A stretch of DNA of 64,000 nt from a virus, in the IMG/VR virus record IMGVR_UViG_3300046170_000446, positions 1 through 64,000 of that record, one strand, 5' to 3'. Under the pieces are notes generated by a model that had not been told where the DNA came from, made no database searches, and was given only the letters and a program-made list of their open reading frames with translations. Below are positions 1-64,000 of this stretch, piece after piece (the stretch's first letter is position 1; the number at the start of each line of letters is the position of its first letter). A program made the position numbers and the translations under genes.

Positions 1-951
1 AAACCCTTGAGTCGGCATAACACTCTCTTCTCTGTTGAAAGGTGCTGTTCCCTTAACAACAGGCGCATACTGTGAAGGTAAACCGTAATCAGTGTGCTCT
101 CCGCTAGGCAGACTGTCGTTGTAGTCGTAATCTAAGAGGCTCTCATGACGATGTGCAGGGCCTCTCTCAATTAAGAAGTCTGCGGTCTTAGTGAGCCACC
201 TGTCTACAACTACCTCAGAGGCTTTCTTCTTTTGACGATCATCTCTCGAACGCTCTTTATTGGTACGATAACCAATCGCCTTCCTCCGAGTGTACCACTC
301 AGGATGTTCGTTGCGCCTCTTACGGTCTAGCTTATAAACGCCTTTGTTTTTATTACGGCGGTGTCTAATCTTCCGTAATCTCTTTTTCTTATTCCGATGA
401 CGGCGGTAGTACCTCTGATGGTAAATCTTCGCAGGGCCAGCTTGTGGTTGCTGTCTCTCCCTGAAGGTAGGCTTAACAGGACTCTTCCATTCTGTTGCTT
501 CTAAGTCCTCCGCTTCAAGATCAGAAGCCACTCTAGCCATAATATTAGCTAAGATCACATCGTGCTCACTAGCTGTCATAGTGCGCCTCTTATGAAGGTG
601 TGTCCCCTGATCAATGTAAGGATGCCCATACTGCTCGCCTTCCATCGGCTGTATACGCGCTCTCTGATGAACAGGCCGATCTCCGTTATTAGAAGAGTCC
701 GAGGGAGTCAAGAAAACACCTGGAGCTGGAATGGATTTACGATCCCTACCCTCAGGATGCCCCTCGTTAGTGACAGGTAAAGCCTGCTCTCGTCTCCGCA
801 CCGAAGAGGGAGAGGATCTGTAAGACTCATGGTTAGGGCTTTCTCCGTTAGGGAGGGCAGACGCGCCTCCTGCATTAAGCGTGTCAATCCCCTTCTGAGA
901 GCCTTCATCAACATAAGTTTTTACACCAAATAACTCAGGGCGATATGACAT
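1..951 (-). CDS. Putative virion/internal protein, partial (runs off left edge); not in the ORF track
   Basis: Manual translation: ATG at 951, open to position 1 (MSYRPELFGVKTYVDEG...MTASEHD...RVASDLEAEDLEA...HQRYYRRHRNKKKRLRKIRHRRNKNK...KKKASEVVVDRWLTKTADF...). R/K-rich block lies between KxAS-type motifs. Confidence 0.8.
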   Translation of the reverse strand, partial: MSYRPELFGVKTYVDEGSQKGIDTLNAGGASALPNGESPNHESYRSSPSSVRRREQALPVTNEGHPEGRDRKSIPAPGVFLTPSDSSNNGDRPVHQRARIQPMEGEQYGHPYIDQGTHLHKRRTMTASEHDVILANIMARVASDLEAEDLEATEWKSPVKPTFRERQQPQAGPAKIYHQRYYRRHRNKKKRLRKIRHRRNKNKGVYKLDRKRRNEHPEWYTRRKAIGYRTNKERSRDDRQKKKASEVVVDRWLTKTADFLIERGPAHRHESLLDYDYNDSLPSGEHTDYGLPSQYAPVVKGTAPFNREESVMPTQGF

Positions 952-957
952 AACGGC

Positions 958-1341
958 TTACTCCATATCATCTTCAAGATAACGGTCGCAAACTTGCTGA
1001 GCCATCTTCTTAATACGGACTCGGTTGCGGTGAGTCGTGACAGTCTCTTTAACAATCTCTCTGTCATCTATGCTCAAACGGCCTCTAAGAAACTTGTCGC
1101 CCATCTGCGTGAGCGCGTAACTTGTACGGTCTAGCTCAGACTCGATGTTATCTAATCTGCGGGGCATCCCCTCGATAATGTCACCGCCGTACTCATAGAA
1201 CGTATCTTTATGAGGAGAAGCCTCAATCATCTTCATGGCGCGGGTGACTAAATGTCTAAGACGATGCGCCTCAACTCTAGCAGTGGTTACACCTTGAGCT
1301 AAGAGCGCCCAGCTTGCCTGTGAGCTTGCTTTCTTATCCAT
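958..1341 (-). CDS. Hypothetical virion-associated protein with KKAS and VCDRYL motifs
   Basis: 127-aa ORF, N-terminal DKKASS, C-terminal KKMAQQVCDRYL; tightly packed with neighbours. Confidence 0.75.
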   Translation of the reverse strand: MDKKASSQASWALLAQGVTTARVEAHRLRHLVTRAMKMIEASPHKDTFYEYGGDIIEGMPRRLDNIESELDRTSYALTQMGDKFLRGRLSIDDREIVKETVTTHRNRVRIKKMAQQVCDRYLEDDME

Positions 1342-1350
1342 AATCCTTAA

Positions 1351-1380
1351 CCTCTCTCATATTAAACTTTATGAGAGAGG
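1351..1380 (-). promoter_or_regulatory. Perfect 11-bp hairpin occluding the likely RBS (GAGG) of 958..1341
   Basis: CCTCTCTCATA (1351-1361) / TATGAGAGAGG (1370-1380); ATG lies 9 nt after the stem on the minus strand. Confidence 0.55.
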
Positions 1381-1393
1381 CATTATAAAGAGA

Positions 1394-2623
1394 TTAAGAG
1401 ACGGCGCTACTCATCGCATTAGCTACACGCTTACGGACACCGTTAACCTCAAGAGACAGGATCTCATCGAGGATCGGATTGTCGAGATAGTTGTTAATCA
1501 AATCTGAAGCGCGTGTATTGTAATGGCGAGTCATATCCCAAACATCACCGTTACTGAGCTTAATCATACGGTCAGATATAGAATTAGGGACAGGAGCAGA
1601 GGCTTCCTCGTTTTCCTCTGAAGGAGCGAGAGTTTCTTGAAGGTCTATAGGCTCCATGTCCTCATTTATGAAAGCGGGTTCTTCTTCAAACTCTTCATCG
1701 ACCTCTACTAAGTCACCCTCGTCAAAGTCGCCAAAGAAATCAAAGTCTTCACTGAGACTCCCGTCGAGATCAAGGCTCTCATCAAAGTCATCATCGTCAA
1801 AGCCATCATCGAAAGAAAGCTCTTCAGAAGCTGTCTTTAGAAGATTAGAGCCGAGCACCTCAGCATCAGGGAGGAGGTCTTGAAACTCATTAGCGTCGTC
1901 TACGCTAACATTAGCTGACGCATCTTCCTCAATCACGGGCGCGGGTACGGGCGCAGGAGGGATCAGCAAAGTCTGCTGTGCGGTCATCATCTGAGACATC
2001 ATATCCATCATGCTCGCTAGCTGACCCTTAATCTCGTTAACCTCACCCTTAACACTCTCAAGTTCTTGATTAGCTACGGGCTCCACCTCCGCAAAAGCCT
2101 GTTGAGCCTCGTCTACGCTGAGAGACTTAGCGATTTCTTGATCCTCACGCTTAATGATGGTGGACTTAAGAGTCGTGTTGTCGAGTCGGTTGATCTCAGC
2201 ATCTACGCTAGCACCGTCCTTAAGGACAGACTTTTGCTTAGTTGCGGTCTTAACCTTACCAATCTCAACCGCGTCATCGTTAGTGTCTTTGTTCTCTACA
2301 CTCATACGGGTAGAAGAACCGACAACCTTCTCTTCATCATTAACGGTCTTAATGACGGTCTTCTCAGTGCTCTCTGAGCCAGCGTCGGTAGCTTTACGGA
2401 CGCCAATGTTTGCTGATTGAGGCACATATTTAGAAGTAGAGTCATTAGCGTCTACGAGCCAATTCTTAGACACAGCGGCTCGTAGAGAACCCAACTGAAA
2501 AGACTCGCCTCCAATCTTGAGGGTAGTGCCGTTAAACTCAACGATGTCTCCCTCGTACAAGTCTCTCTCGATCTGTCCGAGGTGGATTTTGGTGACTGCG
2601 CGATATGTCTTAAACTCGCTCAT
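1394..2623 (-). CDS. Hypothetical acidic protein with coiled coil and D/E/F-rich low-complexity region
   Basis: 409-aa ORF, GGGAG RBS upstream, phage-like codon usage. Confidence 0.8.
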   Translation of the reverse strand: MSEFKTYRAVTKIHLGQIERDLYEGDIVEFNGTTLKIGGESFQLGSLRAAVSKNWLVDANDSTSKYVPQSANIGVRKATDAGSESTEKTVIKTVNDEEKVVGSSTRMSVENKDTNDDAVEIGKVKTATKQKSVLKDGASVDAEINRLDNTTLKSTIIKREDQEIAKSLSVDEAQQAFAEVEPVANQELESVKGEVNEIKGQLASMMDMMSQMMTAQQTLLIPPAPVPAPVIEEDASANVSVDDANEFQDLLPDAEVLGSNLLKTASEELSFDDGFDDDDFDESLDLDGSLSEDFDFFGDFDEGDLVEVDEEFEEEPAFINEDMEPIDLQETLAPSEENEEASAPVPNSISDRMIKLSNGDVWDMTRHYNTRASDLINNYLDNPILDEILSLEVNGVRKRVANAMSSAVS

Positions 2624-2667
2624 AAGATTAAGTCTCCCGTCATTAGGGTGGTAAAAAAGTTTGGCTT

Positions 2668-2695
2668 AGGATAGCCGAAAGTAAGACCAATGCAA
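2668..2695 (-). promoter_or_regulatory. Possible sigma70-type promoter TTGCAT-N16-TATCCT
   Basis: Divergent intergenic region upstream of 1394..2623; imperfect consensus. Confidence 0.3.
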
Positions 2696-2770
2696 GAAAA
2701 ATGCAAGCTCGGTAGGTTGACTATAAACATACACTCACAAACAGTTAAAGATTAAAGTAAGGGTCTTACT

Positions 2771-3352
2771 ATGAACAAGATGGCTAGCAACATTGTAGAT
2801 CGGTGGCTCGTCACCGCTTCAGATGAAGATGAGGGTATCCTTAGTGCCGACTTTAGTGAGGACGGAGACGTAGGGGCTCTCGGTGCGCGAATACCTAGTT
2901 TTATACCTACCGATGGGCCTAAAGGTAAGGCGAGCAACAAACACTACGGTAAGGGTGTCAAAGAGGATAAATACAAGTGGACACCTAAGAATAGAGGAAA
3001 AAAGTGTTGGTCAAACATTAGAAATGATGTGAGGAACGAGCATCGCAAGACATGGAAAAAAGCCAAAAAGAAGACTAAACAGACGTACAATAATAATTTT
3101 AACGATTACTTTTACGATAAAAGTAAAAAGGATAGGAGGGACGCTCTCTGCTACCATAAAAACCCTAAACAACCTGGGCAACATAAAGACCTCGCAAGCG
3201 TACCTTCAGGAAAAGCAAATAAGGCTCCTGAAGGAGGGGACTACAACAATACAGCTTACGACAAGCTGTATTGGGCGGCTCGCCTCAAGCCAGCTAAGAA
3301 AACGGCAAACGAAGAGATGGTCGCTAATATTATAGATCGCTACGAACCATAA
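2771..3352 (+). CDS. Basic (K/R/Y/W-rich) putative internal head protein with tags at both ends; paralog of 3369..3899
   Basis: MNKMASNIVDRWLVTAS-acidic-...basic core...-KKTANEEMVANIIDRYEP. Confidence 0.8.
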   Translation: MNKMASNIVDRWLVTASDEDEGILSADFSEDGDVGALGARIPSFIPTDGPKGKASNKHYGKGVKEDKYKWTPKNRGKKCWSNIRNDVRNEHRKTWKKAKKKTKQTYNNNFNDYFYDKSKKDRRDALCYHKNPKQPGQHKDLASVPSGKANKAPEGGDYNNTAYDKLYWAARLKPAKKTANEEMVANIIDRYEP

Positions 3353-3368
3353 GATTAGGAGTCTCACC

Positions 3369-3899
3369 GTGAACAAGATGGCTAGTGACATCGTAGACAG
3401 GTGGCTCGTAACTGCGTCTGCTTTTGATGAAGACGGCGACGTGGAAGCTATCGGCGCGAGGATACCTGCAAGCTCAAATACCGAAAAGCCCAAAGGCAAA
3501 AAGAGCATGGGCAACTACGGTAATAGAGGCGGTGGCGTAAATAAAAAGCGTTATAAGTGGACTCGGAAAAAAATACGAAAGTGCTGGTCTGAGAAAAGAC
3601 CTGCGCTCCTGAAGAAATATTACGCTAAGTGGAAAGAGCTCTCTAGCGAGGACAGGCGTAACTACAAAAACTTCAACGCATACTTTAAAGAGGAAACCGT
3701 AGACGATAGGGCAGATAGCCTCTGTTACCATAAAGACGAGTTTGCACCTGGAAAGCACGAAGATTTAGAAGGCGCTCCTCCCACCAAACTCAGTAAAGAC
3801 CCCAAGGCTAATAACGCGTACCAAAAGTTTTATTGGAGCAAGCGGTTAAAGAAGAAAGCCTCTCTAATCGAAAACGTAGTCAACCGATACGAGCCCTAA
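3369..3899 (+). CDS. Basic putative internal head protein, tandem paralog of 2771..3352
   Basis: GTG start with AGGAG RBS; MNKMASDIVDRWLVTAS...YKWT...KCWS...LCYHK...YW...KKKASLIENVVNRYEP. Confidence 0.8.
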   Translation: MNKMASDIVDRWLVTASAFDEDGDVEAIGARIPASSNTEKPKGKKSMGNYGNRGGGVNKKRYKWTRKKIRKCWSEKRPALLKKYYAKWKELSSEDRRNYKNFNAYFKEETVDDRADSLCYHKDEFAPGKHEDLEGAPPTKLSKDPKANNAYQKFYWSKRLKKKASLIENVVNRYEP

Positions 3900-3901
3900 T
3901 A

Positions 3902-3960
3902 CGATTGAGGGGGATGCCTCACTAGACTTTCTTAGCCTAGAGCGACACCCCCCTCAATCG
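3902..3960. terminator. Long inverted repeat between convergent genes (likely terminator or processing site)
   Basis: CGATTGAGGGGG ... CCCCCTCAATCG 12-bp stem. Confidence 0.6.
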
Positions 3961-3985
3961 GTAAGCAATCAACCCTGATAGGAGA

Positions 3986-4264
3986 TTAGCCGTTGACGCT
4001 CTCCTTGAGAGCCTTACCTGGCTTGAACCCTACCGTCTTAGACGCAGGGATCGTGATCGCTTCCTTAGTGCGAGGGTTGACACCCTGACGCTCAGAGCGT
4101 TGGCGAAGCTCAAACGTGCCAAAGCCTGTGAGCTGTACGTTCTCGCCGTTAGCGAGCGCATTTGAGATCTCCTCAAAGGTACGCGCCACGATATCCTTGA
4201 TGATTTGCTTGTCAAGCCCTGAGAATGAGCTTGCGATGTTAGATGACAGTTCATTTCTTGTCAT
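3986..4264 (-). CDS. hup: HU/IHF family DNA-binding protein
   Basis: GENVQLTGFGTFELRQRSERQGVNPRTKEAITIPASKTVGFKPGKALK signature; start reassigned to ATG 4264 (AGGAG RBS). Confidence 0.95.
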   Translation of the reverse strand: MTRNELSSNIASSFSGLDKQIIKDIVARTFEEISNALANGENVQLTGFGTFELRQRSERQGVNPRTKEAITIPASKTVGFKPGKALKESVNG

Positions 4265-4342
4265 GTAGGTTCTCCTGATTAGGGAAAGAGGATTGGGGAG
4301 CCATATCCTTAACCACTCTAACTGAATTTGCAAGCACTTTTA

Positions 4343-5563
4343 TCAGACACCCTCAACATCAGAGTCATCTCTAAAGAGCCCACAGAAGTCATATAAGACG
4401 TTCGAGTTAGACTTAATGTAATCTTTATCAAAAGCCTTGTGCGCTGTACATACGAGCACTGTATCTGCCCAGTCTAGGGCTTCTTCTAAAGAAGGTTGAC
4501 TAACCATCTCTAGACCATGTTCTGAGATGCTAGGTACATGAGGATCATAATAAGAAATGTCCTCAAAATCAGCGCCAGTAGGGTCAAGCTCATCGTGCTT
4601 CAAGAGGAAAAGGCTCTTGAGAAGCCTTAATGACGGAGACTCCCTGTAATCTGAAATATCAGGCTTGTAAGCAACACCTAACAGCAAAACCTTGCCTAGA
4701 AGATTACTCTGAGCCATACGGACACACCGCTTAACCATGTCTTGATTAATCATCATGGCTTCGCGAACAAGGCGACTATCTGACTTGTGGAGTAGGTAGA
4801 AAGGGTCTACGGGGATGCAGTGTCCTCCGACACCTAAAGACGGGTAAAAGGCTTGAAAACCAAAAGGCTTAGTCTTAGCCGCTTCGATGACCTCCCACAC
4901 GTCAATGTCTAGCTCTTTACACATACGGGAGAAGTCATTAGCGAGCGCGATGTTTACAGCTCGGTAAGTGTTCTCAAGGAGCTTGCTTGACTCCGCGACC
5001 GCAGTAGAAGAAACCTCTTTTAAGGTGAACAGCTCTGAGTAGAAGCCTCTAGCTTTGGTTAGGGCTTCTTCGCTGTCAGCACCTAAGACTTTAGGGATGT
5101 CTTTAATCTCAAACTGCTGGTTATTAGGATCAACTCTCTCGGATGAGAAGACCACATGAGCTTGAGGGAAAAGAGGTCTAGCCATCTCTTTGGTGAAGTT
5201 GGGATAGACCGTAGACTCGATAATGACAACTGCGCCCTCTTTAACGTGAGCCTTAATGTCTTCAAGAGCCCCCATGATAGGTTTGAGGTCAGGTTTCTTG
5301 TCCCATGTCACAGGTGTAGGAACACACACAGAGATGCAATCTGCCTCAGATAAGTCTGAAGGGTCTAGCGTGGGGCTAATCTTAGCGATAATCTTAGACA
5401 GCCTCTCTGTGGGGATGTCTTCAATGTAGCTGACACCTTTATTTAAGTGACTTATCTTAGACTCATCTTTATCATAAGCGATTACATTAAACCCTCTTTC
5501 CGCAAAGAGGGTGGCGAGAGGGAGCCCGACGTAGCCGAGCCCTACTATTCCAACTTTCTTCAT
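4343..5563 (-). CDS. UDP-N-acetylhexosamine/nucleotide-sugar 6-dehydrogenase (WecC/WbpA family)
   Basis: GLGYVG Rossmann motif, CVPTP, ESTVYP, KLLENTYRAVNIA, GVGGHCIPVDP, YKPDISDYRESP. Confidence 0.92.
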   Translation of the reverse strand: MKKVGIVGLGYVGLPLATLFAERGFNVIAYDKDESKISHLNKGVSYIEDIPTERLSKIIAKISPTLDPSDLSEADCISVCVPTPVTWDKKPDLKPIMGALEDIKAHVKEGAVVIIESTVYPNFTKEMARPLFPQAHVVFSSERVDPNNQQFEIKDIPKVLGADSEEALTKARGFYSELFTLKEVSSTAVAESSKLLENTYRAVNIALANDFSRMCKELDIDVWEVIEAAKTKPFGFQAFYPSLGVGGHCIPVDPFYLLHKSDSRLVREAMMINQDMVKRCVRMAQSNLLGKVLLLGVAYKPDISDYRESPSLRLLKSLFLLKHDELDPTGADFEDISYYDPHVPSISEHGLEMVSQPSLEEALDWADTVLVCTAHKAFDKDYIKSNSNVLYDFCGLFRDDSDVEGV

Positions 5564-5614
5564 TATTATTCCTTTAACCATGCTTTTAAAACGGTAAGTC
5601 TGCGCGAGGGCAAC

Positions 5615-7864
5615 ATGGAAATGAGACTAAAGTGTACTCCTGCTCAGGGATGTGAAATTAAAGATAACACGATTATCTCAAGAGCCAGCGATAACAGGTC
5701 TTCTCATACTCTCAAAGTATCTCTCTATAAAGGGTTACTTGAGTTAGGGGAGTATTCTCTGTCTTGTAGCCTTAGCTTAGGGGCTCTCACAGAAAGAGTG
5801 CGTACAAGCACAAAAAAATCAAGTGTAAGAATAATGGTAGAAGAGTTGGGGACAGGAGAGACTCACTACTCTAACGCTGTAGAGTGTTTCTTAAGCAAAG
5901 ACAGCAAGGAAAAGCTAAGCCTACAGTTTACACATGGAGGACACACAGAAGTCTCGATCACACTAATCGCTCAAGGGGCGATTCGTGGAGCGCATAAGAT
6001 TAGAGTCGAGAATGCCTCAATGAGCGTGAAGAGAAACCGAAAAGAGCGCAAGGTAGCTCGTCAAACTTATAAAAGCTCTTTCGGTTTCACTCCGATTGAA
6101 GTCCCTAATCAAGCCTTAGAAGCTACCCTCACTTTAAAGAGCTTAAGGCTTACGAAAGGTCTGTATAGCGTCTATGTGCTTGCGTGCGGTAAAGGAACCC
6201 TCTCTATAGACCAAGAAGAGGGCAACCTGACTAGTATTGCCTTAAAAGAACAACACGGGGAGCAAAGTACCGATTTCCGCATAAACTCCACGAAAACAGT
6301 TACTGTCAAATTAGAAAATGCTGTAGGCACTGTACACCTCGACCGTATCCAATTTAATCGACATGAAACCTCGACATGGGATGAAGAAGAGAAAATATGC
6401 GCTGTAATACCTGCCTTTAACGCTGAAAAGACCCTTGAGAGGTCAGTCTTAAGCCTTGTCCACCAAACTCTCCCACCTCACACTATCTTCATCATTGACG
6501 ATTGCTCATCAGACAACACTTATGAGAAAGCCTTAGAGATAAGAAAGAAGCATTCAGGGCGAAAGACTAATATAGTAGTCCGAAGAAACGGCGTTAACTT
6601 AGGCCCTTACGTTACTAAGAGCAAAATCATAAAAAGCCACTTAGACCAGTATGTTTTTTGGTGTCTTCAAGATGCAGATGATTACACCTTAAGCGAAAAA
6701 ATCGCTACACAAATCAGAGGCTTTGAAAATCAGAACGTGCTAAGTTGCTACACCTTCGGAAACCGCGTTGATAGTAACGGTCGCATTATTAAAAACAGAG
6801 GGCTAGACGCACGCAGGATTTACGCAGGAGGTATGTTCCATAGAGAGCTATTTAAAAAAATCGGGTTTTTCGAGCCCGTAAAATTTGGGGCTGACGATGA
6901 GTTTTTCTGTAGGCAGTTAAATATGCTCGGTAAAAAAACCACTCTCTCCATTGAAGACCCTCTTTATAAAGCTGAAGTTTTAGAAAGCAGTCTCACTAAT
7001 AAAGAGGCTAAGATGGCTCTTAATACTGAGACAGAAGAGATCAGTCCAGTTAGGCTTCAATACCGCAATCTATTCCCTTCCCGTAAAAGCTACCAAGACC
7101 TCTTTAGCTATCAAGACGGCACACCGCATTCGATGAGGGTGTTCCCTGAAATACATATTAGGATGGCTACTTACCCTAAAAGATTTGAAGTCGCTCTAAA
7201 AACAGCAAAACACCTCTACGAAACCTGTCTTATTTTAGGCGCTCACCTACACATCTGCTTTAACGAAACAGAGATTACGCCGACCTCATTTAAAAGTTTG
7301 TTGGCTAAAGAAAACGTACATTACTACACACCTGAGAAGAACCTGAAAGATAACGGCAAGTTTGTCTGCGTCACGAAAGGAATTAACTTTTGGGTTGATG
7401 ACGATCTTCAGTATAATTTTAACTACTTTGCTCAAAGCCTGCACAGCCTTATCCGATACCCTAAAAACACTCCTATCTGTCTACACGGATATAACGGCAC
7501 TTCTACAATAGGACATGAAGAGAGGGCTCTAATACATTTCAGTACATGCAACGAAGCAGACAAGGAATGTGTCGTCGCAGGCACAGGGACAGTCTCTATG
7601 TGGCTGGAAGATGACCGACTCATAGAGAGCTTGAATAAGATTACGGAGTCTGAGCACACTGGGATGGTAGACCTAATCTTCGGCTATGTTATCGCCACAC
7701 ATGGCAAGAAGGCAGTTAACATTAGACGCGACGAGGTTCTCTTATTTGAGCAAGACCATGAAGAGGAAGAAAACCTCTTCACTACAAACATGAGTAGAAA
7801 AGCTCTATTAGAAGGCTTGCTCGCCTTAATCAACTCTATCCATTCGTTAAAACCATTAGGTTAA
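5615..7864 (+). CDS. Multidomain glycosyltransferase (N-terminal beta-rich region, GT2 domain, second GT-A-like domain)
   Basis: AVIPAFNAEKTL, IIDDCSSDNT, QDADD, GADDEF; second module MATYPKR...KDNGKF...VDDDLQY; start moved to 5615 to remove overlap. Confidence 0.85.
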   Translation: MEMRLKCTPAQGCEIKDNTIISRASDNRSSHTLKVSLYKGLLELGEYSLSCSLSLGALTERVRTSTKKSSVRIMVEELGTGETHYSNAVECFLSKDSKEKLSLQFTHGGHTEVSITLIAQGAIRGAHKIRVENASMSVKRNRKERKVARQTYKSSFGFTPIEVPNQALEATLTLKSLRLTKGLYSVYVLACGKGTLSIDQEEGNLTSIALKEQHGEQSTDFRINSTKTVTVKLENAVGTVHLDRIQFNRHETSTWDEEEKICAVIPAFNAEKTLERSVLSLVHQTLPPHTIFIIDDCSSDNTYEKALEIRKKHSGRKTNIVVRRNGVNLGPYVTKSKIIKSHLDQYVFWCLQDADDYTLSEKIATQIRGFENQNVLSCYTFGNRVDSNGRIIKNRGLDARRIYAGGMFHRELFKKIGFFEPVKFGADDEFFCRQLNMLGKKTTLSIEDPLYKAEVLESSLTNKEAKMALNTETEEISPVRLQYRNLFPSRKSYQDLFSYQDGTPHSMRVFPEIHIRMATYPKRFEVALKTAKHLYETCLILGAHLHICFNETEITPTSFKSLLAKENVHYYTPEKNLKDNGKFVCVTKGINFWVDDDLQYNFNYFAQSLHSLIRYPKNTPICLHGYNGTSTIGHEERALIHFSTCNEADKECVVAGTGTVSMWLEDDRLIESLNKITESEHTGMVDLIFGYVIATHGKKAVNIRRDEVLLFEQDHEEEENLFTTNMSRKALLEGLLALINSIHSLKPLG

Positions 7865-8970
7865 CCGAATACATGTACTAGCGGAACAAGGTGAGGTCGG
7901 AGCTCTTTCTTCTCGTAAGCTAATCTAATCATGCGCTCTCTAAGCTCAGACTGACTCGCGGTACGGTTTTGTAATAATGGAAGCACATCTGCCCTAAGCT
8001 CTGGATGGTGGCTGAGATGGATTGTTGTCGCCTGCCTAAGATTAAACAACTGCTCGCTAGCCCTACGGGTGTTAGTTGGTCTAGTCGATTTAGTTGACTT
8101 GGCAGACTTAGCCGCGCTCTCAACTACCTTAGGCTTTACGTAACCTGCTAAAGTAGATGGATTAAAAGTGCTTCGGGCATATTTCCCGAATACTGATCCT
8201 TTACGACCCACCGTATGAAGAATAAAATAAGTCGGGTGACTCGCGCTAGACCTCAGCTCTCCCTTAACCGTAAGAGAAGCCTTAATCCAGCTTGTTGAAA
8301 AGATCCCCTGTGTTAAGAGCTTGTTCATCTTACCTGGATCATACCACTTAAATGTGACAGCATTTTTTGAAGAACCTTGAAACTTAAGAGTCCCTTTATC
8401 AGGCCAGCCCCCCACTGTTACACCGCCGATCTCACCACGCTTGCCTGGTACTTTGTACTCAGATTTCTTAGCAAACTTTTTAAACGACGCTTTGATTAGA
8501 CGCTCATGGGCAGGGTGGGAAAAGTTAAGAGCTTGAGCAAGAGCCCTGTTGAGCTTCTTGTTCACCTCTCTATTAAAGAGCCCATGTTTGTCTGCGCCCT
8601 TTGCTTTATCCATTTTGTTACGGAGCTTATCTATGTCTTTACGGTAAACGCCTTTTACTTTCTCGACAAACTTCTCAATCTTACCCTCTTGGAGGTTCTC
8701 CTTTTTGTAGAGCATCTCCAAGGCTTTCTCTTTAGCCTCCTCGACGCTCTTAGCTGAGCTGACCATCGGATCGAGCTCTCTTTTTAAGCGATCCATCTCC
8801 TCGTCGAGTTTTTTGCGTTGCTTCTCAAGGTCTTTCTTCTTGAGATCTTTTTTCTCAAGCTCTTTCATTAGCTTCTCACGCTGTTTTTGCTCGCGAGCAA
8901 TGATCGCTTCTACTGTCTCCTCTAAGCCGAGTAGCTTTTTGAGATTTAGGGCTTGCTTATCCATAGACAT
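7861..8970 (-). CDS. Basic coiled-coil protein with duplicated C-terminal LRxxxIxLxxxxxELRxxxxPL motif; putative virion protein
   Basis: RRAS-EQLFNLRQATTIHLSHHPELRADVLPLL-QNRTAS-QSELRERMIRLAYEKKELRPHLVPLV. Confidence 0.75.
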   Translation of the reverse strand: MSMDKQALNLKKLLGLEETVEAIIAREQKQREKLMKELEKKDLKKKDLEKQRKKLDEEMDRLKRELDPMVSSAKSVEEAKEKALEMLYKKENLQEGKIEKFVEKVKGVYRKDIDKLRNKMDKAKGADKHGLFNREVNKKLNRALAQALNFSHPAHERLIKASFKKFAKKSEYKVPGKRGEIGGVTVGGWPDKGTLKFQGSSKNAVTFKWYDPGKMNKLLTQGIFSTSWIKASLTVKGELRSSASHPTYFILHTVGRKGSVFGKYARSTFNPSTLAGYVKPKVVESAAKSAKSTKSTRPTNTRRASEQLFNLRQATTIHLSHHPELRADVLPLLQNRTASQSELRERMIRLAYEKKELRPHLVPLVHVFG

Positions 8971-9000
8971 ATCTCGGACTCCATAAGTTTAAGTGTGTGC

Positions 9001-9297
9001 TTAACACTCGCCCTTAATAGTCTCATTATTAACGAACCCCTGCTCAAGTATCTGACTCACTTCTGACTGAGCGTAAAAGAATGTCCTCGCCTCTTCAGAG
9101 AGATTAGGCGCTTTAGAGACAGGCGCGCACTTACGGAAGTCCTTAGCTCTACTACAAAGGTTAGCTAACTCCCTCGCCTGCTTCTTGCTCACACACTCAA
9201 AGAGACACTTGATGATCTCTCCGTCCTTAAGTTTGCGCTGTCCCAACATAAAAAATTTAACCTCAGGGAGGTCTTCGACACTCTGTATCTGTCGCAC
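9001..9297 (-). CDS. Hypothetical protein
   Basis: Probable GTG start at 9297 with GGAG RBS; the longer track ORF overlaps the divergent gene. Confidence 0.6.
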   Translation of the reverse strand: MRQIQSVEDLPEVKFFMLGQRKLKDGEIIKCLFECVSKKQARELANLCSRAKDFRKCAPVSKAPNLSEEARTFFYAQSEVSQILEQGFVNNETIKGEC

Positions 9298-9353
9298 GCT
9301 GTCTCCTTGTTCAAATCGTATACAGAAGAAAAATGGGTAAAGGTCTAGTGCCG

Positions 9354-9363
9354 ATAGTGTAAA
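9354..9363 (+). promoter_or_regulatory. AWAGKGTAWW motif (candidate phage middle promoter)
   Basis: ATAGTGTAAA upstream of 9421; same motif precedes six other genes. Confidence 0.45.
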
Positions 9364-9420
9364 CCATGCGTGAGAGATCACACAACCCTCCTTCAACCCG
9401 AACCCAAAAAGGGTCTGTTC

Positions 9421-10131
9421 ATGGATAAATATCAGCAAGAGGTGCTCGATAATCTAACCGAGCGTCTCCAAAACGGCAAGTTCAAGCACAATCAAGTTCT
9501 CAATTCATCTCAACTCGTCAGTATGGCGATCAGAGGGAAAGCCCACCTCCGTAAAGTCCTCGGTTCTTACCCTAGCGGTAAAGACCGTCTCCGTCGATAC
9601 GCATCTGTCGCCATCAGTAATCTAACAGACGGAGGTTTGCTTGAGCACATCTCACACCGCACCTACCTCTTTAAGACCCTCTCTCAACCAGCAAGCCCTC
9701 AACCTAGCCCTCAGAGCTTCGACCTCTTCTCAAATGAAGAAGATCCTGAGATGTATGACCACGTTGAGGTAAGCGAAGCTGAAGTTAATGAGGCTGAAGA
9801 AGAGCTTGAGACTATCCTTGTAGCCTGCGCTGTGGAAGAGGGAAACTCGACTGATGACGTGACTTTTGAGGATGACGTGACTTTTGAGGATGACCTGGGA
9901 GTCCTTAGAAGCCTCGTCAACAACGAAGCACTTTGTGAGGTCATGGACGTGTTGGAGAGACACACCGTGAACCTCTCTGAGATCACTGAGATCGCCAACC
10001 AAGCTCTCACCCAATACGATGCAAGAAAAGATAAGCCCGTCGAGATTACCTTCGACTCGATTAAGGATCAGCTTGAAAAGATCGCGGAGGTGTCTGCTAA
10101 AGTGACTCGGATTAAAAACCACTTCGCTTAA
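9421..10131 (+). CDS. Hypothetical protein, possible winged-helix N-terminus and acidic middle
   Basis: ATG 9421; contains 18-bp tandem duplication encoding DDVTFE x2. Confidence 0.7.
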   Translation: MDKYQQEVLDNLTERLQNGKFKHNQVLNSSQLVSMAIRGKAHLRKVLGSYPSGKDRLRRYASVAISNLTDGGLLEHISHRTYLFKTLSQPASPQPSPQSFDLFSNEEDPEMYDHVEVSEAEVNEAEEELETILVACAVEEGNSTDDVTFEDDVTFEDDLGVLRSLVNNEALCEVMDVLERHTVNLSEITEIANQALTQYDARKDKPVEITFDSIKDQLEKIAEVSAKVTRIKNHFA

Positions 10132-10293
10132 TCGCACCCTGCCCAAATTCTATATCTGATGACCTCGCGGGCGCGTTCGCCTGTGCGCAAGGACGTGTTA
10201 TTACTAATGTTATAACACGCAGACCTTAATCTTAATCGAGCGACCTAAAAATACCGTTCAGACCGAGCTTTTATTAGCCGTGTTGCCTTGGGG

Positions 10294-10303
10294 ATAGTGT
10301 ATA
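10294..10303 (+). promoter_or_regulatory. AWAGKGTAWW motif (ATAGTGTATA, overlapping a TATAAT)
   Basis: About 30 nt upstream of the sbcC-N start. Confidence 0.5.
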
Positions 10304-10334
10304 ATAAACACACCCTTAAACTATCAAGGCAACC

Positions 10335-11501
10335 ATGAAGATTAAGATTGAAAACTTCCAAAGCCTGAAAGATATTGAGCTCGATGTGTCAGGGCTCACT
10401 ATTCTTACAGGCTCTAATAACACAGGTAAGAGCGCCGTCATCCGAGCCGTGAGCGGTGTCTTTAATAACACTCGCGGGAACAGCTTTGTTCGTTACGGTG
10501 AGAAACACTCTACCGTATCCGTAGAGTGGTCTGACACTGAGAAAGTCACATGGGAAAAAGGCAAGAGCACTAACCGCTACACTATCAACGGGAAAGTGTT
10601 CGACAAGGTAGGCTCTAATGCTCCTGATGAGCTTAAAGACTTAGGGGTTTATACGCTTAAAGCTGGTGGTAAAGAGGTGTCTCCCCAACTCGCCCCTCAG
10701 TTTACAGGTCAAGTTTTCTTACTCGACCAACCTGGATCAGTAATCGCAGACTGTATCGCAGACTCAGAGCGCGTAGTCGGCTTGAACAAAGCTCTTAAAG
10801 AGAGCGACAAGCAAAAGCGAGGCTTCAGCTCCATCCTCAAAGTGCGTGAGGGTGATCTACAGAAGCTAGACACTAAGCTAGAAGCCTACGAAGGTCTTGA
10901 TGAAGAGATCAAAGAGTGTGGAAGACTAAGTAAAGATGAGGCGAAGCTCGCTAAAGCTAACCGCATGATGGTGTGGGTCACAGAAAAGAGAGATGCGCTA
11001 AGAGAAGAATATGAGACACTCTCCATACTGAGCCCTGCAACCCAAATCGCAATCCCTAACCTCAGTGAGCTTAGGAGAGAAGCTGAGACTCTCGTATGGG
11101 CTCAAGACACTCTGACTAAGATTAAGGAGGCCCGATTTTGGGCAGAGGTGAGCGTCGAAGAGATTGGTATCCCTAATGTTAGCGCGTTACAAAAGAGGAT
11201 CGACCTCCTAGGGTGGCTACAAGACACCAAGCGCCAATGGGACGAGGCGACTAAGAAAGCCTCTTTAACAGACGAGATCACCATTCCGTCAGAGAGGAAG
11301 TTGAAAAAGGCTTGGGAGCTCTACAAAACTCTCTATGACCTTCGCGCCTCTTACAGCGATGTTCTCAAGAAGCTACGGCAAGATGAGTCAAGGCTCGAAG
11401 ATATTGATGCTGAGTTAAACGAGCTACGAGAAGAGATTAAAAGTGTATCAGAGGTGTGCCACGCGTGTGGTAGACCACTAGAAGGGAGTGACCATTGTTA
11501 A
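10335..11501 (+). CDS. sbcC: SbcC/Rad50-like ATPase, N-terminal half ending in zinc hook
   Basis: IKIENFQS, Walker A GSNNTGKS, Q-loop region, coiled coil, terminal CHACGRPL; no Walker B. Confidence 0.88.
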   Translation: MKIKIENFQSLKDIELDVSGLTILTGSNNTGKSAVIRAVSGVFNNTRGNSFVRYGEKHSTVSVEWSDTEKVTWEKGKSTNRYTINGKVFDKVGSNAPDELKDLGVYTLKAGGKEVSPQLAPQFTGQVFLLDQPGSVIADCIADSERVVGLNKALKESDKQKRGFSSILKVREGDLQKLDTKLEAYEGLDEEIKECGRLSKDEAKLAKANRMMVWVTEKRDALREEYETLSILSPATQIAIPNLSELRREAETLVWAQDTLTKIKEARFWAEVSVEEIGIPNVSALQKRIDLLGWLQDTKRQWDEATKKASLTDEITIPSERKLKKAWELYKTLYDLRASYSDVLKKLRQDESRLEDIDAELNELREEIKSVSEVCHACGRPLEGSDHC

Positions 11502-12466
11502 GGTTTATATGGAGAACAGATATCCACGTCTCTGATCATGCCCCTAGGCGAAGATCAGATGAATGGAATAAGGCTCTCTTAGAAAAGATTAGATGGATAG
11601 GGCGCTACGCAAAAGAAGTCGGCGCTGACGCAGTGATTGACGGAGGCGACTTTTTCGATGTGAAGTCACCTGCTAAGAATAGCCATAAACTCATTCAGCA
11701 AGTGATCGAAGCTCACGCGGATTACCCCTGCCCTGTTTACGCTAATGTCGGTAACCATGACTGCGTATACGGCGACTACAGCTTCCTCCCCCAACAACCC
11801 CTCGGAGTGCTGTTCTCAGCAGGAGTGTTTAAGCGCCTGTATGACGAACATGATCTGAGGCTCACCTCTGTAGATGGTACGTCAGTGCGGGTCTGCGGTG
11901 TGCCTTACCACGGAGTAAGGTATGACATGGGGCGCTTTAACATTAAGAAGGGCGATGAAGACTACCTTATTACAGCGGCACACGTTCTTGCCTCTAAGAC
12001 AGGAGGGAATATGTTCGAGGGTGAGGACATTGTTAAGTATAACGACCTCACTCAGTACGAAACAGACCTGTGGCTCTTCGGACATTGGCATAAAGACCAA
12101 GGGATTGCCGATATTGGAGACAATAAGAAAGCCGTAAACCTTGGGTCTTTATCAAGGGGCTCACTGAGCCAAGACAATCTTGACAGGAAGCCGAAAGTCG
12201 CTCTGATCACCGTGTCTGAGAACGGGCTAGAGGTCGAAGAGATTATCGTGCCTCACAAGCCAGCTTCTGAAGTCTTCAATGTTGAGCAAAAGGTCAGAGA
12301 GGAAGCTGAAGAGGGGCGGATCGCCTCGTTTGTGGAGAGTTTAAAAGTCCTCTCTAATCAAAGCGCCGCGAAGCTACCTATTAAGGATAAGATTAAGAGC
12401 CTTGACATTGGCGAGGAGGTCAAAGAAAAGGCTTATTTACTACTAGAACAGTTTGATGTGAGGTGA
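11495..12466 (+). CDS. sbcD: SbcD/Mre11-like metallophosphoesterase nuclease
   Basis: TDIH, GGDFFD, GNHD, FGHWH, NLGSLSR motifs. Confidence 0.9.
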   Translation: MLRFIWRTDIHVSDHAPRRRSDEWNKALLEKIRWIGRYAKEVGADAVIDGGDFFDVKSPAKNSHKLIQQVIEAHADYPCPVYANVGNHDCVYGDYSFLPQQPLGVLFSAGVFKRLYDEHDLRLTSVDGTSVRVCGVPYHGVRYDMGRFNIKKGDEDYLITAAHVLASKTGGNMFEGEDIVKYNDLTQYETDLWLFGHWHKDQGIADIGDNKKAVNLGSLSRGSLSQDNLDRKPKVALITVSENGLEVEEIIVPHKPASEVFNVEQKVREEAEEGRIASFVESLKVLSNQSAAKLPIKDKIKSLDIGEEVKEKAYLLLEQFDVR

Positions 12467-13408
12467 GTGATGAGAAGACCTTTTACACTCTATTGGTCAT
12501 CCTTAGAGAAGTACGAAGAATGCCCTCAAAAGTTTTTATGGTATCGTGGTTGGCAAGGTATCGACTGCGGCGGTGGTGAGGGGAAGAAGAAACCTATCCC
12601 TGAGCGCAAGTCAGAGCACCACCTGCTCATGGGTATCGTCATCGCAGAGGCTGTAGAGCACCTCTATAATGACGAGTTGTGGAAACACCCTAAAGACCTT
12701 AAGACGCGCCTTGAAGAGATCGTCAACAGGTCGTTCAAATGGCAGATTGAGAAGCGGTACATCAATTGGGAGGAGTCCCCTCCTCAGAGCCAGCTTAGGC
12801 AAGTCTGTCTTGACGGCGCGATTAACTACCTTAAGACGATGAAACACAACAAGCTCTTAGGCCCTTATGCGCGGTCTGAAGTAGACTTGCTTGCTTATGT
12901 CGATGATTACACTCCCATCGGCGGGAGAGCAGATAAGATTATCCGTAGAGACGACACAGGGATCACCATCATCGACGGTAAGAATAGCTCATCGGTAGGT
13001 AAGTATACTAACCCTGATCAACTCAAGTGGTACGCGCTATGCTTCTACCTGGCATACCACAAGCTCCCCGACCATCTTTTCTTCTGCTACTACCGTTACC
13101 CTTACGGTAGCCCTCCTGATGGAGTCGATGAGGAAGCATGGACAGGGCTTGTTGAGGTGAGCTTTGAAGAAGCAGACATTAAAGAGCTGGCTCTAAGAGC
13201 ACAGAAGACCTTTAAAGCGATGAACCAAGGCAAATTTGAAGCCACACCTAGCGGTAAGTCATGTCGCTTCTGCGAGTATGAGTCCGTGTGTCCTGAGAGG
13301 CAGAGCACTAAAAGGACAAGAGGGCCGTCTAAGACAGAAAAGGCAATCGTTGAAGCTACTCAAGAAAGTGGAGATGGGGTTAAGTTATTTAGCCTCGATG
13401 ACCTCTAA
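12467..13408 (+). CDS. PD-(D/E)XK (RecB/AddB/Cas4-like) exonuclease with Cys cluster
   Basis: YEECPQKF, GRADKI..IIDGK, QLKWYAL, CRFCEYESVC. Confidence 0.85.
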   Translation: MMRRPFTLYWSSLEKYEECPQKFLWYRGWQGIDCGGGEGKKKPIPERKSEHHLLMGIVIAEAVEHLYNDELWKHPKDLKTRLEEIVNRSFKWQIEKRYINWEESPPQSQLRQVCLDGAINYLKTMKHNKLLGPYARSEVDLLAYVDDYTPIGGRADKIIRRDDTGITIIDGKNSSSVGKYTNPDQLKWYALCFYLAYHKLPDHLFFCYYRYPYGSPPDGVDEEAWTGLVEVSFEEADIKELALRAQKTFKAMNQGKFEATPSGKSCRFCEYESVCPERQSTKRTRGPSKTEKAIVEATQESGDGVKLFSLDDL

Positions 13409-13418
13409 ATAGTGTAAA
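13409..13418 (+). promoter_or_regulatory. AWAGKGTAWW motif (ATAGTGTAAA)
   Basis: Intergenic, upstream of 13455. Confidence 0.45.
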
Positions 13419-13454
13419 GAAGGCACACCTAAGACACAGCAAAGGAGCACCAAG

Positions 13455-13730
13455 GTGGACTTGAAAGAGACAATCGAGGAGATGTTCGCTCGGCAGAACG
13501 CTCTCGCAACAGAAAAGGCTCGTATACAGGGTCGAGTAGAGGAAGCTAAGGAGCGCCTCAAGTCACTCGAAGACGCTTGCACTGAGAAGGGCATTGACCC
13601 TAACGCTTTGGATGAGGTCATCGAAAAGCTCGACCGAAAGATCAAAGACATGACTCATAAGTTTGAGTCGGAGATCGCTTCTGCGGAAGACCGCATCAAC
13701 ACCATCCTAAACAACGTAAATGAGAGGTAA
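13455..13730 (+). CDS. Small coiled-coil protein, possibly a partner of the split SbcC
   Basis: AAGGAG RBS, GTG start, heptad pattern throughout. Confidence 0.75.
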   Translation: MDLKETIEEMFARQNALATEKARIQGRVEEAKERLKSLEDACTEKGIDPNALDEVIEKLDRKIKDMTHKFESEIASAEDRINTILNNVNER

Positions 13731-13731
13731 C

Positions 13732-14961
13732 ATGAAGATTACAACAACCCCTTCTAACCTTAACAACACACTTAAGCTCATCTCCCCCACAGTCTCTAAC
13801 ATTGATGAGATCACTCAGAATGTTTCTTTTCATGTAGAAGGAGGTAATGTAACCCTCGCCTCTACAAACTACACAGGCTTCTCTAAGGCTACACTTGAGT
13901 GTTCTGTTGAAGGGGAAGACACCAGCTTCACCATTGAGTACAAGCGCCTCAGTATGTGGCTCAAGGCTTCCGCTAAGAAAGCTGAGGTGAACCTAACTTT
14001 CAAAGACTCCTCAGTCACTGCTACGGCTAAGGGCTCGAAGTCTCGCGTGACTTTCCCGTCTCTCTCTGAAGACAGCCTCTTTAAGTTCCCTGAGACGCTT
14101 GATGAAGAGCAAGAGACGGTCAAGTGTAAGACAGACCGTCTCTACAACGCGCTTAAGTATATTAGAAGCGCCGTGTACAAAGACGACGACCGCCCAACGC
14201 TTAACCTTGTCGAGTGTCGCGACGGCTCACTCCTGGGCTCAGACAGCGTGGCTATGGCGACCCTATCACTTGAGGGCTTTGAGAACTGTAAGATTAAGGT
14301 GCAGGCTCAAGAGCTCGGTAATCTAATCAACTTCCTAGGCGGGCAAGGTGAAGCTGATGTCTCTGTCAGAGAAGGCGATACCTCTACTCACTTCGTAACG
14401 GAGAGCGCGGTGTTCGGACTCTCTCACTACAACTCTTCTTTCCCATCTTTCAATCCTGAAGAAGAAGGTGTTGAGTGGACTTCTTGGGCGGTAGACTGCG
14501 AAGAGTTGAAAGAGGCTCTCGCAATCCTCTCTGCCTCTGCGGATTTCGACGTTAAGCATGATCAACAATGCGCAGACTTAACAAAGAGCGAAGAGTCGAT
14601 CCGCGTTGAGATGATCGGAGCAGATGGTAAAGTAGGGTTTGCTGATATCCCCCTCTTAAACGAAGAGGAGGAGGAGGGGGAAGAAGCGAGCGAGGCTGAA
14701 GATGTAGATGCCACTATTGAGTCAGCCATTGGTGAAGACTTCTGCGACAGCGAAGAAAGCGACGAGGAAGAAACTAATGAAGAGGTTACTACCTTCTCTA
14801 TCTCGACCAAGAGGCTCGGAGAGCTTCTAAACAAGCACCTCTCAGACACGATTACCCTCGACCTTATGGCGAAAGGCAATGGAGGTATGCTTCGTGTTCA
14901 GACCAGCGTAGGAGAAGACCTCTACTCATCTTACCTCGCATGGATGAAGAGACGTGCTTGA
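13732..14961 (+). CDS. dnaN: DNA polymerase III beta sliding clamp-like protein with acidic insertion
   Basis: MKITT..LNNTLKLI, VTLASTN, DDDRPTLNLV, LLGSDS, FPSF; three-domain length. Confidence 0.75.
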   Translation: MKITTTPSNLNNTLKLISPTVSNIDEITQNVSFHVEGGNVTLASTNYTGFSKATLECSVEGEDTSFTIEYKRLSMWLKASAKKAEVNLTFKDSSVTATAKGSKSRVTFPSLSEDSLFKFPETLDEEQETVKCKTDRLYNALKYIRSAVYKDDDRPTLNLVECRDGSLLGSDSVAMATLSLEGFENCKIKVQAQELGNLINFLGGQGEADVSVREGDTSTHFVTESAVFGLSHYNSSFPSFNPEEEGVEWTSWAVDCEELKEALAILSASADFDVKHDQQCADLTKSEESIRVEMIGADGKVGFADIPLLNEEEEEGEEASEAEDVDATIESAIGEDFCDSEESDEEETNEEVTTFSISTKRLGELLNKHLSDTITLDLMAKGNGGMLRVQTSVGEDLYSSYLAWMKRRA

Positions 14962-15572
14962 TCTCAAGGAAAAAGTGTCTAACCTCAAGGCGCTCAGAGA
15001 GAATGACTTGAGGGACAGAGACGCTCTTCGCCTTGAGATCGAAGATTTAAGATTACAGAGAGAGACGCTTGAGAAGGTGTCTACCCTCTTCCGTAAGCTC
15101 ATAGACGATGAGGTTAATGATGGAGTCGCCTCTATTGAACACCTACAGACAGAAGGCTTGCGGGCTGTGTTTGAGGATCAAGACCTCTCCGTCAAGGCTG
15201 AGGTGTCAGAGTCTCGCGGTAAGATTAGCGTTAACTTAACCACGATCCAAAAGAAGGGCGGAGAGATCACAGAGGCTCACTCGCTGGATGCTTTCGGTGG
15301 CGCGGTCACTACCGTACAATCTGTGTTGATGCGGGTAGGAGTCATTATGACTCAAGGTATGCGCCCCCTTGTCCTGCTAGACGAGTCACTCCCCTGCTTT
15401 CGATGACCATTACGTCCACAACATGATGCATTTCTTATCAGACTTGTGTAGCCGTCTTAATTTTGACATCCTCCTCGTCACACACAACCAAAGCATTGTC
15501 GAGAGCGCAGACAAAGCATACCGACTTGTACGCAAAGGCGATGAGGTTAAGGTGCAGACGATAAAGGGCTAG
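14954..15572 (+). CDS. SbcC/Rad50-like ATPase, C-terminal half (one surplus base at 15391-15394)
   Basis: Signature-like DAFGGA and Walker B LVLLDESLP; removing one C gives AFDDHYV...DILLVTHNQSIVESADKAYRL (D-loop/H-loop) to TAG 15572. Confidence 0.85.
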
Positions 15573-15575
15573 ATA

Positions 15576-15980
15576 ATGAAAACCCCTAGAGAGATCAGGC
15601 ACAAGATCAAACAAGCAAGATACCGCCACTTGAAACGTGCTATAAGAAAAGGGCTCTCTAGGAAGCCTTGCAACTGCTTCTTTAATCGCTCAGTGCGCCC
15701 CCCTAATCAGCCCAACCTAGGTGTCTGTATGAAAGGGTCGCAAGACTTAGCTACGTGGAAAGGTGTCGTGTGTGATGAAGCACACGGAGGGCTCGGTAAA
15801 GCCTCTAACTGCCCTTTCTTCAAAGAGCGCCACACTAAAGAAGAAATTACCGCTAAGTTTGAGGTTTCCTTAGAAGGCGCTACCTTTGTCGAAGTAGCTG
15901 AGAAATACCCTGACATGGCGGCTCTAATGTGGGTACTCACTGAGAGCGAGCAAGATACTAATGAAGAAGATGAGGACTAA
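15576..15980 (+). CDS. Cys-rich hypothetical protein (possible Zn/Fe-S binding)
   Basis: PCNC...GVC...VVC...NCPFF. Confidence 0.7.
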   Translation: MKTPREIRHKIKQARYRHLKRAIRKGLSRKPCNCFFNRSVRPPNQPNLGVCMKGSQDLATWKGVVCDEAHGGLGKASNCPFFKERHTKEEITAKFEVSLEGATFVEVAEKYPDMAALMWVLTESEQDTNEEDED

Positions 15981-15983
15981 CCC

Positions 15984-16490
15984 ATGCTTTTAAATGAACA
16001 CAAACTGACAGCTAAAGAAGAGAAGGCGTTATTCCTGGAGTTTCCTGTAGACACACGCTGTGCTCCGTTTCTTATAACAGCTACTCAGAAGTTGATGTGG
16101 GTGAGCAAGACAAATGCTTCAGGCAATATCCGATCCGCTTTCCAAAACCCTAAAGACACAGGTCTAATGTACTCTAATATTATAGATGAGATTATGAGCA
16201 AGTCTGAAGAGAGCGATTGGGGGCTGGTGTTCCCCAAATCAAAAGAGGGGCTCAAGCAAGCATTAGAGCGAATGGCTTACTATGAGATAGACGATATAGA
16301 ATTTATAGCCCCTGCGGAGGAGTCAGGTGATTTGATCCCTGACAACGCTCAGAGAGTTTCTTGGCTCCAAGGCTGTATCCTAATCGTCCCCAAAAACCGA
16401 GACTATCTCGGAAACTTATTAACTACACCTCGCAATAAGACAATGGCACTAGTCCATAATGCGAGCAGAGGGATTTGTATCTTACAATGA
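15984..16490 (+). CDS. Hypothetical protein, weak resemblance to the major capsid protein termini
   Basis: C-terminal GCILIVPKNRDYLGNL...ALVHNASRGICIL vs MCP GTVYVCCEPEMFGRI...GAFNPRGLVRL. Confidence 0.65.
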   Translation: MLLNEHKLTAKEEKALFLEFPVDTRCAPFLITATQKLMWVSKTNASGNIRSAFQNPKDTGLMYSNIIDEIMSKSEESDWGLVFPKSKEGLKQALERMAYYEIDDIEFIAPAEESGDLIPDNAQRVSWLQGCILIVPKNRDYLGNLLTTPRNKTMALVHNASRGICILQ

Positions 16491-17207
16491 AGGAAGAGGA
16501 TTGGCTCAAAGACACCTTCGACAACTTCTTAGAGTTAGACGAAGGCCATGAAGACTACCTACTAGGTCGCGGGGCAAAGTCCTCTACGATACGAGAGCTT
16601 AACATTAAGAGTTGGGAGCGCCCTTTTGAGCCCTCTCCCTCTAATAGCTTCACAGAGAAATACGGGCAATACGGGGAGAGGTTAGAGGGAATGCTAGCGA
16701 TCCCCTTGTATTCGCCAAGAAATCAAATCGTCGGTGTCGAGTTTAGGTCTACTGAAGAGAAGCGAGTCATGGAGTACCGCACACCTAGAGCTCAGTGGAA
16801 CGCAGTCTTCGCTGGGTTAAAGAACGCACTTCCTAATATTATAAACGGCGGAAGCGTTTACATTACAGAAGGCATCTTCGACCTGTTCGCGCTTGAGTGG
16901 GTAGTCTCTGAAGACAGTGCTGTAATCAGCACAATAGGGGCTAGGCTCTCTAAGAACCACGTAAACTTCTTATCTCGCTTCGCCCAAAAGAGCGTTAACA
17001 TGGTATACGACAATGACGAGACAGGGAAAAATGCAACTTGGGGGGTAAAGACTGACGACGGAAAGTGTAAAGTAGGCGCAGTCGAGCTACTTGAAAGAAG
17101 AGGGCTCGATGTGAGAGCGATACAATATCATGGGGCTAAAGACCCCTGGAGAAATATGGGATCGAGGTGGCGCAAACGCTCTCTACGAAGCCTTCCCCAA
17201 CCTATAA
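16487..17207 (+). CDS. DnaG-type primase catalytic/TOPRIM domain (one surplus base at 17143-17146)
   Basis: YLLGRG, LAIPL, VYITEGIFDLFAL, YDNDETGK; removing one C gives KDPGEIWDRGG...FPNL-stop; no N-terminal zinc finger. Confidence 0.88.
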
Positions 17208-17223
17208 ACTAGGAGAATAAAAC

Positions 17224-17676
17224 ATGGCAGACCTTTGGACAGCACGATTAGACGACGGGGTGTGGAGCATCATCAGCCACCTCATCGGAAACTACCACCC
17301 ACACTTGGCAGGAGTCTCTCAAGAGATTGTTGTCCTCTTCCGAGACAAGGCGTCTAAGAGTGGTGGTAAAGAAATCCTTGGTACGACACGTAAGGTGTCA
17401 AAGAAAACGAATGCTATCGCTGGCACTGAGTACGCTTTTGAAATCGAGCTTGCTTACGATAAGTGGATCGGGCTCTCAGAAGCCCAAAAGACTGCGCTGA
17501 TTGACCACCACCTGTGTGCGATGAACGCTGAAGAGGATGAGCAGACCGCAGAGCTTAAGTGTTCAGTGCGCCCACCTGATGTCTTCTACTATCACGGTGA
17601 GATTGAGCGCCACGGAGATTGGCGACCACGCGAAGAGGAAGAGTCTGAGGACGGCGAGGGAGGCGACGATGAGTAA
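17224..17676 (+). CDS. Putative phage metallopeptidase-like protein
   Basis: HPHL...F.IEL...W..LS..QK.ALIDHHLC...VRPPDV..Y.GEIERHG pattern (HExxH degenerate). Confidence 0.7.
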   Translation: MADLWTARLDDGVWSIISHLIGNYHPHLAGVSQEIVVLFRDKASKSGGKEILGTTRKVSKKTNAIAGTEYAFEIELAYDKWIGLSEAQKTALIDHHLCAMNAEEDEQTAELKCSVRPPDVFYYHGEIERHGDWRPREEEESEDGEGGDDE

Positions 17677-17992
17677 GGATTTCTCAGAATACCAAAAGGA
17701 GACTCGTCAGACTGCGATCTACCCTAAGGACAAGGCTCTCGAATACCTCTGTTTAGGACTCGCGAGTGAGGCGGGAGAAGTCGCAGGGAAGCTAAAGAAG
17801 GTGATCAGAGACACGCCTGAAGAGTTTCCTAAGAAAGACATGATCTCCGAGCTTGGCGATGTACTGTGGTATCTCGCACGTATCGCAGATGAGCTGGACG
17901 TAGACCTCTCTAATGTTGCGCAGGGTAACATTAACAAGCTCCGCGACCGCAAGAATAAGGGGACTATCAAGGGAAGCGGAGACAACCGATAA
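17669..17992 (+). CDS. mazG: MazG-like nucleotide pyrophosphohydrolase
   Basis: LGLASEAGEVAGKLKKVIRD...ELGDVLWYLA...NINKLRDR...GSGDNR. Confidence 0.92.
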   Translation: MSKDFSEYQKETRQTAIYPKDKALEYLCLGLASEAGEVAGKLKKVIRDTPEEFPKKDMISELGDVLWYLARIADELDVDLSNVAQGNINKLRDRKNKGTIKGSGDNR

Positions 17993-18154
17993 ATGAAACT
18001 TGATCAAATCTTGGAGGGGGATAAAGTAGAAATCTTAAAAAACTTTCCGAATGACTGTGTAGATTTAATTGTCACTTCCCCTCCTTACAATAACTGGAGA
18101 AATAGGAGGACTCAAAAAAAAGAGAAGCCTATTGGAATAGGACAAATACTGTGA
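17993..18154 (+). pseudogene. Truncated N4/N6 DNA methyltransferase remnant
   Basis: MKLDQILEGDKVEILKNFPNDCVDLIVTSPPYN... stop after 53 aa; SPPY motif present, rest of enzyme absent. Confidence 0.8.
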
Positions 18155-18158
18155 CCTA

Positions 18159-18425
18159 ATGTTAAAAGTGGTCGCTAGCTACGAAGACCCTTTTGAAATA
18201 ACCTCCCTTACGTTTAACGGAGACAAGTTGCTCGCGGGTATGTTTAAGGAGCACTACAGCCGACCTATAACAGGCTACTTTATAGGGAAGGCTTCTAAGA
18301 AAAATATCCAAAACGTAAAAAAAGTGCTCAGGAGGATGGCTCTTGAAGTGGAAGGGATACAGGTTAGCTCAGAAAACTACCCTGACCTCATACCCCCTGC
18401 GGATAAAGAAGGCGCTAAATATTAG
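18159..18425 (+). CDS. Hypothetical protein
   Basis: 88-aa ORF. Confidence 0.55.
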   Translation: MLKVVASYEDPFEITSLTFNGDKLLAGMFKEHYSRPITGYFIGKASKKNIQNVKKVLRRMALEVEGIQVSSENYPDLIPPADKEGAKY

Positions 18426-18636
18426 CGCCGTTAAATCTAGCCTGGTTCTCCAAATAAAGCCTCGCCGATTTCGATATCTCCACTACATCTACCCTTGCAG
18501 TTTTGAGCGCATTTTCTTGCTCAACCTTCTCCGCGCTCTTCTCTGCGAGTAATCTTAGAGAGTATGCCTTCTCTACTTGCCCCCTGTGTGTGCCGTATAA
18601 CGGTTGACCTGTGGTAGAGTTGCGAACGTAATACAT
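18415..18636 (-). CDS. Hypothetical protein
   Basis: 73-aa ORF, convergent with previous gene. Confidence 0.45.
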   Translation of the reverse strand: MYYVRNSTTGQPLYGTHRGQVEKAYSLRLLAEKSAEKVEQENALKTARVDVVEISKSARLYLENQARFNGANI

Positions 18637-18722
18637 AATATTCCCACACTTTCTTGCGCGTCTTTTTGTAGGTAATCAACAGTTTGTCGCGCTAACTTTT
18701 TTTAGGACGTGTTCCCTGTGTA

Positions 18723-18732
18723 ATAGGGTATA
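18723..18732 (+). promoter_or_regulatory. AWAGKGTAWW motif (ATAGGGTATA)
   Basis: Upstream of dnaX. Confidence 0.45.
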
Positions 18733-18769
18733 GAGTGTACCTACATCTTACCATTCACATGGAGACCTT

Positions 18770-20149
18770 ATGAGCTTAGACACCAAATACCGCCCCTCAT
18801 CATTCAATGACGTGCTCGGTCAAGAGGGCTCAATCCGAGTCTTAAGAGAGTATGTCAAGACAGGCACAGGGTTTCATCAGTCTTACCTCTTCGCAGGCCC
18901 TTTCGGGTCAGGTAAGACCACCCTCGCCCGTATTCTTGCAAGGGCGCTCCTCTGCGATAATGTCTCCGATAAAGGCGATCCTTGTAATGTCTGCCCCTCA
19001 TGTACAGACATATTAAACAATGGCGCGAGCGCCAACTTTGTCGAGATTGACGCGGCGACTAATAGCGGTAAGCAAAACGTCAAGAACATCGTAGACCGCC
19101 TCAGCTACTCTTCTATGAATGGTAAGAAGACCCTTTACCTCTTCGATGAAGCACATAGACTCACTACAGAGGCGCTGGATGGGCTCCTAAAACCGATGGA
19201 GGACAATGACGCAGGGTCTGAGAACAAGAAACTCGTCTGTATCTTCTGCACGACTGAGCCTGAAGGGATGCGTCAGACAATCCTCTCCCGATGCGCCCCT
19301 GCTTTTATCATCAAACAGGTTGCCCCTACCAAGATCGCAGACCGTTTAGAGTATGTTTGCGGTGAGGAGAGCTTACCTTTTGAGCGAGAGGCGCTAGAGC
19401 TTATCGGAGAGGTCAGCGATTGCCATATTCGCGATGCGCTGAAAGCGGTTGAAGGTGTCTCCATGTTAGGAGAGGTCAACCTAAAGAATACTCGCGACTA
19501 CCTCCAAGTAGGGAAGCGTAATGCGCTGATTGATGTGTTACGCTATGTGGGAGAAAACCTCTCCAAATCACTTACCGCGCTTAACCTAGTCAAAGAATAC
19601 ATGAGCCCCGCGATCTGTTACGACTACTTGCTAGACCTATGTATGGAAGCAATCAAGCTGGAGCATGGTGTAGGTAAGGTCAAAGCGTTTTGGGAGAAAG
19701 ACAAAATAGAAGATCTCGTACAGGCGCGTAAAGACTATTTAGCTTTGATTATGAGCCATATCTCATCAAAGCCTTTTAAGCCTACTTTTCCTATAATTGT
19801 CTCCGATATTGTGTTTTTGCATAATCTTATAGATAATGGTACGTTGCCTCATCAAATAGTCCTCCCTGCTACCGCTACAAAGGCAGGGGAGTCTAGTAAT
19901 CCGCCTGAGCAAGCGAAAAAAACGGAGGGTGTCGATGCCGAGAGCCTACCTGTGCCTTACGTCAACAAAGACAAAGTGTTTGTTGACCCTAGAGCGGTTA
20001 GAAAGAGTGCTCCCTCTACTAACGCTAAGAAAAGCCTCGACTTCACAACAAAAGAGAGCTTGGGTGTCCAAGAGTTCCTCCGACTTGTCGGTATGCGAAT
20101 GTCGGAGGAAATGAAGACATGGACAGACGAGACAAACCAACATGGGTAG
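18770..20149 (+). CDS. dnaX: DNA polymerase III gamma/tau clamp-loader subunit
   Basis: KYRP..F.DVLGQ, GPFGSGKTTLARILA, PCNVCPSC, EIDAA, FDEAHRL, TILSRC, RDAL. Confidence 0.95.
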   Translation: MSLDTKYRPSSFNDVLGQEGSIRVLREYVKTGTGFHQSYLFAGPFGSGKTTLARILARALLCDNVSDKGDPCNVCPSCTDILNNGASANFVEIDAATNSGKQNVKNIVDRLSYSSMNGKKTLYLFDEAHRLTTEALDGLLKPMEDNDAGSENKKLVCIFCTTEPEGMRQTILSRCAPAFIIKQVAPTKIADRLEYVCGEESLPFEREALELIGEVSDCHIRDALKAVEGVSMLGEVNLKNTRDYLQVGKRNALIDVLRYVGENLSKSLTALNLVKEYMSPAICYDYLLDLCMEAIKLEHGVGKVKAFWEKDKIEDLVQARKDYLALIMSHISSKPFKPTFPIIVSDIVFLHNLIDNGTLPHQIVLPATATKAGESSNPPEQAKKTEGVDAESLPVPYVNKDKVFVDPRAVRKSAPSTNAKKSLDFTTKESLGVQEFLRLVGMRMSEEMKTWTDETNQHG

Positions 20150-20670
20150 TTGTAGAAGCCAATAACTTAGCGGAAGAAAAAATATATGACGGACGTTTCC
20201 TCTCAAGCGTCCGTAATGCGTTAAGGGTAGGGGAGGAACACGAAATCTTCACACCTTGGGAGCTGGTCAAAAACTCAAGGTCTGTAGAGCTTGTTGAGGT
20301 GATGGAGGGATATTTCTTCGTGCGCACAGGATTGCCTGAGCACGAATACTTTAACCTAGAGCGGTTAGACTTTGTTGAGAGAGTCCTATGCACACCTAGC
20401 TCATCGCGTATGCGGATCATACAGGTGATAGGCAACGATAACGTAGAGGAGCTGAAAAAAAAGCTCAAGGTCATGCTCACTTGCGACCTCCAAAAGGGAG
20501 AGCGGATCGTTGTCAGTGAAGGTAACCTGACGAACCTAGAGGGTGAGGTCTTAGAAGTCCTTAACGATGAAGAGGTGCTCATCTACTTCGAGTTTAGATC
20601 ACTCAAGCTCGTCATCACCATGCCCAAGTTTTTCCTTAAACGCGTCGAAGAGGAGGAAGAGGATGAGTAA
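20119..20670 (+). CDS. nusG: NusG family transcription factor (NGN + KOW)
   Basis: WVVV...GYFFV NGN; KOW GERIVVSEGNLTNLEGEVLEV. Confidence 0.8.
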   Translation: MDRRDKPTWVVVEANNLAEEKIYDGRFLSSVRNALRVGEEHEIFTPWELVKNSRSVELVEVMEGYFFVRTGLPEHEYFNLERLDFVERVLCTPSSSRMRIIQVIGNDNVEELKKKLKVMLTCDLQKGERIVVSEGNLTNLEGEVLEVLNDEEVLIYFEFRSLKLVITMPKFFLKRVEEEEEDE

Positions 20671-21262
20671 ATGGTCTGTAATCGGTAATGTTGACCCTCA
20701 CATATTAGCATCAAGGTACTCCAATGAAGACAGCTTCGGTACTCTTGATACACCGACAGAAGAACCTGACGAGATCTCCTTAGCCCAGTCTAGCGAGATC
20801 AAGAAAGTCCTCCACATGCTCCCCGCTCGCGAGGCTGACTTCGTAGAGCTATACTTTTTCAAACACCTCAAGCAAACAGATATCGCGATCCTCTACCGCG
20901 TATCTCAGCCCACTGTGTGTTACCGACTACAGAGGGCTGTTGAGCGCATCAAGTACCTCATCGCGATCCCTCATTTGAGCCAAGAGAAGATTAAAAAGGA
21001 CTTACAGCCCTTCCTAAAAAATCAGGTGGATATCGACATTATGGCTCTAATGTATCTCACCACCTGCCAATCTGAAACCGCTAAACTCTTGGGTGTCACA
21101 CAGGGTCTTATCAGGCATCGCTTCCTGAGGTCTATTAAGACCCTAAAGAAAGAGCCTGACGCCAAGGTCTACTACGAGCTGTTTTACAAGCTCTCTAACA
21201 ATCTCAACATTCTAAGAGAAATCCATAAGGACTCTAATAAGATTGACTTCATCATTCTTTAA
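20663..21262 (+). CDS. Sigma-70 region 4-like HTH protein with two HTH units
   Basis: LPAREADFVELYFFKHLKQTDIAILYRVSQPTVCYRLQRA; second unit CQSETAKLLGVTQGLIRHRFLR; start reassigned to ATG 20663. Confidence 0.8.
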   Translation: MSKWSVIGNVDPHILASRYSNEDSFGTLDTPTEEPDEISLAQSSEIKKVLHMLPAREADFVELYFFKHLKQTDIAILYRVSQPTVCYRLQRAVERIKYLIAIPHLSQEKIKKDLQPFLKNQVDIDIMALMYLTTCQSETAKLLGVTQGLIRHRFLRSIKTLKKEPDAKVYYELFYKLSNNLNILREIHKDSNKIDFIIL

Positions 21263-21313
21263 CGCTCCTTATTCTGCCTATTAAAGAGGTAGATATAGAT
21301 CAAAGGAGCGTTA
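21260..21313 (+). promoter_or_regulatory. Hairpin sequestering the Shine-Dalgarno (AAGGAG) of 21320
   Basis: TAACGCTCCTT (21260-21270) / AAGGAGCGTTA (21303-21313) perfect; inner TCTGCCT/AGGTAGA; AT-rich CTATTAAAG at the loop. Confidence 0.65.
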
Positions 21314-21319
21314 TATCTG

Positions 21320-21724
21320 ATGTCTGAAGCCCCTAAAAAATCCCCAAAAACTAAGAGTACGCCGAAAACTAAGAGTAAGCCGAGCCCTAAAAAGGTAGCC
21401 TCTGCTCAAAAGGCTGTGCTCAAGAAGAGAACCAAGATGGCAAGGGGGATCGCCACAAAATGGGTGCTCGCTAACGTTAGACCTGAGTTTCGGTTTACCG
21501 CTTACATTAACGGCGGAGAGACTGAGATTAGAAAGTTTTCTAATCTTATAAAAGGCTTCCGAGACGGCAACATCGGCATAAAAGGCGTTATCCACAAAAA
21601 AGAGATAGGGATCGAAGAGGGCTTTGACTCAATCACCTTTTGGGGATCTGATCTGTCTTGCATAAAGACTTTATGTGAGTGGTTTGAAAGTAAAGGTCAC
21701 GGCACGACAGGAATATGGTGGTGA
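21320..21724 (+). CDS. Hypothetical virion-associated protein (K-rich N-terminus, KVAS motif)
   Basis: KKVASAQ...KMARGIATKWVLA. Confidence 0.75.
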   Translation: MSEAPKKSPKTKSTPKTKSKPSPKKVASAQKAVLKKRTKMARGIATKWVLANVRPEFRFTAYINGGETEIRKFSNLIKGFRDGNIGIKGVIHKKEIGIEEGFDSITFWGSDLSCIKTLCEWFESKGHGTTGIWW

Positions 21725-21725
21725 T

Positions 21726-22259
21726 ATGAGCAACTTCGAGAGCTATTTAGAGAGTGGCGGGTTTTACAAAGGCGCGTCCTCTGACCCAATCTCCGAACAC
21801 CTGGGTGGCACAGTACACCGACTTACGGAACACTACCGTAAGAATAATCCCCTTAAGGGCAGTCTTAAGAGTGGCTCTAGAGTAATGATGTCCCAAAATA
21901 CAGGTACGCTACTCACCTACGACTTCCTCCCTGAACCGAACACTCAAGGCACAGTCGTTAAGGTTAGGACAAGTGAAGGAGACACAATCTCCCATGAGGG
22001 ACGCTTCTTCATTAAGTGGGATAGCGGAGAGTTGACAGCAGCGCTACCTGAGCACTTAGAGATGAGCCGTCAAAAACTCTCTTCTGCTGTTCGCATGAAC
22101 GTCCGTACCGCCTTTGACCTTCAAGACTTTATGAAGAGCTCCTCAGATAACGAGCTCGTCCATAAAGCCTCTAGAGACTTGTGGAAGATGAGTAAAGATG
22201 GAGATCAGATCATCATCGAGCGCCTGTTTGACGAAGACGGCGAACCTCTAAAGGTGTAA
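21726..22259 (+). CDS. Hypothetical protein with SH3/KOW-like core, head module
   Basis: GSRV...GTVVKV...FIKWDSG; C-terminal LVHKASRDLWKM..IIERLFD. Confidence 0.75.
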   Translation: MSNFESYLESGGFYKGASSDPISEHLGGTVHRLTEHYRKNNPLKGSLKSGSRVMMSQNTGTLLTYDFLPEPNTQGTVVKVRTSEGDTISHEGRFFIKWDSGELTAALPEHLEMSRQKLSSAVRMNVRTAFDLQDFMKSSSDNELVHKASRDLWKMSKDGDQIIIERLFDEDGEPLKV

Positions 22260-22263
22260 GAAT

Positions 22264-23652
22264 ATGGCTACTAAGTTTAATCTAAAAACTATGGAGTTCC
22301 CACAAGAAGCTCCTCTAAGGATCAATATCCCTTGGGGCGACCCGCCTAAGCCCAATGCTTTTGTCGCAGTAATGCAAAACCAAACAGCGCAAAAAGAAAA
22401 ACTCGTAGCGTATGACGTGAAGAGCCCGCTCATCGACGTTGACAACGATACCGTGTTTCTCACTTTTGAAAAGCCCCTATCAGACTACCCTACCCTGAAA
22501 ATGAAGCTAAGCTATGAAAAGGACGGCTTTTTTTATAACTATGAGAGAGCGATTTCCGATTGCACACTCACAGAGCCACAGCTCTTAGCCTACTTGAGGG
22601 TTTTTTGGGAAAAGAACAGAGAAAAGCTGAAACATACTCTAATCGCTAAGGGTGCGCGAGTTGCCTCCGACCTGAGCGAGTACCAAGTAGACCCGTTGTT
22701 CTCTAATATAAGAAATCAAGAGGTGCGAGATATGAAGGTAGCTTCTAGCGGAACAGATATTATGTGGGGTGACCCTCCTAAACCCAATGTGTGGAAGGTA
22801 GAGAAACTACCTTGGAAGCCTAACACTGGAGGGGGAGAGTATTACGTTATTAGATCACCTCTCATGGAGGGTGCGCTCCTCGCTCACTTTGATAGAGTGC
22901 AAGGCATAGATCGAGACGATATGTATGTCACCATCCGAGACGGGGAAAACTACACAGATAGAGTCATTGCGGAGGTCAAAATCCACAACGGTGTGCCACA
23001 CCTCGCTCGCATTGACAAAAACTACGGCACATGGTTAACAGAGCTGTGGCGGAGAAGCCGAACGCTCCAAGATCTGGTCAGAAGCCGACTCAAACCTAAC
23101 ATTAAGCTCGCGTCTAATCTTAGCCAATATCAGATAGACCCGCGCTTCGTTAAGCCAGCACCTAAGAAAATGACGAGGACTGCTGGTGAGGTTCGCTTCG
23201 TTAAAGATAACTCTAATGACGCAAGCTCTTGGGCTTGGGGAGACACTGGCGCGAGCGAGCGCCGTATCCCCGCTGACTTCGTGTTCAAGAAGAATGCTCA
23301 GAAAGCCCTCGCTAAAACGATGAGGTCTAGCTTATCTGCAATGGGTCATGCGCTCTCGGCTTACCACACCTTCACTAAGATTAAGAGCGCAGATGTTTCT
23401 CCTGACGGCGCTCTCGGTGGTCGTGGCTACATTCAAAAGGTCGCGCACATGAGAAGAGCTTACATGAACGTAGCTGAAGCCCTCTCCGCCCTCAGCGATA
23501 CCATTTACGATGAGATTAACGCACCTCATTGGAATGACGCTGGCACTCCGAAAGAGGTTAAAGAGATCATCGAGGAAGCGGAAGAGATTAGAGAAGACCC
23601 TGAGGCTTGGGCTGAGGAGCAGGAAAACTCCAAAGACGAAAGCGAGTCCTAA
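22264..23652 (+). CDS. Modular putative internal head polyprotein with internal duplication
   Basis: WGDPPKPN x2; RVASDLSEYQVDP / KLASNLSQYQIDP; KVAS, RTAG. Confidence 0.8.
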   Translation: MATKFNLKTMEFPQEAPLRINIPWGDPPKPNAFVAVMQNQTAQKEKLVAYDVKSPLIDVDNDTVFLTFEKPLSDYPTLKMKLSYEKDGFFYNYERAISDCTLTEPQLLAYLRVFWEKNREKLKHTLIAKGARVASDLSEYQVDPLFSNIRNQEVRDMKVASSGTDIMWGDPPKPNVWKVEKLPWKPNTGGGEYYVIRSPLMEGALLAHFDRVQGIDRDDMYVTIRDGENYTDRVIAEVKIHNGVPHLARIDKNYGTWLTELWRRSRTLQDLVRSRLKPNIKLASNLSQYQIDPRFVKPAPKKMTRTAGEVRFVKDNSNDASSWAWGDTGASERRIPADFVFKKNAQKALAKTMRSSLSAMGHALSAYHTFTKIKSADVSPDGALGGRGYIQKVAHMRRAYMNVAEALSALSDTIYDEINAPHWNDAGTPKEVKEIIEEAEEIREDPEAWAEEQENSKDESES

Positions 23653-23701
23653 TAATAAGACTATTATTAGGAAGGTTAAAACTACTTAAGGGGCGAGCAT
23701 T

Positions 23702-26155
23702 ATGAGCGACAAGAAATCAGAGTCTAACCTCCCAAATGGAGGCTATATCCTAACTGACGGTAGCAACTACGGGCTAGATGGCTTTCAGTTTGACACCGAA
23801 TACGGCGGAGGTGTCCTTGAGAAGGCTCGCCTACCCGAAGCCCACGGACTCAGTAGCTTACCCGAAGGTATCTTCCGTGAAGAAAATCAAATCGGACTCA
23901 GTGATCTCCCCGTAGGGATCGAGCAAGAGGAGGGTGTAGGCGATCTTGGAAGCTACCTCAAAGAGGCTTCCGCGACACTCAGCGACCTCAATTGGTTAGA
24001 GGGTGTTCAACAAGACCCTGAGCGCCTACCCATTAATAATCCTCATGAGATCATCAAAGAGCTAGAAGAGGCTTGGGGAGTCCATAATCGCACCAACGGG
24101 AAAGAGCTTGTTCCTAATAAAGTCGTGCGCCCTTATGAGAGAGACGTTTACCCTGAGTCTAAGCTACCTGGCTATGATGAGCGTAGAGCATATGCTCAGC
24201 TCGCAATGGAGAAAGCTCTCCGTGAACAGTTGCTAGGACATAGCGAAGAAAAGATCATCGCGAAGCTCGAAAAGGTCTTAAGCGGTGGAGAGCTTGCAGA
24301 GGCGCGGAGAACTCTCTTAGAAGATAAAGGGCTCGTCGGTAATGTTTACCTAAGAGCAAAAGCCTTTCCAGGTCTGCATAGGACTTCAAAGTGGGATAGT
24401 CTCATCCCTAAACTCAAGAGAGCTCAGTACATTCTTACAGACGACCCTAAACTCTTAGAGGTCGGTCGGGCTTATGGTAAGAAGATCGTCGCGTCTATCC
24501 CTTGGGGAGAGGCTTTCAAAGCCTACGCGCCTCGCCTTAATATTAAGCTCAACAGGAAGCTCGCTAGCTCTAACAAGAGGGAAGCTCTCCGTGAGGCATT
24601 TTTAGCACAAGAAAACATCCATGTGCGCGAGTCTCACCTACCCGTACAAGCAGACCCCTCGAATTCTATAAGTTTGAAGACCGCTAAGTCTAATCTTAGA
24701 GTGGCGGAGGTACATCAAGAGGTTTTCCGTAAGCTCTCCGCTGAGGAACAGCTCCGTACTAAGGTAGACGCTCAAATCTCTAAGTGGGCTTCGCAGGGGC
24801 TCTTAGACGAGCGGGCTCAAAAGAGACTCGCGAAAGGAAACGCAGACGCAAAAGAGACTCTGCGCGTTGCCGCTTCTCTTGTACAACTCAAAGTCGCTAA
24901 GTCTGCTCGCTTCCGTAAATACGCAGGTGAGGGTGTCAACTATCAGCCTCTTAATATTAGAGAGGCTTCACAGGCTTGGGAAGCTCTAGAGCAGTTTGAG
25001 GCACAGGCTGAAGACAAGATGCTCCGCCAAGCAAAAGAGTTTGTCGATGAGCTTGTAGACACAGGGATGATCAAAGGCTCTCAAGGCCGTAAGATACTCG
25101 CCTCTGACCTCAACGGCAAAGATCGACTCAAGGTAGCCAGCGCAGTGCTCGCTAAGAATATGGCGAGAGCGGATCAGAGAGTCGCTAAGATTAAGGTCGC
25201 TAACTATGATGGACTTGGTAATGAAGTTACTGAGCACATCTCTAAGATTAAGACTCACACTGAAAGCGATCTCGCAAGCCTTGAAGACCAGCGCGTAAAG
25301 CTCGCACAGCTTCAAGCTCTCGACGGAGATAACCAAGCCTTGATCACTAAACAGGCTTCTGAGTATCTTGAGCGAGCGCGGAAGAGCGGGCTCGTCAACA
25401 AGTCTCAATACAAGAAGTTAGCTTCTCTTGATGCCTCTCCTGAGCGTAAGATTAGCCTGATTACTGCTGTAATCGAGCATAGCACCCGCACTAAGGTTGC
25501 GAGTAGCACACCTGTCGCAGAGAAGAAAACCTATGAGGGTGTCGCCTTTACTGCCCACGTCAGTGAAAAGGTAGAGAAGGTAGCCTCTCAGAAAGAGCTG
25601 TCTGCGGTCAACAACTGGGTATCCCGTCAGATGAACGAGGGCGCTATCGGTAATGAGCTAGATCAGCTCATCCACGCTAAGTTTAGCGACCAAATGATTA
25701 AGCAAGCCTCTGAGCAGATTGACTCACTCCGTAAAGCACATGAAGGGCTTGCAGGAGTTGTCTACGTAGACGCTAAAGCGTATGCCTCTAAAGACGGCAC
25801 TACGGGTTGTGATGAGGGCGCTCTGCGCCATAGGGCTAACCCGATCAAGTTTCTTCTCAAGATGGATAAGTGCAAAGGCTGTGTATTCGCTAATGCCGAT
25901 GGTGTCTGTCAGAAGTACAATAAGACTCTCGTTAAGGATGTTCCTGTAGAGGACAGAGAAGGCTATCAGCGCGAGAGCATAAGATTAGCCAATGCTCCTG
26001 ACCATGAGATCACCGCATCTCTGTTCGGAAACAGCTATGACCCTAACGAGTTTAATCTAGCTAACAGTGACTTTGATAGCATCGGTTATAACTCTGAGAA
26101 GAAAGCTCAAGACAAGCTCTCTGAGGTGTTATTCGGAGGCTTTGAGATTGACTGA
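23702..26155 (+). CDS. Large helical repeat protein, putative head core/inner protein
   Basis: 817 aa, many KxAS motifs, repeated helical units, C-terminal CKGCVF...GVCQKY. Confidence 0.8.
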   Translation: MSDKKSESNLPNGGYILTDGSNYGLDGFQFDTEYGGGVLEKARLPEAHGLSSLPEGIFREENQIGLSDLPVGIEQEEGVGDLGSYLKEASATLSDLNWLEGVQQDPERLPINNPHEIIKELEEAWGVHNRTNGKELVPNKVVRPYERDVYPESKLPGYDERRAYAQLAMEKALREQLLGHSEEKIIAKLEKVLSGGELAEARRTLLEDKGLVGNVYLRAKAFPGLHRTSKWDSLIPKLKRAQYILTDDPKLLEVGRAYGKKIVASIPWGEAFKAYAPRLNIKLNRKLASSNKREALREAFLAQENIHVRESHLPVQADPSNSISLKTAKSNLRVAEVHQEVFRKLSAEEQLRTKVDAQISKWASQGLLDERAQKRLAKGNADAKETLRVAASLVQLKVAKSARFRKYAGEGVNYQPLNIREASQAWEALEQFEAQAEDKMLRQAKEFVDELVDTGMIKGSQGRKILASDLNGKDRLKVASAVLAKNMARADQRVAKIKVANYDGLGNEVTEHISKIKTHTESDLASLEDQRVKLAQLQALDGDNQALITKQASEYLERARKSGLVNKSQYKKLASLDASPERKISLITAVIEHSTRTKVASSTPVAEKKTYEGVAFTAHVSEKVEKVASQKELSAVNNWVSRQMNEGAIGNELDQLIHAKFSDQMIKQASEQIDSLRKAHEGLAGVVYVDAKAYASKDGTTGCDEGALRHRANPIKFLLKMDKCKGCVFANADGVCQKYNKTLVKDVPVEDREGYQRESIRLANAPDHEITASLFGNSYDPNEFNLANSDFDSIGYNSEKKAQDKLSEVLFGGFEID

Positions 26156-26735
26156 GGTTACCCTCGACTTAAGCTCTTTTAAGAGGAGGTTGAGTCGCTC
26201 TGTGATCGAGCTCTACAGCAAGAGCCTTGAGGTGATTGAGTCAGGCTTACGTAGAGCTCGATCTGCGGAGGGTGCTCTTGATGCGATAGAGGACACTTTA
26301 GGGGTAGAGGTTTGCCAGCTCATCAAAGAGGGTAAGCTCGCCACTGTATTAGAGCAGACTAAGATTAGTGAGCTAGCTCAGGTGCTCCCTGAGATTAACT
26401 ACATCCACTGCGCACGTTACAAGAGCACAGACAACCTGCTTGAGGAGTTTCTGTCGGAAGCGGAAGAAACGGTAGGGAGTCTGTGTAAGCAGGTGATGAA
26501 GTCTTTCGCCAAGTTTGAGCGCGACAGACTAATGTTAGAGTTAGACAGTAGAGGATTAAAAGGTGAGTTTATTGCCTCACCTCTATTCGACACCCAGCTT
26601 AACAAGATACCGTCTGCTTATGTGGTAAAAGACGTGAACGGATATGTATTCTTTACGTTCGACTGTCAGACTTCCTACGCCATTGAAGACCTTACGTTTT
26701 TGTGGGCTAACCTAAACTTGTCTACACTGAGATAA
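26148..26735 (+). CDS. Hypothetical protein
   Basis: TTG start at 26148 with GGAGG RBS. Confidence 0.7.
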   Translation: MTEVTLDLSSFKRRLSRSVIELYSKSLEVIESGLRRARSAEGALDAIEDTLGVEVCQLIKEGKLATVLEQTKISELAQVLPEINYIHCARYKSTDNLLEEFLSEAEETVGSLCKQVMKSFAKFERDRLMLELDSRGLKGEFIASPLFDTQLNKIPSAYVVKDVNGYVFFTFDCQTSYAIEDLTFLWANLNLSTLR

Positions 26736-26808
26736 GGCTATATTTATCCTCCTATAAGTCACTAGTGGTTAAAAGATAGTAACCCTAGTTTATATGTGAG
26801 GTGGAGCC

Positions 26809-29064
26809 TTGTTATCTGTCAGCATTGAGAATTGGTCTAAGATATTTAAAGAGATCAGCCAAGGCGATATTAGCGTATCTGTGTCTGAGCTCCCTAATGC
26901 GATCCAGCAGGTAGTACATAGCGAGTTTGGCGATATAGACAGCCTGAGCTACGGGACGTGGTTAGAGATTTTCGCCCGTCTCGACACTGATAAGACAGGA
27001 GTCCTGGACATCTCAGGCTTCAGCAAGTTTGCGGCTAAGAAGAAGAATAATAAGTCTAAAGGTGGCGAGACTGTAACAGTCGAGTCAGGAGTGAAGTCAT
27101 TAGGTCATCTCACCAAAGATGACAAAGAGCACATGAAAAAGCGATTGGAGGAGGGGGCTTCTAAAGGAGATGTCAGGAAAGAGATCGCAGAGAAACGTAA
27201 AGAGCGCAAAGACAAGAAGAAAGAAAAGTCTAAAGAGACGAGAGGCAATTTTGATGACGAGGGGGAAGGTGTAGTACAAGACGGGGGCGACGACAAAGAT
27301 GACTACAAAACGAAGGGGAAAACCGACAAAGGTAACCCCTTCGGAGGCATTATAAACTTTGTCATCACAGAGCTCTTTGAGAAGATTTCAGGGGACAGGA
27401 CAGTTGATAGCCCTTTCCGAAAAAACATGAATGTCACTTATACCACTGTCTTAAACAACTACACCCCGAAAAAACTAGACGCACAAGAAGTAGGACTTAA
27501 AAAAGCAGAGGTGGAGGCTCTTAAAAAGAAGGAGTCCTTAGAGACAGAGGAAGAGAAGAAAAAGTATCAGAAATACGTCAGTAGAGCAAAAAATCAACTT
27601 GACGCTTTCACAAGAGGCAGATCCAAAGCAGAGGCTCACCTAAAGAAGGTCTTGAGGGCAAGACAGCGGTTTTACACCAAGATGAAAAACAACGATAGAG
27701 TCAAGGCGATTGCAGAACGCTACGCTCAAAACTATGTATCAAAAAAGTCTGAGACAGCTAAAAGAAATCGAGATGCCTTAAAACGAGAACAAACAGGGCG
27801 TACAGATACCAAATTCCTGAAACGTCTTATCAAAGCAGAGATGGACGGCAATGACATTAGTGACATGAAGCCGACCTTTAATGAAGAAAGCGGCTCGAAG
27901 AAGAAGGCTTCTGCTGACCTCACGCACGCGCACGCGCAGGCACTCGTAGACTTATACAGCTTCAAGGTAAGATTAGCGAAGCTCAGAGGCGAGCCGACTC
28001 AACAGCACCTCAATGCGCTCACCTTAGCTAAAGCGGCTAAGAGGCTCATGCGTAAACGTGCTAAAGACGACGAAACAATGTCTAATAATCTAGCCCAAAG
28101 AAACGAGACTTACGGAGAAGCAGGGATAAATTTTTCTTATGCCGTAGGGTCTAAACCAAGCATACTAAAAGAACAATCGACCAACGTTGTAAGACTAATA
28201 ACAAGAAGAGCGGAGAGCGCAGACAAAGACGCTCTGGAAGCAGTTCGTGAATGGAAAAAAGGATTAGAGGACTTCGGTCTAAAAAACAATAGAGGCGAGT
28301 GGGAATACGACAGCGACTTTTGGGACAAAGACAGCAATGGAGACTACACTGTAAAAGAAGACCGTTTAAACGAAGATGGTACAGTAAACCGTGATTGGGA
28401 TAAGGCTCAAGAGGAAGAGGAGGAGTCTCAAGATGAAGAAGAGACTCAAGAGGACGAGAAGCCTAAGCGCACTAAGCAAGAGGGCTACAAAACTCTTATG
28501 AAGAGGTTCACTAACTTCTTCTTGGACGCGGTGCTTGAGGAATTCGGCCCGAAAGACTCACGGTACGAGTCACCTTTCAGAATTGGTGCAAAGCTGACGT
28601 TTGAGTCTTTAAAAACCTACAGCACTGATAGGTATTGGGAAAAAGAGCTAGAGAACACAAAGAAGCGTCATAAGGAGTTAGAAGCTCAAGATAAAAAGCC
28701 AAGGAAGGAGCTCAACATTATCGAGGGAGAATATGAGACAAAGAAAGGTAAAGCTAAAGAGCTTTACGAGTTAGCTCTTAAAGACCTCGGTAAAGCTAGA
28801 GAGAAATACGCCAAAAACGCGAGAAAAGTTTACGATCTCGCTCAAGATAAGATGGATCTCAAAGGCCAAGACGAGAACGACAGAGGCTGGACTTGTGCTG
28901 GACTCGTAGCAGGTATCCAAAACAAGTATGGCGATGCGAAGGATAAGAAAGCTCAGACCATTAACGAAGAGCTAAGTCTTAATCTTAAGTCTAAGAAGAA
29001 AGATGGGGATAAGGGCGAGGGTGGAGACACATCTAAGAGCACCAAGAGCACCAAGAGCACCTGA
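26809..29064 (+). CDS. Large highly charged protein, putative internal/ejected virion protein; may extend to 29122
   Basis: 751 aa K/E/D-rich; EF-hand-like DTDKTGVLDISGF; KKAS; internal duplication SPFRKN/SPFRIG; the +1 frame after ACC-TGA encodes ESKS(KG)6KSK-stop. Confidence 0.8.
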   Translation: MLSVSIENWSKIFKEISQGDISVSVSELPNAIQQVVHSEFGDIDSLSYGTWLEIFARLDTDKTGVLDISGFSKFAAKKKNNKSKGGETVTVESGVKSLGHLTKDDKEHMKKRLEEGASKGDVRKEIAEKRKERKDKKKEKSKETRGNFDDEGEGVVQDGGDDKDDYKTKGKTDKGNPFGGIINFVITELFEKISGDRTVDSPFRKNMNVTYTTVLNNYTPKKLDAQEVGLKKAEVEALKKKESLETEEEKKKYQKYVSRAKNQLDAFTRGRSKAEAHLKKVLRARQRFYTKMKNNDRVKAIAERYAQNYVSKKSETAKRNRDALKREQTGRTDTKFLKRLIKAEMDGNDISDMKPTFNEESGSKKKASADLTHAHAQALVDLYSFKVRLAKLRGEPTQQHLNALTLAKAAKRLMRKRAKDDETMSNNLAQRNETYGEAGINFSYAVGSKPSILKEQSTNVVRLITRRAESADKDALEAVREWKKGLEDFGLKNNRGEWEYDSDFWDKDSNGDYTVKEDRLNEDGTVNRDWDKAQEEEEESQDEEETQEDEKPKRTKQEGYKTLMKRFTNFFLDAVLEEFGPKDSRYESPFRIGAKLTFESLKTYSTDRYWEKELENTKKRHKELEAQDKKPRKELNIIEGEYETKKGKAKELYELALKDLGKAREKYAKNARKVYDLAQDKMDLKGQDENDRGWTCAGLVAGIQNKYGDAKDKKAQTINEELSLNLKSKKKDGDKGEGGDTSKSTKSTKST

Positions 29065-29119
29065 GAGCAAGAGCAAGGGCAAGGGCAAGGGCAAGGGCAA
29101 GGGCAAGGGCAAGAGCAAA
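29033..29119 (+). repeat. 9-bp (AAGAGCACC) then 6-bp (AAGGGC/AAGAGC) tandem microsatellite
   Basis: Directly visible; six AAGGGC units. Confidence 0.9.
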
Positions 29120-29178
29120 TAAGCCTCCTATGTCTCATATCTAATACTTATTTACCACTTTGAGAAAGAGTGACACCC

Positions 29179-29652
29179 ATGAATAAGACAGCTAAGATTA
29201 ATAATCTTATGGTGCGCCTTGCACGCCTCCAAAAGATCGCTAAAATACCTGCTATCGACGTTGTGCTTTGGTCTGAAAATACCGACATGCGCCACCGAGA
29301 TTTACAAGAGCACCACCGACAGAAAGTCAAAATCACCTCTCTTCCGCGTGTACTCGCCTCTATCGTAGGGAACATGGGTAACCGCATCCATGAAGAAGAT
29401 GATTGGAGCGACAGCGGGTTTGAAGTTGAAGGATGGGAAGAAAACCCTGTTTGGACTAACTCAAATGACATCTCTCTTGTCATCTCAAACCCTGATTTCC
29501 ACCGTACAGGTGAGGCTCTCTCTCTCTCTATCCGCAACTCTGATTACTACAAGATGTATGGCAAGCATCTGCCTCAGCCGATCATCGAAGAAATCGAGCA
29601 AGTGTTTGGCATTACAGGTAGAGATAAACTCACTTGGAGACAAGACCGATGA
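29179..29652 (+). CDS. Hypothetical protein with N-terminal KTAK..VRLARL..KIA tag
   Basis: MNKTAKINNLMVRLARLQKIAK. Confidence 0.75.
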   Translation: MNKTAKINNLMVRLARLQKIAKIPAIDVVLWSENTDMRHRDLQEHHRQKVKITSLPRVLASIVGNMGNRIHEEDDWSDSGFEVEGWEENPVWTNSNDISLVISNPDFHRTGEALSLSIRNSDYYKMYGKHLPQPIIEEIEQVFGITGRDKLTWRQDR

Positions 29653-30272
29653 GAAGACCACTTACAGTACAGCCCCCTTTCAAGACCTTAGTCTCTAATC
29701 TTAAAGGCGGGTCAGACCCTAGCAAAGGCGCAAGCGGTAATCCTCAAAAGTCCCGCATAGGCTTTAACCAGTCCAACATCGTAGGCGCTCGTCTACATAG
29801 CGGTATTAAAGTCACCAACGGCGCGGTGATAGACGTAGCAGATAGCCTCACCTATGACTTAACTGTTAAGGTGGTTGAAGGTGGCGGATACTCTGTCCCT
29901 AACAACTTGGAAGGCGACTCCGTTTTCTTAGGCGACGTAGAGATCAAAGAAGGTCTGCATTACGACGGGACTGCTGGTGACGATAACGCTACGGCTACAT
30001 CTCTCGCTACAGCGATTAATCGGATCAACGGCTATCGAGCAACCGCCGATAACAATGTCGTATATGTGGCGGGTTCTTTCGGTACAGACAGACCTAACCA
30101 ATATGAGGCGAAGATTATCACTCGTATAGGTGCGGCTAACTTCACGGTGTCTAACGATGACTCAGTGTATTCTAATCGCACTTTCGCTTTGAGTCGTGGT
30201 ACATATAATGGGGCAGGAACAGACGCAGGCTCTCACCTCAATAACATTAGGGGGCCTGAGATCATTACTTAA
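29649..30272 (+). CDS. Putative virion structural protein
   Basis: G/T/N/A-rich beta protein with DDNATATSLATAIN...ATADNNVVYV. Confidence 0.7.
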   Translation: MRRPLTVQPPFKTLVSNLKGGSDPSKGASGNPQKSRIGFNQSNIVGARLHSGIKVTNGAVIDVADSLTYDLTVKVVEGGGYSVPNNLEGDSVFLGDVEIKEGLHYDGTAGDDNATATSLATAINRINGYRATADNNVVYVAGSFGTDRPNQYEAKIITRIGAANFTVSNDDSVYSNRTFALSRGTYNGAGTDAGSHLNNIRGPEIIT

Positions 30273-30284
30273 TATGGAGTAGCG

Positions 30285-30947
30285 ATGAGCAAGCATTACG
30301 ACCCTAATCTTATCCCTAGAGGATCAGCTCGTATCAGGCTAACTGACGAAAAGGGTAAGCAACGGTGGAAAAGCACTGACGAAATCATGCCTACTGATCA
30401 GCTCCATATTAATCCAAAGACTGGCTTATATTACGGCATGAAGGGATCGCCTGGAAGAAAGAGCATCGTAGCTCTCAAACCTGCCTCCCCTGTAGTCGCA
30501 GAGCTCGTAAAGCGTAGATCAGTTGCGCTAGAGCAAGATGAAATCTTCCAAGCTACCCAACGTGACCCACAAAGCTCTCAAGTGCTCCATGAGGTTATGT
30601 TAGGGCTCATCGAGGAGACTGCTGTACTTAAGTTTGAGCGCGAAGAAGCAGAGCGCCAAGGTGAAGCTACGTCATCTCTATCTATGAGGCGAGTGCAAGC
30701 CCTTAAAGCGGTCGCTGATACATGGCTCAAAAGAAAAGAGCAGGTCAGCTCTAACATGATCGACCTAGAGTCAGACACCTTTGGGGCGCTCTTCGGACTT
30801 ATCTCTGAGACGTTTAAACAAGCGTGTACTGACTCAGGCTTACGCTCTGAGATGATAGACATGATCTTTGCTAAGTTTGCGAGTGCTCTTAATGAGGAGT
30901 GGGCTAGCGAAGCCAAAGCACGCATGAAGCGTAGCTCGGAGGACTAA
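30285..30947 (+). CDS. Probable terminase small subunit
   Basis: Helical 220-aa protein abutting TerL; call rests on position. Confidence 0.55.
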   Translation: MSKHYDPNLIPRGSARIRLTDEKGKQRWKSTDEIMPTDQLHINPKTGLYYGMKGSPGRKSIVALKPASPVVAELVKRRSVALEQDEIFQATQRDPQSSQVLHEVMLGLIEETAVLKFEREEAERQGEATSSLSMRRVQALKAVADTWLKRKEQVSSNMIDLESDTFGALFGLISETFKQACTDSGLRSEMIDMIFAKFASALNEEWASEAKARMKRSSED

Positions 30948-32768
30948 ATGGGTATGGGATTAAGTAGCCTCGCGCTAAAAGCTAATCAAGGAGGCGGGTC
31001 TGATGCAAAAGAAATCGCCCCTATCACGGAGTATATCGAAGCCCCTTGGGGGCTCAATATGCGCCTATTTCCTGTCCAAAAGGTGATCCTTAAAGCCCAC
31101 TATGGGCTAGAGCTTAGCGATAAAGACACTTTTGACGTTACGGATTGGCGAAGGTCTAATCCCCTTAAGCTCACAGAGAAACAATATCTCGAATATCTCT
31201 ACAACGAAGGGCGCTGTAATATTAAAGAGGTCATACCTGGGGTTGAGCGCCGAGAGATGATCCTGTCTATTGGTCGCCGTAGCGGTAAGACTACTATCTC
31301 TGCGTGCATCGCGGCTTATGAGACTTATAAGCTCATCTCTAAAGGCGATCCTCAGAAGTATTACGGACTGCCTAAGTCTAATAATATTCAGATTATCAGC
31401 GTAGCGACGGATAAAGACCAAGCAGGGCTCTTGTACCAAGAGGTGTCGGGTCACTACAAAAACTGCTCTTTCTTTGGCCCTTACACGGCTAACAACACCA
31501 TGTCGTATGCGAGGTTTCAGACTCCAATAGACATTGAGCGGTACGGTTCCTACTCAGAGGATCAGAACGCTAAGGCTACGATTAAGATTACGTTTAGGTC
31601 TTGCGTAGCAAAAGGTCTGCGTGGTGCTGGTAACATCGTGGTGATCCTTGACGAGGTAGCGCACTTTACTGACGCAGGGCAATCAGGAGCCGATGCGGTG
31701 TACAACGCGGTAGTCCCTTCTACCTCAGCGTTTTCACCTAAAGACCCCAAGGACTCTCGCGTGCCTATAGGGGAAGTTGAAGGTCGCGTAATCTTAATCT
31801 CTTCTCCTCTTGGTAAGCAGGGGATGTTTTATAAACTCTTCCAAATCGGCATGGGTAGCTCAGAAGCCGCTAAGAATATGCTTTGTGTGCAAGCGCCCAC
31901 ATGGGAAGTAAACCCTACTGTACCTGCGAGCGAGTTTGAGAAGCACTATCAGAAAGATGCTACGGTATTCTTTACCGAGTACGGCGGTGTATTCACTGAC
32001 CGCACTAGAGGTTGGTTAGAGGACTCTAAAGACCTAGACGCGTGTATAGATGACTCTTTAAAGCCTCAGAGCCGAGGAGCTTTCCGCCAGTCTTACTTTA
32101 TGGGGATTGACTTAGGGCTTGTGGGTGACGGTACTGCTATTGCCATAGGTCATGTGAACCATGAGGGCAAGATCGTCCTCGACCTCGTAGATCAGATTAA
32201 AGCTGGCGAGGGAGCACATGAGAGCAGAGAGAGATTAGACTTTGATGATGTAGCGGATTGGATCGAGGGCTACACTAAGAAGTTTCTTATCCAAGAGGGC
32301 ATCTTCGACCAATGGGCAGGTATTCCGCTAGAGCAAGCGTTAGAGAAGCGAGGGCTCAAACAGATGAAGTCGGTACACTTAACTAAGACGCTCAACTCTC
32401 AAATGTACCAAAACTTTAAAGACATGATATGGGACAAGCGCATTTCCTTTTACAATGCGCCCGTTAAAGACGGGGATGAATACTGCGACTACCTGAAAGA
32501 GCTTTTAGAGCTCCAGGCTGATAGGCAGAGTAAACACGTTGTGATTGTAGAAGCTCCTCAGCTAGCAGGGAAGCACGATGATCGCTCTGACGCGATAGCG
32601 CGTATGATATGGTTAGCGACTCAAAAGCTAGGTAAACAAGCATATGTCTCTAAAGGCGGGAACGCTGATCCTCGTATACAAAGTGCTTTAAGGAGGAAGG
32701 CTTCTTTGAGAGCGAGACGATCAGGTAGTCATTCCTCACGTATGATACCTAAGAAACGCAGGAGATGA
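30948..32768 (+). CDS. terL: Terminase large subunit
   Basis: LFPVQ, Walker A GRRSGKT, Walker B VVILDE, LISSP coupling motif, nuclease GIDLG...D...HDDRSDA. Confidence 0.93.
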   Translation: MGMGLSSLALKANQGGGSDAKEIAPITEYIEAPWGLNMRLFPVQKVILKAHYGLELSDKDTFDVTDWRRSNPLKLTEKQYLEYLYNEGRCNIKEVIPGVERREMILSIGRRSGKTTISACIAAYETYKLISKGDPQKYYGLPKSNNIQIISVATDKDQAGLLYQEVSGHYKNCSFFGPYTANNTMSYARFQTPIDIERYGSYSEDQNAKATIKITFRSCVAKGLRGAGNIVVILDEVAHFTDAGQSGADAVYNAVVPSTSAFSPKDPKDSRVPIGEVEGRVILISSPLGKQGMFYKLFQIGMGSSEAAKNMLCVQAPTWEVNPTVPASEFEKHYQKDATVFFTEYGGVFTDRTRGWLEDSKDLDACIDDSLKPQSRGAFRQSYFMGIDLGLVGDGTAIAIGHVNHEGKIVLDLVDQIKAGEGAHESRERLDFDDVADWIEGYTKKFLIQEGIFDQWAGIPLEQALEKRGLKQMKSVHLTKTLNSQMYQNFKDMIWDKRISFYNAPVKDGDEYCDYLKELLELQADRQSKHVVIVEAPQLAGKHDDRSDAIARMIWLATQKLGKQAYVSKGGNADPRIQSALRRKASLRARRSGSHSSRMIPKKRRR

Positions 32769-32772
32769 GACA

Positions 32773-33033
32773 ATGGCTAAGTTAGACGCAGACTATCCTT
32801 ACAGGGCTTACCACAGACACATTCAGTATATCCTCAAGCAGTACGGTAATGGGAGTAAGATTATCCATGAGCCAGCCAAGTACGAGAAGATTAATGTGGT
32901 GTTTAAACGCATGGGAGGCTCATGGGAGGGTGTCTTTAAGGGCAACCCTGATGACATTACACTCCTTAAGAAGGTCATTAAGATCGCGATTAAGAAGAAA
33001 ATCTTCACACCTAATACAAAGTTGAAGCCATGA
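32773..33033 (+). CDS. Hypothetical protein
   Basis: 86-aa ORF between TerL and portal. Confidence 0.7.
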   Translation: MAKLDADYPYRAYHRHIQYILKQYGNGSKIIHEPAKYEKINVVFKRMGGSWEGVFKGNPDDITLLKKVIKIAIKKKIFTPNTKLKP

Positions 33034-33287
33034 GACGACCTCGTTCATATTTACTCAAATCTAAGTTTGATGTAGAGATTGACTCTTATATTACGAACGC
33101 TCTGAGGGAGTTATCTAGGGCAGAGGAGGCTTGCAAAGGCTTCACTAAAACCAAAGATAACGCAGGGGTGACTCGTAGAAGAGCTCAGAGGGTACAGGAA
33201 GATATACAGCGTGCTGTTAGCCTGTTAAATAGCCTAAAGACAATATACCCTCTGTATGACTTAACAGATAAAGACCTCAAGGATTAA
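33030..33287 (+). CDS. Hypothetical protein
   Basis: 85-aa ORF with ATGA overlap. Confidence 0.7.
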   Translation: MRRPRSYLLKSKFDVEIDSYITNALRELSRAEEACKGFTKTKDNAGVTRRRAQRVQEDIQRAVSLLNSLKTIYPLYDLTDKDLKD

Positions 33288-33289
33288 GC

Positions 33290-34975
33290 ATGAAAAATCA
33301 GCAGGACGCAGACGAGATTAGAAAGATCCCGAAGCGGGCGAGTGTCCATGTAGGTAAGCCTCAAAAGATCGTTAAGACGGCAATGCTGTCTAAAACGGCT
33401 TTCGGTGCGTCCTCGGTCGGCGGTTCTGCGATGGGGTCAGGCGGTAACTTCTACTCTCCTGAGCTATCTACAGACTTTCTTGAGTTACCTCAGTCATTAG
33501 ACGAACAGCGTAACTATTACCGCTTCTTCTATCGGAACGACCCGTTCGTAGGTCAAGCTATTGACCTCCACACCGAGCTCCCCTTATCTAAGCTAAGATT
33601 AGGTATGCCTAAGGCAGAGAACAGAGCTATTGCAGAGCAGGCACTCAACTTCTGTGTGCGCTGGGCTAAGCGCGTAGGACTCTTACACCGTATGATTGAA
33701 ATCGTACATGATTACCACTTGGTGGGTGAGGTCTTTACTTTCTGCGAAGACACTTCACCTGATATGCCTGAAGATATCACTTACGAGGTCAAACGCGAGC
33801 TAGATAAGAAGGGCAACCCTGTCGAGAAAAAGGTAAAGCGTGAAGACCACGTAGAGCGTGAGGTCGCGTGGCTAAAGAAAAACTATAAAGGGTGGACGGC
33901 TATACGCGTATTGCCACCTGAACAAATACACATGGAGTCGTTCCCTTTCACAGATCAGAAGCTCATACAGCTTATACCTGACTCTAAAACAAAAGATCTG
34001 ATCTCTAGAGCAGATATGGGCGACCCCTCGGCTAAAACCGTAGCTAAGACGATGCCTGAAGATGTGATCAAAGCGATCCGTAGCGGTGATAATATACCAC
34101 TCAACACTGACCCTGACGCAGGGAGCTTCGTCCACTATATGGCGAGGAAGAAATCTCAATATGAGCCGAGAGGTCACTCAATCTTAGAGCGGTGTATTCG
34201 CACGCTTGTATATAGAGACAAGCTACGACAGGCGCAAACCTCTATCGCCTCAAGGCACATGACTCCTATCAGGATTGTGTACGCTGAGGACATGGACGCA
34301 ACAGATGTTGAGGAGCTGAGAGATCAGATTGACCTCGCGCTCGCTGACCCTGATTACTCGATTGTGGCTAACTACCAAATCAACTGGGAAGAGATGGGTG
34401 CAGACTCACGTCTCCTCAATCTAGACGGAGAGTATGAACTGTCTAATCGGCAACTCTACGCAGGGTTAGGAGTGACCGAGGGCTTGTTGAGCGGTGAGTC
34501 TAGCCACAGCGGTGAGCGCATCTCCCTTGAGGTAATCAACACTCGTTATATGCTCCTCCGAGAGCTTCTACAGGATATGGTAGAAGAAAATATGCTGAAG
34601 CCGATGTGTCGTCGCATGGGCTTCATTGAGACTAGAGATGGTGAAGATCAAGTCATCTACCCAACCCTTAGCTTTACCCGCCTCGCGATTAGAGATAATC
34701 GAGACACTTTTGACGCGCTCTTTAATCTTTATCAGAAGGGCTCTCTTGATGTAGACGTAATCTTAGAGCTCCTAAACATCGACCCAGTGATGACGAGAGA
34801 GAAGCTCAAGAAAGACCTGTTCACTCTCCAAGACTCTACATTTAATGAGGTCTTGCGTAGCGTGTACGGGGATGCCGCTCGCGATGTGGCGGAAAACTCA
34901 GACGCGGCTCAACGGATTGCGGCAGAGCTGGGGCTCATCTATGAAAAGAAGGAAGAGGACACAAACCGCTTCTAA
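33290..34975 (+). CDS. Portal protein
   Basis: 561 aa after TerL; YRNDPFVGQAIDLH, RGHSILERC, YAGLGV..GLLSG; portal-like helical pattern. Confidence 0.85.
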   Translation: MKNQQDADEIRKIPKRASVHVGKPQKIVKTAMLSKTAFGASSVGGSAMGSGGNFYSPELSTDFLELPQSLDEQRNYYRFFYRNDPFVGQAIDLHTELPLSKLRLGMPKAENRAIAEQALNFCVRWAKRVGLLHRMIEIVHDYHLVGEVFTFCEDTSPDMPEDITYEVKRELDKKGNPVEKKVKREDHVEREVAWLKKNYKGWTAIRVLPPEQIHMESFPFTDQKLIQLIPDSKTKDLISRADMGDPSAKTVAKTMPEDVIKAIRSGDNIPLNTDPDAGSFVHYMARKKSQYEPRGHSILERCIRTLVYRDKLRQAQTSIASRHMTPIRIVYAEDMDATDVEELRDQIDLALADPDYSIVANYQINWEEMGADSRLLNLDGEYELSNRQLYAGLGVTEGLLSGESSHSGERISLEVINTRYMLLRELLQDMVEENMLKPMCRRMGFIETRDGEDQVIYPTLSFTRLAIRDNRDTFDALFNLYQKGSLDVDVILELLNIDPVMTREKLKKDLFTLQDSTFNEVLRSVYGDAARDVAENSDAAQRIAAELGLIYEKKEEDTNRF

Positions 34976-34980
34976 CATGA

Positions 34981-35009
34981 TTGACATAAGATTAAACCCT
35001 TTCTAAGAT
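34981..35009 (+). promoter_or_regulatory. Sigma70 consensus promoter TTGACA-N17-TAAGAT
   Basis: Directly read; upstream of 35063. Confidence 0.7.
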
Positions 35010-35062
35010 TAGTGTCGGCATTTGCCACTACACACATACACAACACAGAAAGGGTTTGACTC

Positions 35063-35380
35063 ATGTCAAAACTCAAAGGTGATCTTTTAAAGTCTACATC
35101 AGGTAGGACTCCATACGAGGTTCGTCTCGAAGTTCTCCGCTTGGCTCAACACATTGCCGAAGATAAAGCTGAACGGCAGTTACAATACCTCCACACGCAA
35201 AACGACATCGCCCATAACTTTCTTCACCGAGACTATGAAGAGGGAGTTACGAGTGACAGAGCACAAGAGCTTGTCCAAACAGCTAAGGCGAACATTGACC
35301 AAATGTCTATGCCACAAATGGGCGTCGAAGAAGTCTTGAAAATCGCCAAGAAACTGAATAAGTTTATCTCAGAGGGATGA
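35063..35380 (+). CDS. Hypothetical protein (moron-like unit within the head module)
   Basis: RTPYEVRLEVLRLAQ...EEVLKIAKKLNKFISE; own promoter and downstream hairpin. Confidence 0.8.
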   Translation: MSKLKGDLLKSTSGRTPYEVRLEVLRLAQHIAEDKAERQLQYLHTQNDIAHNFLHRDYEEGVTSDRAQELVQTAKANIDQMSMPQMGVEEVLKIAKKLNKFISEG

Positions 35381-35395
35381 ACATTAGAGGGTGAT

Positions 35396-35451
35396 CTCTC
35401 CTGCTCGCTTAACCTTGTATAAAATACACAGAGGTAAAGTGAGCAGGAGAG
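35396..35451 (+). promoter_or_regulatory. Long hairpin sequestering the SD (AGGAG) of 35461
   Basis: CTCTCCTGCTC (35396-35406) / GAGCAGGAGAG (35441-35451) plus inner pairs; TGTATAAAATACA at apex. Confidence 0.65.
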
Positions 35452-35460
35452 TATTATCTT

Positions 35461-37239
35461 ATGAAGCCATACGAGTTTACAGGGGAACTCTACCCCATAA
35501 TGTCTCCCAAGTTTAATCTCAGAGAGATATGTAAGCAGATCGTCTTATTAGAAGACCACCTCAATCAAGTTAAGAAGAGGTGTCCTGACTGCATAAGAAA
35601 ACACCTCCTCACGATAGAAGGGCTCTTTGAAGAGGCGATCAGTTTAGATACTGAGGGTACACTCGCTAAGCAGATAGAGCGAGCGCCTGATTACTTTAGA
35701 TACCTACAAGAGCGTTGGGTGGACGGGGCTGACGAGCGCAAGATTGCTCAAGCGATCCGTAAGATTAGGAAAGGGCTCTCCCCCCTATGCTTCGACATGA
35801 GGAAGACAGCCAGCTCATACGAGCCCCCTCTCAATCAAGTCTTACTCAAGCAAGCGAGCAGAAACCTGGAGAGGTTTGTAGGCGCTAGCCCTTCAAGAGT
35901 CGCTCTCAGGTTTATCGTAGCGTCTAAGACAGAAGCCGAGAAAGAGGACAAAGAAATCGGCACGAAGGTTCGTAAAGAGCCCCGTAAGCTCCCTCCTCAC
36001 GTAGGCACACGTAGCAAGTACATTGGTAAAGACGTAGACTCTCGCGACCCTGACATGGAAGGAGTAGGCAAGAGTGAAGGAGGTGACCCTGACCTTTTCC
36101 GCAAAAGAAAAGCAGGGCAGAGACGTAAAAAAAAGATAATCACTCGCTTCCCCAACCAATTCTATAAAGACTTAGCTGACGTTAAGGTTAAAAACCCTAA
36201 TACTAAGCGCGAAGTGCTCTTATCTTCCCTTAAGCCTAAAGAGGATGCTAAACATCAAAAGATTGTCCAGCGATATTACGAGAAGTGGAAAGCTGAGAGG
36301 AAAAAGAAGAAGCGAGAGACTAACGTAGACCTCTCTAGAGGTATAGGTGTGGCTTTTGGTGATGTCAGGGCTATGTCTAAAGAGAACAGAGAGAAAGCCT
36401 ACGACAACGCGCACGACTTATTTGTAAAGAAGAAAAGCACTACAGGCGGGGCGCTGATGAAGAAGGTTGCTCTCTTAGGAGTAGCTCAGATTGTAGAGGG
36501 CGACAAAGAGACAGAGTTTACAGTCGCAGACGGTGCGATTAAGAGGCTCATCGCTAATGCAGAGAAAAAGGGCAAAACGCGAAGAGAGAGAGGGCTCGCT
36601 GTTAAGCAAGCAACACAGCTCTATACGAACCCTTTATCAGAAGAGTCCCGCCAGGCGATGATTGCGAGTATGGACGGGATGTCTATAAGCGAGATTACAG
36701 GGCTGACAGACTCAAAAGCCGTAGGCGACATTGAGGATATGATAAAGGATTTCGACCAAGAAGACCCTTACGGTCGGAATAATCTTAAGCTCACTAATGA
36801 GCAAAGGAAGATTAATAAGAAAGACCATGAAGACGCTCGCAACAGGATGATTGACATTCTGAAGAAAGCCGCCGCCTCAGGGATGCTCGAAGAGTGTTTA
36901 AAGGTTTACAATGAGATGGAAAAAATCATGCAGGGGAAGAAGACTACTGGAAAGGGAAGCACTAAGTCGAAGTCTCAAAGCTCCTCTCCGTCTTCGAGTA
37001 AACCAGCAAAGTCTAAAAGTAAAACTTTAACGAAGTCTAAGATTAAGCCTCTAACAAGGTCGCAACTTAAAGACTTTAAGAGTATACAATTGAAGATGCT
37101 TGAGGAGCTCAAAGAAAAAGCAACATGGCTATCTTCTGAGCAAAGACGAGCTTTAAACAAGGCTCTTCGTGAAAGAGAGCCGAAACTCTTTTACGACTCA
37201 CACCCAAGCGCCGAAGAGGTATTAGCAGAGAGAAAATGA
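35461..37239 (+). CDS. Putative virion protein: N-terminal H/CxxC/H metal-binding helical domain plus basic region
   Basis: FNLREICKQIVLLEDHL...RCPDCIRKHLLTIEGL; KTAS, KQAS, RVALRFIVAS motifs. Confidence 0.8.
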   Translation: MKPYEFTGELYPIMSPKFNLREICKQIVLLEDHLNQVKKRCPDCIRKHLLTIEGLFEEAISLDTEGTLAKQIERAPDYFRYLQERWVDGADERKIAQAIRKIRKGLSPLCFDMRKTASSYEPPLNQVLLKQASRNLERFVGASPSRVALRFIVASKTEAEKEDKEIGTKVRKEPRKLPPHVGTRSKYIGKDVDSRDPDMEGVGKSEGGDPDLFRKRKAGQRRKKKIITRFPNQFYKDLADVKVKNPNTKREVLLSSLKPKEDAKHQKIVQRYYEKWKAERKKKKRETNVDLSRGIGVAFGDVRAMSKENREKAYDNAHDLFVKKKSTTGGALMKKVALLGVAQIVEGDKETEFTVADGAIKRLIANAEKKGKTRRERGLAVKQATQLYTNPLSEESRQAMIASMDGMSISEITGLTDSKAVGDIEDMIKDFDQEDPYGRNNLKLTNEQRKINKKDHEDARNRMIDILKKAAASGMLEECLKVYNEMEKIMQGKKTTGKGSTKSKSQSSSPSSSKPAKSKSKTLTKSKIKPLTRSQLKDFKSIQLKMLEELKEKATWLSSEQRRALNKALREREPKLFYDSHPSAEEVLAERK

Positions 37240-37304
37240 AGTCTCGTTTTATCTTCTATTAAAGCCCCTTTTAGTAAAACACCATTCCCACAGGAGTAAT
37301 CCCT

Positions 37305-38165
37305 ATGTCTAGGATCATCACCGCGTCACAAAGAAACAAGATCGCATCGACTCTCGACCACATTGCAGAGATTTTCGAGAAGAGTGCTTCTCAGCTCGGC
37401 ATCCCTCAGAGCGTTGGTACTGATTTCGCTTACCGTTGCGACCTCCTCTCAGACGCTATTGAGAAGAACGCAAGCAAGAACACCACCATGACTGAAGCAC
37501 GTAGATTTGACCCTTCACAGGTCGGTCAGCGCACTCAAGGCCCTCTTCGCATGGACGACGAGGACACTTACCTCAGCAATGAGTTTACAGGTGAGGAGTT
37601 CTCAGCTCTCTCAGACATGATTGAGCATGGTCACAACTTCCATGAGGTTTCTCTCCTTGAGGGTGAGACTGAGGAAGAGGATAACTTCCTCGTAGACGAG
37701 AAAGCACTCTCTAAGATGGCTTTTGATCTCTTTGCCTCTGACGAAGACGAAGAGGATGAGGATGAGGACGAAGAGGATGAGGGCGAGGATGAGGACGAGG
37801 ACGAAGAGGATGAGGGCGAGGATGAGGACGAGGATGAGGACGAGGATGAGGATGAGGACGAGAAGACTCAAAAGAAAGCTCGCCTGATCCTCGCGGCACT
37901 TAATCTTATCGCCTCTGAAGAGGACGACGAAGATGAGGACGAGGATGAGGACGACGAAGATGAAGACGACGAGGATGAAGACGACGAGGATGAAGACGAC
38001 GATGGTAAATCTGCCGTCCAGCACCTCAAGCCTGCTCACCGCCGAAAGCTCAGCCAGTCTGCGAAGAAAGCTCACAGAAGCACTCGTAAGAAGCAAACAC
38101 AGTCTACGCGCACTCAGCAGAACAAAGCCCGTAAGCGTTCACGCTCTCGCGGAGCAAACGTCTAA
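37305..38165 (+). CDS. Putative head core protein with long D/E tracts and basic tail
   Basis: IITAS, KIAS, KSAS, KNAS; two poly-D/E tracts. Confidence 0.8.
   Translation: MSRIITASQRNKIASTLDHIAEIFEKSASQLGIPQSVGTDFAYRCDLLSDAIEKNASKNTTMTEARRFDPSQVGQRTQGPLRMDDEDTYLSNEFTGEEFSALSDMIEHGHNFHEVSLLEGETEEEDNFLVDEKALSKMAFDLFASDEDEEDEDEDEEDEGEDEDEDEEDEGEDEDEDEDEDEDEDEKTQKKARLILAALNLIASEEDDEDEDEDEDDEDEDDEDEDDEDEDDDGKSAVQHLKPAHRRKLSQSAKKAHRSTRKKQTQSTRTQQNKARKRSRSRGANV
37739..38003 (+). repeat. Coding GAN-triplet low-complexity repeat (poly-Asp/Glu)
   Basis: GATGAGGACGAG-type repeats in two blocks. Confidence 0.85.
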
Positions 38166-38188
38166 TATTAAGGCGCTAAGGTAAGATT

Positions 38189-38512
38189 ATGAGAAAGCAC
38201 AGCCACTATACAAACTATCAGCAGTCTGCTCTCCGCTTCTCAGTAGGAGATACCGTCAGACCCAGCGTTAACGGTATATCAGACAACGCTATATACGGTG
38301 AGGTAGTTGCTGTCTTTCCCGCTATCGGTATGGTTGACGTACAGTATACAGAAGGTGTGAAAAGACACCCTGTAGAAGACGTAGCACATACTGATAAGAG
38401 GCCACTCGGATTAGATGACACCCCCGCTGGCGGTCAAGGTGTCTCTTTACCGAACAGCTCATTAGTAAGAAAAGTGGCTTCTCGATATTTGCGTATACTC
38501 GCTGAGAAGTAA
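38189..38512 (+). CDS. Small SH3-like protein with C-terminal RKVASRYL tag
   Basis: FSVGDTV...GEVVAVFPAIGMVDVQY; SLVRKVASRYLR. Confidence 0.8.
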   Translation: MRKHSHYTNYQQSALRFSVGDTVRPSVNGISDNAIYGEVVAVFPAIGMVDVQYTEGVKRHPVEDVAHTDKRPLGLDDTPAGGQGVSLPNSSLVRKVASRYLRILAEK

Positions 38513-38527
38513 GAGGCGGTAATAGAT

Positions 38528-40063
38528 ATGGCATTTCTTAAATACGCACGCGCTCAGATTGTGAAGCCCCACGTTGAGGGCTTACATTGGCGTAAGGTTA
38601 TTACTGCCTCTGATAGAGGTATGAGGAATGTCACGGAGCAGGCTTCCAAAGTTTTGGGAGAGTCCTTCGACCCCTCAAAATATCTACTTACGCACGCCAC
38701 TATTATGGCGAGTGTTCAAGTAGAAGAAGTCCCTAACGCAGACCTGGGTAAGATTACCCACGAAGGTAAAACAATACACCGCAAGTATAGTGATTACCGC
38801 ATCTCTGCTGACACGGACAAATATATCAATAACAACTTAGACGCGTGGTCTAAGGAAGCCCTGCTTAAGTCTTACAAGACCTTTATCGGCGCACACAACT
38901 TTGTGGAGCACGTTCAAATAGAGGACTTGAGTAAGGGGCGCATTATAGATGCTGTGCCGAGAGATATCGGAGACAGCATTTATATTGATATTCTTGTCGC
39001 TACCAACCGCAAACATAAAGACCTCATCGAGTCAATAGAGTCAGGTAAGATGTCAGGTATGAGCATGGGTTGCTCAGTTGATTTTACGATATGTTCTTAC
39101 TGCGGTAATGTTGCCTCTGATGAGACTCAGATGTGTGAGCACATCAAGTATCAAAAGGGGAACGTCTTTTACGATGAGAAGGGCGGTCAGCACCGTATAG
39201 CTGAACTATGTGGACACAAGACGATTGACCCTACAGGAGCGGTTAACTTTGTAGAGGCTTCATGGGTTGCTGTCCCTGCTTTTAGAGGAGCGGTTGCTCG
39301 TAATATATTGTCATGGAGTAAAGAAGAAGAGACAGCGCCTCTAAACGCTGTACCTGAGGAATGGGGGGGCGAGGCTACTGATAGTAAGCCAGTGCTCTCT
39401 AGCCTCCCTACAGGAGAAGATACTCCACTCTTAGCAAAGGTAGCCTTCTTAAAAGAGGCTGGTCTTTGGGATGATGTTGAAGACGCGCTCGAAGAAGAAG
39501 AAGAGTCAGAAGACGGCGAAGACTCTGACGATAGCGACGGAGAGTCAGAAGACGGCGAAGACTCTGACGATAGCGACGGAGAGTCCTCTGATAAAAAGAA
39601 GGGTAAGAAAAACAAGAAGGAAGACCCTACTAAGAAACTCAAAGACCTAGAGAATGATGTCTACGATGAGGTTGTCGGTCGAGTTAAAAACCGCATTAAG
39701 ATCGACCTTAATAAAATGGAGACACCTAAAGGATTAGGCCCTGAAGACAGCACTACCCATATGAATGATACGATCATTAAAGAAGGTAGTGTAAGCAAGC
39801 TCGCCTACGTATCAGCAGTTGAGATGATCAGTAAAACAGCTTCCGACAATCGAGAGATGGTGAGTCTCTTAGAAGATTACAATAAAAAAGTTGGGGTTAA
39901 TATTGAACAATCTCTCTATATGACCGCCTTAAAATTAGGCTCAGATACTAACTATGAGTCGTTAGGCGCTTTTCACAAGTCAGCTTCCTTTTTTCTTGGG
40001 ACTGACCCTAGCCCAACACAGTTAAGAGTCCTTATACGGCTCAGCAAACTACTCAGACATTAA
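38528..40063 (+). CDS. Prohead (capsid maturation) protease with acidic C-terminal extension
   Basis: NNNLDAW..L..SYKTFIG..NFVEH...KGRIIDAV...GMSMGC..CSYCGN..CEH...EASWV..PAF; position between portal and MCP; 39-bp tandem duplication near 39500-39585. Confidence 0.8.
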   Translation: MAFLKYARAQIVKPHVEGLHWRKVITASDRGMRNVTEQASKVLGESFDPSKYLLTHATIMASVQVEEVPNADLGKITHEGKTIHRKYSDYRISADTDKYINNNLDAWSKEALLKSYKTFIGAHNFVEHVQIEDLSKGRIIDAVPRDIGDSIYIDILVATNRKHKDLIESIESGKMSGMSMGCSVDFTICSYCGNVASDETQMCEHIKYQKGNVFYDEKGGQHRIAELCGHKTIDPTGAVNFVEASWVAVPAFRGAVARNILSWSKEEETAPLNAVPEEWGGEATDSKPVLSSLPTGEDTPLLAKVAFLKEAGLWDDVEDALEEEEESEDGEDSDDSDGESEDGEDSDDSDGESSDKKKGKKNKKEDPTKKLKDLENDVYDEVVGRVKNRIKIDLNKMETPKGLGPEDSTTHMNDTIIKEGSVSKLAYVSAVEMISKTASDNREMVSLLEDYNKKVGVNIEQSLYMTALKLGSDTNYESLGAFHKSASFFLGTDPSPTQLRVLIRLSKLLRH

Positions 40064-40075
40064 GGAGACACTAAT

Positions 40076-41710
40076 ATGTCTAGGAACCGATTGACTTGGC
40101 GAAGTGCTTCAGCACACCCTGCCACTCCTTGGGAGGGTCACACCCACCCTGCATCTTACGAAGACCCTGTAGAGGATGCTTACGGGATCGACTCTGACTT
40201 TGGCGCAGAGGTAACCGAAGGCCCTTACAGCAACGGTATGCCTCCTGCTTCACAGGGTTGGGTTTCTGACCACCCTGCGTCACGTCGCCACCTTGAGCGT
40301 AAGGCTTCGCGCTGTATTCAAATCGCACAATCAATGCTCGGTAAGACTGCAAGCGCCCTTGAGATTGAAGACCAAGCTCTCGCACTTATGGACTTGAGCG
40401 ACGGTGAGGTTAACCGTACTCTGTCTCGCGTAGCTTCTTCTTTCATGGTCGCTGAGGACATGGAGGATGACGTTGAGGCTGGAATGTTCGCTGAGGACAT
40501 GGAGGCTCACGATCTCTTCGACGCGTATGACGTTGAGGGAAACGGCATGATTAGCCGTAACGAGTTTGGTGGCTCTGATGATGTCTTCGACGCAATCGAC
40601 CTCGATAATGACGAGATGCTCTCACCTTACGAGGTAAGCCAAGGTCTTGGTCAAGGTTTCTCAAGAGAAGACGACCTCTCTAACGTAGAGAATGAGCTCG
40701 ACTACCTTGAGGATGAGGTCGAGGCTCTTGAGGATGAGCTCGGTATTACTGCGGAAGATATCGAAGCTGACCGCAAATGGGGTATGAAAGGCCCTCGCGG
40801 TAAGTACAAAGGTGGCAAAGGCTACTTCTCCGCTCCTAAAGCTCGCAAAGGCATTAAGCAACCTCTTAAGCCTTGGGTTCGCGGTGGCGCAAACAAAGCT
40901 ATGAAGCAGTACAACCGCCAATACGGTGCTACCTACCTTGATGATAGCGGTCAGCGTAAGACTAAGGGTCGTAAGAAGCTCAGAAGAAACAAGAAGGCTT
41001 CTGAAGAGCTGGCTACTTACATGGATCTTCCTCAGAACCACGCGCACGCTTTCTACTCAGACGATGAGTCTAACAACTTCGAGATAACCGCAAGTGATAT
41101 CGAGGCTGAGCTCGCTTCTATCGCAGACGAGATCGAGGCTTGTGAAGCAGAGATGCAAATGGCAAACGAGATTGAGGCTTGCGGTATGTATGCTGAGGAC
41201 ACTGAGGCTATGCACACGGCTGAGGACATCGAGGCTGACCTTTTCGCTGAGGATGTTGATGCTATGCACTGCGCTGACGACGACGACGACGACGACAGCG
41301 ACGTTGAGGCTATGCTCGCAGAGATGCTTGCTGAGCTAGACGGAGACACTGAGGCTTGTACTGCTGAGGATACTGAGGCTATGCAGATGGCTGAGGACAC
41401 CGACCTTAACGCATCTCTTGAGCCCCACGCAGATGACAACATGGGACTCAACGCTGGCGATATGGAAGCTGACGAAACTCTCGCGGCTCTCTTCAAAGCG
41501 GCATCTGACGATGATGACGAAGACGAAGACGAGACTCAAGACGAGGACGAGTCTGAGGGTACTTCTAAGAAAGCATCTCTCAAGCCACAAGGTCGCAAGT
41601 CTAGCGAGGGCGTTAAGTCACTCGGCGCGATCAACAAAGAGGCTTCAAGCGAGGTTAATGATCTCGCTAAACTTTGGGAGTCTGCACCTGACGTAAAGGC
41701 TTTCTTCTGA
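40076..41710 (+). CDS. Probable scaffold/core protein with EF-hand pair and embedded basic segment
   Basis: Very acidic AEDxEA repeats; DVEGNGMISRNE and DLDNDEMLSPYE; many KxAS; high-expression codon bias; C-terminal LWESAPDVKAFF. Confidence 0.75.
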   Translation: MSRNRLTWRSASAHPATPWEGHTHPASYEDPVEDAYGIDSDFGAEVTEGPYSNGMPPASQGWVSDHPASRRHLERKASRCIQIAQSMLGKTASALEIEDQALALMDLSDGEVNRTLSRVASSFMVAEDMEDDVEAGMFAEDMEAHDLFDAYDVEGNGMISRNEFGGSDDVFDAIDLDNDEMLSPYEVSQGLGQGFSREDDLSNVENELDYLEDEVEALEDELGITAEDIEADRKWGMKGPRGKYKGGKGYFSAPKARKGIKQPLKPWVRGGANKAMKQYNRQYGATYLDDSGQRKTKGRKKLRRNKKASEELATYMDLPQNHAHAFYSDDESNNFEITASDIEAELASIADEIEACEAEMQMANEIEACGMYAEDTEAMHTAEDIEADLFAEDVDAMHCADDDDDDDSDVEAMLAEMLAELDGDTEACTAEDTEAMQMAEDTDLNASLEPHADDNMGLNAGDMEADETLAALFKAASDDDDEDEDETQDEDESEGTSKKASLKPQGRKSSEGVKSLGAINKEASSEVNDLAKLWESAPDVKAFF

Positions 41711-41755
41711 GATTAGCCTGACAGTGCGCACCTAACCTTATAACGGTTAGGCTCG

Positions 41756-41806
41756 AAAAAAGGTGAGGGCTCAGGGACTTAGTTTCCCTGAGCCCTCACC
41801 TTTTTT
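41756..41806. terminator. Bidirectional rho-independent terminator with 22-bp perfect stem including the A/T tails
   Basis: AAAAAAGGTGAGGGCTCAGGGA-CTTAGTT-TCCCTGAGCCCTCACCTTTTTT. Confidence 0.9.
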
Positions 41807-41915
41807 CAATAACTGATAAATACTCTGACCTAATATTAACGAGTATTACTCACAGAGCTTATTTCACATTACACTTGCTCTCTGAACAGGGAGTATCAGC
41901 GAAAGGTTTAATCCT

Positions 41916-42587
41916 ATGGCTATGCTTGGACAGGCAAGTGGTGGTTTCACAGAGTCTTCATCTTCATTGCGTCTTCTTCACGTCGGTGTCCGTAACACCG
42001 TCGGTGTTTTGACTGATGATGCGTTTACTCAGACGAACCCACCCGTCGTTAGTACCGCAGGTACTGTCTCAGATAACGTCCCCACCACCGTACTTGGTGT
42101 TCTTGGTGGCTCAGTTGCTTTCTCACGTCCTGACGCAGGTTCAAACTTCGTCGGTGGCAACGTAGAAGGTCTTGCTGTCGCTACTCAAGAGACTTTTGTA
42201 CGTCCTCTTGGTGTCTTTCTTAACAACGCGAATGGTCGCCCATTCGAGAACCTTCCTGCTCAGGCGAGCGGTAAAGGCCCTTACGTTTCTGCGCAGGGTA
42301 CTTACGCAAACTCTCTCTTTGAGACTCAGGCTCTCGACACTGACGGTGCGAACGTCGCTCAAGGCGCTGACCTCACCTACACCGTAGGTGCAGAGCTCAT
42401 CGCTTCTCGTAACGGCTACCTCATGCCTCGTAACACCATCGACTCAGCAGGCGCTGTCGCATCTATCGACATCGCGGCTATTTCGGCTGAGGTTGAGCAT
42501 GGTCGTACTGCTTCTACCACCATCGGTATCCTTAAGATGCCTGCTGACTCGACTCAAAACGAGTTGGTCTACGACCAGCGCATTTAA
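41916..42587 (+). CDS. Capsid decoration/cement protein
   Basis: Immediately upstream of MCP, strong high-expression codon bias, beta-rich, RPLGVF..N..G.PFEN.PA.ASGK. Confidence 0.7.
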   Translation: MAMLGQASGGFTESSSSLRLLHVGVRNTVGVLTDDAFTQTNPPVVSTAGTVSDNVPTTVLGVLGGSVAFSRPDAGSNFVGGNVEGLAVATQETFVRPLGVFLNNANGRPFENLPAQASGKGPYVSAQGTYANSLFETQALDTDGANVAQGADLTYTVGAELIASRNGYLMPRNTIDSAGAVASIDIAAISAEVEHGRTASTTIGILKMPADSTQNELVYDQRI

Positions 42588-42602
42588 TAGGAGGACAGTA
42601 AC

Positions 42603-43481
42603 ATGAGCGCACCAGTAACTAACGCAGTTAAATCTAAGATTATCAGCGATTACATTAAGACTCCGCAGGGTCGTGCGAAGCTCGCCGCTTCAATGACTCA
42701 GCCACTTCGTACTCGCCGTGACTATAGCTCTGTCGGACGTAAGACTTTCTTGGTCGAGCAACTCCCTGACGGCGCACTTCCGATCTACGACAAAGACCCT
42801 GACGTGACCGCGTTCGTGGTTGGTGAAGAGGGCGAGAACATTCTTGCTATCACCAAGCCACGTCGTGTGATCTTCCCTCTTTTCGAGATCGCATCAAACC
42901 CTGAGATCCCTCTCACGCAGATTAAAGAGCGCCGTTTCGACCTCATCGAGCGTGCTCAGGATCTCGCTCGCGCACAGATCCAGGCGGCAGAGGACGAGCG
43001 CGTCTTCAGCATCCTCGATGCTATCGCGACTGAGGGCTTTGACAGCCTCCCAGGTGGTACTAACGCAGACATCCCTGTCGTTGCACCTATCAGTGGGTCT
43101 GTTCTTGCTGACGCATACAGCCTCATCGAGCGCCACGATCTCCGTGTTGCACGCGTCTTCATGAACGCACGCGATTACGCAGACGTTCGTAAGTTTGGTC
43201 GCGACATTCTCGACATCGAGTCTCAGGCAACTCTCCTCAAGACTGGTCTTCAGGCTAGCCTTTGGGGTGCTCAGATCATCACTAGCCGTATCGTACCTGT
43301 TGGTACTGTTTACGTCTGCTGTGAGCCTGAGATGTTCGGTCGCATCCCTGTCCGTACTGAGCTTACTGTCCTCAGCGCAGATGACCCTAAGGCTCGTACT
43401 GTCGGTTTCTCTTGCTTCGAGAACCTCGGTATCGGTGCATTCAACCCTCGCGGGCTCGTTCGCCTCACTATCACTCGCTAA
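42603..43481 (+). CDS. Major capsid protein (HK97 fold)
   Basis: GRAKLAASMTQPLR.RRDY..VGRK.FLVE.LP.GALP.YD; FEIASNP; IQAAED; terminal GIGAFNPRG; AGGAGG RBS; extreme codon bias. Confidence 0.9.
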   Translation: MSAPVTNAVKSKIISDYIKTPQGRAKLAASMTQPLRTRRDYSSVGRKTFLVEQLPDGALPIYDKDPDVTAFVVGEEGENILAITKPRRVIFPLFEIASNPEIPLTQIKERRFDLIERAQDLARAQIQAAEDERVFSILDAIATEGFDSLPGGTNADIPVVAPISGSVLADAYSLIERHDLRVARVFMNARDYADVRKFGRDILDIESQATLLKTGLQASLWGAQIITSRIVPVGTVYVCCEPEMFGRIPVRTELTVLSADDPKARTVGFSCFENLGIGAFNPRGLVRLTITR

Positions 43482-43537
43482 TATTAACAGCTTGTGATTA
43501 GGCGCTCTCCTTAGGGAAGCGCATAAGGGTTAAGAAG

Positions 43538-43571
43538 AAACCCTGTCTCTCTCTGAGGGGCAGGGTTTTTT
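43538..43571 (+). terminator. Rho-independent terminator after MCP
   Basis: AAACCCTGTCTCTC-TCT-GAGGGGCAGGGTTTTTT. Confidence 0.85.
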
Positions 43572-43623
43572 CGTTTTTCCAACCATATTAAAAGTCCTGT
43601 AGGTTAAACGAAAGGACACCACT

Positions 43624-44151
43624 ATGATGAGGATCTTAGCCCTATTAATACTCTCTCTCCCTATTAGCTCTTATGCTAATGACCACAACCCTTGGGAAGT
43701 GAGCTTAGGCACTACTCAAATGTTCTTTGGGTGGTATGGTGAGGACTCCTCTCAAGTGCCTACCTCCTCTGCTACTCTAATCTTATCGAGAGAGCTTATC
43801 GGAGGTCTTTCCGCATGGGGAGTATTCAACTTGCCTCTAACTCCTAACAAAAGAGTTACCGCAGAGGGTGTGATTGAGGACACCATTACACTGCCTACCC
43901 TAATGTTAGGTCTAAGCTATGAGGCTCTGAGTTATCAATACGACGAGCGCAAAAGAATAGGCTTAGACGCAGGGCTTTCTGTAGGAAGACCGCTAACTCT
44001 AAAGGGTCAAGTGTTCCCTGTAGGGGCTTTTCGCCTCAAGCTCGTTAAAGATAACGAGAACACTGTCTACGTAGGGTTGACCACCTCACCTTACAACCCT
44101 GAAGGTGATTTGGTTTGGGGACTAATCTACGGAATGGGTACTAAATTTTAA
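43624..44151 (+). CDS. Signal-peptide protein, probable small outer-membrane beta-barrel
   Basis: Cleavable signal (..SSYA/ND), alternating beta strands, C-terminal WGLIYGMGTKF ending in Phe. Confidence 0.7.
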   Translation: MMRILALLILSLPISSYANDHNPWEVSLGTTQMFFGWYGEDSSQVPTSSATLILSRELIGGLSAWGVFNLPLTPNKRVTAEGVIEDTITLPTLMLGLSYEALSYQYDERKRIGLDAGLSVGRPLTLKGQVFPVGAFRLKLVKDNENTVYVGLTTSPYNPEGDLVWGLIYGMGTKF

Positions 44152-45174
44152 AGTCCACAGGTGCTCTCTAAAAGCACTCTAGCTACCTCATAAGGGTCAG
44201 CGTTAGCGTTAGGTCGCCTGTCTTCTAAATACCCACAACCTGCGTCATAAACATTAGCAGGGATACGAACAGAAGCGGTGCGGTCTGACACTCCCCACTT
44301 AAACTCGTCGTAGCGACACGTCTCATGGTGGCCTGTAAGTCGGATTTCGTACCCTGCGCCGTACACATCTAAGTGCTCTTGTACGCGACCGCTAATCTTA
44401 AACAGTGCGTCCTCGATATGTGTCATCCCGTTTTCTTGCCTCATAGCTTCAGTAGAGAAGTTAGTGTGCATACCCGCGCCGTTCCAATCACCAGGTACAG
44501 GCTTAGGGTCTAAGGTTGCAGAGAGCCCGTAATCTTCACCCAAGCGGTATAATAACCAACGTGCTATCCACAGATCATCACTTGCCCTGAGCGCATCTCC
44601 TTCAGGGCCTCCGATTTGAAACTCCCACTGTCCAGGCATGACCTCAGCATTAATGCCTGTTAACATTAGGTCTGCCTCTAAGCAAACTTTCATGTGATGC
44701 TCTACGAGAGCTCGACCGTACACCTCATCAGCGCCTACTCCACAATAATAAGGGCCTTGCTCAGCGGGAAAACGTCTCTCTGAAGGGAAGCCCAACGGAC
44801 GAGAGCCTTTATAGAGAGTGTACTCTTGCTCGAAGCCGAACCAAGCCTTTTCTTTATCTGCTCCGTTAGACAAGACCTCTCTTAAGAGCGCCCTTGTGTT
44901 GGTAGAGTGAGGTTTCTTATCTGCCCCATAGACTTCGCACATTAAGAGGATAGCTCCTTCTCCCCTAATAGGGTCTTTATATGCTCTCACGGGCTTCAAG
45001 ATGCAATCTGAGCTCCCTCCCTCCGCCTGTGAGGTAGAAGACCCATCAAACTGCCACTCAGGGAGGTTTACCGCTAGAGGGACGACCTCACCCCCCGATG
45101 ATCTTTGTCTTAGAACGTAATCTAGCGGTAGGCTTAGATCCGTCAACCCATATGTATTCAACTGCTCTTTTCAT
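44148..45174 (-). CDS. glnII: Glutamine synthetase type II (one surplus base in G6 run at 45091-45096)
   Basis: True N-terminus MKRAVEYIWVDG...LRSKTK from ATG 45174; WQFDGSST, GFEQEY, NAEVMPGQWEFQ, DWNGAGMHTNFST, YLEDRRP. Confidence 0.93.
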
Positions 45175-45251
45175 TAATGCCTCGTTTTTTTCTTATCCTT
45201 TGAACCTTGTAGTAACCTATGCCCCTACTCTACGGGAGGGAAAATATTATT

Positions 45252-45575
45252 ATGGATTTTCACGTAAGATTAGCAAGACTTAATGAGAGGCTAGAAACCC
45301 TTCAAGAAGGCTTAAACGGTAGAACCGCAGGCTTTCCCTCTAGTTTTGAAAAGTTGGTAAGAGGTAGAGTCGAGAACCCTCGGAAGCGACAAAGGATTAT
45401 GGCGTTGAAAGCTCGCCTCGATAATGGGGATTACTCAGGATCATTTGAGAGACGAGAGATCCACCTTGAGATCCAGCATCTTCTTCTCCCCCCAAAAGAT
45501 CATTACAAGGCAAAGATGACCTCACCAAGACCCTCACGTCAAGGATATGCGAATGTTTATAAGCGAAATCAATAA
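45252..45575 (+). CDS. Hypothetical basic protein with N-terminal VRLARL...RTAG tag
   Basis: MDFHVRLARLNERLETLQEGLNGRTAG. Confidence 0.7.
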   Translation: MDFHVRLARLNERLETLQEGLNGRTAGFPSSFEKLVRGRVENPRKRQRIMALKARLDNGDYSGSFERREIHLEIQHLLLPPKDHYKAKMTSPRPSRQGYANVYKRNQ

Positions 45576-45630
45576 GATATCTATTTACCTTTCTTAATAT
45601 AAAAACCTCCAACTTAAAAGGAGCTCAGTT

Positions 45631-46074
45631 ATGAGTTTTGAACGACGTATCGCAAGTCTACAAATCCGCCTCGCAAGCCTAAAGTCTAACCTCTCAGGTG
45701 TTGGTAAGATGCACTACTGCCAGTTGCCCAATGGAAGCAGACTCGGCGTTATGGCACTCCAAGGCGCTGGTCAATTGAGACTCGGCTTCCAATATGGGAA
45801 TGGCGCTTACTCACATCAAGACACTGTTTCTAATCTCAGAGACTGTCTGAAAGATATGAAGAGAGACGGAGCGCTCGCCTCACTTGGAAAAGAATACCGA
45901 GGCCCGATGTGCTCATTCTTGCTCCCTAATGGACAACAGTTTGGGATGTATGTAATTTGCGGTCGTATGGGCGATTGCCGTCTCGGTTTCCAGTGTGGCA
46001 ATGGCTCATACTCACACCTTGGCACTCTTGAAGACATGAGAGCAATCATCGACGACGGTATCCTAGACCACTAA
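45631..46074 (+). CDS. Two-repeat beta protein with N-terminal RRIAS..IRLASL tag
   Basis: LPNG..LG.....RLGFQ.GNG.YSH duplicated; AAGGAG RBS. Confidence 0.8.
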   Translation: MSFERRIASLQIRLASLKSNLSGVGKMHYCQLPNGSRLGVMALQGAGQLRLGFQYGNGAYSHQDTVSNLRDCLKDMKRDGALASLGKEYRGPMCSFLLPNGQQFGMYVICGRMGDCRLGFQCGNGSYSHLGTLEDMRAIIDDGILDH

Positions 46075-46151
46075 GAAAAATACCGTTCCCCTTAAAAGCC
46101 TATAAAGTCTTCTCCATAGCGTCCTAATTCTATACGTAAGGCGGTGTGGAG

Positions 46152-47049
46152 ATGACTCATAAGATACATAAGCAGAGCTGTGTCATCGCGGTAAGCGAAA
46201 AAGAAGACAAGCCTATCCTCTTTAAGATTAGAGATCGCAAATACGTCCCTAAACTAAGAGTCTACCATGAGCTTGTGAACGGTGTAGAAGTCCTATACGT
46301 CAAAGACGAGATCACCGCATGGATAGAGGGCATTAACGAGTATGGTATCGGTGTGATTAACTCCGCCCTACTCGTTAAGCGTGACGAGAACGAACATCTC
46401 AACCCTATCCGAAGAAAACGGCAAGGTAGGGTAATGTCTAGAGACGGCAACCGAGTTTTAAAGATACTCGCTAGCCGTAATATTGAAGAAGCCCTAGACA
46501 TGACACTCAAATATGATGACGGGATCAAAGGACACACCTTCATCTCTGACGGCACAACCACGTATGCAGTAGAGCACACTAGTAAACTCAAGCCTAAGCA
46601 CCGTAAGCTCAGAGGTAAAGCCACCCATGTGCGCACCAATCACGGGCTACTCTACCCCTGGAGCGGGCTACTCAGGAGGCGCACCTCTTGAGTCTTCTGT
46701 ACAGCGTAAGAAAATGGTTGAGCGCGTACTCAGGAAGTCTGAGAAGATTAAAGACATTAGCCCTGACCTCTTTAACGAGAGCTTAAAGTCTAAGCAAAAC
46801 TTTAACTCTGCTGTGCGTAAAGGTAAGGGGGAGATGTTCACCTCCTCCCTCATGGCGATCAACCTTAAAGAGCTTAAAATTATGCTCTACATATTAGAAG
46901 ACAAAGGCGACTACCTCGGATACCGAAATCACATCAACGGGCAGACTAAATGCACCTTTGATGTGTATCGGTTCAACAAGAAAAACAAGATAGAGAGGCT
47001 AGGTAACAAGCCTGATCAGTTTGTCGAAGACGTGCCTAAAGATATGTAG
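46152..47049 (+). CDS. Ntn-hydrolase (peptidase C45/choloylglycine hydrolase-like); one surplus base at 46655-46658
   Basis: N-proximal Cys (SCVIAVS), FKIRDR, EGINEYGIGVINSAL, VRTNHG; the two track ORFs join on removing one C. Confidence 0.8.
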
Positions 47050-47118
47050 CCTAACGCTCTAATCTTTTTATGAGCTTCATTAAGTTAGAAAACACCATAT
47101 GCAAAGAGGTACAGGATT

Positions 47119-48060
47119 ATGAAGAAAGTCGCCGCTAGTAAACTAAGGAAGATAGCTAAAGCGAGCAGAGAAGTAGGTGCTTCAGACGTTGAACATCTCG
47201 CTCTCTTCGCTTTAGGGGAGATCGGCACTACAGACGGGCTCTCTAAGCACGCAAGTTCTAATCTTATCGCGGGCATTAAAATAAAGATGCTCGATGGGAT
47301 TGCTAAGTTTAGTATGAAGGCATCTAAGTTTTCTCAGGAAGACCCTACGGTTAAAAAGATTAGAGATTTCATCCACAAAGAGAAGCTCGTAAGTCGGATC
47401 TACCATTCAGTTCACAGCAAAGCCTATGACAAAATGGAGCAACCTTCAAACTGGGTAGAGAAGCGCATTAAGAAGTACCTAATGAGCATGACCTCCACTT
47501 CTGATCTCCTCCGAGCTTGTGCATCTCTCATCTCAGCACGAAACATAGAAGAGCTCTCAGAGTCTATCGGTGTTAGCTCACTTACGCTAAAAAAACACCT
47601 AGACCCTAATCTCGACACTCAGAGCAAGTTTAAGAAGTACACTCCTGCGGTAATAGAGCACGCAATTGATTACTTCGCCGTTGTCAAAGACGCTCAGATC
47701 TTCGGTGTGAAACTTGCGATCATCCTCTTTAAAGGGATGGTCGTCGGAGGTATCTACGCGCTTTTCACAGGTAAGGCAATGTCTGTAGTGCTTGCAGGAG
47801 TCGGCGTGACTTTTGGATGGTTCTTAGCAGGGGTCGTCTTAGGTCTTTTATTTACGAGCCATAAGAGCACCGCGTCGTTCCTTAGGAAGTCAGGAGTATT
47901 TTTTGGGCTCATACCTCTAGCTATCTTAAATGACCTAGTTTCCTTCATAGGATGGTCGAAAGAAAAAATCGCTGGTATTATGCGGGCTATCTCAGGGCGC
48001 TTGGCTGAGGCTAAAGCGAACCTAACTCAGTCAGAAAGCCAGTCTCAATACGCTTATTAA
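47119..48060 (+). CDS. Membrane protein with KxAS motifs (possible ejected/pilot protein)
   Basis: KKVAAS, KHAS; 2-3 hydrophobic helices in the C-terminal third. Confidence 0.75.
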   Translation: MKKVAASKLRKIAKASREVGASDVEHLALFALGEIGTTDGLSKHASSNLIAGIKIKMLDGIAKFSMKASKFSQEDPTVKKIRDFIHKEKLVSRIYHSVHSKAYDKMEQPSNWVEKRIKKYLMSMTSTSDLLRACASLISARNIEELSESIGVSSLTLKKHLDPNLDTQSKFKKYTPAVIEHAIDYFAVVKDAQIFGVKLAIILFKGMVVGGIYALFTGKAMSVVLAGVGVTFGWFLAGVVLGLLFTSHKSTASFLRKSGVFFGLIPLAILNDLVSFIGWSKEKIAGIMRAISGRLAEAKANLTQSESQSQYAY

Positions 48061-48959
48061 TAAGACGCCTTTTGTCTCATAGACTCACCTTTACGGTTGA
48101 ATACTTCAAAGCCGTCTAGATGAAAAACGACGAGGAAATCTAAGTCTTTTATTTCTCTCAGATAGCTGTTCGTCTTTACTGAGCCGTCTCGCATATATAA
48201 GTTGATTAAACTTTGAAAACGACTCGGAGGGGTTGCTCCTTCTGATCCAGAATTCTGCTCTTCTTCCGCTCTCATCTTCGCTATCTTACTTCTAAAAGAA
48301 GGCCCGATAACAAAGTTAAGAGGAGCATGGACGACCATACCTGAAGGCTCCCCTGACACATAACCGTGTCTTCTTGTCTGAATGTAAACACCGATACGAG
48401 ATCTCTTCGATGCGTTACCCATAGACTGACCGAAAGACTCTCTATGAATAACCTCCCCGTTACCTCCAGGTCTTTCCCCTACTAAGATAAAGTGTTCTAC
48501 GCCACCGCCATACTGCTCTAATAAGTTACGGAGTCTCGGTATATCTGCCTCTGTATAATGACCTTCGATCTCATCGAGGGTCGCTAAAGACCCTAAGAAC
48601 TGAAAAGCCATCCAGTTAGTAATCACGTCTTCGTTAGCGTAATGCTTTTCAAAAACGTCCTTGTCGAAACGATGGACACGTAGAAAAGACCGCCCTTTCC
48701 AAGTCCCGTCGATAGCAAAGGTCACCTTGTCTTCTTCGCTCGCTGACTTTACGAGGTATTGAAAAGCCACTCTCTTTGCAGAAGCAGTTTTCTTAGCAGG
48801 CTTGTTAGACCCTGAGCTGATTGAATACTGCTCTTGGCTATCAAGCCACTTTTGCTGATCTTCCTTACTCAAACCGTTAAACCACTTCTTAAACGCTTTT
48901 TTGTCGCCTTTAGCGAACCTTGCTGATCTTCTCATAATCTTAAACCTCTCTAAGAGCAT
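48057..48959 (-). CDS. Putative internal virion protein with KKTAS-AKRVAFQYL-VKSAS tag
   Basis: Tag motif follows a basic N-terminal leader. Confidence 0.75.
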   Translation of the reverse strand: MLLERFKIMRRSARFAKGDKKAFKKWFNGLSKEDQQKWLDSQEQYSISSGSNKPAKKTASAKRVAFQYLVKSASEEDKVTFAIDGTWKGRSFLRVHRFDKDVFEKHYANEDVITNWMAFQFLGSLATLDEIEGHYTEADIPRLRNLLEQYGGGVEHFILVGERPGGNGEVIHRESFGQSMGNASKRSRIGVYIQTRRHGYVSGEPSGMVVHAPLNFVIGPSFRSKIAKMRAEEEQNSGSEGATPPSRFQSLINLYMRDGSVKTNSYLREIKDLDFLVVFHLDGFEVFNRKGESMRQKASY

Positions 48960-49013
48960 AATATACTCAGAGAGTATATAGGCTCTTTATACCTGTGCTC
49001 AGAGAGTCAAGAT

Positions 49014-49505
49014 ATGGTAAATAATCCTCCTAAAAAGGAAGGCCACAACAAGATGAAATGTCTAATCAGCGTCTTTAACCAAGAAGGCAAAATCGTATGG
49101 GTCTGTAACAGCGAAGTTGGTAGCCCTGTAAAGAACAATGTTAGCCGTGACCGATGCTGGAAGTACAACTGCAAAGGCCGAAGGCACATACCCCAAAAAG
49201 AAATCGACTTACTAACCGTAGACAGTCCTACGGAGTGTCTAAGTAGGGAGTGTTCAAACAATCTACCTAGCAACAGGAAGAAGTTTTGCTCTACGGAGTG
49301 CAGGATCGTTGAAAACCGCGCTCGCCACAGAGACAAGAACAAAATAAAGCCCCGTAAAAGGCATCTCTTCTGCAATAATATTAAATGCCGAGAAGAGATG
49401 CCTAAAGACCGTTTCAAATACTGTAGCTTTGAATGTGAGCGCCTAGAGAACGCGAGACGCAAAAGGCAAAAGAGAGAAGACCTCAAGAAAGAAAACAGTC
49501 AATGA
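49014..49505 (+). CDS. Cys-rich zinc-finger repeat protein
   Basis: C....C......RKKFCSTEC and C....C......RFKYCSFEC repeats. Confidence 0.7.
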   Translation: MVNNPPKKEGHNKMKCLISVFNQEGKIVWVCNSEVGSPVKNNVSRDRCWKYNCKGRRHIPQKEIDLLTVDSPTECLSRECSNNLPSNRKKFCSTECRIVENRARHRDKNKIKPRKRHLFCNNIKCREEMPKDRFKYCSFECERLENARRKRQKREDLKKENSQ

Positions 49506-49900
49506 GACTTTAAAACGTAGACCTCTACATCAACATCGCCATTCCCATGCGTGGCTTTACGCACTGAGTATTGAAGAAGTTTCAACCTATTCCATTTGTA
49601 AAGAACCTCTTCAGTAGGCTTTTTCATTTGATACCCTCTCTCGAAGTTGTAAGTGCTCACCTTAACTAACCTTTTAAGACGGTCGTAGTAACACTTGTGT
49701 ATCTGTGAGTAAGGGACGATGTGCTCCATCTCTGTTTTTATGTGCCTTACTTCTTTTACAGGGAAGGTACAACCTTTCGATTTGGGTACAGACCAAACTA
49801 CAACCTTAGGTTCGTTTAAGCTGATTTCCGCCAACACAAAAATACTCATTGCTAATGAAAGCATTGAGAGAGCAGAAAATATACCCATTTCCATTTTCAT
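49499..49900 (-). CDS. Membrane-anchored hypothetical protein
   Basis: N-terminal TM helix. Confidence 0.7.
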   Translation of the reverse strand: MKMEMGIFSALSMLSLAMSIFVLAEISLNEPKVVVWSVPKSKGCTFPVKEVRHIKTEMEHIVPYSQIHKCYYDRLKRLVKVSTYNFERGYQMKKPTEEVLYKWNRLKLLQYSVRKATHGNGDVDVEVYVLKSH

Positions 49901-49919
49901 CGTTCACCACCTAATCGTT

Positions 49920-50063
49920 TTAGGTGAGCTGTCTTATTTTATCAGAGACAGCTTTATTCTCCACGGCTGATCCCTGAGTAGGCTCAGCCGTCTTTAGAGT
50001 CTCTACGATCTCTTTATAGAGAGCCTTAGCGAGTTTCTTAGTGTCAGGGTCACAGGGCTCCAC
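49920..50063 (-). CDS. Small hypothetical protein (47 aa), below the track cutoff
   Basis: GTG start, VEPCDPDTKKLAKALYKEIVETLK...; fills the gap between genes. Confidence 0.4.
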   Translation of the reverse strand: MEPCDPDTKKLAKALYKEIVETLKTAEPTQGSAVENKAVSDKIRQLT

Positions 50064-50079
50064 TAAGAGCTTATACAGC

Positions 50080-50358
50080 TTATTCTCGTCCACCATTTGA
50101 TTTCCTCTTCCGCACGTTTTCGTAAGTCCTGTCTCTGAGGCTATACCATTGGCGCTTAGTCATCAACTTACTCGCACATCTATTAGAAGAGGGAAAATCT
50201 GAAGACTTAATCTCCCCTATGCCGAAATAGGTAACTTTATCCCCATTCGCGCATAAAGTTACTCGCACCTCCCGCCTTGAGTCCATCAAGTAAAGCACTG
50301 TAAAAAATGAAATAACGACTACTAGGAAGTTAAGATTATCATTGTTCTTAAACTTCAA
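50080..50358 (-). CDS. Small membrane-anchored protein, paralog of 50355..50639
   Basis: TM + C...Y.G....C...MTKRQWY. Confidence 0.7.
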   Translation of the reverse strand: MKFKNNDNLNFLVVVISFFTVLYLMDSRREVRVTLCANGDKVTYFGIGEIKSSDFPSSNRCASKLMTKRQWYSLRDRTYENVRKRKSNGGRE

Positions 50359-50639
50359 CGGACACCTCTAGGTCTTGGGAAACCTGGATAGGTTTGACCT
50401 AAAAGCCTTTTAATCTCAAACCATTCATTTTTTGTCATAACGTGCTCTTCACATTCAAAGTTTTTCATCTGAGGTAAAGACTTTGTGAGGTCGAAGTAAT
50501 CTCTCTCTCGCCCGATAAAATGATAGCCTGCTTCGCTGGGACACATCACGACAGTAATCTCCTGTGTGTAGTAAAAGTATGCTATTAAAGCAGAGACGGA
50601 GAGGATTAACACGACTCCTAAAAGGTTATCTAAGTCCAT
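50355..50639 (-). CDS. Small membrane-anchored protein, paralog of 50080..50358
   Basis: TM + C...YHFIG....C...MTKNEWF. Confidence 0.7.
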   Translation of the reverse strand: MDLDNLLGVVLILSVSALIAYFYYTQEITVVMCPSEAGYHFIGRERDYFDLTKSLPQMKNFECEEHVMTKNEWFEIKRLLGQTYPGFPRPRGVR

Positions 50640-50675
50640 TTTCTTTTTTCTTTATGCGTATGTGTGTGCAAAGGA

Positions 50676-50748
50676 TGGGCAGTCAGGGATTTGAACCCTG
50701 GATCGCTCGTTTATGAGACGAGAGCCTTAACCGCTTGGCTAACTGCCC
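50676..50748 (-). tRNA. tRNA with CAT anticodon (elongator Met or Ile2), no encoded CCA
   Basis: GGGCAGT acceptor, CTCGT-CTCATAA-ACGAG anticodon arm, CAGGG-TTCAAAT-CCCTG T arm; G1:C72 paired so not initiator. Confidence 0.92.
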
Positions 50749-50978
50749 ATAACTGATTTCTCTACACTAGAAGTCTCTAAGAGAGTGTCTACTTTTTCAA
50801 TTTCTTCAGAGCTGAAGTATTTAGTCGAGCGCATGACGGCTTCTGTGGTCAACTCTAAAAGCCCGTACTTTGTCTTCAAATACTGACCTCCGACAATCAC
50901 GCACTCAGTACCTTTAGGTAAGACTACGTACTCTACGCTACCTTTCTTCCTCAGCGCCACTGCTTCCTTCACCCACAT
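50739..50978 (-). CDS. Hypothetical protein (3' end overlaps tRNA by 10 nt)
   Basis: 79-aa ORF. Confidence 0.6.
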   Translation of the reverse strand: MWVKEAVALRKKGSVEYVVLPKGTECVIVGGQYLKTKYGLLELTTEAVMRSTKYFSSEEIEKVDTLLETSSVEKSVMGS

Positions 50979-51342
50979 CTTCTACCTCCTCCAAAAACAC
51001 ATCTAAATCTTCACGAGATACGTAAATAGGATAACCCGCTCCTAGAGAGCCCTCGATATTGTAATAGTAATACTCAAGAGCTTCTTCATACGCGGTGTCT
51101 TCAGACTCCCCGTAAGTAGGGTCACTTAGCCAAGACTTAGCGAGTATATCTATTATCCTATCCTTATCGTAGACAGCTACCCTGTACCCATTAACGTGAG
51201 ACATTCCTACTAGGGCGCTGTCGTACATTTTTCTTGGTAAAAAAACAACATTATCGCCGTCGTAATCTAATAGCTCAGGGGTGGGGCGCGCGCTCTGAGA
51301 CTCAGGGGCATTCATCTTCTTTATGACCTCAAGACACCACAT
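50938..51342 (-). CDS. Hypothetical phage protein
   Basis: YDSALVG....AVYD..RII..L....EEALEYY.YNI.G motif, which I recall from other phage ORFs. Confidence 0.8.
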   Translation of the reverse strand: MWCLEVIKKMNAPESQSARPTPELLDYDGDNVVFLPRKMYDSALVGMSHVNGYRVAVYDKDRIIDILAKSWLSDPTYGESEDTAYEEALEYYYYNIEGSLGAGYPIYVSREDLDVFLEEVEDVGEGSSGAEEER

Positions 51343-51365
51343 AGTGCTTATCCTTTGCGTAAGAA

Positions 51366-51437
51366 TGGGTCGTCAGGGACTCGAACCCTGAACCAATGGA
51401 TTAAAAGTCCACTGCTCTACCATTGAGCTAACAACCC
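51366..51437 (-). tRNA. tRNA-Lys(UUU), no encoded CCA
   Basis: GGGTTGT acceptor, GTGGA-CTTTTAA-TCCAT, CAGGG-TTCGAGT-CCCTG. Confidence 0.95.
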
Positions 51438-51572
51438 AAAAGGGCTTTCAGTTAATGCCCTGAAGTGTATCCTGTCAAGACGTTACTTTAAAACGTGATA
51501 AAGTATCGTGCTTACGGTCAAGATGTAAAAAAACACGGAGATGTTAGGCAGTATCTGTTCAGCAGGCATCTC

Positions 51573-51830
51573 TCAATAGTCCTCAAAGCCCTTAGCTTGA
51601 AGATTAGACACCTTCACGTCTTGAGAAGAAGCGACCTCTGAAAACACCTCTTCGGCGCTCTCCCTTGACTTACACGACAAAGACATTCCGAAAAGAAATT
51701 CTTCACCGTTACCGTAAACATCAATGAAGCAGGTGTTATTGGGAGTTGTTGTTAAAGTAACCGCTACCTCTGTACACCTCTCACCCCACGCAACGTCCGT
51801 AGTAGGAGCGGTCTGCTTCTTAACTATCAT
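51573..51830 (-). CDS. Hypothetical protein
   Basis: 85-aa ORF with AGGAG RBS. Confidence 0.7.
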   Translation of the reverse strand: MIVKKQTAPTTDVAWGERCTEVAVTLTTTPNNTCFIDVYGNGEEFLFGMSLSCKSRESAEEVFSEVASSQDVKVSNLQAKGFEDY

Positions 51831-51969
51831 TTGATCTCCTAATTTTCTTTACTACTCGCTCTAAGATTATAACAAGCCTTGAAGACACTCGATGTATTTG
51901 AACACCTAACAATACAAACCCTGCACTGGATAACATAGCAAAGAGCGCGTCGAGGTCTACACCGTCCAC
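51820..51969 (-). CDS. Small single-TM protein
   Basis: GTG 51969 after AGGAG; MDGVDLDALFAMLSSAGFVLLGVQIH...basic tail. Confidence 0.55.
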   Translation of the reverse strand: MDGVDLDALFAMLSSAGFVLLGVQIHRVSSRLVIILERVVKKIRRSNDS

Positions 51970-51986
51970 TTTTAGGGCTCCTTTTA

Positions 51987-52058
51987 CGCGCCTGGCAGGG
52001 GTCGAACCTGCGACCAATGGCTTAGAAGGCCACTGCTCTTCCACTGAGCTACAAACGC
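51987..52058 (-). tRNA. tRNA-Arg(UCU), no encoded CCA
   Basis: GCGTTTG acceptor, GTGGC-CTTCTAA-GCCAT, GCAGG-TTCGACC-CCTGC. Confidence 0.95.
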
Positions 52059-52141
52059 CTAGAGTTAGATTAAAGCACCGCCTTAAGCCATGCTCCGTAA
52101 ACATCTATACCACCCCGACCAAGACCGTCAACCCTAATCGC

Positions 52142-53380
52142 TTAAATCTTACGCACCCTGCCTCTCTTGTCTACAAGGTAAGGCTGATCCTTCAAATAAA
52201 TCATATCTAGCGTTACGTCTAAGAAACGATAACCTTGAGTGAAACGATTGTAGGGGAAGCGCCCTCTTACTCGCCCTTTCCTGTAAGGGAAGCCTTTAAC
52301 CACTCTAAAACAAGCCGTAACAGCCTCTCCCTCAAGTGGAAGCCCATCCTCTTCACTTACTTTGAGGAACGTGCGAGAAACAACAGGACGGCGACCACTC
52401 TTAGTAATCTTAGGCTTGCCTAAATTGAAGAACCTCAAGCTACCTGGGATCTCTTTAAACGATCCAAAGAGAGTTGGGTTCTTTATCTCAAGACCTTTAT
52501 GCTTAAGTGAATAGGTGCTCAGACGGCTTGGGAAACAGAACAGCTTAGAGGGGAGAGCTTTCCGCTGTCTCTTCATATCGCTTAGAAGAGCTTTGTGCTC
52601 TCGACTCTTCCTAAAAGTCTTCCTTTGTAGAGGAGTCATAGGCTTGGTAAGGAACTGTTTTCTGCTCACAGCATCTAGTTTACGGAAGTCACGTAAGCCT
52701 TTAAAGAAACACCTAGCCTTCTCGTAAGAGTAATATCTTGAAGAGAGGTAGGTGGTGTGGGATGCGCAAGAGGGTAGGTATTTGAGAAAATTAAGATCAG
52801 AAGAATACCTCGACTCCTTAAAGACCTGAGCCGACTCAGGGATCGTGAGCTTTATAATACCGCTCTCTTGGTTAATCTCTACTTGTGCGTGCTCAATCCT
52901 GTCGGAGATTAAGGTAGGGAATACGATCTCCCAACGAGCTATCGTAGGTACAGAACGGCTTAAAACCCTCTGTCTAATATCTTTAAAGCTCCCTGCCCGT
53001 AAAAGTGGGGTAGACTCTCCCTCGTATAAGATAGGGACTATTCCGCTTAAGACTTGGAAGTACCTCTCTGCCGTTAAATCTTTAGGCTCTGAGGGTATTT
53101 CTTCCCTGTAGGGCTCTAAGCGCCTCCCGTCTTCGTAAGTGGTAGCCTCTAACCTAACAAATAGATAAACGGAGATCGCCACCCGATTAAGATTACTTGA
53201 TACCTTAATCTTGTATTTGACTGTAAAGAGGCGCTCTTCAAAGTAATCCTCGGAAGGTGATTTCTCAGTGATTGAAGGCGGGAGGCTTGGGACATGGATG
53301 CGTAAAACCTCAGCAGAAGCGGTGAGTGTTATTACAGACGCCAGCGCCGTTGTAAGGACTAATCTACAATATGGGGACAA
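52142..53380 (-). CDS. Basic secreted/periplasmic hypothetical protein
   Basis: Signal peptide ending ASA/E; GGAGG RBS. Confidence 0.7.
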   Translation of the reverse strand: MSPYCRLVLTTALASVITLTASAEVLRIHVPSLPPSITEKSPSEDYFEERLFTVKYKIKVSSNLNRVAISVYLFVRLEATTYEDGRRLEPYREEIPSEPKDLTAERYFQVLSGIVPILYEGESTPLLRAGSFKDIRQRVLSRSVPTIARWEIVFPTLISDRIEHAQVEINQESGIIKLTIPESAQVFKESRYSSDLNFLKYLPSCASHTTYLSSRYYSYEKARCFFKGLRDFRKLDAVSRKQFLTKPMTPLQRKTFRKSREHKALLSDMKRQRKALPSKLFCFPSRLSTYSLKHKGLEIKNPTLFGSFKEIPGSLRFFNLGKPKITKSGRRPVVSRTFLKVSEEDGLPLEGEAVTACFRVVKGFPYRKGRVRGRFPYNRFTQGYRFLDVTLDMIYLKDQPYLVDKRGRVRKI

Positions 53381-53418
53381 AAGATCCCTCCTTTAAGAAA
53401 AATGAAAAGAGCCAGATT

Positions 53419-53707
53419 TCACTCAAAAGAAGACACGGCTTGAGCTTGCCCGCCTTTCGTGAGCATCAGGCTTTTGATTTTGCATCTGACCTGCTCAGAC
53501 CTTAAATCACAGAGGTGGGCGGAAAAGAAAACAATAAAACCCAAACCTGAGAGCACGCCTGCTCCGCGTATACTGCCCACCGAAGCAGAAAAAAAGCACA
53601 CCTGAGAGGATTAGCCAGCCCATAGTCTTCAAGGCTAAGCTAGCTCGATCTGCCTTAATCTTCTCTAACATTAGTAGTCTCAAGTTTTCCACGTATTCGG
53701 AGCTCAT
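53419..53707 (-). CDS. Two-TM small protein (one surplus base in T7 run near 53589-53595)
   Basis: Track ORFs 53507..53707 and 53419..53601 join into ...GWLILSGVLFSASVGSIRGAGVLSGLGFIVFFSAHLCD... Confidence 0.55.
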
Positions 53708-53774
53708 CTATCTTTACCTTAATCCTTAAGCGCGTTAGGTTGTCTTAACCTGTAAATATCCGAGGCGACAGAGC

Positions 53775-54752
53775 ATGGTCAATATGATTGAGAAGTCTAA
53801 CCTTAAAACTTTTTTTTTGAGACTCGTAAAAAGTAAAGGAGGCTTCGTGTGTCACCACGCGCACCTAGACAAAGCCTACTTGGTGACGCCCTATAACCTC
53901 AAACTGTCTCAAAACAGCCTGCAAGAAAAGTGGAATATCTACAGAGAGCTCAAATTTCGCTATACCGAAAACTCTCTTGTAAGCAGGATGGAGATGGGTA
54001 TCGCCTCTCTTAAAGAGCAGGGAGTCACCAAATGCAGAACCTTCATTGACGCAGACCCTATCGTCGGGCTCACACCAATGAAAGTAGCTCAAAAATTGAA
54101 GGAAAAACACGCTAAAGAAGGTTTTGACCTCCAACTCGCCGTACAGCCTTTGGAAGGTGTCGTACAGCCTGAAGCGCGGAGAATATTTACAGAGGCTTGC
54201 GAGATAGCCGATGTGGTAGGTGGACTCCCCGATAGAGACGAGTCTCCCTCTTTACACATGGACATCATTTTATCCATAGCTAAAGAAATGTCGAAACCCG
54301 TAGACGTACACGTAGGGCAAAACAACATTCCGTCAGAGAAGGAGTCCGAGATGGTGGCGGATAAAGTCTCTGAGTATGGTTTAGAAGGTGAGGTTAATCT
54401 CGTCCACGCTATTTCTTTAGCCTGCCAGCAGAAGAGTGATCGGGAGCGCGTGATCTCTAAGATTAGAGACGCGGGTATAGGTGTCATAGTGTGTCCGAGC
54501 GCCGCTTTAAGCATGAAGCAACAGAGCGACCTGACCGCGCCCATCCACAACTCTATAGCTCCCGTGATGGAGTTAATCGAAGGGGGAGTAGACGTAATGT
54601 TAGGAGTGGATAACATCGCTGACTTATTCATGCCTCTAGTCGATGGTGACTTGTGGTTTGAGAGCCGTATCTTAATGGAGGCTATTCGATGTTATGATTT
54701 GGAGCTCATCTCAAATATTGTGTCTAATCCGCGAGGCTTCTCAACTACGTAG
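53775..54752 (+). CDS. Metal-dependent amidohydrolase, cytosine/creatinine deaminase-like
   Basis: HAHLDKA, GVT..RTFID, VVGGLP, DVHV, VHAISL, VCPSA, LGVDNI. Confidence 0.88.
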   Translation: MVNMIEKSNLKTFFLRLVKSKGGFVCHHAHLDKAYLVTPYNLKLSQNSLQEKWNIYRELKFRYTENSLVSRMEMGIASLKEQGVTKCRTFIDADPIVGLTPMKVAQKLKEKHAKEGFDLQLAVQPLEGVVQPEARRIFTEACEIADVVGGLPDRDESPSLHMDIILSIAKEMSKPVDVHVGQNNIPSEKESEMVADKVSEYGLEGEVNLVHAISLACQQKSDRERVISKIRDAGIGVIVCPSAALSMKQQSDLTAPIHNSIAPVMELIEGGVDVMLGVDNIADLFMPLVDGDLWFESRILMEAIRCYDLELISNIVSNPRGFSTT

Positions 54753-54832
54753 CTCACGTCGAAAAAACGATCAGGTTTTCTCCCTCTATCCTCTAGTTGA
54801 AAATACGAGTGAAGGCTGGAGAGGGTAGGGAC

Positions 54833-55234
54833 ATGAGCATAACTGACTATATCAACTTCTTATACAGAGGATTTATCCACTGCTGTCAAAGAAAAAGCTC
54901 TCTTCATGAGAGCTTTAAGATTATGTGGCTTTTCTTAGACTGTTGGTTTACAGGCCACCTTGAAGACTTCGTAGACGTGTGCTCTGAGAACCTTGTTTTC
55001 GGCTTAAAAGACATCAGACCGTTACCCAAAGTCGATGACCTTCAGGACTTTGCCATAATTCTATGTTGGAACAGATCTTGTACTCTTTGGTTTTGTCCGA
55101 ATACAAGATTAACCACTGTTAAAGAGGGATCAGAGGCGCTAATCCGCCATTGGGAATGGAAGATCGCGAGCGGTGACTTAGAGGTGGTCGAGATAGACCC
55201 TCTTATTGTTCAGGATATCCTTAACCCTGAATAA
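54833..55234 (+). CDS. Hypothetical protein
   Basis: ATG 54833. Confidence 0.6.
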   Translation: MSITDYINFLYRGFIHCCQRKSSLHESFKIMWLFLDCWFTGHLEDFVDVCSENLVFGLKDIRPLPKVDDLQDFAIILCWNRSCTLWFCPNTRLTTVKEGSEALIRHWEWKIASGDLEVVEIDPLIVQDILNPE

Positions 55235-55463
55235 CCCAATCAGGCTTCTCGCGCTCTCCGAGCTTGACTCCTCGACCCCAAGCGTAACCTTCTTTGAAGG
55301 CAACCGCTTTGTCGCTCAAGTCGCTTTCTTCGTACTTATCTTGCTCACTCAAGGTGTAGCCCCAAATGTAGCCTTGCTGGAAAGCGAGAGGGTCTTTAGA
55401 GGGTAGCTCTCCCATGTTCATGCGGAGTATCTGAGGTGTATTTGACGTTTTCATCATTGGCAT
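55221..55463 (-). CDS. Hypothetical protein
   Basis: AF.QGY.WG repeated twice; GGGAG RBS. Confidence 0.7.
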   Translation of the reverse strand: MPMMKTSNTPQILRMNMGELPSKDPLAFQQGYIWGYTLSEQDKYEESDLSDKAVAFKEGYAWGRGVKLGEREKPDWVIQG

Positions 55464-55483
55464 GGCGAGTGCTCCCGTTAGTC

Positions 55484-56662
55484 TTAGTCATCCTCTAATC
55501 CGTCGAGAATAGACGGATCAGCGCCCTCGTCGGGTTCGACCTCTCCGTCTCCAAACTGTTGAGTAAGTAACGGAGAGATGTGACTAAACAAAGTGTCGCT
55601 CAAACCTTTCTCATCAATCGCAGAGCGGAAAGCCGCGTAACCACAGCATTTGATCTCCTCCCCATCAGGAGTCACCCACGTATACCACGCGCCTTTCTTG
55701 CTGATAACATTATAGTTAGTGCCTACCTCGATGATAGAGCGCACGTCATCAATCCCGCTCCCATGCGAAAGCCAATACTTCATCTCATGGAACACGGATG
55801 AGCTGACTTTACACTTATCGAGCTTCGCAATGACATTAGTAGCTGTTACTTGCTCCTCAGCCTTACCTAAAAGAGGGTTGAACATCTTCGCCCGCTCTTT
55901 ACCTGCGACACGTAAGCCCATACGGACACAAGAATAATACTGCCAAGCCTTACCTCCCTGCACTTCCGTAGTCGGCCCCATACCCATACCACCAATCTTA
56001 GAACGGAGTTGAGAGATCGCGATGACCGCTGTACCGCTCTTTGTGATAAGGCGCTTGAAGCGAGGGAGGAAGTTAGACCACTTTGAAGCGAGCAAGCCGA
56101 TGCGACCCTGCTGACCAATTTCTTCGTCTTTGGCACGAAACCATTGCTCAGGCACACCCGCGCCTACAGAGTCGATAACAATAAGACTTACACCAGCTTT
56201 CGCATAAGCCCACATCAGGCGGAAACCCTCTTCAAGGGTATCAGGTTGATCAAGGATGAAATGGTTCTCGTCTGCGATAGGGATACCGATAGCCGCCGCA
56301 TAAGAAGGATCAACCTCGTTCTCAAAGTCGATATAAGCGCAAGCCTCTCCCATGCGGATTACAGAAGCGCAGGCTTCAAGTGCCGCTGTAGTCTTACCTG
56401 CGCCTGGATTGCCGTAAACATTAGAGATACGACCGCGAGGCCAACCTGGACATGGAGGCACACCAAACTGATTAGGACGACCGCCGATGAGGTAGTCTAA
56501 TATTACGCTCCCTGTAGGGATATGGGGCGCTGGCTCTCTTAAAAGATCGTCGTTGAGAGGTACTTTAGAGTCCTCGTAGTTCTTACCCAACGACTTTTTG
56601 AGCCCTTCGCGAGCTTTTTGGATGGGAGAGATAGGCTTACTTTCTGTCTTCTTTTTTGGCAT
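55484..56662 (-). CDS. recA: RecA recombinase
   Basis: IPTGS..LD, PRGRI, GNPGAGKTT, YIDFE, IVIDSV, SQLRSKIG, GGKA..YY, KKGAWY. Confidence 0.95.
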   Translation of the reverse strand: MPKKKTESKPISPIQKAREGLKKSLGKNYEDSKVPLNDDLLREPAPHIPTGSVILDYLIGGRPNQFGVPPCPGWPRGRISNVYGNPGAGKTTAALEACASVIRMGEACAYIDFENEVDPSYAAAIGIPIADENHFILDQPDTLEEGFRLMWAYAKAGVSLIVIDSVGAGVPEQWFRAKDEEIGQQGRIGLLASKWSNFLPRFKRLITKSGTAVIAISQLRSKIGGMGMGPTTEVQGGKAWQYYSCVRMGLRVAGKERAKMFNPLLGKAEEQVTATNVIAKLDKCKVSSSVFHEMKYWLSHGSGIDDVRSIIEVGTNYNVISKKGAWYTWVTPDGEEIKCCGYAAFRSAIDEKGLSDTLFSHISPLLTQQFGDGEVEPDEGADPSILDGLEDD

Positions 56663-57315
56663 TACACATCGCCTTCATCATTAGACCAAAGGAAGAAACG
56701 ATCCTCTTCTCTGTGGATCAGACCGCTCTTGACTGTTTGACCTGCTCTCTTACCGCGAGAGAAGGTGTGTTCTCTACAGAACATTTTTTTCTCGACCTCA
56801 CTGAGATCGTCTGCTGTTAATACACTATCTAGATGTAAAAAGAACCGCCCCGCTGAACGAGCGACCAAGTAGGCATCTGCTTCATTGTGGTTCCAGCGAG
56901 CTTTTGTGTTGGTATCTTTCTTCGCTGTATCCACCATATCAGCCTTCAACATCTTCCATCCTTTCGGTCTACCCAAGGACTCTCTCGCTAGAGCTTTGAC
57001 TTGCGGGGGGGTGAAGAAAACAACATCGGCCTTAGACTCATACAGTGCCTCACACGAATAGAGAAAGAGCCCATACATACCCTCAGACCACAGGGCGTTA
57101 AAGATCGGGTACTCGATACCAACCCGATCAACATTGTGCTCTGTAATCAGCGAAATGAGGCGTTGTCGCATCTCCATATAACGCGTAACGAAGAGTTGCT
57201 TCTTCTTTGTTTGCCACCTCCCTCTAGCGACACACCTACCAGCTTCCTTAGCTTCCGTATCGTGTACCGCCCAACCGAAGTTGGTTAAGGAGGGGTCTAA
57301 TCCTAACACTCTCAT
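56662..57315 (-). CDS. ruvC: RuvC-like Holliday junction resolvase
   Basis: VLGLDPSLTNFGW, IEYP, PPQVK, K.DMV, NEADAY. Confidence 0.85.
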   Translation of the reverse strand: MRVLGLDPSLTNFGWAVHDTEAKEAGRCVARGRWQTKKKQLFVTRYMEMRQRLISLITEHNVDRVGIEYPIFNALWSEGMYGLFLYSCEALYESKADVVFFTPPQVKALARESLGRPKGWKMLKADMVDTAKKDTNTKARWNHNEADAYLVARSAGRFFLHLDSVLTADDLSEVEKKMFCREHTFSRGKRAGQTVKSGLIHREEDRFFLWSNDEGDV

Positions 57316-57337
57316 AAAAACCTTTCTTACATACGAA

Positions 57338-57374
57338 GAAGGGGGATGAGCCCATCGTGAGCCCACCCCCCTTT
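57338..57374 (-). terminator. Probable rho-independent terminator after SSB
   Basis: Minus strand GGGGGGTGGGCTCA-CGA-TGGGCTCATCCCCC-TTCTT (with G:U pairs). Confidence 0.65.
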
Positions 57375-57415
57375 TAATCTAAAACCTTAGTGCCTGCTCT
57401 TAATCTTAAAGACTA

Positions 57416-58135
57416 TCAGTCATCGTCTAAGATGTCTCCGAGCATATCATCAATCTCGCCTGAAGAAGCGCCGACGCTACCAGTAGGATTAGCGACCTCA
57501 AGACCGAGCTTCTCCTTGAACTGATCAAGCGTATAGTCATTAGCGAGAGTGTTGTTGATGTTCTCAACGACGTTCTGAGCCTTCGTGATCACGTCCTTAG
57601 CGATTGAGCTGTCCTTGCTCAAGAGCGTAGCGAAAAGATTATCGCGAGTGATCGAAAAGTCCATCTTCTGAAACTGCGTGTCGGTACAAGCGATGGTGAG
57701 ATCATGCTCAGAGAGAGGCCACTCTTGGTGCTTGCGAAGGATTGACTTTACCTTGTCCTCGGAGAAGACCCAAGGCATGACCTTGTACTCACCGTTAGCG
57801 AGCGCAGTCTTGTCAGGGCGACCGTCCTTGAGAGGCCAAGAGACGATCACAGTGCCGATTGCGAGACGAGCCTTCTTCACCTTAGGATCAACTTGCTGTG
57901 CAACACGGAGAAACTCAGGCCCCTTGTCGAGCACATAACCAGCGCCCTGCACATACATACGGTGGCAAGAAGCGAACTGAGGAGAATTCTCCATGAGAGG
58001 AGTACCGTCTTCGATGCCCTTCCACCAAAGGAAAGAAACGCGGTACTCCTTGCCCTCCTCGCCTTTAAAGCGATCTGACTTGTAAGAGCTAGGCACTGAG
58101 CCTGGGTTGTCGAGTGTGAATGTCGAGAATGACAT
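57416..58135 (-). CDS. Probable single-stranded DNA-binding protein (gp32-like)
   Basis: Acidic C-terminal IDDMLGDILDDD, HDLTIAC.D.QFQK, high-expression codons, recombination context. Confidence 0.65.
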   Translation of the reverse strand: MSFSTFTLDNPGSVPSSYKSDRFKGEEGKEYRVSFLWWKGIEDGTPLMENSPQFASCHRMYVQGAGYVLDKGPEFLRVAQQVDPKVKKARLAIGTVIVSWPLKDGRPDKTALANGEYKVMPWVFSEDKVKSILRKHQEWPLSEHDLTIACTDTQFQKMDFSITRDNLFATLLSKDSSIAKDVITKAQNVVENINNTLANDYTLDQFKEKLGLEVANPTGSVGASSGEIDDMLGDILDDD

Positions 58136-58232
58136 AATGTAAACCTCCGAAAGGGGGGTGTGTGGTTAATGAGTGGGTTTTTAGGCTTGGGTCGAAAGTG
58201 ACAAAAGAAAGAAACTAGCCTCCCACGTCTCA

Positions 58233-58242
58233 TATACACTTT
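58233..58242 (-). promoter_or_regulatory. AWAGKGTAWW motif (AAAGTGTATA)
   Basis: Upstream of SSB. Confidence 0.45.
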
Positions 58243-58261
58243 GACGTGAGAATGTTGACCA

Positions 58262-59020
58262 TTAAAAATCAAAATCTTCTAAAATGTCGTCCAAGTCGAA
58301 GTTTGAGAAGTTGTTAGAGTTAGGGAGCACCTCAGCCTTTTGAGGCTCGCTACCACAAAAGGCTTCTGCGCTATCGTCTTTGTTTGGAGCCTCTTCTATC
58401 ATGTCAGAGGTCATCAAATGAGGCTCAGTAAAGATAGGGAGAGGGATCTCTGCCCTCCCCTCCTGCGACGGGCTTTTCTTCACAAAGCCACTAACGATAG
58501 CTTGGTTCTTGCCTGGGATCAGCTCTACAGCTTGAGCTTCAAGATTACCCCACTTAGTGCCGAGGTTAATCTCTTCCTGTATGAGCTTAATCTGATCTCT
58601 CAAGCGCCCTTGTATGTCCTTAAGGTCAGAACGCTTAGCTTTGATGACCGTCAAACAAGCCTCCACCTCTTCGATAAAGAGGGTAAGATCATTAATCTTA
58701 CGGTGCTCTACCTCTAGCTTCATCGTAGCGATAGCTTCACGGTCTTTAAGGTTACGACCAGCTCTGACCTCAGGGTCATTGGCGAGTAAGTGCTTCATCT
58801 GAAGGCTAAAGTCAGCCTCAGCTAGTCTGCTCTCTCGCTTCACTCTTGAGAGCTCTTGAGACAAGTCTAAGAAAATAGACTCGCATTTTGAAAGCTGAGC
58901 CCTACTCTCAGCAACCTTACCGTTAAGGCGCTTCGGGCCGTATTGAATAGGGTCAGGGTCTAACGGCACGTCCATGACGCGGAGCGCGTCGTAGATGCCG
59001 TCAAAGTCAATCGTTGTCAT
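58262..59020 (-). CDS. Coiled-coil protein, possibly a UvsY-like recombination mediator
   Basis: Long helices, RNLKDREA, acidic tail FDLDDILEDFDF. Confidence 0.55.
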   Translation of the reverse strand: MTTIDFDGIYDALRVMDVPLDPDPIQYGPKRLNGKVAESRAQLSKCESIFLDLSQELSRVKRESRLAEADFSLQMKHLLANDPEVRAGRNLKDREAIATMKLEVEHRKINDLTLFIEEVEACLTVIKAKRSDLKDIQGRLRDQIKLIQEEINLGTKWGNLEAQAVELIPGKNQAIVSGFVKKSPSQEGRAEIPLPIFTEPHLMTSDMIEEAPNKDDSAEAFCGSEPQKAEVLPNSNNFSNFDLDDILEDFDF

Positions 59021-59403
59021 TTTTTCAATGCCTCCAAAATAAGTTGGTCGTAGTTAGCTTTAATCTGTCGGACTGCTTGCTGGTAGTGCTCAGAAGAAAT
59101 CGAACCACCCGATACCGCGTGCTCATAAGCGGCGAGGTCTGCCTCCCTAGCGACAATCTTAGAAGCGATAACAGCCTCTTTCATGGTCATCGCGTTTAAG
59201 GACTGTGCCTCATCTATGTCACCGACATTCTCAAGATCATGCGTACCGTCATCTTGAATGGTGTCCCAAGACGCAGAAAAGCCAACGTAGCTGTCGCCCC
59301 CTCGACCTTTGACGGATCGGGTGCAGACCACCTTGGTAATACGGATCTTCTTTTTAATATCACGCAGTCTTGCGCGGATCGCTTGAAGCTCTTTGTCTTC
59401 CAT
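59017..59403 (-). CDS. Hypothetical protein
   Basis: ATG 59403 with AGGAGG RBS. Confidence 0.75.
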   Translation of the reverse strand: MEDKELQAIRARLRDIKKKIRITKVVCTRSVKGRGGDSYVGFSASWDTIQDDGTHDLENVGDIDEAQSLNAMTMKEAVIASKIVAREADLAAYEHAVSGGSISSEHYQQAVRQIKANYDQLILEALKK

Positions 59404-59440
59404 CTTGCCCTCCTTTGTGGCGGTTGAAAGGTTCAAGAGC

Positions 59441-59450
59441 TATACACTTT
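59441..59450 (-). promoter_or_regulatory. AWAGKGTAWW motif (AAAGTGTATA)
   Basis: Upstream of 59403. Confidence 0.45.
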
Positions 59451-59467
59451 TAAGTCTCCTCAGAGTC

Positions 59468-62092
59468 CTATTTTTTCCACCAAGCCTTCTCTCCCTCTAT
59501 CTCTTCCAAGGGCAGAGCCTCGTAAACATCATCAGGTAAGCTGTCGATACCTTGTAAAGAAAACCACTCACCCTTAAGGCGATGAGAGCCTAGTTTAATG
59601 TGCAAATCAGACTCCCTCCAACCCCAACCCTCGTAAGAAGCGATCAGCTTAATCTCTTCACTGTTACCTGTTTGAAGCTGGGCTACCCTCGCTTTAGGGT
59701 CTTTAGCTCTACCTATCTTCAAGTGTCCGTTACCTGATGATTGCATAATGTAAAGGTAATCCCCATTACGCTCTTTCTGAGAGCTCTGAGCCTCAGCCCA
59801 TAAGAGGCGAGATTTAATGCGAGCACTTAAGTGTGTATTCCTGTGTTCATCTTGAGAGTTAAGCACAGCCTTTTGGATCGCCCCCTCATTAGAGAGTAAG
59901 ATTACTTTCTTCTTAGCTCTCGTCACCGCTGTATACAGAAGATTTCTCTGTAACTGGTTATGGAAAGCACTAATCATAGGGATTACAACAACATCGTATT
60001 CCTGACCTTGGCTCTTATGGATTGTCATCGCATACGCAAGGCGCAAGAGGCTCGACGCTTCTGAAAACTTAATCCGCACATACCGAGCAGGGGTATCGTG
60101 GAGCTTAATCTCTATCTCAGAGCTTTTCGTGTCGATCTGATTAACCTTACCCACATCGCCATTGTAAACACCGAGCTTGTAGTTATTCTTGACCACCATC
60201 ACACGGTCTTGCTCTCGGAGCGTATCGTTACCAATGCGCCACTCTCTGAGCCCTGCATTTGCAGGATTAATGCGCTCTCTAATCGAGCTATTCAAACTCG
60301 TCACTCCTGCGTCTCCTTTATGTCTAGGAGAGAGCACTTGGAAGTTGACGCGATCTCGGTAGAGCTTCGTAGCAATCTCGACAATCTTCCCTTGAGCATC
60401 CTTACCTGTATGGCACTCGTCTAATATGAAGTCAGAGTAGTTTGAGTAGTCAGGCATCAATCCTTTATGGATAGCGTGAGACGCATACACAATATCTGAG
60501 GTGTTCTCTTGCCTGAAAATCTCCTCTAAAGACACAACAGGGAACACTCCACAAGAAATAACCTCCTTGAGCACATTACCCGCCCCTACTGAAGGAAGCT
60601 GATTAACGTCGCCCACGAATACGAGCCTACACCCAGGCTTGGTGCTGTGTGTGATCCGATACAGCAAGTGTTGATCAAGCATCGAAGACTCATCAATCAC
60701 TACCACATCAGCAGGATGAGGATCTGTAGGCGTATAGCCCCACTCCTCTTTAGACCCGTCTGTGTTTAAGCCTCCATCGGTATCGCCTGTAATCCCTGCG
60801 TAAGAGCTTTCGCGCTCTCCCCCTGTATTAAGATTTTTGGCGCTAAAAGCTCTGTGTACTGTAGAGGCTGAGCAACCGCACACACTCGCGACCCTCTTAG
60901 CCGCAATCCCTGTAGGCGCTATGAGGAGCACTTGCTGACCCGCATCTCTCAATAAGCTCACAAGCATCTTTAAGGATGTAGTCTTACCTGTGCCAGGTAA
61001 CCCTGTGATTACGGACACTGGAGCTAACACAGCGTTTCTTACGCCTTCGAGTTGCTTATCTGTTAATGTTAAGGAAGCCTTGTAGCGGTCTAAATACATA
61101 TCAAGAGCTAACTCAAGGTCGCCCCAAACCTCTTGGTTTTGGGGGTTGAGGCTTCTCGCAATCTCTAATCTTGACGTGTCGCTGAGCTTTGCGTCTGTTA
61201 ATCTCCTCACCAGCGTCTGAGAGGCAGAGTTTTCGATCTTGTAGTTCCACAGATCGTAAATACTCACTTGACTGCCGATACGGTCTATGACGAGGCGCTT
61301 TTCTTTATGAAGCTCTTTAAGCAAAGCACCAATCTCTCCATCTGTGACGCTCGACCCGCAGAAACTACGTACTTGTTGAGCGAGGTACGCGCTACCAATG
61401 TAAAGATGTCCGAAGCCTCCCCCCTCACGCACAACATAATGGATTGAACCTCTTATCCTGTTAGGATTGCCGTTTAGTTTGACACCGTATTTCTGAGCTA
61501 TGGTGTCACACTGTTCAAACTTGACCCCGCGCACCTTAAGCAAAGACCAAGGGTTAGCTTTAATCTTACTAGCGCAATCATCTCCAAAAGTGCGCCAAAT
61601 AGTCCTAATCTTTTCAGAAGAGAGCCCTAAGCCGTTGAGGAAGTCGAGCGTTTGAAAGAAGTTTTTAACAAACAGCCACTTTACATTAACGTGTTGCGCT
61701 GACACCTCAGTGAGCCCACACTGAGTCTGCAAGAAATCAACATCGCCTAACGACTTTAGGAAGTCTTCATCAGAGAGTGTCTTACGTAACTGTGCGAGAG
61801 TCCAAGCACCTACGCCATACGAGACGAGCGCCTTTTCAGCGGTGTCTGCTGTCCACTCGCCCTTTACGCAAGGCGCGTTTTTGATGGTAAACTGCCGACC
61901 CCACTTAGGGTCTGTTTTCCAAAAGCCCTCAAAGCCAAACCATGTGCCGACTTGAACGTCAATACCTGGAACATTCCCTTTAACATCGACAAGTTGCCCT
62001 GTGTTGTCGAGCTTCATTTTTAGGATATAAAAGTTTTGAGCGGGATTTTTAAACTTTACCGAGTGGACAGTACCACTTTCATATGCCTTCAT
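59468..62092 (-). CDS. recD2: RecD2-like SF1B helicase fused to a C-terminal GIY-YIG (T5orf172-like) domain
   Basis: GLPGTGKTT, APTGIAAKR, IDESSM, VGDVNQLPSVGAG, FRQ, YAMTIHKSQGQEY, LYTAVTRAK; tail YLYIM...KIGRAKDPKARVAQLQTGN...E..LH......GEWF. Confidence 0.93.
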   Translation of the reverse strand: MKAYESGTVHSVKFKNPAQNFYILKMKLDNTGQLVDVKGNVPGIDVQVGTWFGFEGFWKTDPKWGRQFTIKNAPCVKGEWTADTAEKALVSYGVGAWTLAQLRKTLSDEDFLKSLGDVDFLQTQCGLTEVSAQHVNVKWLFVKNFFQTLDFLNGLGLSSEKIRTIWRTFGDDCASKIKANPWSLLKVRGVKFEQCDTIAQKYGVKLNGNPNRIRGSIHYVVREGGGFGHLYIGSAYLAQQVRSFCGSSVTDGEIGALLKELHKEKRLVIDRIGSQVSIYDLWNYKIENSASQTLVRRLTDAKLSDTSRLEIARSLNPQNQEVWGDLELALDMYLDRYKASLTLTDKQLEGVRNAVLAPVSVITGLPGTGKTTSLKMLVSLLRDAGQQVLLIAPTGIAAKRVASVCGCSASTVHRAFSAKNLNTGGERESSYAGITGDTDGGLNTDGSKEEWGYTPTDPHPADVVVIDESSMLDQHLLYRITHSTKPGCRLVFVGDVNQLPSVGAGNVLKEVISCGVFPVVSLEEIFRQENTSDIVYASHAIHKGLMPDYSNYSDFILDECHTGKDAQGKIVEIATKLYRDRVNFQVLSPRHKGDAGVTSLNSSIRERINPANAGLREWRIGNDTLREQDRVMVVKNNYKLGVYNGDVGKVNQIDTKSSEIEIKLHDTPARYVRIKFSEASSLLRLAYAMTIHKSQGQEYDVVVIPMISAFHNQLQRNLLYTAVTRAKKKVILLSNEGAIQKAVLNSQDEHRNTHLSARIKSRLLWAEAQSSQKERNGDYLYIMQSSGNGHLKIGRAKDPKARVAQLQTGNSEEIKLIASYEGWGWRESDLHIKLGSHRLKGEWFSLQGIDSLPDDVYEALPLEEIEGEKAWWKK

Positions 62093-62126
62093 TGTCTGTA
62101 CTCCTGATTGAGTTATGAGTACAGAC

Positions 62127-62136
62127 AATACCCTAT
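62127..62136 (-). promoter_or_regulatory. AWAGKGTAWW motif (ATAGGGTATT)
   Basis: Upstream of recD2. Confidence 0.4.
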
Positions 62137-62157
62137 TTATGGCTGAAAGTAGCCTCC

Positions 62158-63135
62158 TTATTTAGCCATACTCCAGTCAAACTCGCCCGTCATACCGCTT
62201 GCATTGTAATCAGTTACCGTACCCTCAAAGAAATTCTTGAAGCTGTCCCCTGCGATTACCCAATCGAGCCAAGGAAGAGGGTTAGTCTTTTGTTTAAAGA
62301 TAGGCTTAAGTCCTAGCTGTAATAATCTGCGGTCTGCCAAATATCGAACATACGTCTTAACATCAGAAATCGAAAGCTCGTTTACGGTTTCTTCTTCTCC
62401 GTAAATCAGCTCAACCAGCGCGTCCTCAAGCTCTACCGCCTTCTCAAAGTTACGGTAAACGTAAGCCTTAAGATTATCGTTAACCACATGAGGGTTCTCA
62501 AGGCAGTATTCGTGGAAGAGCTTAGTCATCCCCTCAACGTGCATCGACTCGTCGCGGATCGACCACTCCACTACCTCGCACATTCCCCTCATCTTACCAA
62601 ATCTTTGGTAGTTAAGTAACATTACAAAAGCACTAAACAGGCTCATGCCTTCATTACAGACGGTGCGGGCAAGATGATAAGCAAGCTCTTCATCCCTGTT
62701 CTCAACCTGATCAGGCGGATTAAGCATAAAATCAATCTTATCCCTCATCTCATCAAAAGAAAGAAATTTAGTATACTCGCTCTCATGTAAGCCAAGCGTA
62801 TCATTGAGGAGCGCATAAGCGCGTTGGTGCGTGCCTTCGCGATTAGCGAAGCTCAAGAGCATATTCCTGATCTCGTTGTTTTTGAACGCAGGGATAAACA
62901 GAGAGCAGTAGTTGCCCCCCACCGCTACGTCAGATTGAGTGAACACCCTTAAGATTTGAGTAATATAACTCTTCTCAGAGTCGCTAATCCTACCGCCTTT
63001 CCATTGAGACAAGTCTTCTTGTAATCGGACTTCCCATGTCCCCCAATGGATTTTCTCATGTTCCTCAGCGATCTGCATCGCCCACGGAGCAGAGAAAGGT
63101 TTATAGGTGGTACTGTATTCGGTCAACCTTGGCAT
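62158..63135 (-). CDS. nrdB: Class Ia ribonucleotide reductase beta subunit
   Basis: FTQSDV, REGTHQRAY, EGMSLFSAF, SIRDESMH, NFFE..VTDY. Confidence 0.95.
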   Translation of the reverse strand: MPRLTEYSTTYKPFSAPWAMQIAEEHEKIHWGTWEVRLQEDLSQWKGGRISDSEKSYITQILRVFTQSDVAVGGNYCSLFIPAFKNNEIRNMLLSFANREGTHQRAYALLNDTLGLHESEYTKFLSFDEMRDKIDFMLNPPDQVENRDEELAYHLARTVCNEGMSLFSAFVMLLNYQRFGKMRGMCEVVEWSIRDESMHVEGMTKLFHEYCLENPHVVNDNLKAYVYRNFEKAVELEDALVELIYGEEETVNELSISDVKTYVRYLADRRLLQLGLKPIFKQKTNPLPWLDWVIAGDSFKNFFEGTVTDYNASGMTGEFDWSMAK

Positions 63136-64000
63136 GAGAGGCACTCCTCAATCTTATAATCACTCAATTTCTTACGCTCAACCCTTTGGCTGACTTTATC
63201 CGCTGTCACTCCTGCGTCGGTGCGCAAATAGTAAAGAGCCTTAAGCCCTTTCTTATATGCGCTGAGGTGAACAGCGTTAACATAGTTTACGTCTACCCCC
63301 GCAGGGAAGAATAGGTTCACACTCTGACCTTGACAGATATACTCTTGTCTCGCAGAAGCGTGCTCAATGACCCACATTTGATCCAGCTCTGAAGCGGTCT
63401 TAAAGACCTCCTTCTCTTGATCAGTCAGACAATCGAGGTGTTGCACAGAGCCCTTATGGGCAATCACGCTCTTGATGATCCCATCCACATCTACGTCGCG
63501 AGCTTCCAAGAGTTTAACGAGATATTTATTCGTATGAAGGAACGTCCCTGCCCTCGAACGATAAGTAAACGCATTAGAGCTGACGGGCTCAATGCTCGGT
63601 GAGGTGTCCAAGATGATCGCTGAGTTTGCATTAGGGGCAACAGCTAACAAGTGGCTGTTCCTCATTCCTGTGCCGACACCATCCCGATACTCACCGCGCT
63701 CCTCAGCCAATCTACGAGAAGCCTTAACCGCTCTCTCCTTAATCAAAGAAAATACTTGATGATTAAGGCTCTGAGCAAACATACTCTCAAAAGCAATGCC
63801 TCTACGCTGTAAAAGAGCGTGGAAGCCCATAGCGCCTAACCCAAGACTGCGCTCGCGCTCGGCACTCTTAATAGCAAGCTCTAACGAAGCAGGAGCGTTC
63901 TCAATGAAATACTGAAGCACGTCGTCAAGAAACTCGATTAAGTCTTCCACGATGGTGGTGTTTTTCCACTCGTCATAATATTCGAGGTTCAGCGAGCTCA
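63123..64000 (-). CDS. nrdA: Class I ribonucleotide reductase alpha subunit, partial (5' end outside window)
   Basis: SSLNL, ERSLGLGAMG, AVAPNANS, SPSIEP, CQGQSVN, KALYYLR, terminal CLSCQG. Confidence 0.95.
   Translation of the reverse strand, partial: SSLNLEYYDEWKNTTIVEDLIEFLDDVLQYFIENAPASLELAIKSAERERSLGLGAMGFHALLQRRGIAFESMFAQSLNHQVFSLIKERAVKASRRLAEERGEYRDGVGTGMRNSHLLAVAPNANSAIILDTSPSIEPVSSNAFTYRSRAGTFLHTNKYLVKLLEARDVDVDGIIKSVIAHKGSVQHLDCLTDQEKEVFKTASELDQMWVIEHASARQEYICQGQSVNLFFPAGVDVNYVNAVHLSAYKKGLKALYYLRTDAGVTADKVSQRVERKKLSDYKIEECLSCQG

Follow-up and report, generated by a model that had tools for sequence, protein, structure and literature searches.

An EF-hand pair in a putative prohead scaffolding protein of uncultured jumbo phages related to Bacillus phage G

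Results

Locus and gene order

We analysed a window of 64,000 nucleotides taken from a 105-kb IMG/VR fragment. The fragment comes from a jumbo phage whose relatives include Bacillus phage G and LR745208. The features discussed below are listed in Table 1. In all 80 related loci fetched from IMG/VR the genes follow the same order: a 107-aa gene, the protease, the scaffold gene, a 223-aa gene, and the capsid gene. This bears out the initial annotation, which had placed the open reading frame at the scaffold position. Homologues of the scaffold gene were found in a protein collection (39) and as relatives in IMG/VR (317); the comparison set comprises 55 distinct scaffolds. No member of the family was found in cultured phages. 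The capsid protein is 88-92% identical between loci, whereas the N-terminus of the scaffold is only 32-48% identical, and scaffold lengths in related loci range from 342 to 853 aa.

Table 1. Features of the scaffold locus (positions in the window)
Feature	Position	Strand	Length and basis
Head maturation protease, presumed processing enzyme	38528..40063	+	511 aa; PHROG and phage G gp19 matches
Putative prohead scaffolding (core) protein, whole gene	40076..41710	+	544 aa; position between protease and capsid genes, homologues
Conserved N-terminal domain (aa 1-125) with three-helix core (aa 67-126)	40076..40450	+	homologues, AlphaFold
RKAS (aa 75-78), candidate protease site	40298..40309	+	conserved column ERKAS-KCIRIA in many homologues
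Compact EF-hand pair module (aa 144-196)	40505..40663	+	Pfam, alignment, AlphaFold, Foldseek, hhalign
Basic K/R/G-rich insert (aa 233-308), ending in KKAS (aa 306-309)	40772..41002	+	composition
Acidic AEDxEA-type degenerate repeats (aa 335-440)	41078..41395	+	motif list
KKAS (aa 498-501), candidate protease site where the conserved C-terminal region begins	41567..41578	+	
KEAS (aa 521-524) and 21-aa tail (aa 524-544), candidate capsid-binding tail	41636..41707	+	
223-aa protein in the position of phage G decoration protein gp26	41916..42587	+	synteny
HK97-fold major capsid protein	42603..43481	+	292 aa; profile matches

The protease matches the profiles phrog_2774 (4e-26) and phrog_18299 (7.8e-12), and phage G gp19 is 40% identical to it across the catalytic region (E 3e-21). 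It has no sequence match to any solved structure. The capsid protein matches phrog_2522 (4e-50) and NF042927 (1e-43), and is 89% identical to its counterpart in LR745208, 48% in Tunturi_5 and 38% in phage G (gp27). The phage clade that carries the scaffold family has both its capsid protein and its protease in common with Bacillus phage G. The 223-aa protein is found in the same place in all loci, at 49-61% identity. A decoration role is assigned to it by position only, since BLAST similarity to gp26 is absent. A second hyper-acidic protein, of 286 aa (37305-38165), is encoded upstream of the scaffold gene.

Architecture of the scaffold protein

Across the family, the N-terminal domain and the C-terminal tail are conserved, and the acidic stretch between them varies. 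BLAST alignments with all homologues cover residues 1-125 and approximately 495-544. In the N-terminal domain every homologue aligns, at 33-55% identity, and AlphaFold predicts helices at residues 67-88, 94-104 and 109-126 (pLDDT 87-92 for residues 71-120). The tail contains four invariant residues, L530, L533, W534 and P538. The full-length AlphaFold model, built with 40 homologues, has a mean pLDDT of 55 and is confident in residues 67-126 and 339-368 only.

The acidic AEDxEA repeats noted initially are represented by eight hexamers. The predicted proteolytic fragment that encloses them (residues 309-476) has a net charge of -53, and the length of the repeat region changes by indels between close relatives. 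A recent origin by tandem duplication of DNA was considered and rejected: the repeats are degenerate and exist at the protein level, with no tandem repeat in the DNA.

Neither sequence nor profile searches linked the scaffold protein to a described scaffolding protein. A search of PHROGs gave no match at E <=0.1, and the EF-hand was the sole match in Pfam. A Foldseek comparison of the low-confidence full-length model with viral structures (BFVD) gave TM-scores below 0.12, which carry no meaning.

EF-hand module

Two EF-hand loops with Asp at position 1, a hydrophobic residue at position 8 and Glu at position 12 had been reported in this protein, and both are present: DVEGNGMISRNE (aa 152-163, nt 40529-40564) and DLDNDEMLSPYE (aa 175-186, nt 40598-40633). 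They had been called canonical. The whole protein passes the Pfam cut-offs for EF-hand_6 (PF13405; 31.0 bits against 25) and, narrowly, EF-hand_1 (PF00036; 25.5 bits against 25.4), with 38.4 and 32.9 bits, respectively, for the module alone. Neither loop passes the strict 13-residue PROSITE pattern PS00018, each being off by one residue (Glu at position 3 in loop 1 and Glu at position 6 in loop 2), and thus the label is slightly too strong. A relaxed loop pair with starts 22-24 residues apart occurs in 0.16% of 20,000 shuffles of the protein.

The module of the window and those of 19 homologues can be aligned without gaps over approximately 55 residues, with the loop starts exactly 23 residues apart. 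All 20 modules match a Pfam EF-hand model (best E-value 4.6e-13), and PS00018 is passed by 12 of the 20 first loops and 15 of the 20 second loops; the loops of the window are the most degenerate in the family, whereas the modules of homologues such as L009 and L062 are fully canonical. Ten positions are invariant: H145, D149, Y151, D152, G166, S167, F171, D175, G190 and G192. They include the Asp at position 1 of both loops; positions 3, 5, 8 and 12 are conserved. Five homologues have Asp instead of Glu at position 12, one of them in the first loop and four in the second. Position 2 is I, L, F, V or A in the first loop; in the second loop it is varied and never Pro. The modules retain ligand positions 1, 3, 5 and 12 without indels at 34-52% identity, while their flanks are unalignable. 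Conservation of the loops in homologues, one of the points by which the initial annotation wanted its reading judged, is seen in these modules.

A fold prediction points the same way. For the isolated module AlphaFold produced an EF lobe with pLDDT 82-90 across residues 11-50 and short strands at residues 24-25 and 46-47, which correspond to loop positions 7-8. All top Foldseek matches listed for this model are EF-hand proteins or EF-hand-based constructs, with probabilities of 0.89-1.00 and query TM-scores of 0.5-0.61; the E-values of only 0.025-0.1 reflect a short query. In the full-length model the same region has pLDDT below 50. The EF-hand assignment is thus supported by Pfam, by conservation of the ligand positions, by the module model and by Foldseek. 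The module is a conserved, foldable EF-hand domain. Most likely, it would bind a divalent cation (Ca2+, possibly Mg2+) and fold into a small lobe.

The module is present in 22 of the 55 distinct scaffolds and missing from 33 (about 60%), and scaffolds that lack it serve a capsid protein that is about 90% identical. Therefore it is not required for assembly as such. We checked nine genomes for the number of modules. Three near-complete genomes with an EF-hand scaffold have exactly one module apiece. In two genomes with an EF-less scaffold (CheckV completeness 100% and 63%) the single module lies in a small protein, encoded by an open frame of 123 or 144 aa. The module was seen on small proteins that have an N-terminal leader and are flanked by [KR]xAS motifs. 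Overall, five of six near-complete genomes carry one module, on the scaffold or on a small protein. It is missing altogether from one complete genome and, as said, from most scaffolds, and thus any role would be accessory.

Relationship to transaldolases

The module is homologous, as judged from its sequence profile, to the C-terminal EF-hand domain of PRK12309-type transaldolases, which occur in cyanobacteria, Myxococcota and other groups. Alignment of the module with the transaldolase tails by hhalign gave a probability of 99.7% (E 1.5e-26, 57 ungapped columns), and positions 326-386 of the NF008965 model match the module with E 1.5e-11. Both families share the succession H-x3-F-x2-YD, loop 1, EEWGGS, F-x-ALD, loop 2, GLG-x2-F, and in both the loop starts are 23 residues apart. 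The settings differ: the domain forms the tail of an enzyme in transaldolases and part of an acidic head protein in the phage. The scaffold is not itself a transaldolase of this type, since it scores 43.9-47 bits against 550 required and matches the C-terminal tail of the model only. A single-sequence search for longer proteins bearing the module retrieved close relatives only. In the literature we found nothing relevant on the function of the transaldolase EF-hand domain, nor on EF-hands in phage scaffolds or jumbo phages.

The best matches to the module profile among solved structures were those of lanmodulin (6MI5, 8FNS; E 4e-8). Lanmodulin passes from a disordered to a folded state on metal binding. 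The two neighbouring loops align apart from one insertion of a single residue, so that the compact tandem spacing is shared. However, the phage module has two loops, as against the four EF hands of lanmodulin, and lacks the Pro found there at loop position 2; we reject membership in the lanmodulin family.

Basic insert

The initial annotation had also described a K/R/G-rich segment of about 75 residues that ends at a KKAS site. This segment (aa 233-308, nt 40772-40999) has 76 residues, including 26 Lys or Arg, two Asp or Glu, and 12 Gly, and a net charge of +24; the Ser of KKAS follows it directly. It is an orphan. Among homologues it is kept only in close relatives of the window (P0001-P0006 and L004), and an exhaustive search of 1.84 billion representative proteins returned its own cluster and a tandem-repeat artefact (P0040). 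An HMM of the segment had no match in other scaffolds, a protein-atlas search gave no usable match, and AlphaFold confidence is low. An origin by frameshift of the acidic repeats was rejected, as neither of the alternative frames is open or acidic. Four other long scaffolds (L039, L040, L049 and L069) also have basic inserts, with a net charge of +12 to +15 per 60 aa but unrelated in sequence. The combination of an EF-hand domain with a lineage-specific basic insert was found in no described phage scaffold.

No [KR]xA[ST] site exists at the N-terminal edge of the segment, or anywhere between residues 121 and 306. The predicted fragment is thus 188 residues long (aa 121-308), includes the EF module together with the basic segment and has a net charge of -13. 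Therefore release of a free basic peptide on maturation, as proposed in the initial annotation, is not predicted.

Candidate protease sites

KKAS is part of a strongly enriched motif, [KR]-x-A-[ST], which supports the early view that it is a meaningful site; we infer cleavage between Ala and Ser/Thr. In 35 non-redundant homologues [KR][KR]A[ST] was observed 92 times against 2.7 expected from shuffles. The scaffold of the window contains eight copies of [KR]xA[ST] (0.7 expected), whose Ser or Thr are residues 12, 78, 93, 121, 309, 477, 501 and 524, and an 817-aa protein encoded at 23702 contains ten (1.2 expected); several other head-module proteins of the window are enriched as well. By contrast, the clamp-loader, processivity-factor and helicase genes of the window are at or below expectation. 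Placement of the motif is also conserved. The KKAS at residues 498-501 occurs as KKAS-LRPQP in most homologues, and the final copy is 21-25 residues from the C-terminus in 54 of 55 scaffolds. In L090 the motif stands on both sides of the EF module, as KKA|S and RQA|S.

Comparison with known systems

The closest parallel for the motif is the scaffold of herpesviruses (pUL26.5, pre-VP22a). There, a cut at xxA|S/T near the C-terminus frees the scaffold from the capsid protein (PMC4498786). Both genes lie beside that of the maturation protease, and in both proteins x-x-Ala|Ser/Thr precedes a conserved C-terminal tail, some tens of residues before the end. The last candidate site of the phage protein, as read from its sequence, is placed like that of an assemblin-type substrate. 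However, the two proteins share no sequence similarity, Ala is preceded by Lys/Arg in the phage and by Val/Leu/Tyr in herpesviruses, the phage protein has many internal candidate sites, and its gene is separate from the protease gene.

In phage T4, the prohead protease cuts the acidic core protein gp22 into pieces at a short motif that recurs along it, and the basic internal proteins IPI-III enter the head and lose a targeting leader by cleavage. The phage protein is likewise an acidic core protein with a recurrent short motif, here as candidate sites. On the other hand, the T4 motif is (L/I)-x-Glu|, there is no EF-hand, and the basic proteins of T4 are encoded by separate genes. No homology of the scaffold protein to T4 core proteins was detected.

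In the nearest cultured relatives the positional equivalents are gp21 of Bacillus phage G (486 aa) and gp332 of Tunturiibacter phage Tunturi_5 (528 aa), encoded 3' of the protease and 5' of the capsid gene (PMC12484599). Both are annotated as hypothetical. They have no BLAST similarity to the scaffold protein, and no EF-hand was seen in local alignments.

Discussion

Taken as a whole, the data are best explained by a modular prohead scaffolding (core) protein with EF-hand and basic cassettes that would be matured at [KR]xA|S/T; we give this explanation a probability of about 0.65. The conserved helical N-terminal domain (aa 1-125) would probably mediate self-association. The long acidic and largely disordered middle would probably fill the prohead and, by analogy, the C-terminal tail (aa 524-544) would probably tether the protein to the capsid protein. 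The middle also harbours two optional cassettes, the EF-hand pair and, in one sub-lineage only, the orphan basic segment. The adjoining protease is expected to cut at [KR]-x-Ala|Ser/Thr; enrichment and placement of the motif are observed, and cleavage is deduced from them. Such cuts would detach the tail and leave about nine pieces, one of which (aa 121-308) would combine the EF module with the basic segment. As our best guess, the EF module would enter the head interior as a self-contained unit. By folding on metal binding it could condense or cross-link the acidic core, or it could serve as a cation store, and the basic half of the fragment could hold the EF half on DNA or acidic partners. 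Free Ca2+ is low in the bacterial cytoplasm, and thus an intracellular Ca2+ switch is uncertain. A more tentative idea, to which we give little weight, is that the EF pair is an autonomous cargo, set free by the protease. The clade would bring it into the head once per genome, within the scaffold or on a small protein with a leader. After maturation it would remain in the capsid as a cation-binding unit that arranges counter-ions around the genome of 300-375 kb, or would be ejected with the DNA and bind host Ca2+.

One can instead regard the EF loops as a structural relic, spread by domain shuffling in a tolerant acidic linker, with no specific Ca2+ role and at most a structural Mg2+, whether the module folds or stays disordered. 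The many EF-less scaffolds (33 of 55) with a nearly identical capsid protein speak for this, as do the failure of the window's loops to match PS00018, the Asp for Glu replacements at position 12 (loops of five of the 20 modules) and the low confidence of the EF region in the full-length model. However, a relic would hardly keep its ligand positions and the 23-residue spacing at 34-52% identity, without indels and between unalignable flanks, and a module of which five of six near-complete genomes keep a single copy seems to move between scaffold and small protein rather than decay; we consider this reading unlikely, if worth keeping in mind. The protein could also be a polyprotein that carries proteins destined for the head interior or for ejection, as in the precedents of the T4 internal proteins and the phiKZ inner body. 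The EF module and basic segment would then be cargo, and the true scaffold would be another acidic protein, such as the upstream hyper-acidic product of 37305-38165. Small leader-bearing proteins that carry the module between [KR]xAS motifs, and the motif-rich proteins elsewhere in the head module, are consistent with such a carrier. However, its place directly between the protease and capsid genes is invariant, and the conserved tail with a site 21-25 residues from the end fits scaffold logic. We find a carrier in place of a scaffold rather improbable; the two roles are not mutually exclusive.

The two remaining alternatives concern parts of the protein. The basic segment may be freed by maturation as a DNA-binding peptide that stays with the packaged genome. 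Its strong charge (+24 in 76 residues), its end exactly at KKA|S and the unrelated basic inserts in four other long scaffolds agree with this. However, the gap in candidate sites from residue 121 to 306 would leave it joined to the acidic EF half in a fragment of net charge -13, it is limited to close relatives of the window with no relative elsewhere, and its AlphaFold confidence is low, making a free peptide distinctly improbable. As to the motif, [KR][KR]A[ST] also matches the classical consensus of basophilic Ser/Thr kinases (R-R-x-S type) and, with cleavage being deduced, could mark phosphorylation rather than proteolysis. That is very unlikely, however, given that the motif brackets the EF module precisely in L090 and that its Ala-Ser/Thr pair is the P1-P1' pair of herpesvirus assemblin sites.

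Scaffolding proteins are usually viewed as simple helical or disordered fillers. A conserved domain of metal-binding type in a putative scaffold, on hundreds of contigs of uncultured jumbo phages, suggests that divalent cations help to build or empty very large heads. The link to the transaldolase tail names an uncharacterised family of bacterial domains. If the modular scaffold is matured as proposed, [KR]xA|S near its C-terminus would, as far as the site itself is concerned, carry the release logic of herpesviruses over into a phage clade, and the same rule would predict which proteins of these phages are packaged and processed.

Head gene cluster

The window covers the initial 64 kb of a linear IMG/VR record (105,117 bp; 27% complete according to CheckV). 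Its head genes are listed in the table below; the protease gene lies upstream of the putative scaffold gene, and genes for the portal and the terminase large subunit are found farther upstream of the protease. The capsid protein is 89% identical to that of LR745208 (an uncultured 485-kb phage), 48% to that of Tunturi_5 (a Tunturiibacter phage) and 38% to gp27 of Bacillus phage G. The protease and phage G gp19 share 40% identity over the catalytic region. This region contains a Cys/His zinc-ribbon-like insert, CSYCG...CEH, kept in gp19 as CSICG...CDH.

A scan of IMG/VR yielded 317 relatives of the scaffold; the family was found in no cultured phage. The order 107-aa gene, protease, scaffold, 223-aa gene, capsid gene is the same in all 80 loci fetched, and genome size among the complete relatives ranges from 290 to 375 kb. 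Identity to the loci L003-L083 is 88-92% for the capsid protein versus 28-75% for the protease, 49-61% for the 223-aa protein and 32-48% for the scaffold; judged from these values, the constraint on the capsid protein is unusually strong. On the opposite strand, a gene for a compact glutamine synthetase is the second one downstream from the capsid gene, with a 175-aa ORF between. Three tRNA genes were also observed.

Features of the window and of related loci (aa, positions within the protein)
Feature	Position	Strand	Remarks
817-aa protein	23702-26155	+	
751-aa protein	26809-29064		
EF-like loop in 751-aa protein	26959-27030	+	DTDKTGVLDISG; Gly at position 12
286-aa hyper-acidic protein	37305-38165	+	long Asp/Glu runs; three KxAS motifs within first 57 residues
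Head maturation protease	38528-40063	+	phrog_18299
Zinc-ribbon-like insert	aa 187-205 of protease		
Putative scaffold gene	40076-41710	+	ORF, 544 aa
EF-hand loop 1	aa 152-163 of scaffold	+	DVEGNGMISRNE
EF-hand loop 2	aa 175-186 of scaffold	+	DLDNDEMLSPYE
Basic segment	aa 233-308 of scaffold	+	76 aa, 26 K+R, 2 D+E, net +24
HK97-fold major head protein (capsid)	42603-43481	+	phrog_2522 4e-50, NF042927 1e-43
Glutamine synthetase	44148-45161	-	Gln-synt_C 3.7e-17, Gln-synt_N 5e-10
tRNA genes	50673-52058	-	Met-CAT, Lys-TTT, Arg-TCT
Locus L090 (relative with small EF protein)	G003:C1:246165-249353		scaffold there lacks EF module
Small EF protein, L089 / L087	L087:8001-8411		scaffold there lacks EF module
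Locus L091 (relative with four-loop protein)	G001:C1:111251-114358		232 aa

Neither Pfam nor PHROGs gave homology to any described scaffold, and none was seen to the proteins that occupy this position in phage G and Tunturi_5. The role of the scaffold is therefore inferred: its position, composition, tolerant middle and conserved tail together argue for a scaffolding (core) protein. All homologues have in common aa 1-125 and about 495-544, with an acidic middle that cannot be aligned. Scaffold length varies from 342 to 853 aa among loci, while the capsid protein keeps its high identity. The full-length AlphaFold model is confident only at aa 67-126 (three helices) and 339-368 (one helix). The ORF product is probably the scaffold of a jumbo-phage clade related to phage G. 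A possible further prohead core protein is the 286-aa protein.

The EF-hand pair

The initial annotation described a canonical EF-hand pair and, as a hypothesis, a Ca2+-responsive scaffold. Two EF-hand loops are indeed present, and the whole scaffold scores above the Pfam cut-offs (EF-hand_6, 31.0 bits, cut-off 25; EF-hand_1, 25.5 bits, cut-off 25.4), but "canonical" is too strong: both loops fail the strict PROSITE pattern because of Glu at position 3 of loop 1 and Glu at position 6 of loop 2. In shuffled scaffolds, a relaxed loop pair 22-24 residues apart occurs in 0.16% of cases. Loops exactly 23 residues apart are found in 22 of 55 distinct IMG/VR scaffolds.

Twenty EF modules (the loop pair with its flanks) align over 67 columns without gaps and are 34-52% identical to that of the window, except the near-identical L004 (91%). 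Invariant are H145, D149, Y151, D152, G166, S167, F171, D175, G190 and G192. Conservation extends to the ligand positions; the strict pattern is passed by 12 of the first and 15 of the second loops, and all 20 modules match Pfam EF-hand families. The fold is predicted as well. AlphaFold on this alignment gives a core pLDDT of 82-90, with short strands at positions 7-8 of both loops, and every top Foldseek match listed is an EF-hand protein or a construct based on EF-hands (calmodulin, calcineurin B, CRACR2a, SCaMC). Their probability is mostly 0.9-1.0 (0.89-1.00) and the query TM-score 0.5-0.61, with E-values weak for so short a query. The EF-hand pair is thus a genuine, conserved, compact domain. 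A literature search turned up no description of a phage scaffold with an EF-hand.

Among solved structures, lanmodulins match the module profile best; in these, adjacent loops are separated by a nearly identical short distance. Of the named relatives, the closest is the EF-hand tail at the C-terminus of PRK12309-type transaldolases. Positions 326-386 of NF008965 match the module with E 1.5e-11, and hhalign of the module against the transaldolase tails is ungapped (99.7%, E 1.5e-26). The transaldolases found share with the phage module the pattern H...YD, loop, EEWGGS, F.ALD, loop, GLG..F. Transaldolases with this tail are present in cyanobacteria, Myxococcota and some further phyla.

Predicted processing and the basic segment

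Across 35 non-redundant scaffold homologues, the motif [KR][KR]A[ST] was counted 92 times versus 2.7 expected, both in conserved columns and scattered in variable regions after acidic runs. The looser [KR]xA[ST] is found 8 times in the scaffold (0.7 expected), 10 times in the 817-aa protein (1.2) and three times in the 286-aa protein (0.3); in the window's replication genes it is at or below expectation. In 54 of 55 scaffolds the distance of the final copy to the C-terminus is 21-25 aa, and in most protease homologues a copy closely follows the catalytic domain. Herpesvirus scaffolds are cleaved at xxA|S/T near the C-terminus, which frees them from the capsid protein (PMC4498786). By analogy, [KR]xA[ST] can be read as a putative site of the neighbouring protease, and an assemblin-style processing pattern is likely for the scaffold. 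Cuts after Ala would yield fragments 1-11, 12-77, 78-92, 93-120, 121-308, 309-476, 477-500, 501-523 and 524-544. The 817-aa protein, which has no family match, may be an internal head protein or polyprotein that undergoes heavy processing.

A basic segment ending at KKAS and acidic AEDxEA repeats had also been reported, and both are there: the segment leads directly into KKAS (306-309), an instance of the family-wide motif above, and is flanked by eight AEDxEA-type hexamers. DNA tandem repeats were rejected as the nature of these hexamers, the repeats being degenerate and at the protein level. The segment is kept only in L004 and the homologues P0001-P0006, with no relatives in other scaffolds or among 1.84 billion representative proteins, and it is of low confidence in AlphaFold. 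Four other long scaffolds have unrelated basic patches (net +12 to +15 per 60 aa), so such patches are a recurrent theme of the acidic middle. The proposed release of a free DNA-binding peptide is not favoured, as the N-terminal edge of the segment has no [KR]xA[ST] site and predicted fragment 121-308 would also hold the acidic EF half (net -37), which with the +24 of the segment gives a total of -13.

Distribution of the EF module

In the scaffold of LR745208 both terminal domains are present and the EF module is absent. In the tree of the neighbouring 223-aa protein, both branches of the deepest split include EF-bearing scaffolds, and at least 4-7 gains or losses have to be assumed. Each of three near-complete genomes with an EF scaffold has exactly one module. 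In two genomes with a module-free scaffold (100% and 63% complete), a single module is located on a small protein encoded in an open frame of 123 or 144 aa; a third such genome (88% complete) encodes a different protein with four EF loops, and in one complete genome with a module-free scaffold no EF module was found.

The small EF proteins of L090 and L089 / L087 (111-136 aa) start with a heptad-like leader and contain YLTPQEIADIMGG repeats besides a single EF module, which in L090 has KKA|S on one side and RQA|S on the other. Proteins P0041-P0044 have two modules, then SKLAS-type motifs. The L091 protein, with loops only 20-21 residues apart, represents another type of compact EF array within the phage clade. 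The single degenerate EF-like loop of the 751-aa protein scores 18.4 bits, under the cut-off. In this clade, the EF module is accessory and mobile.
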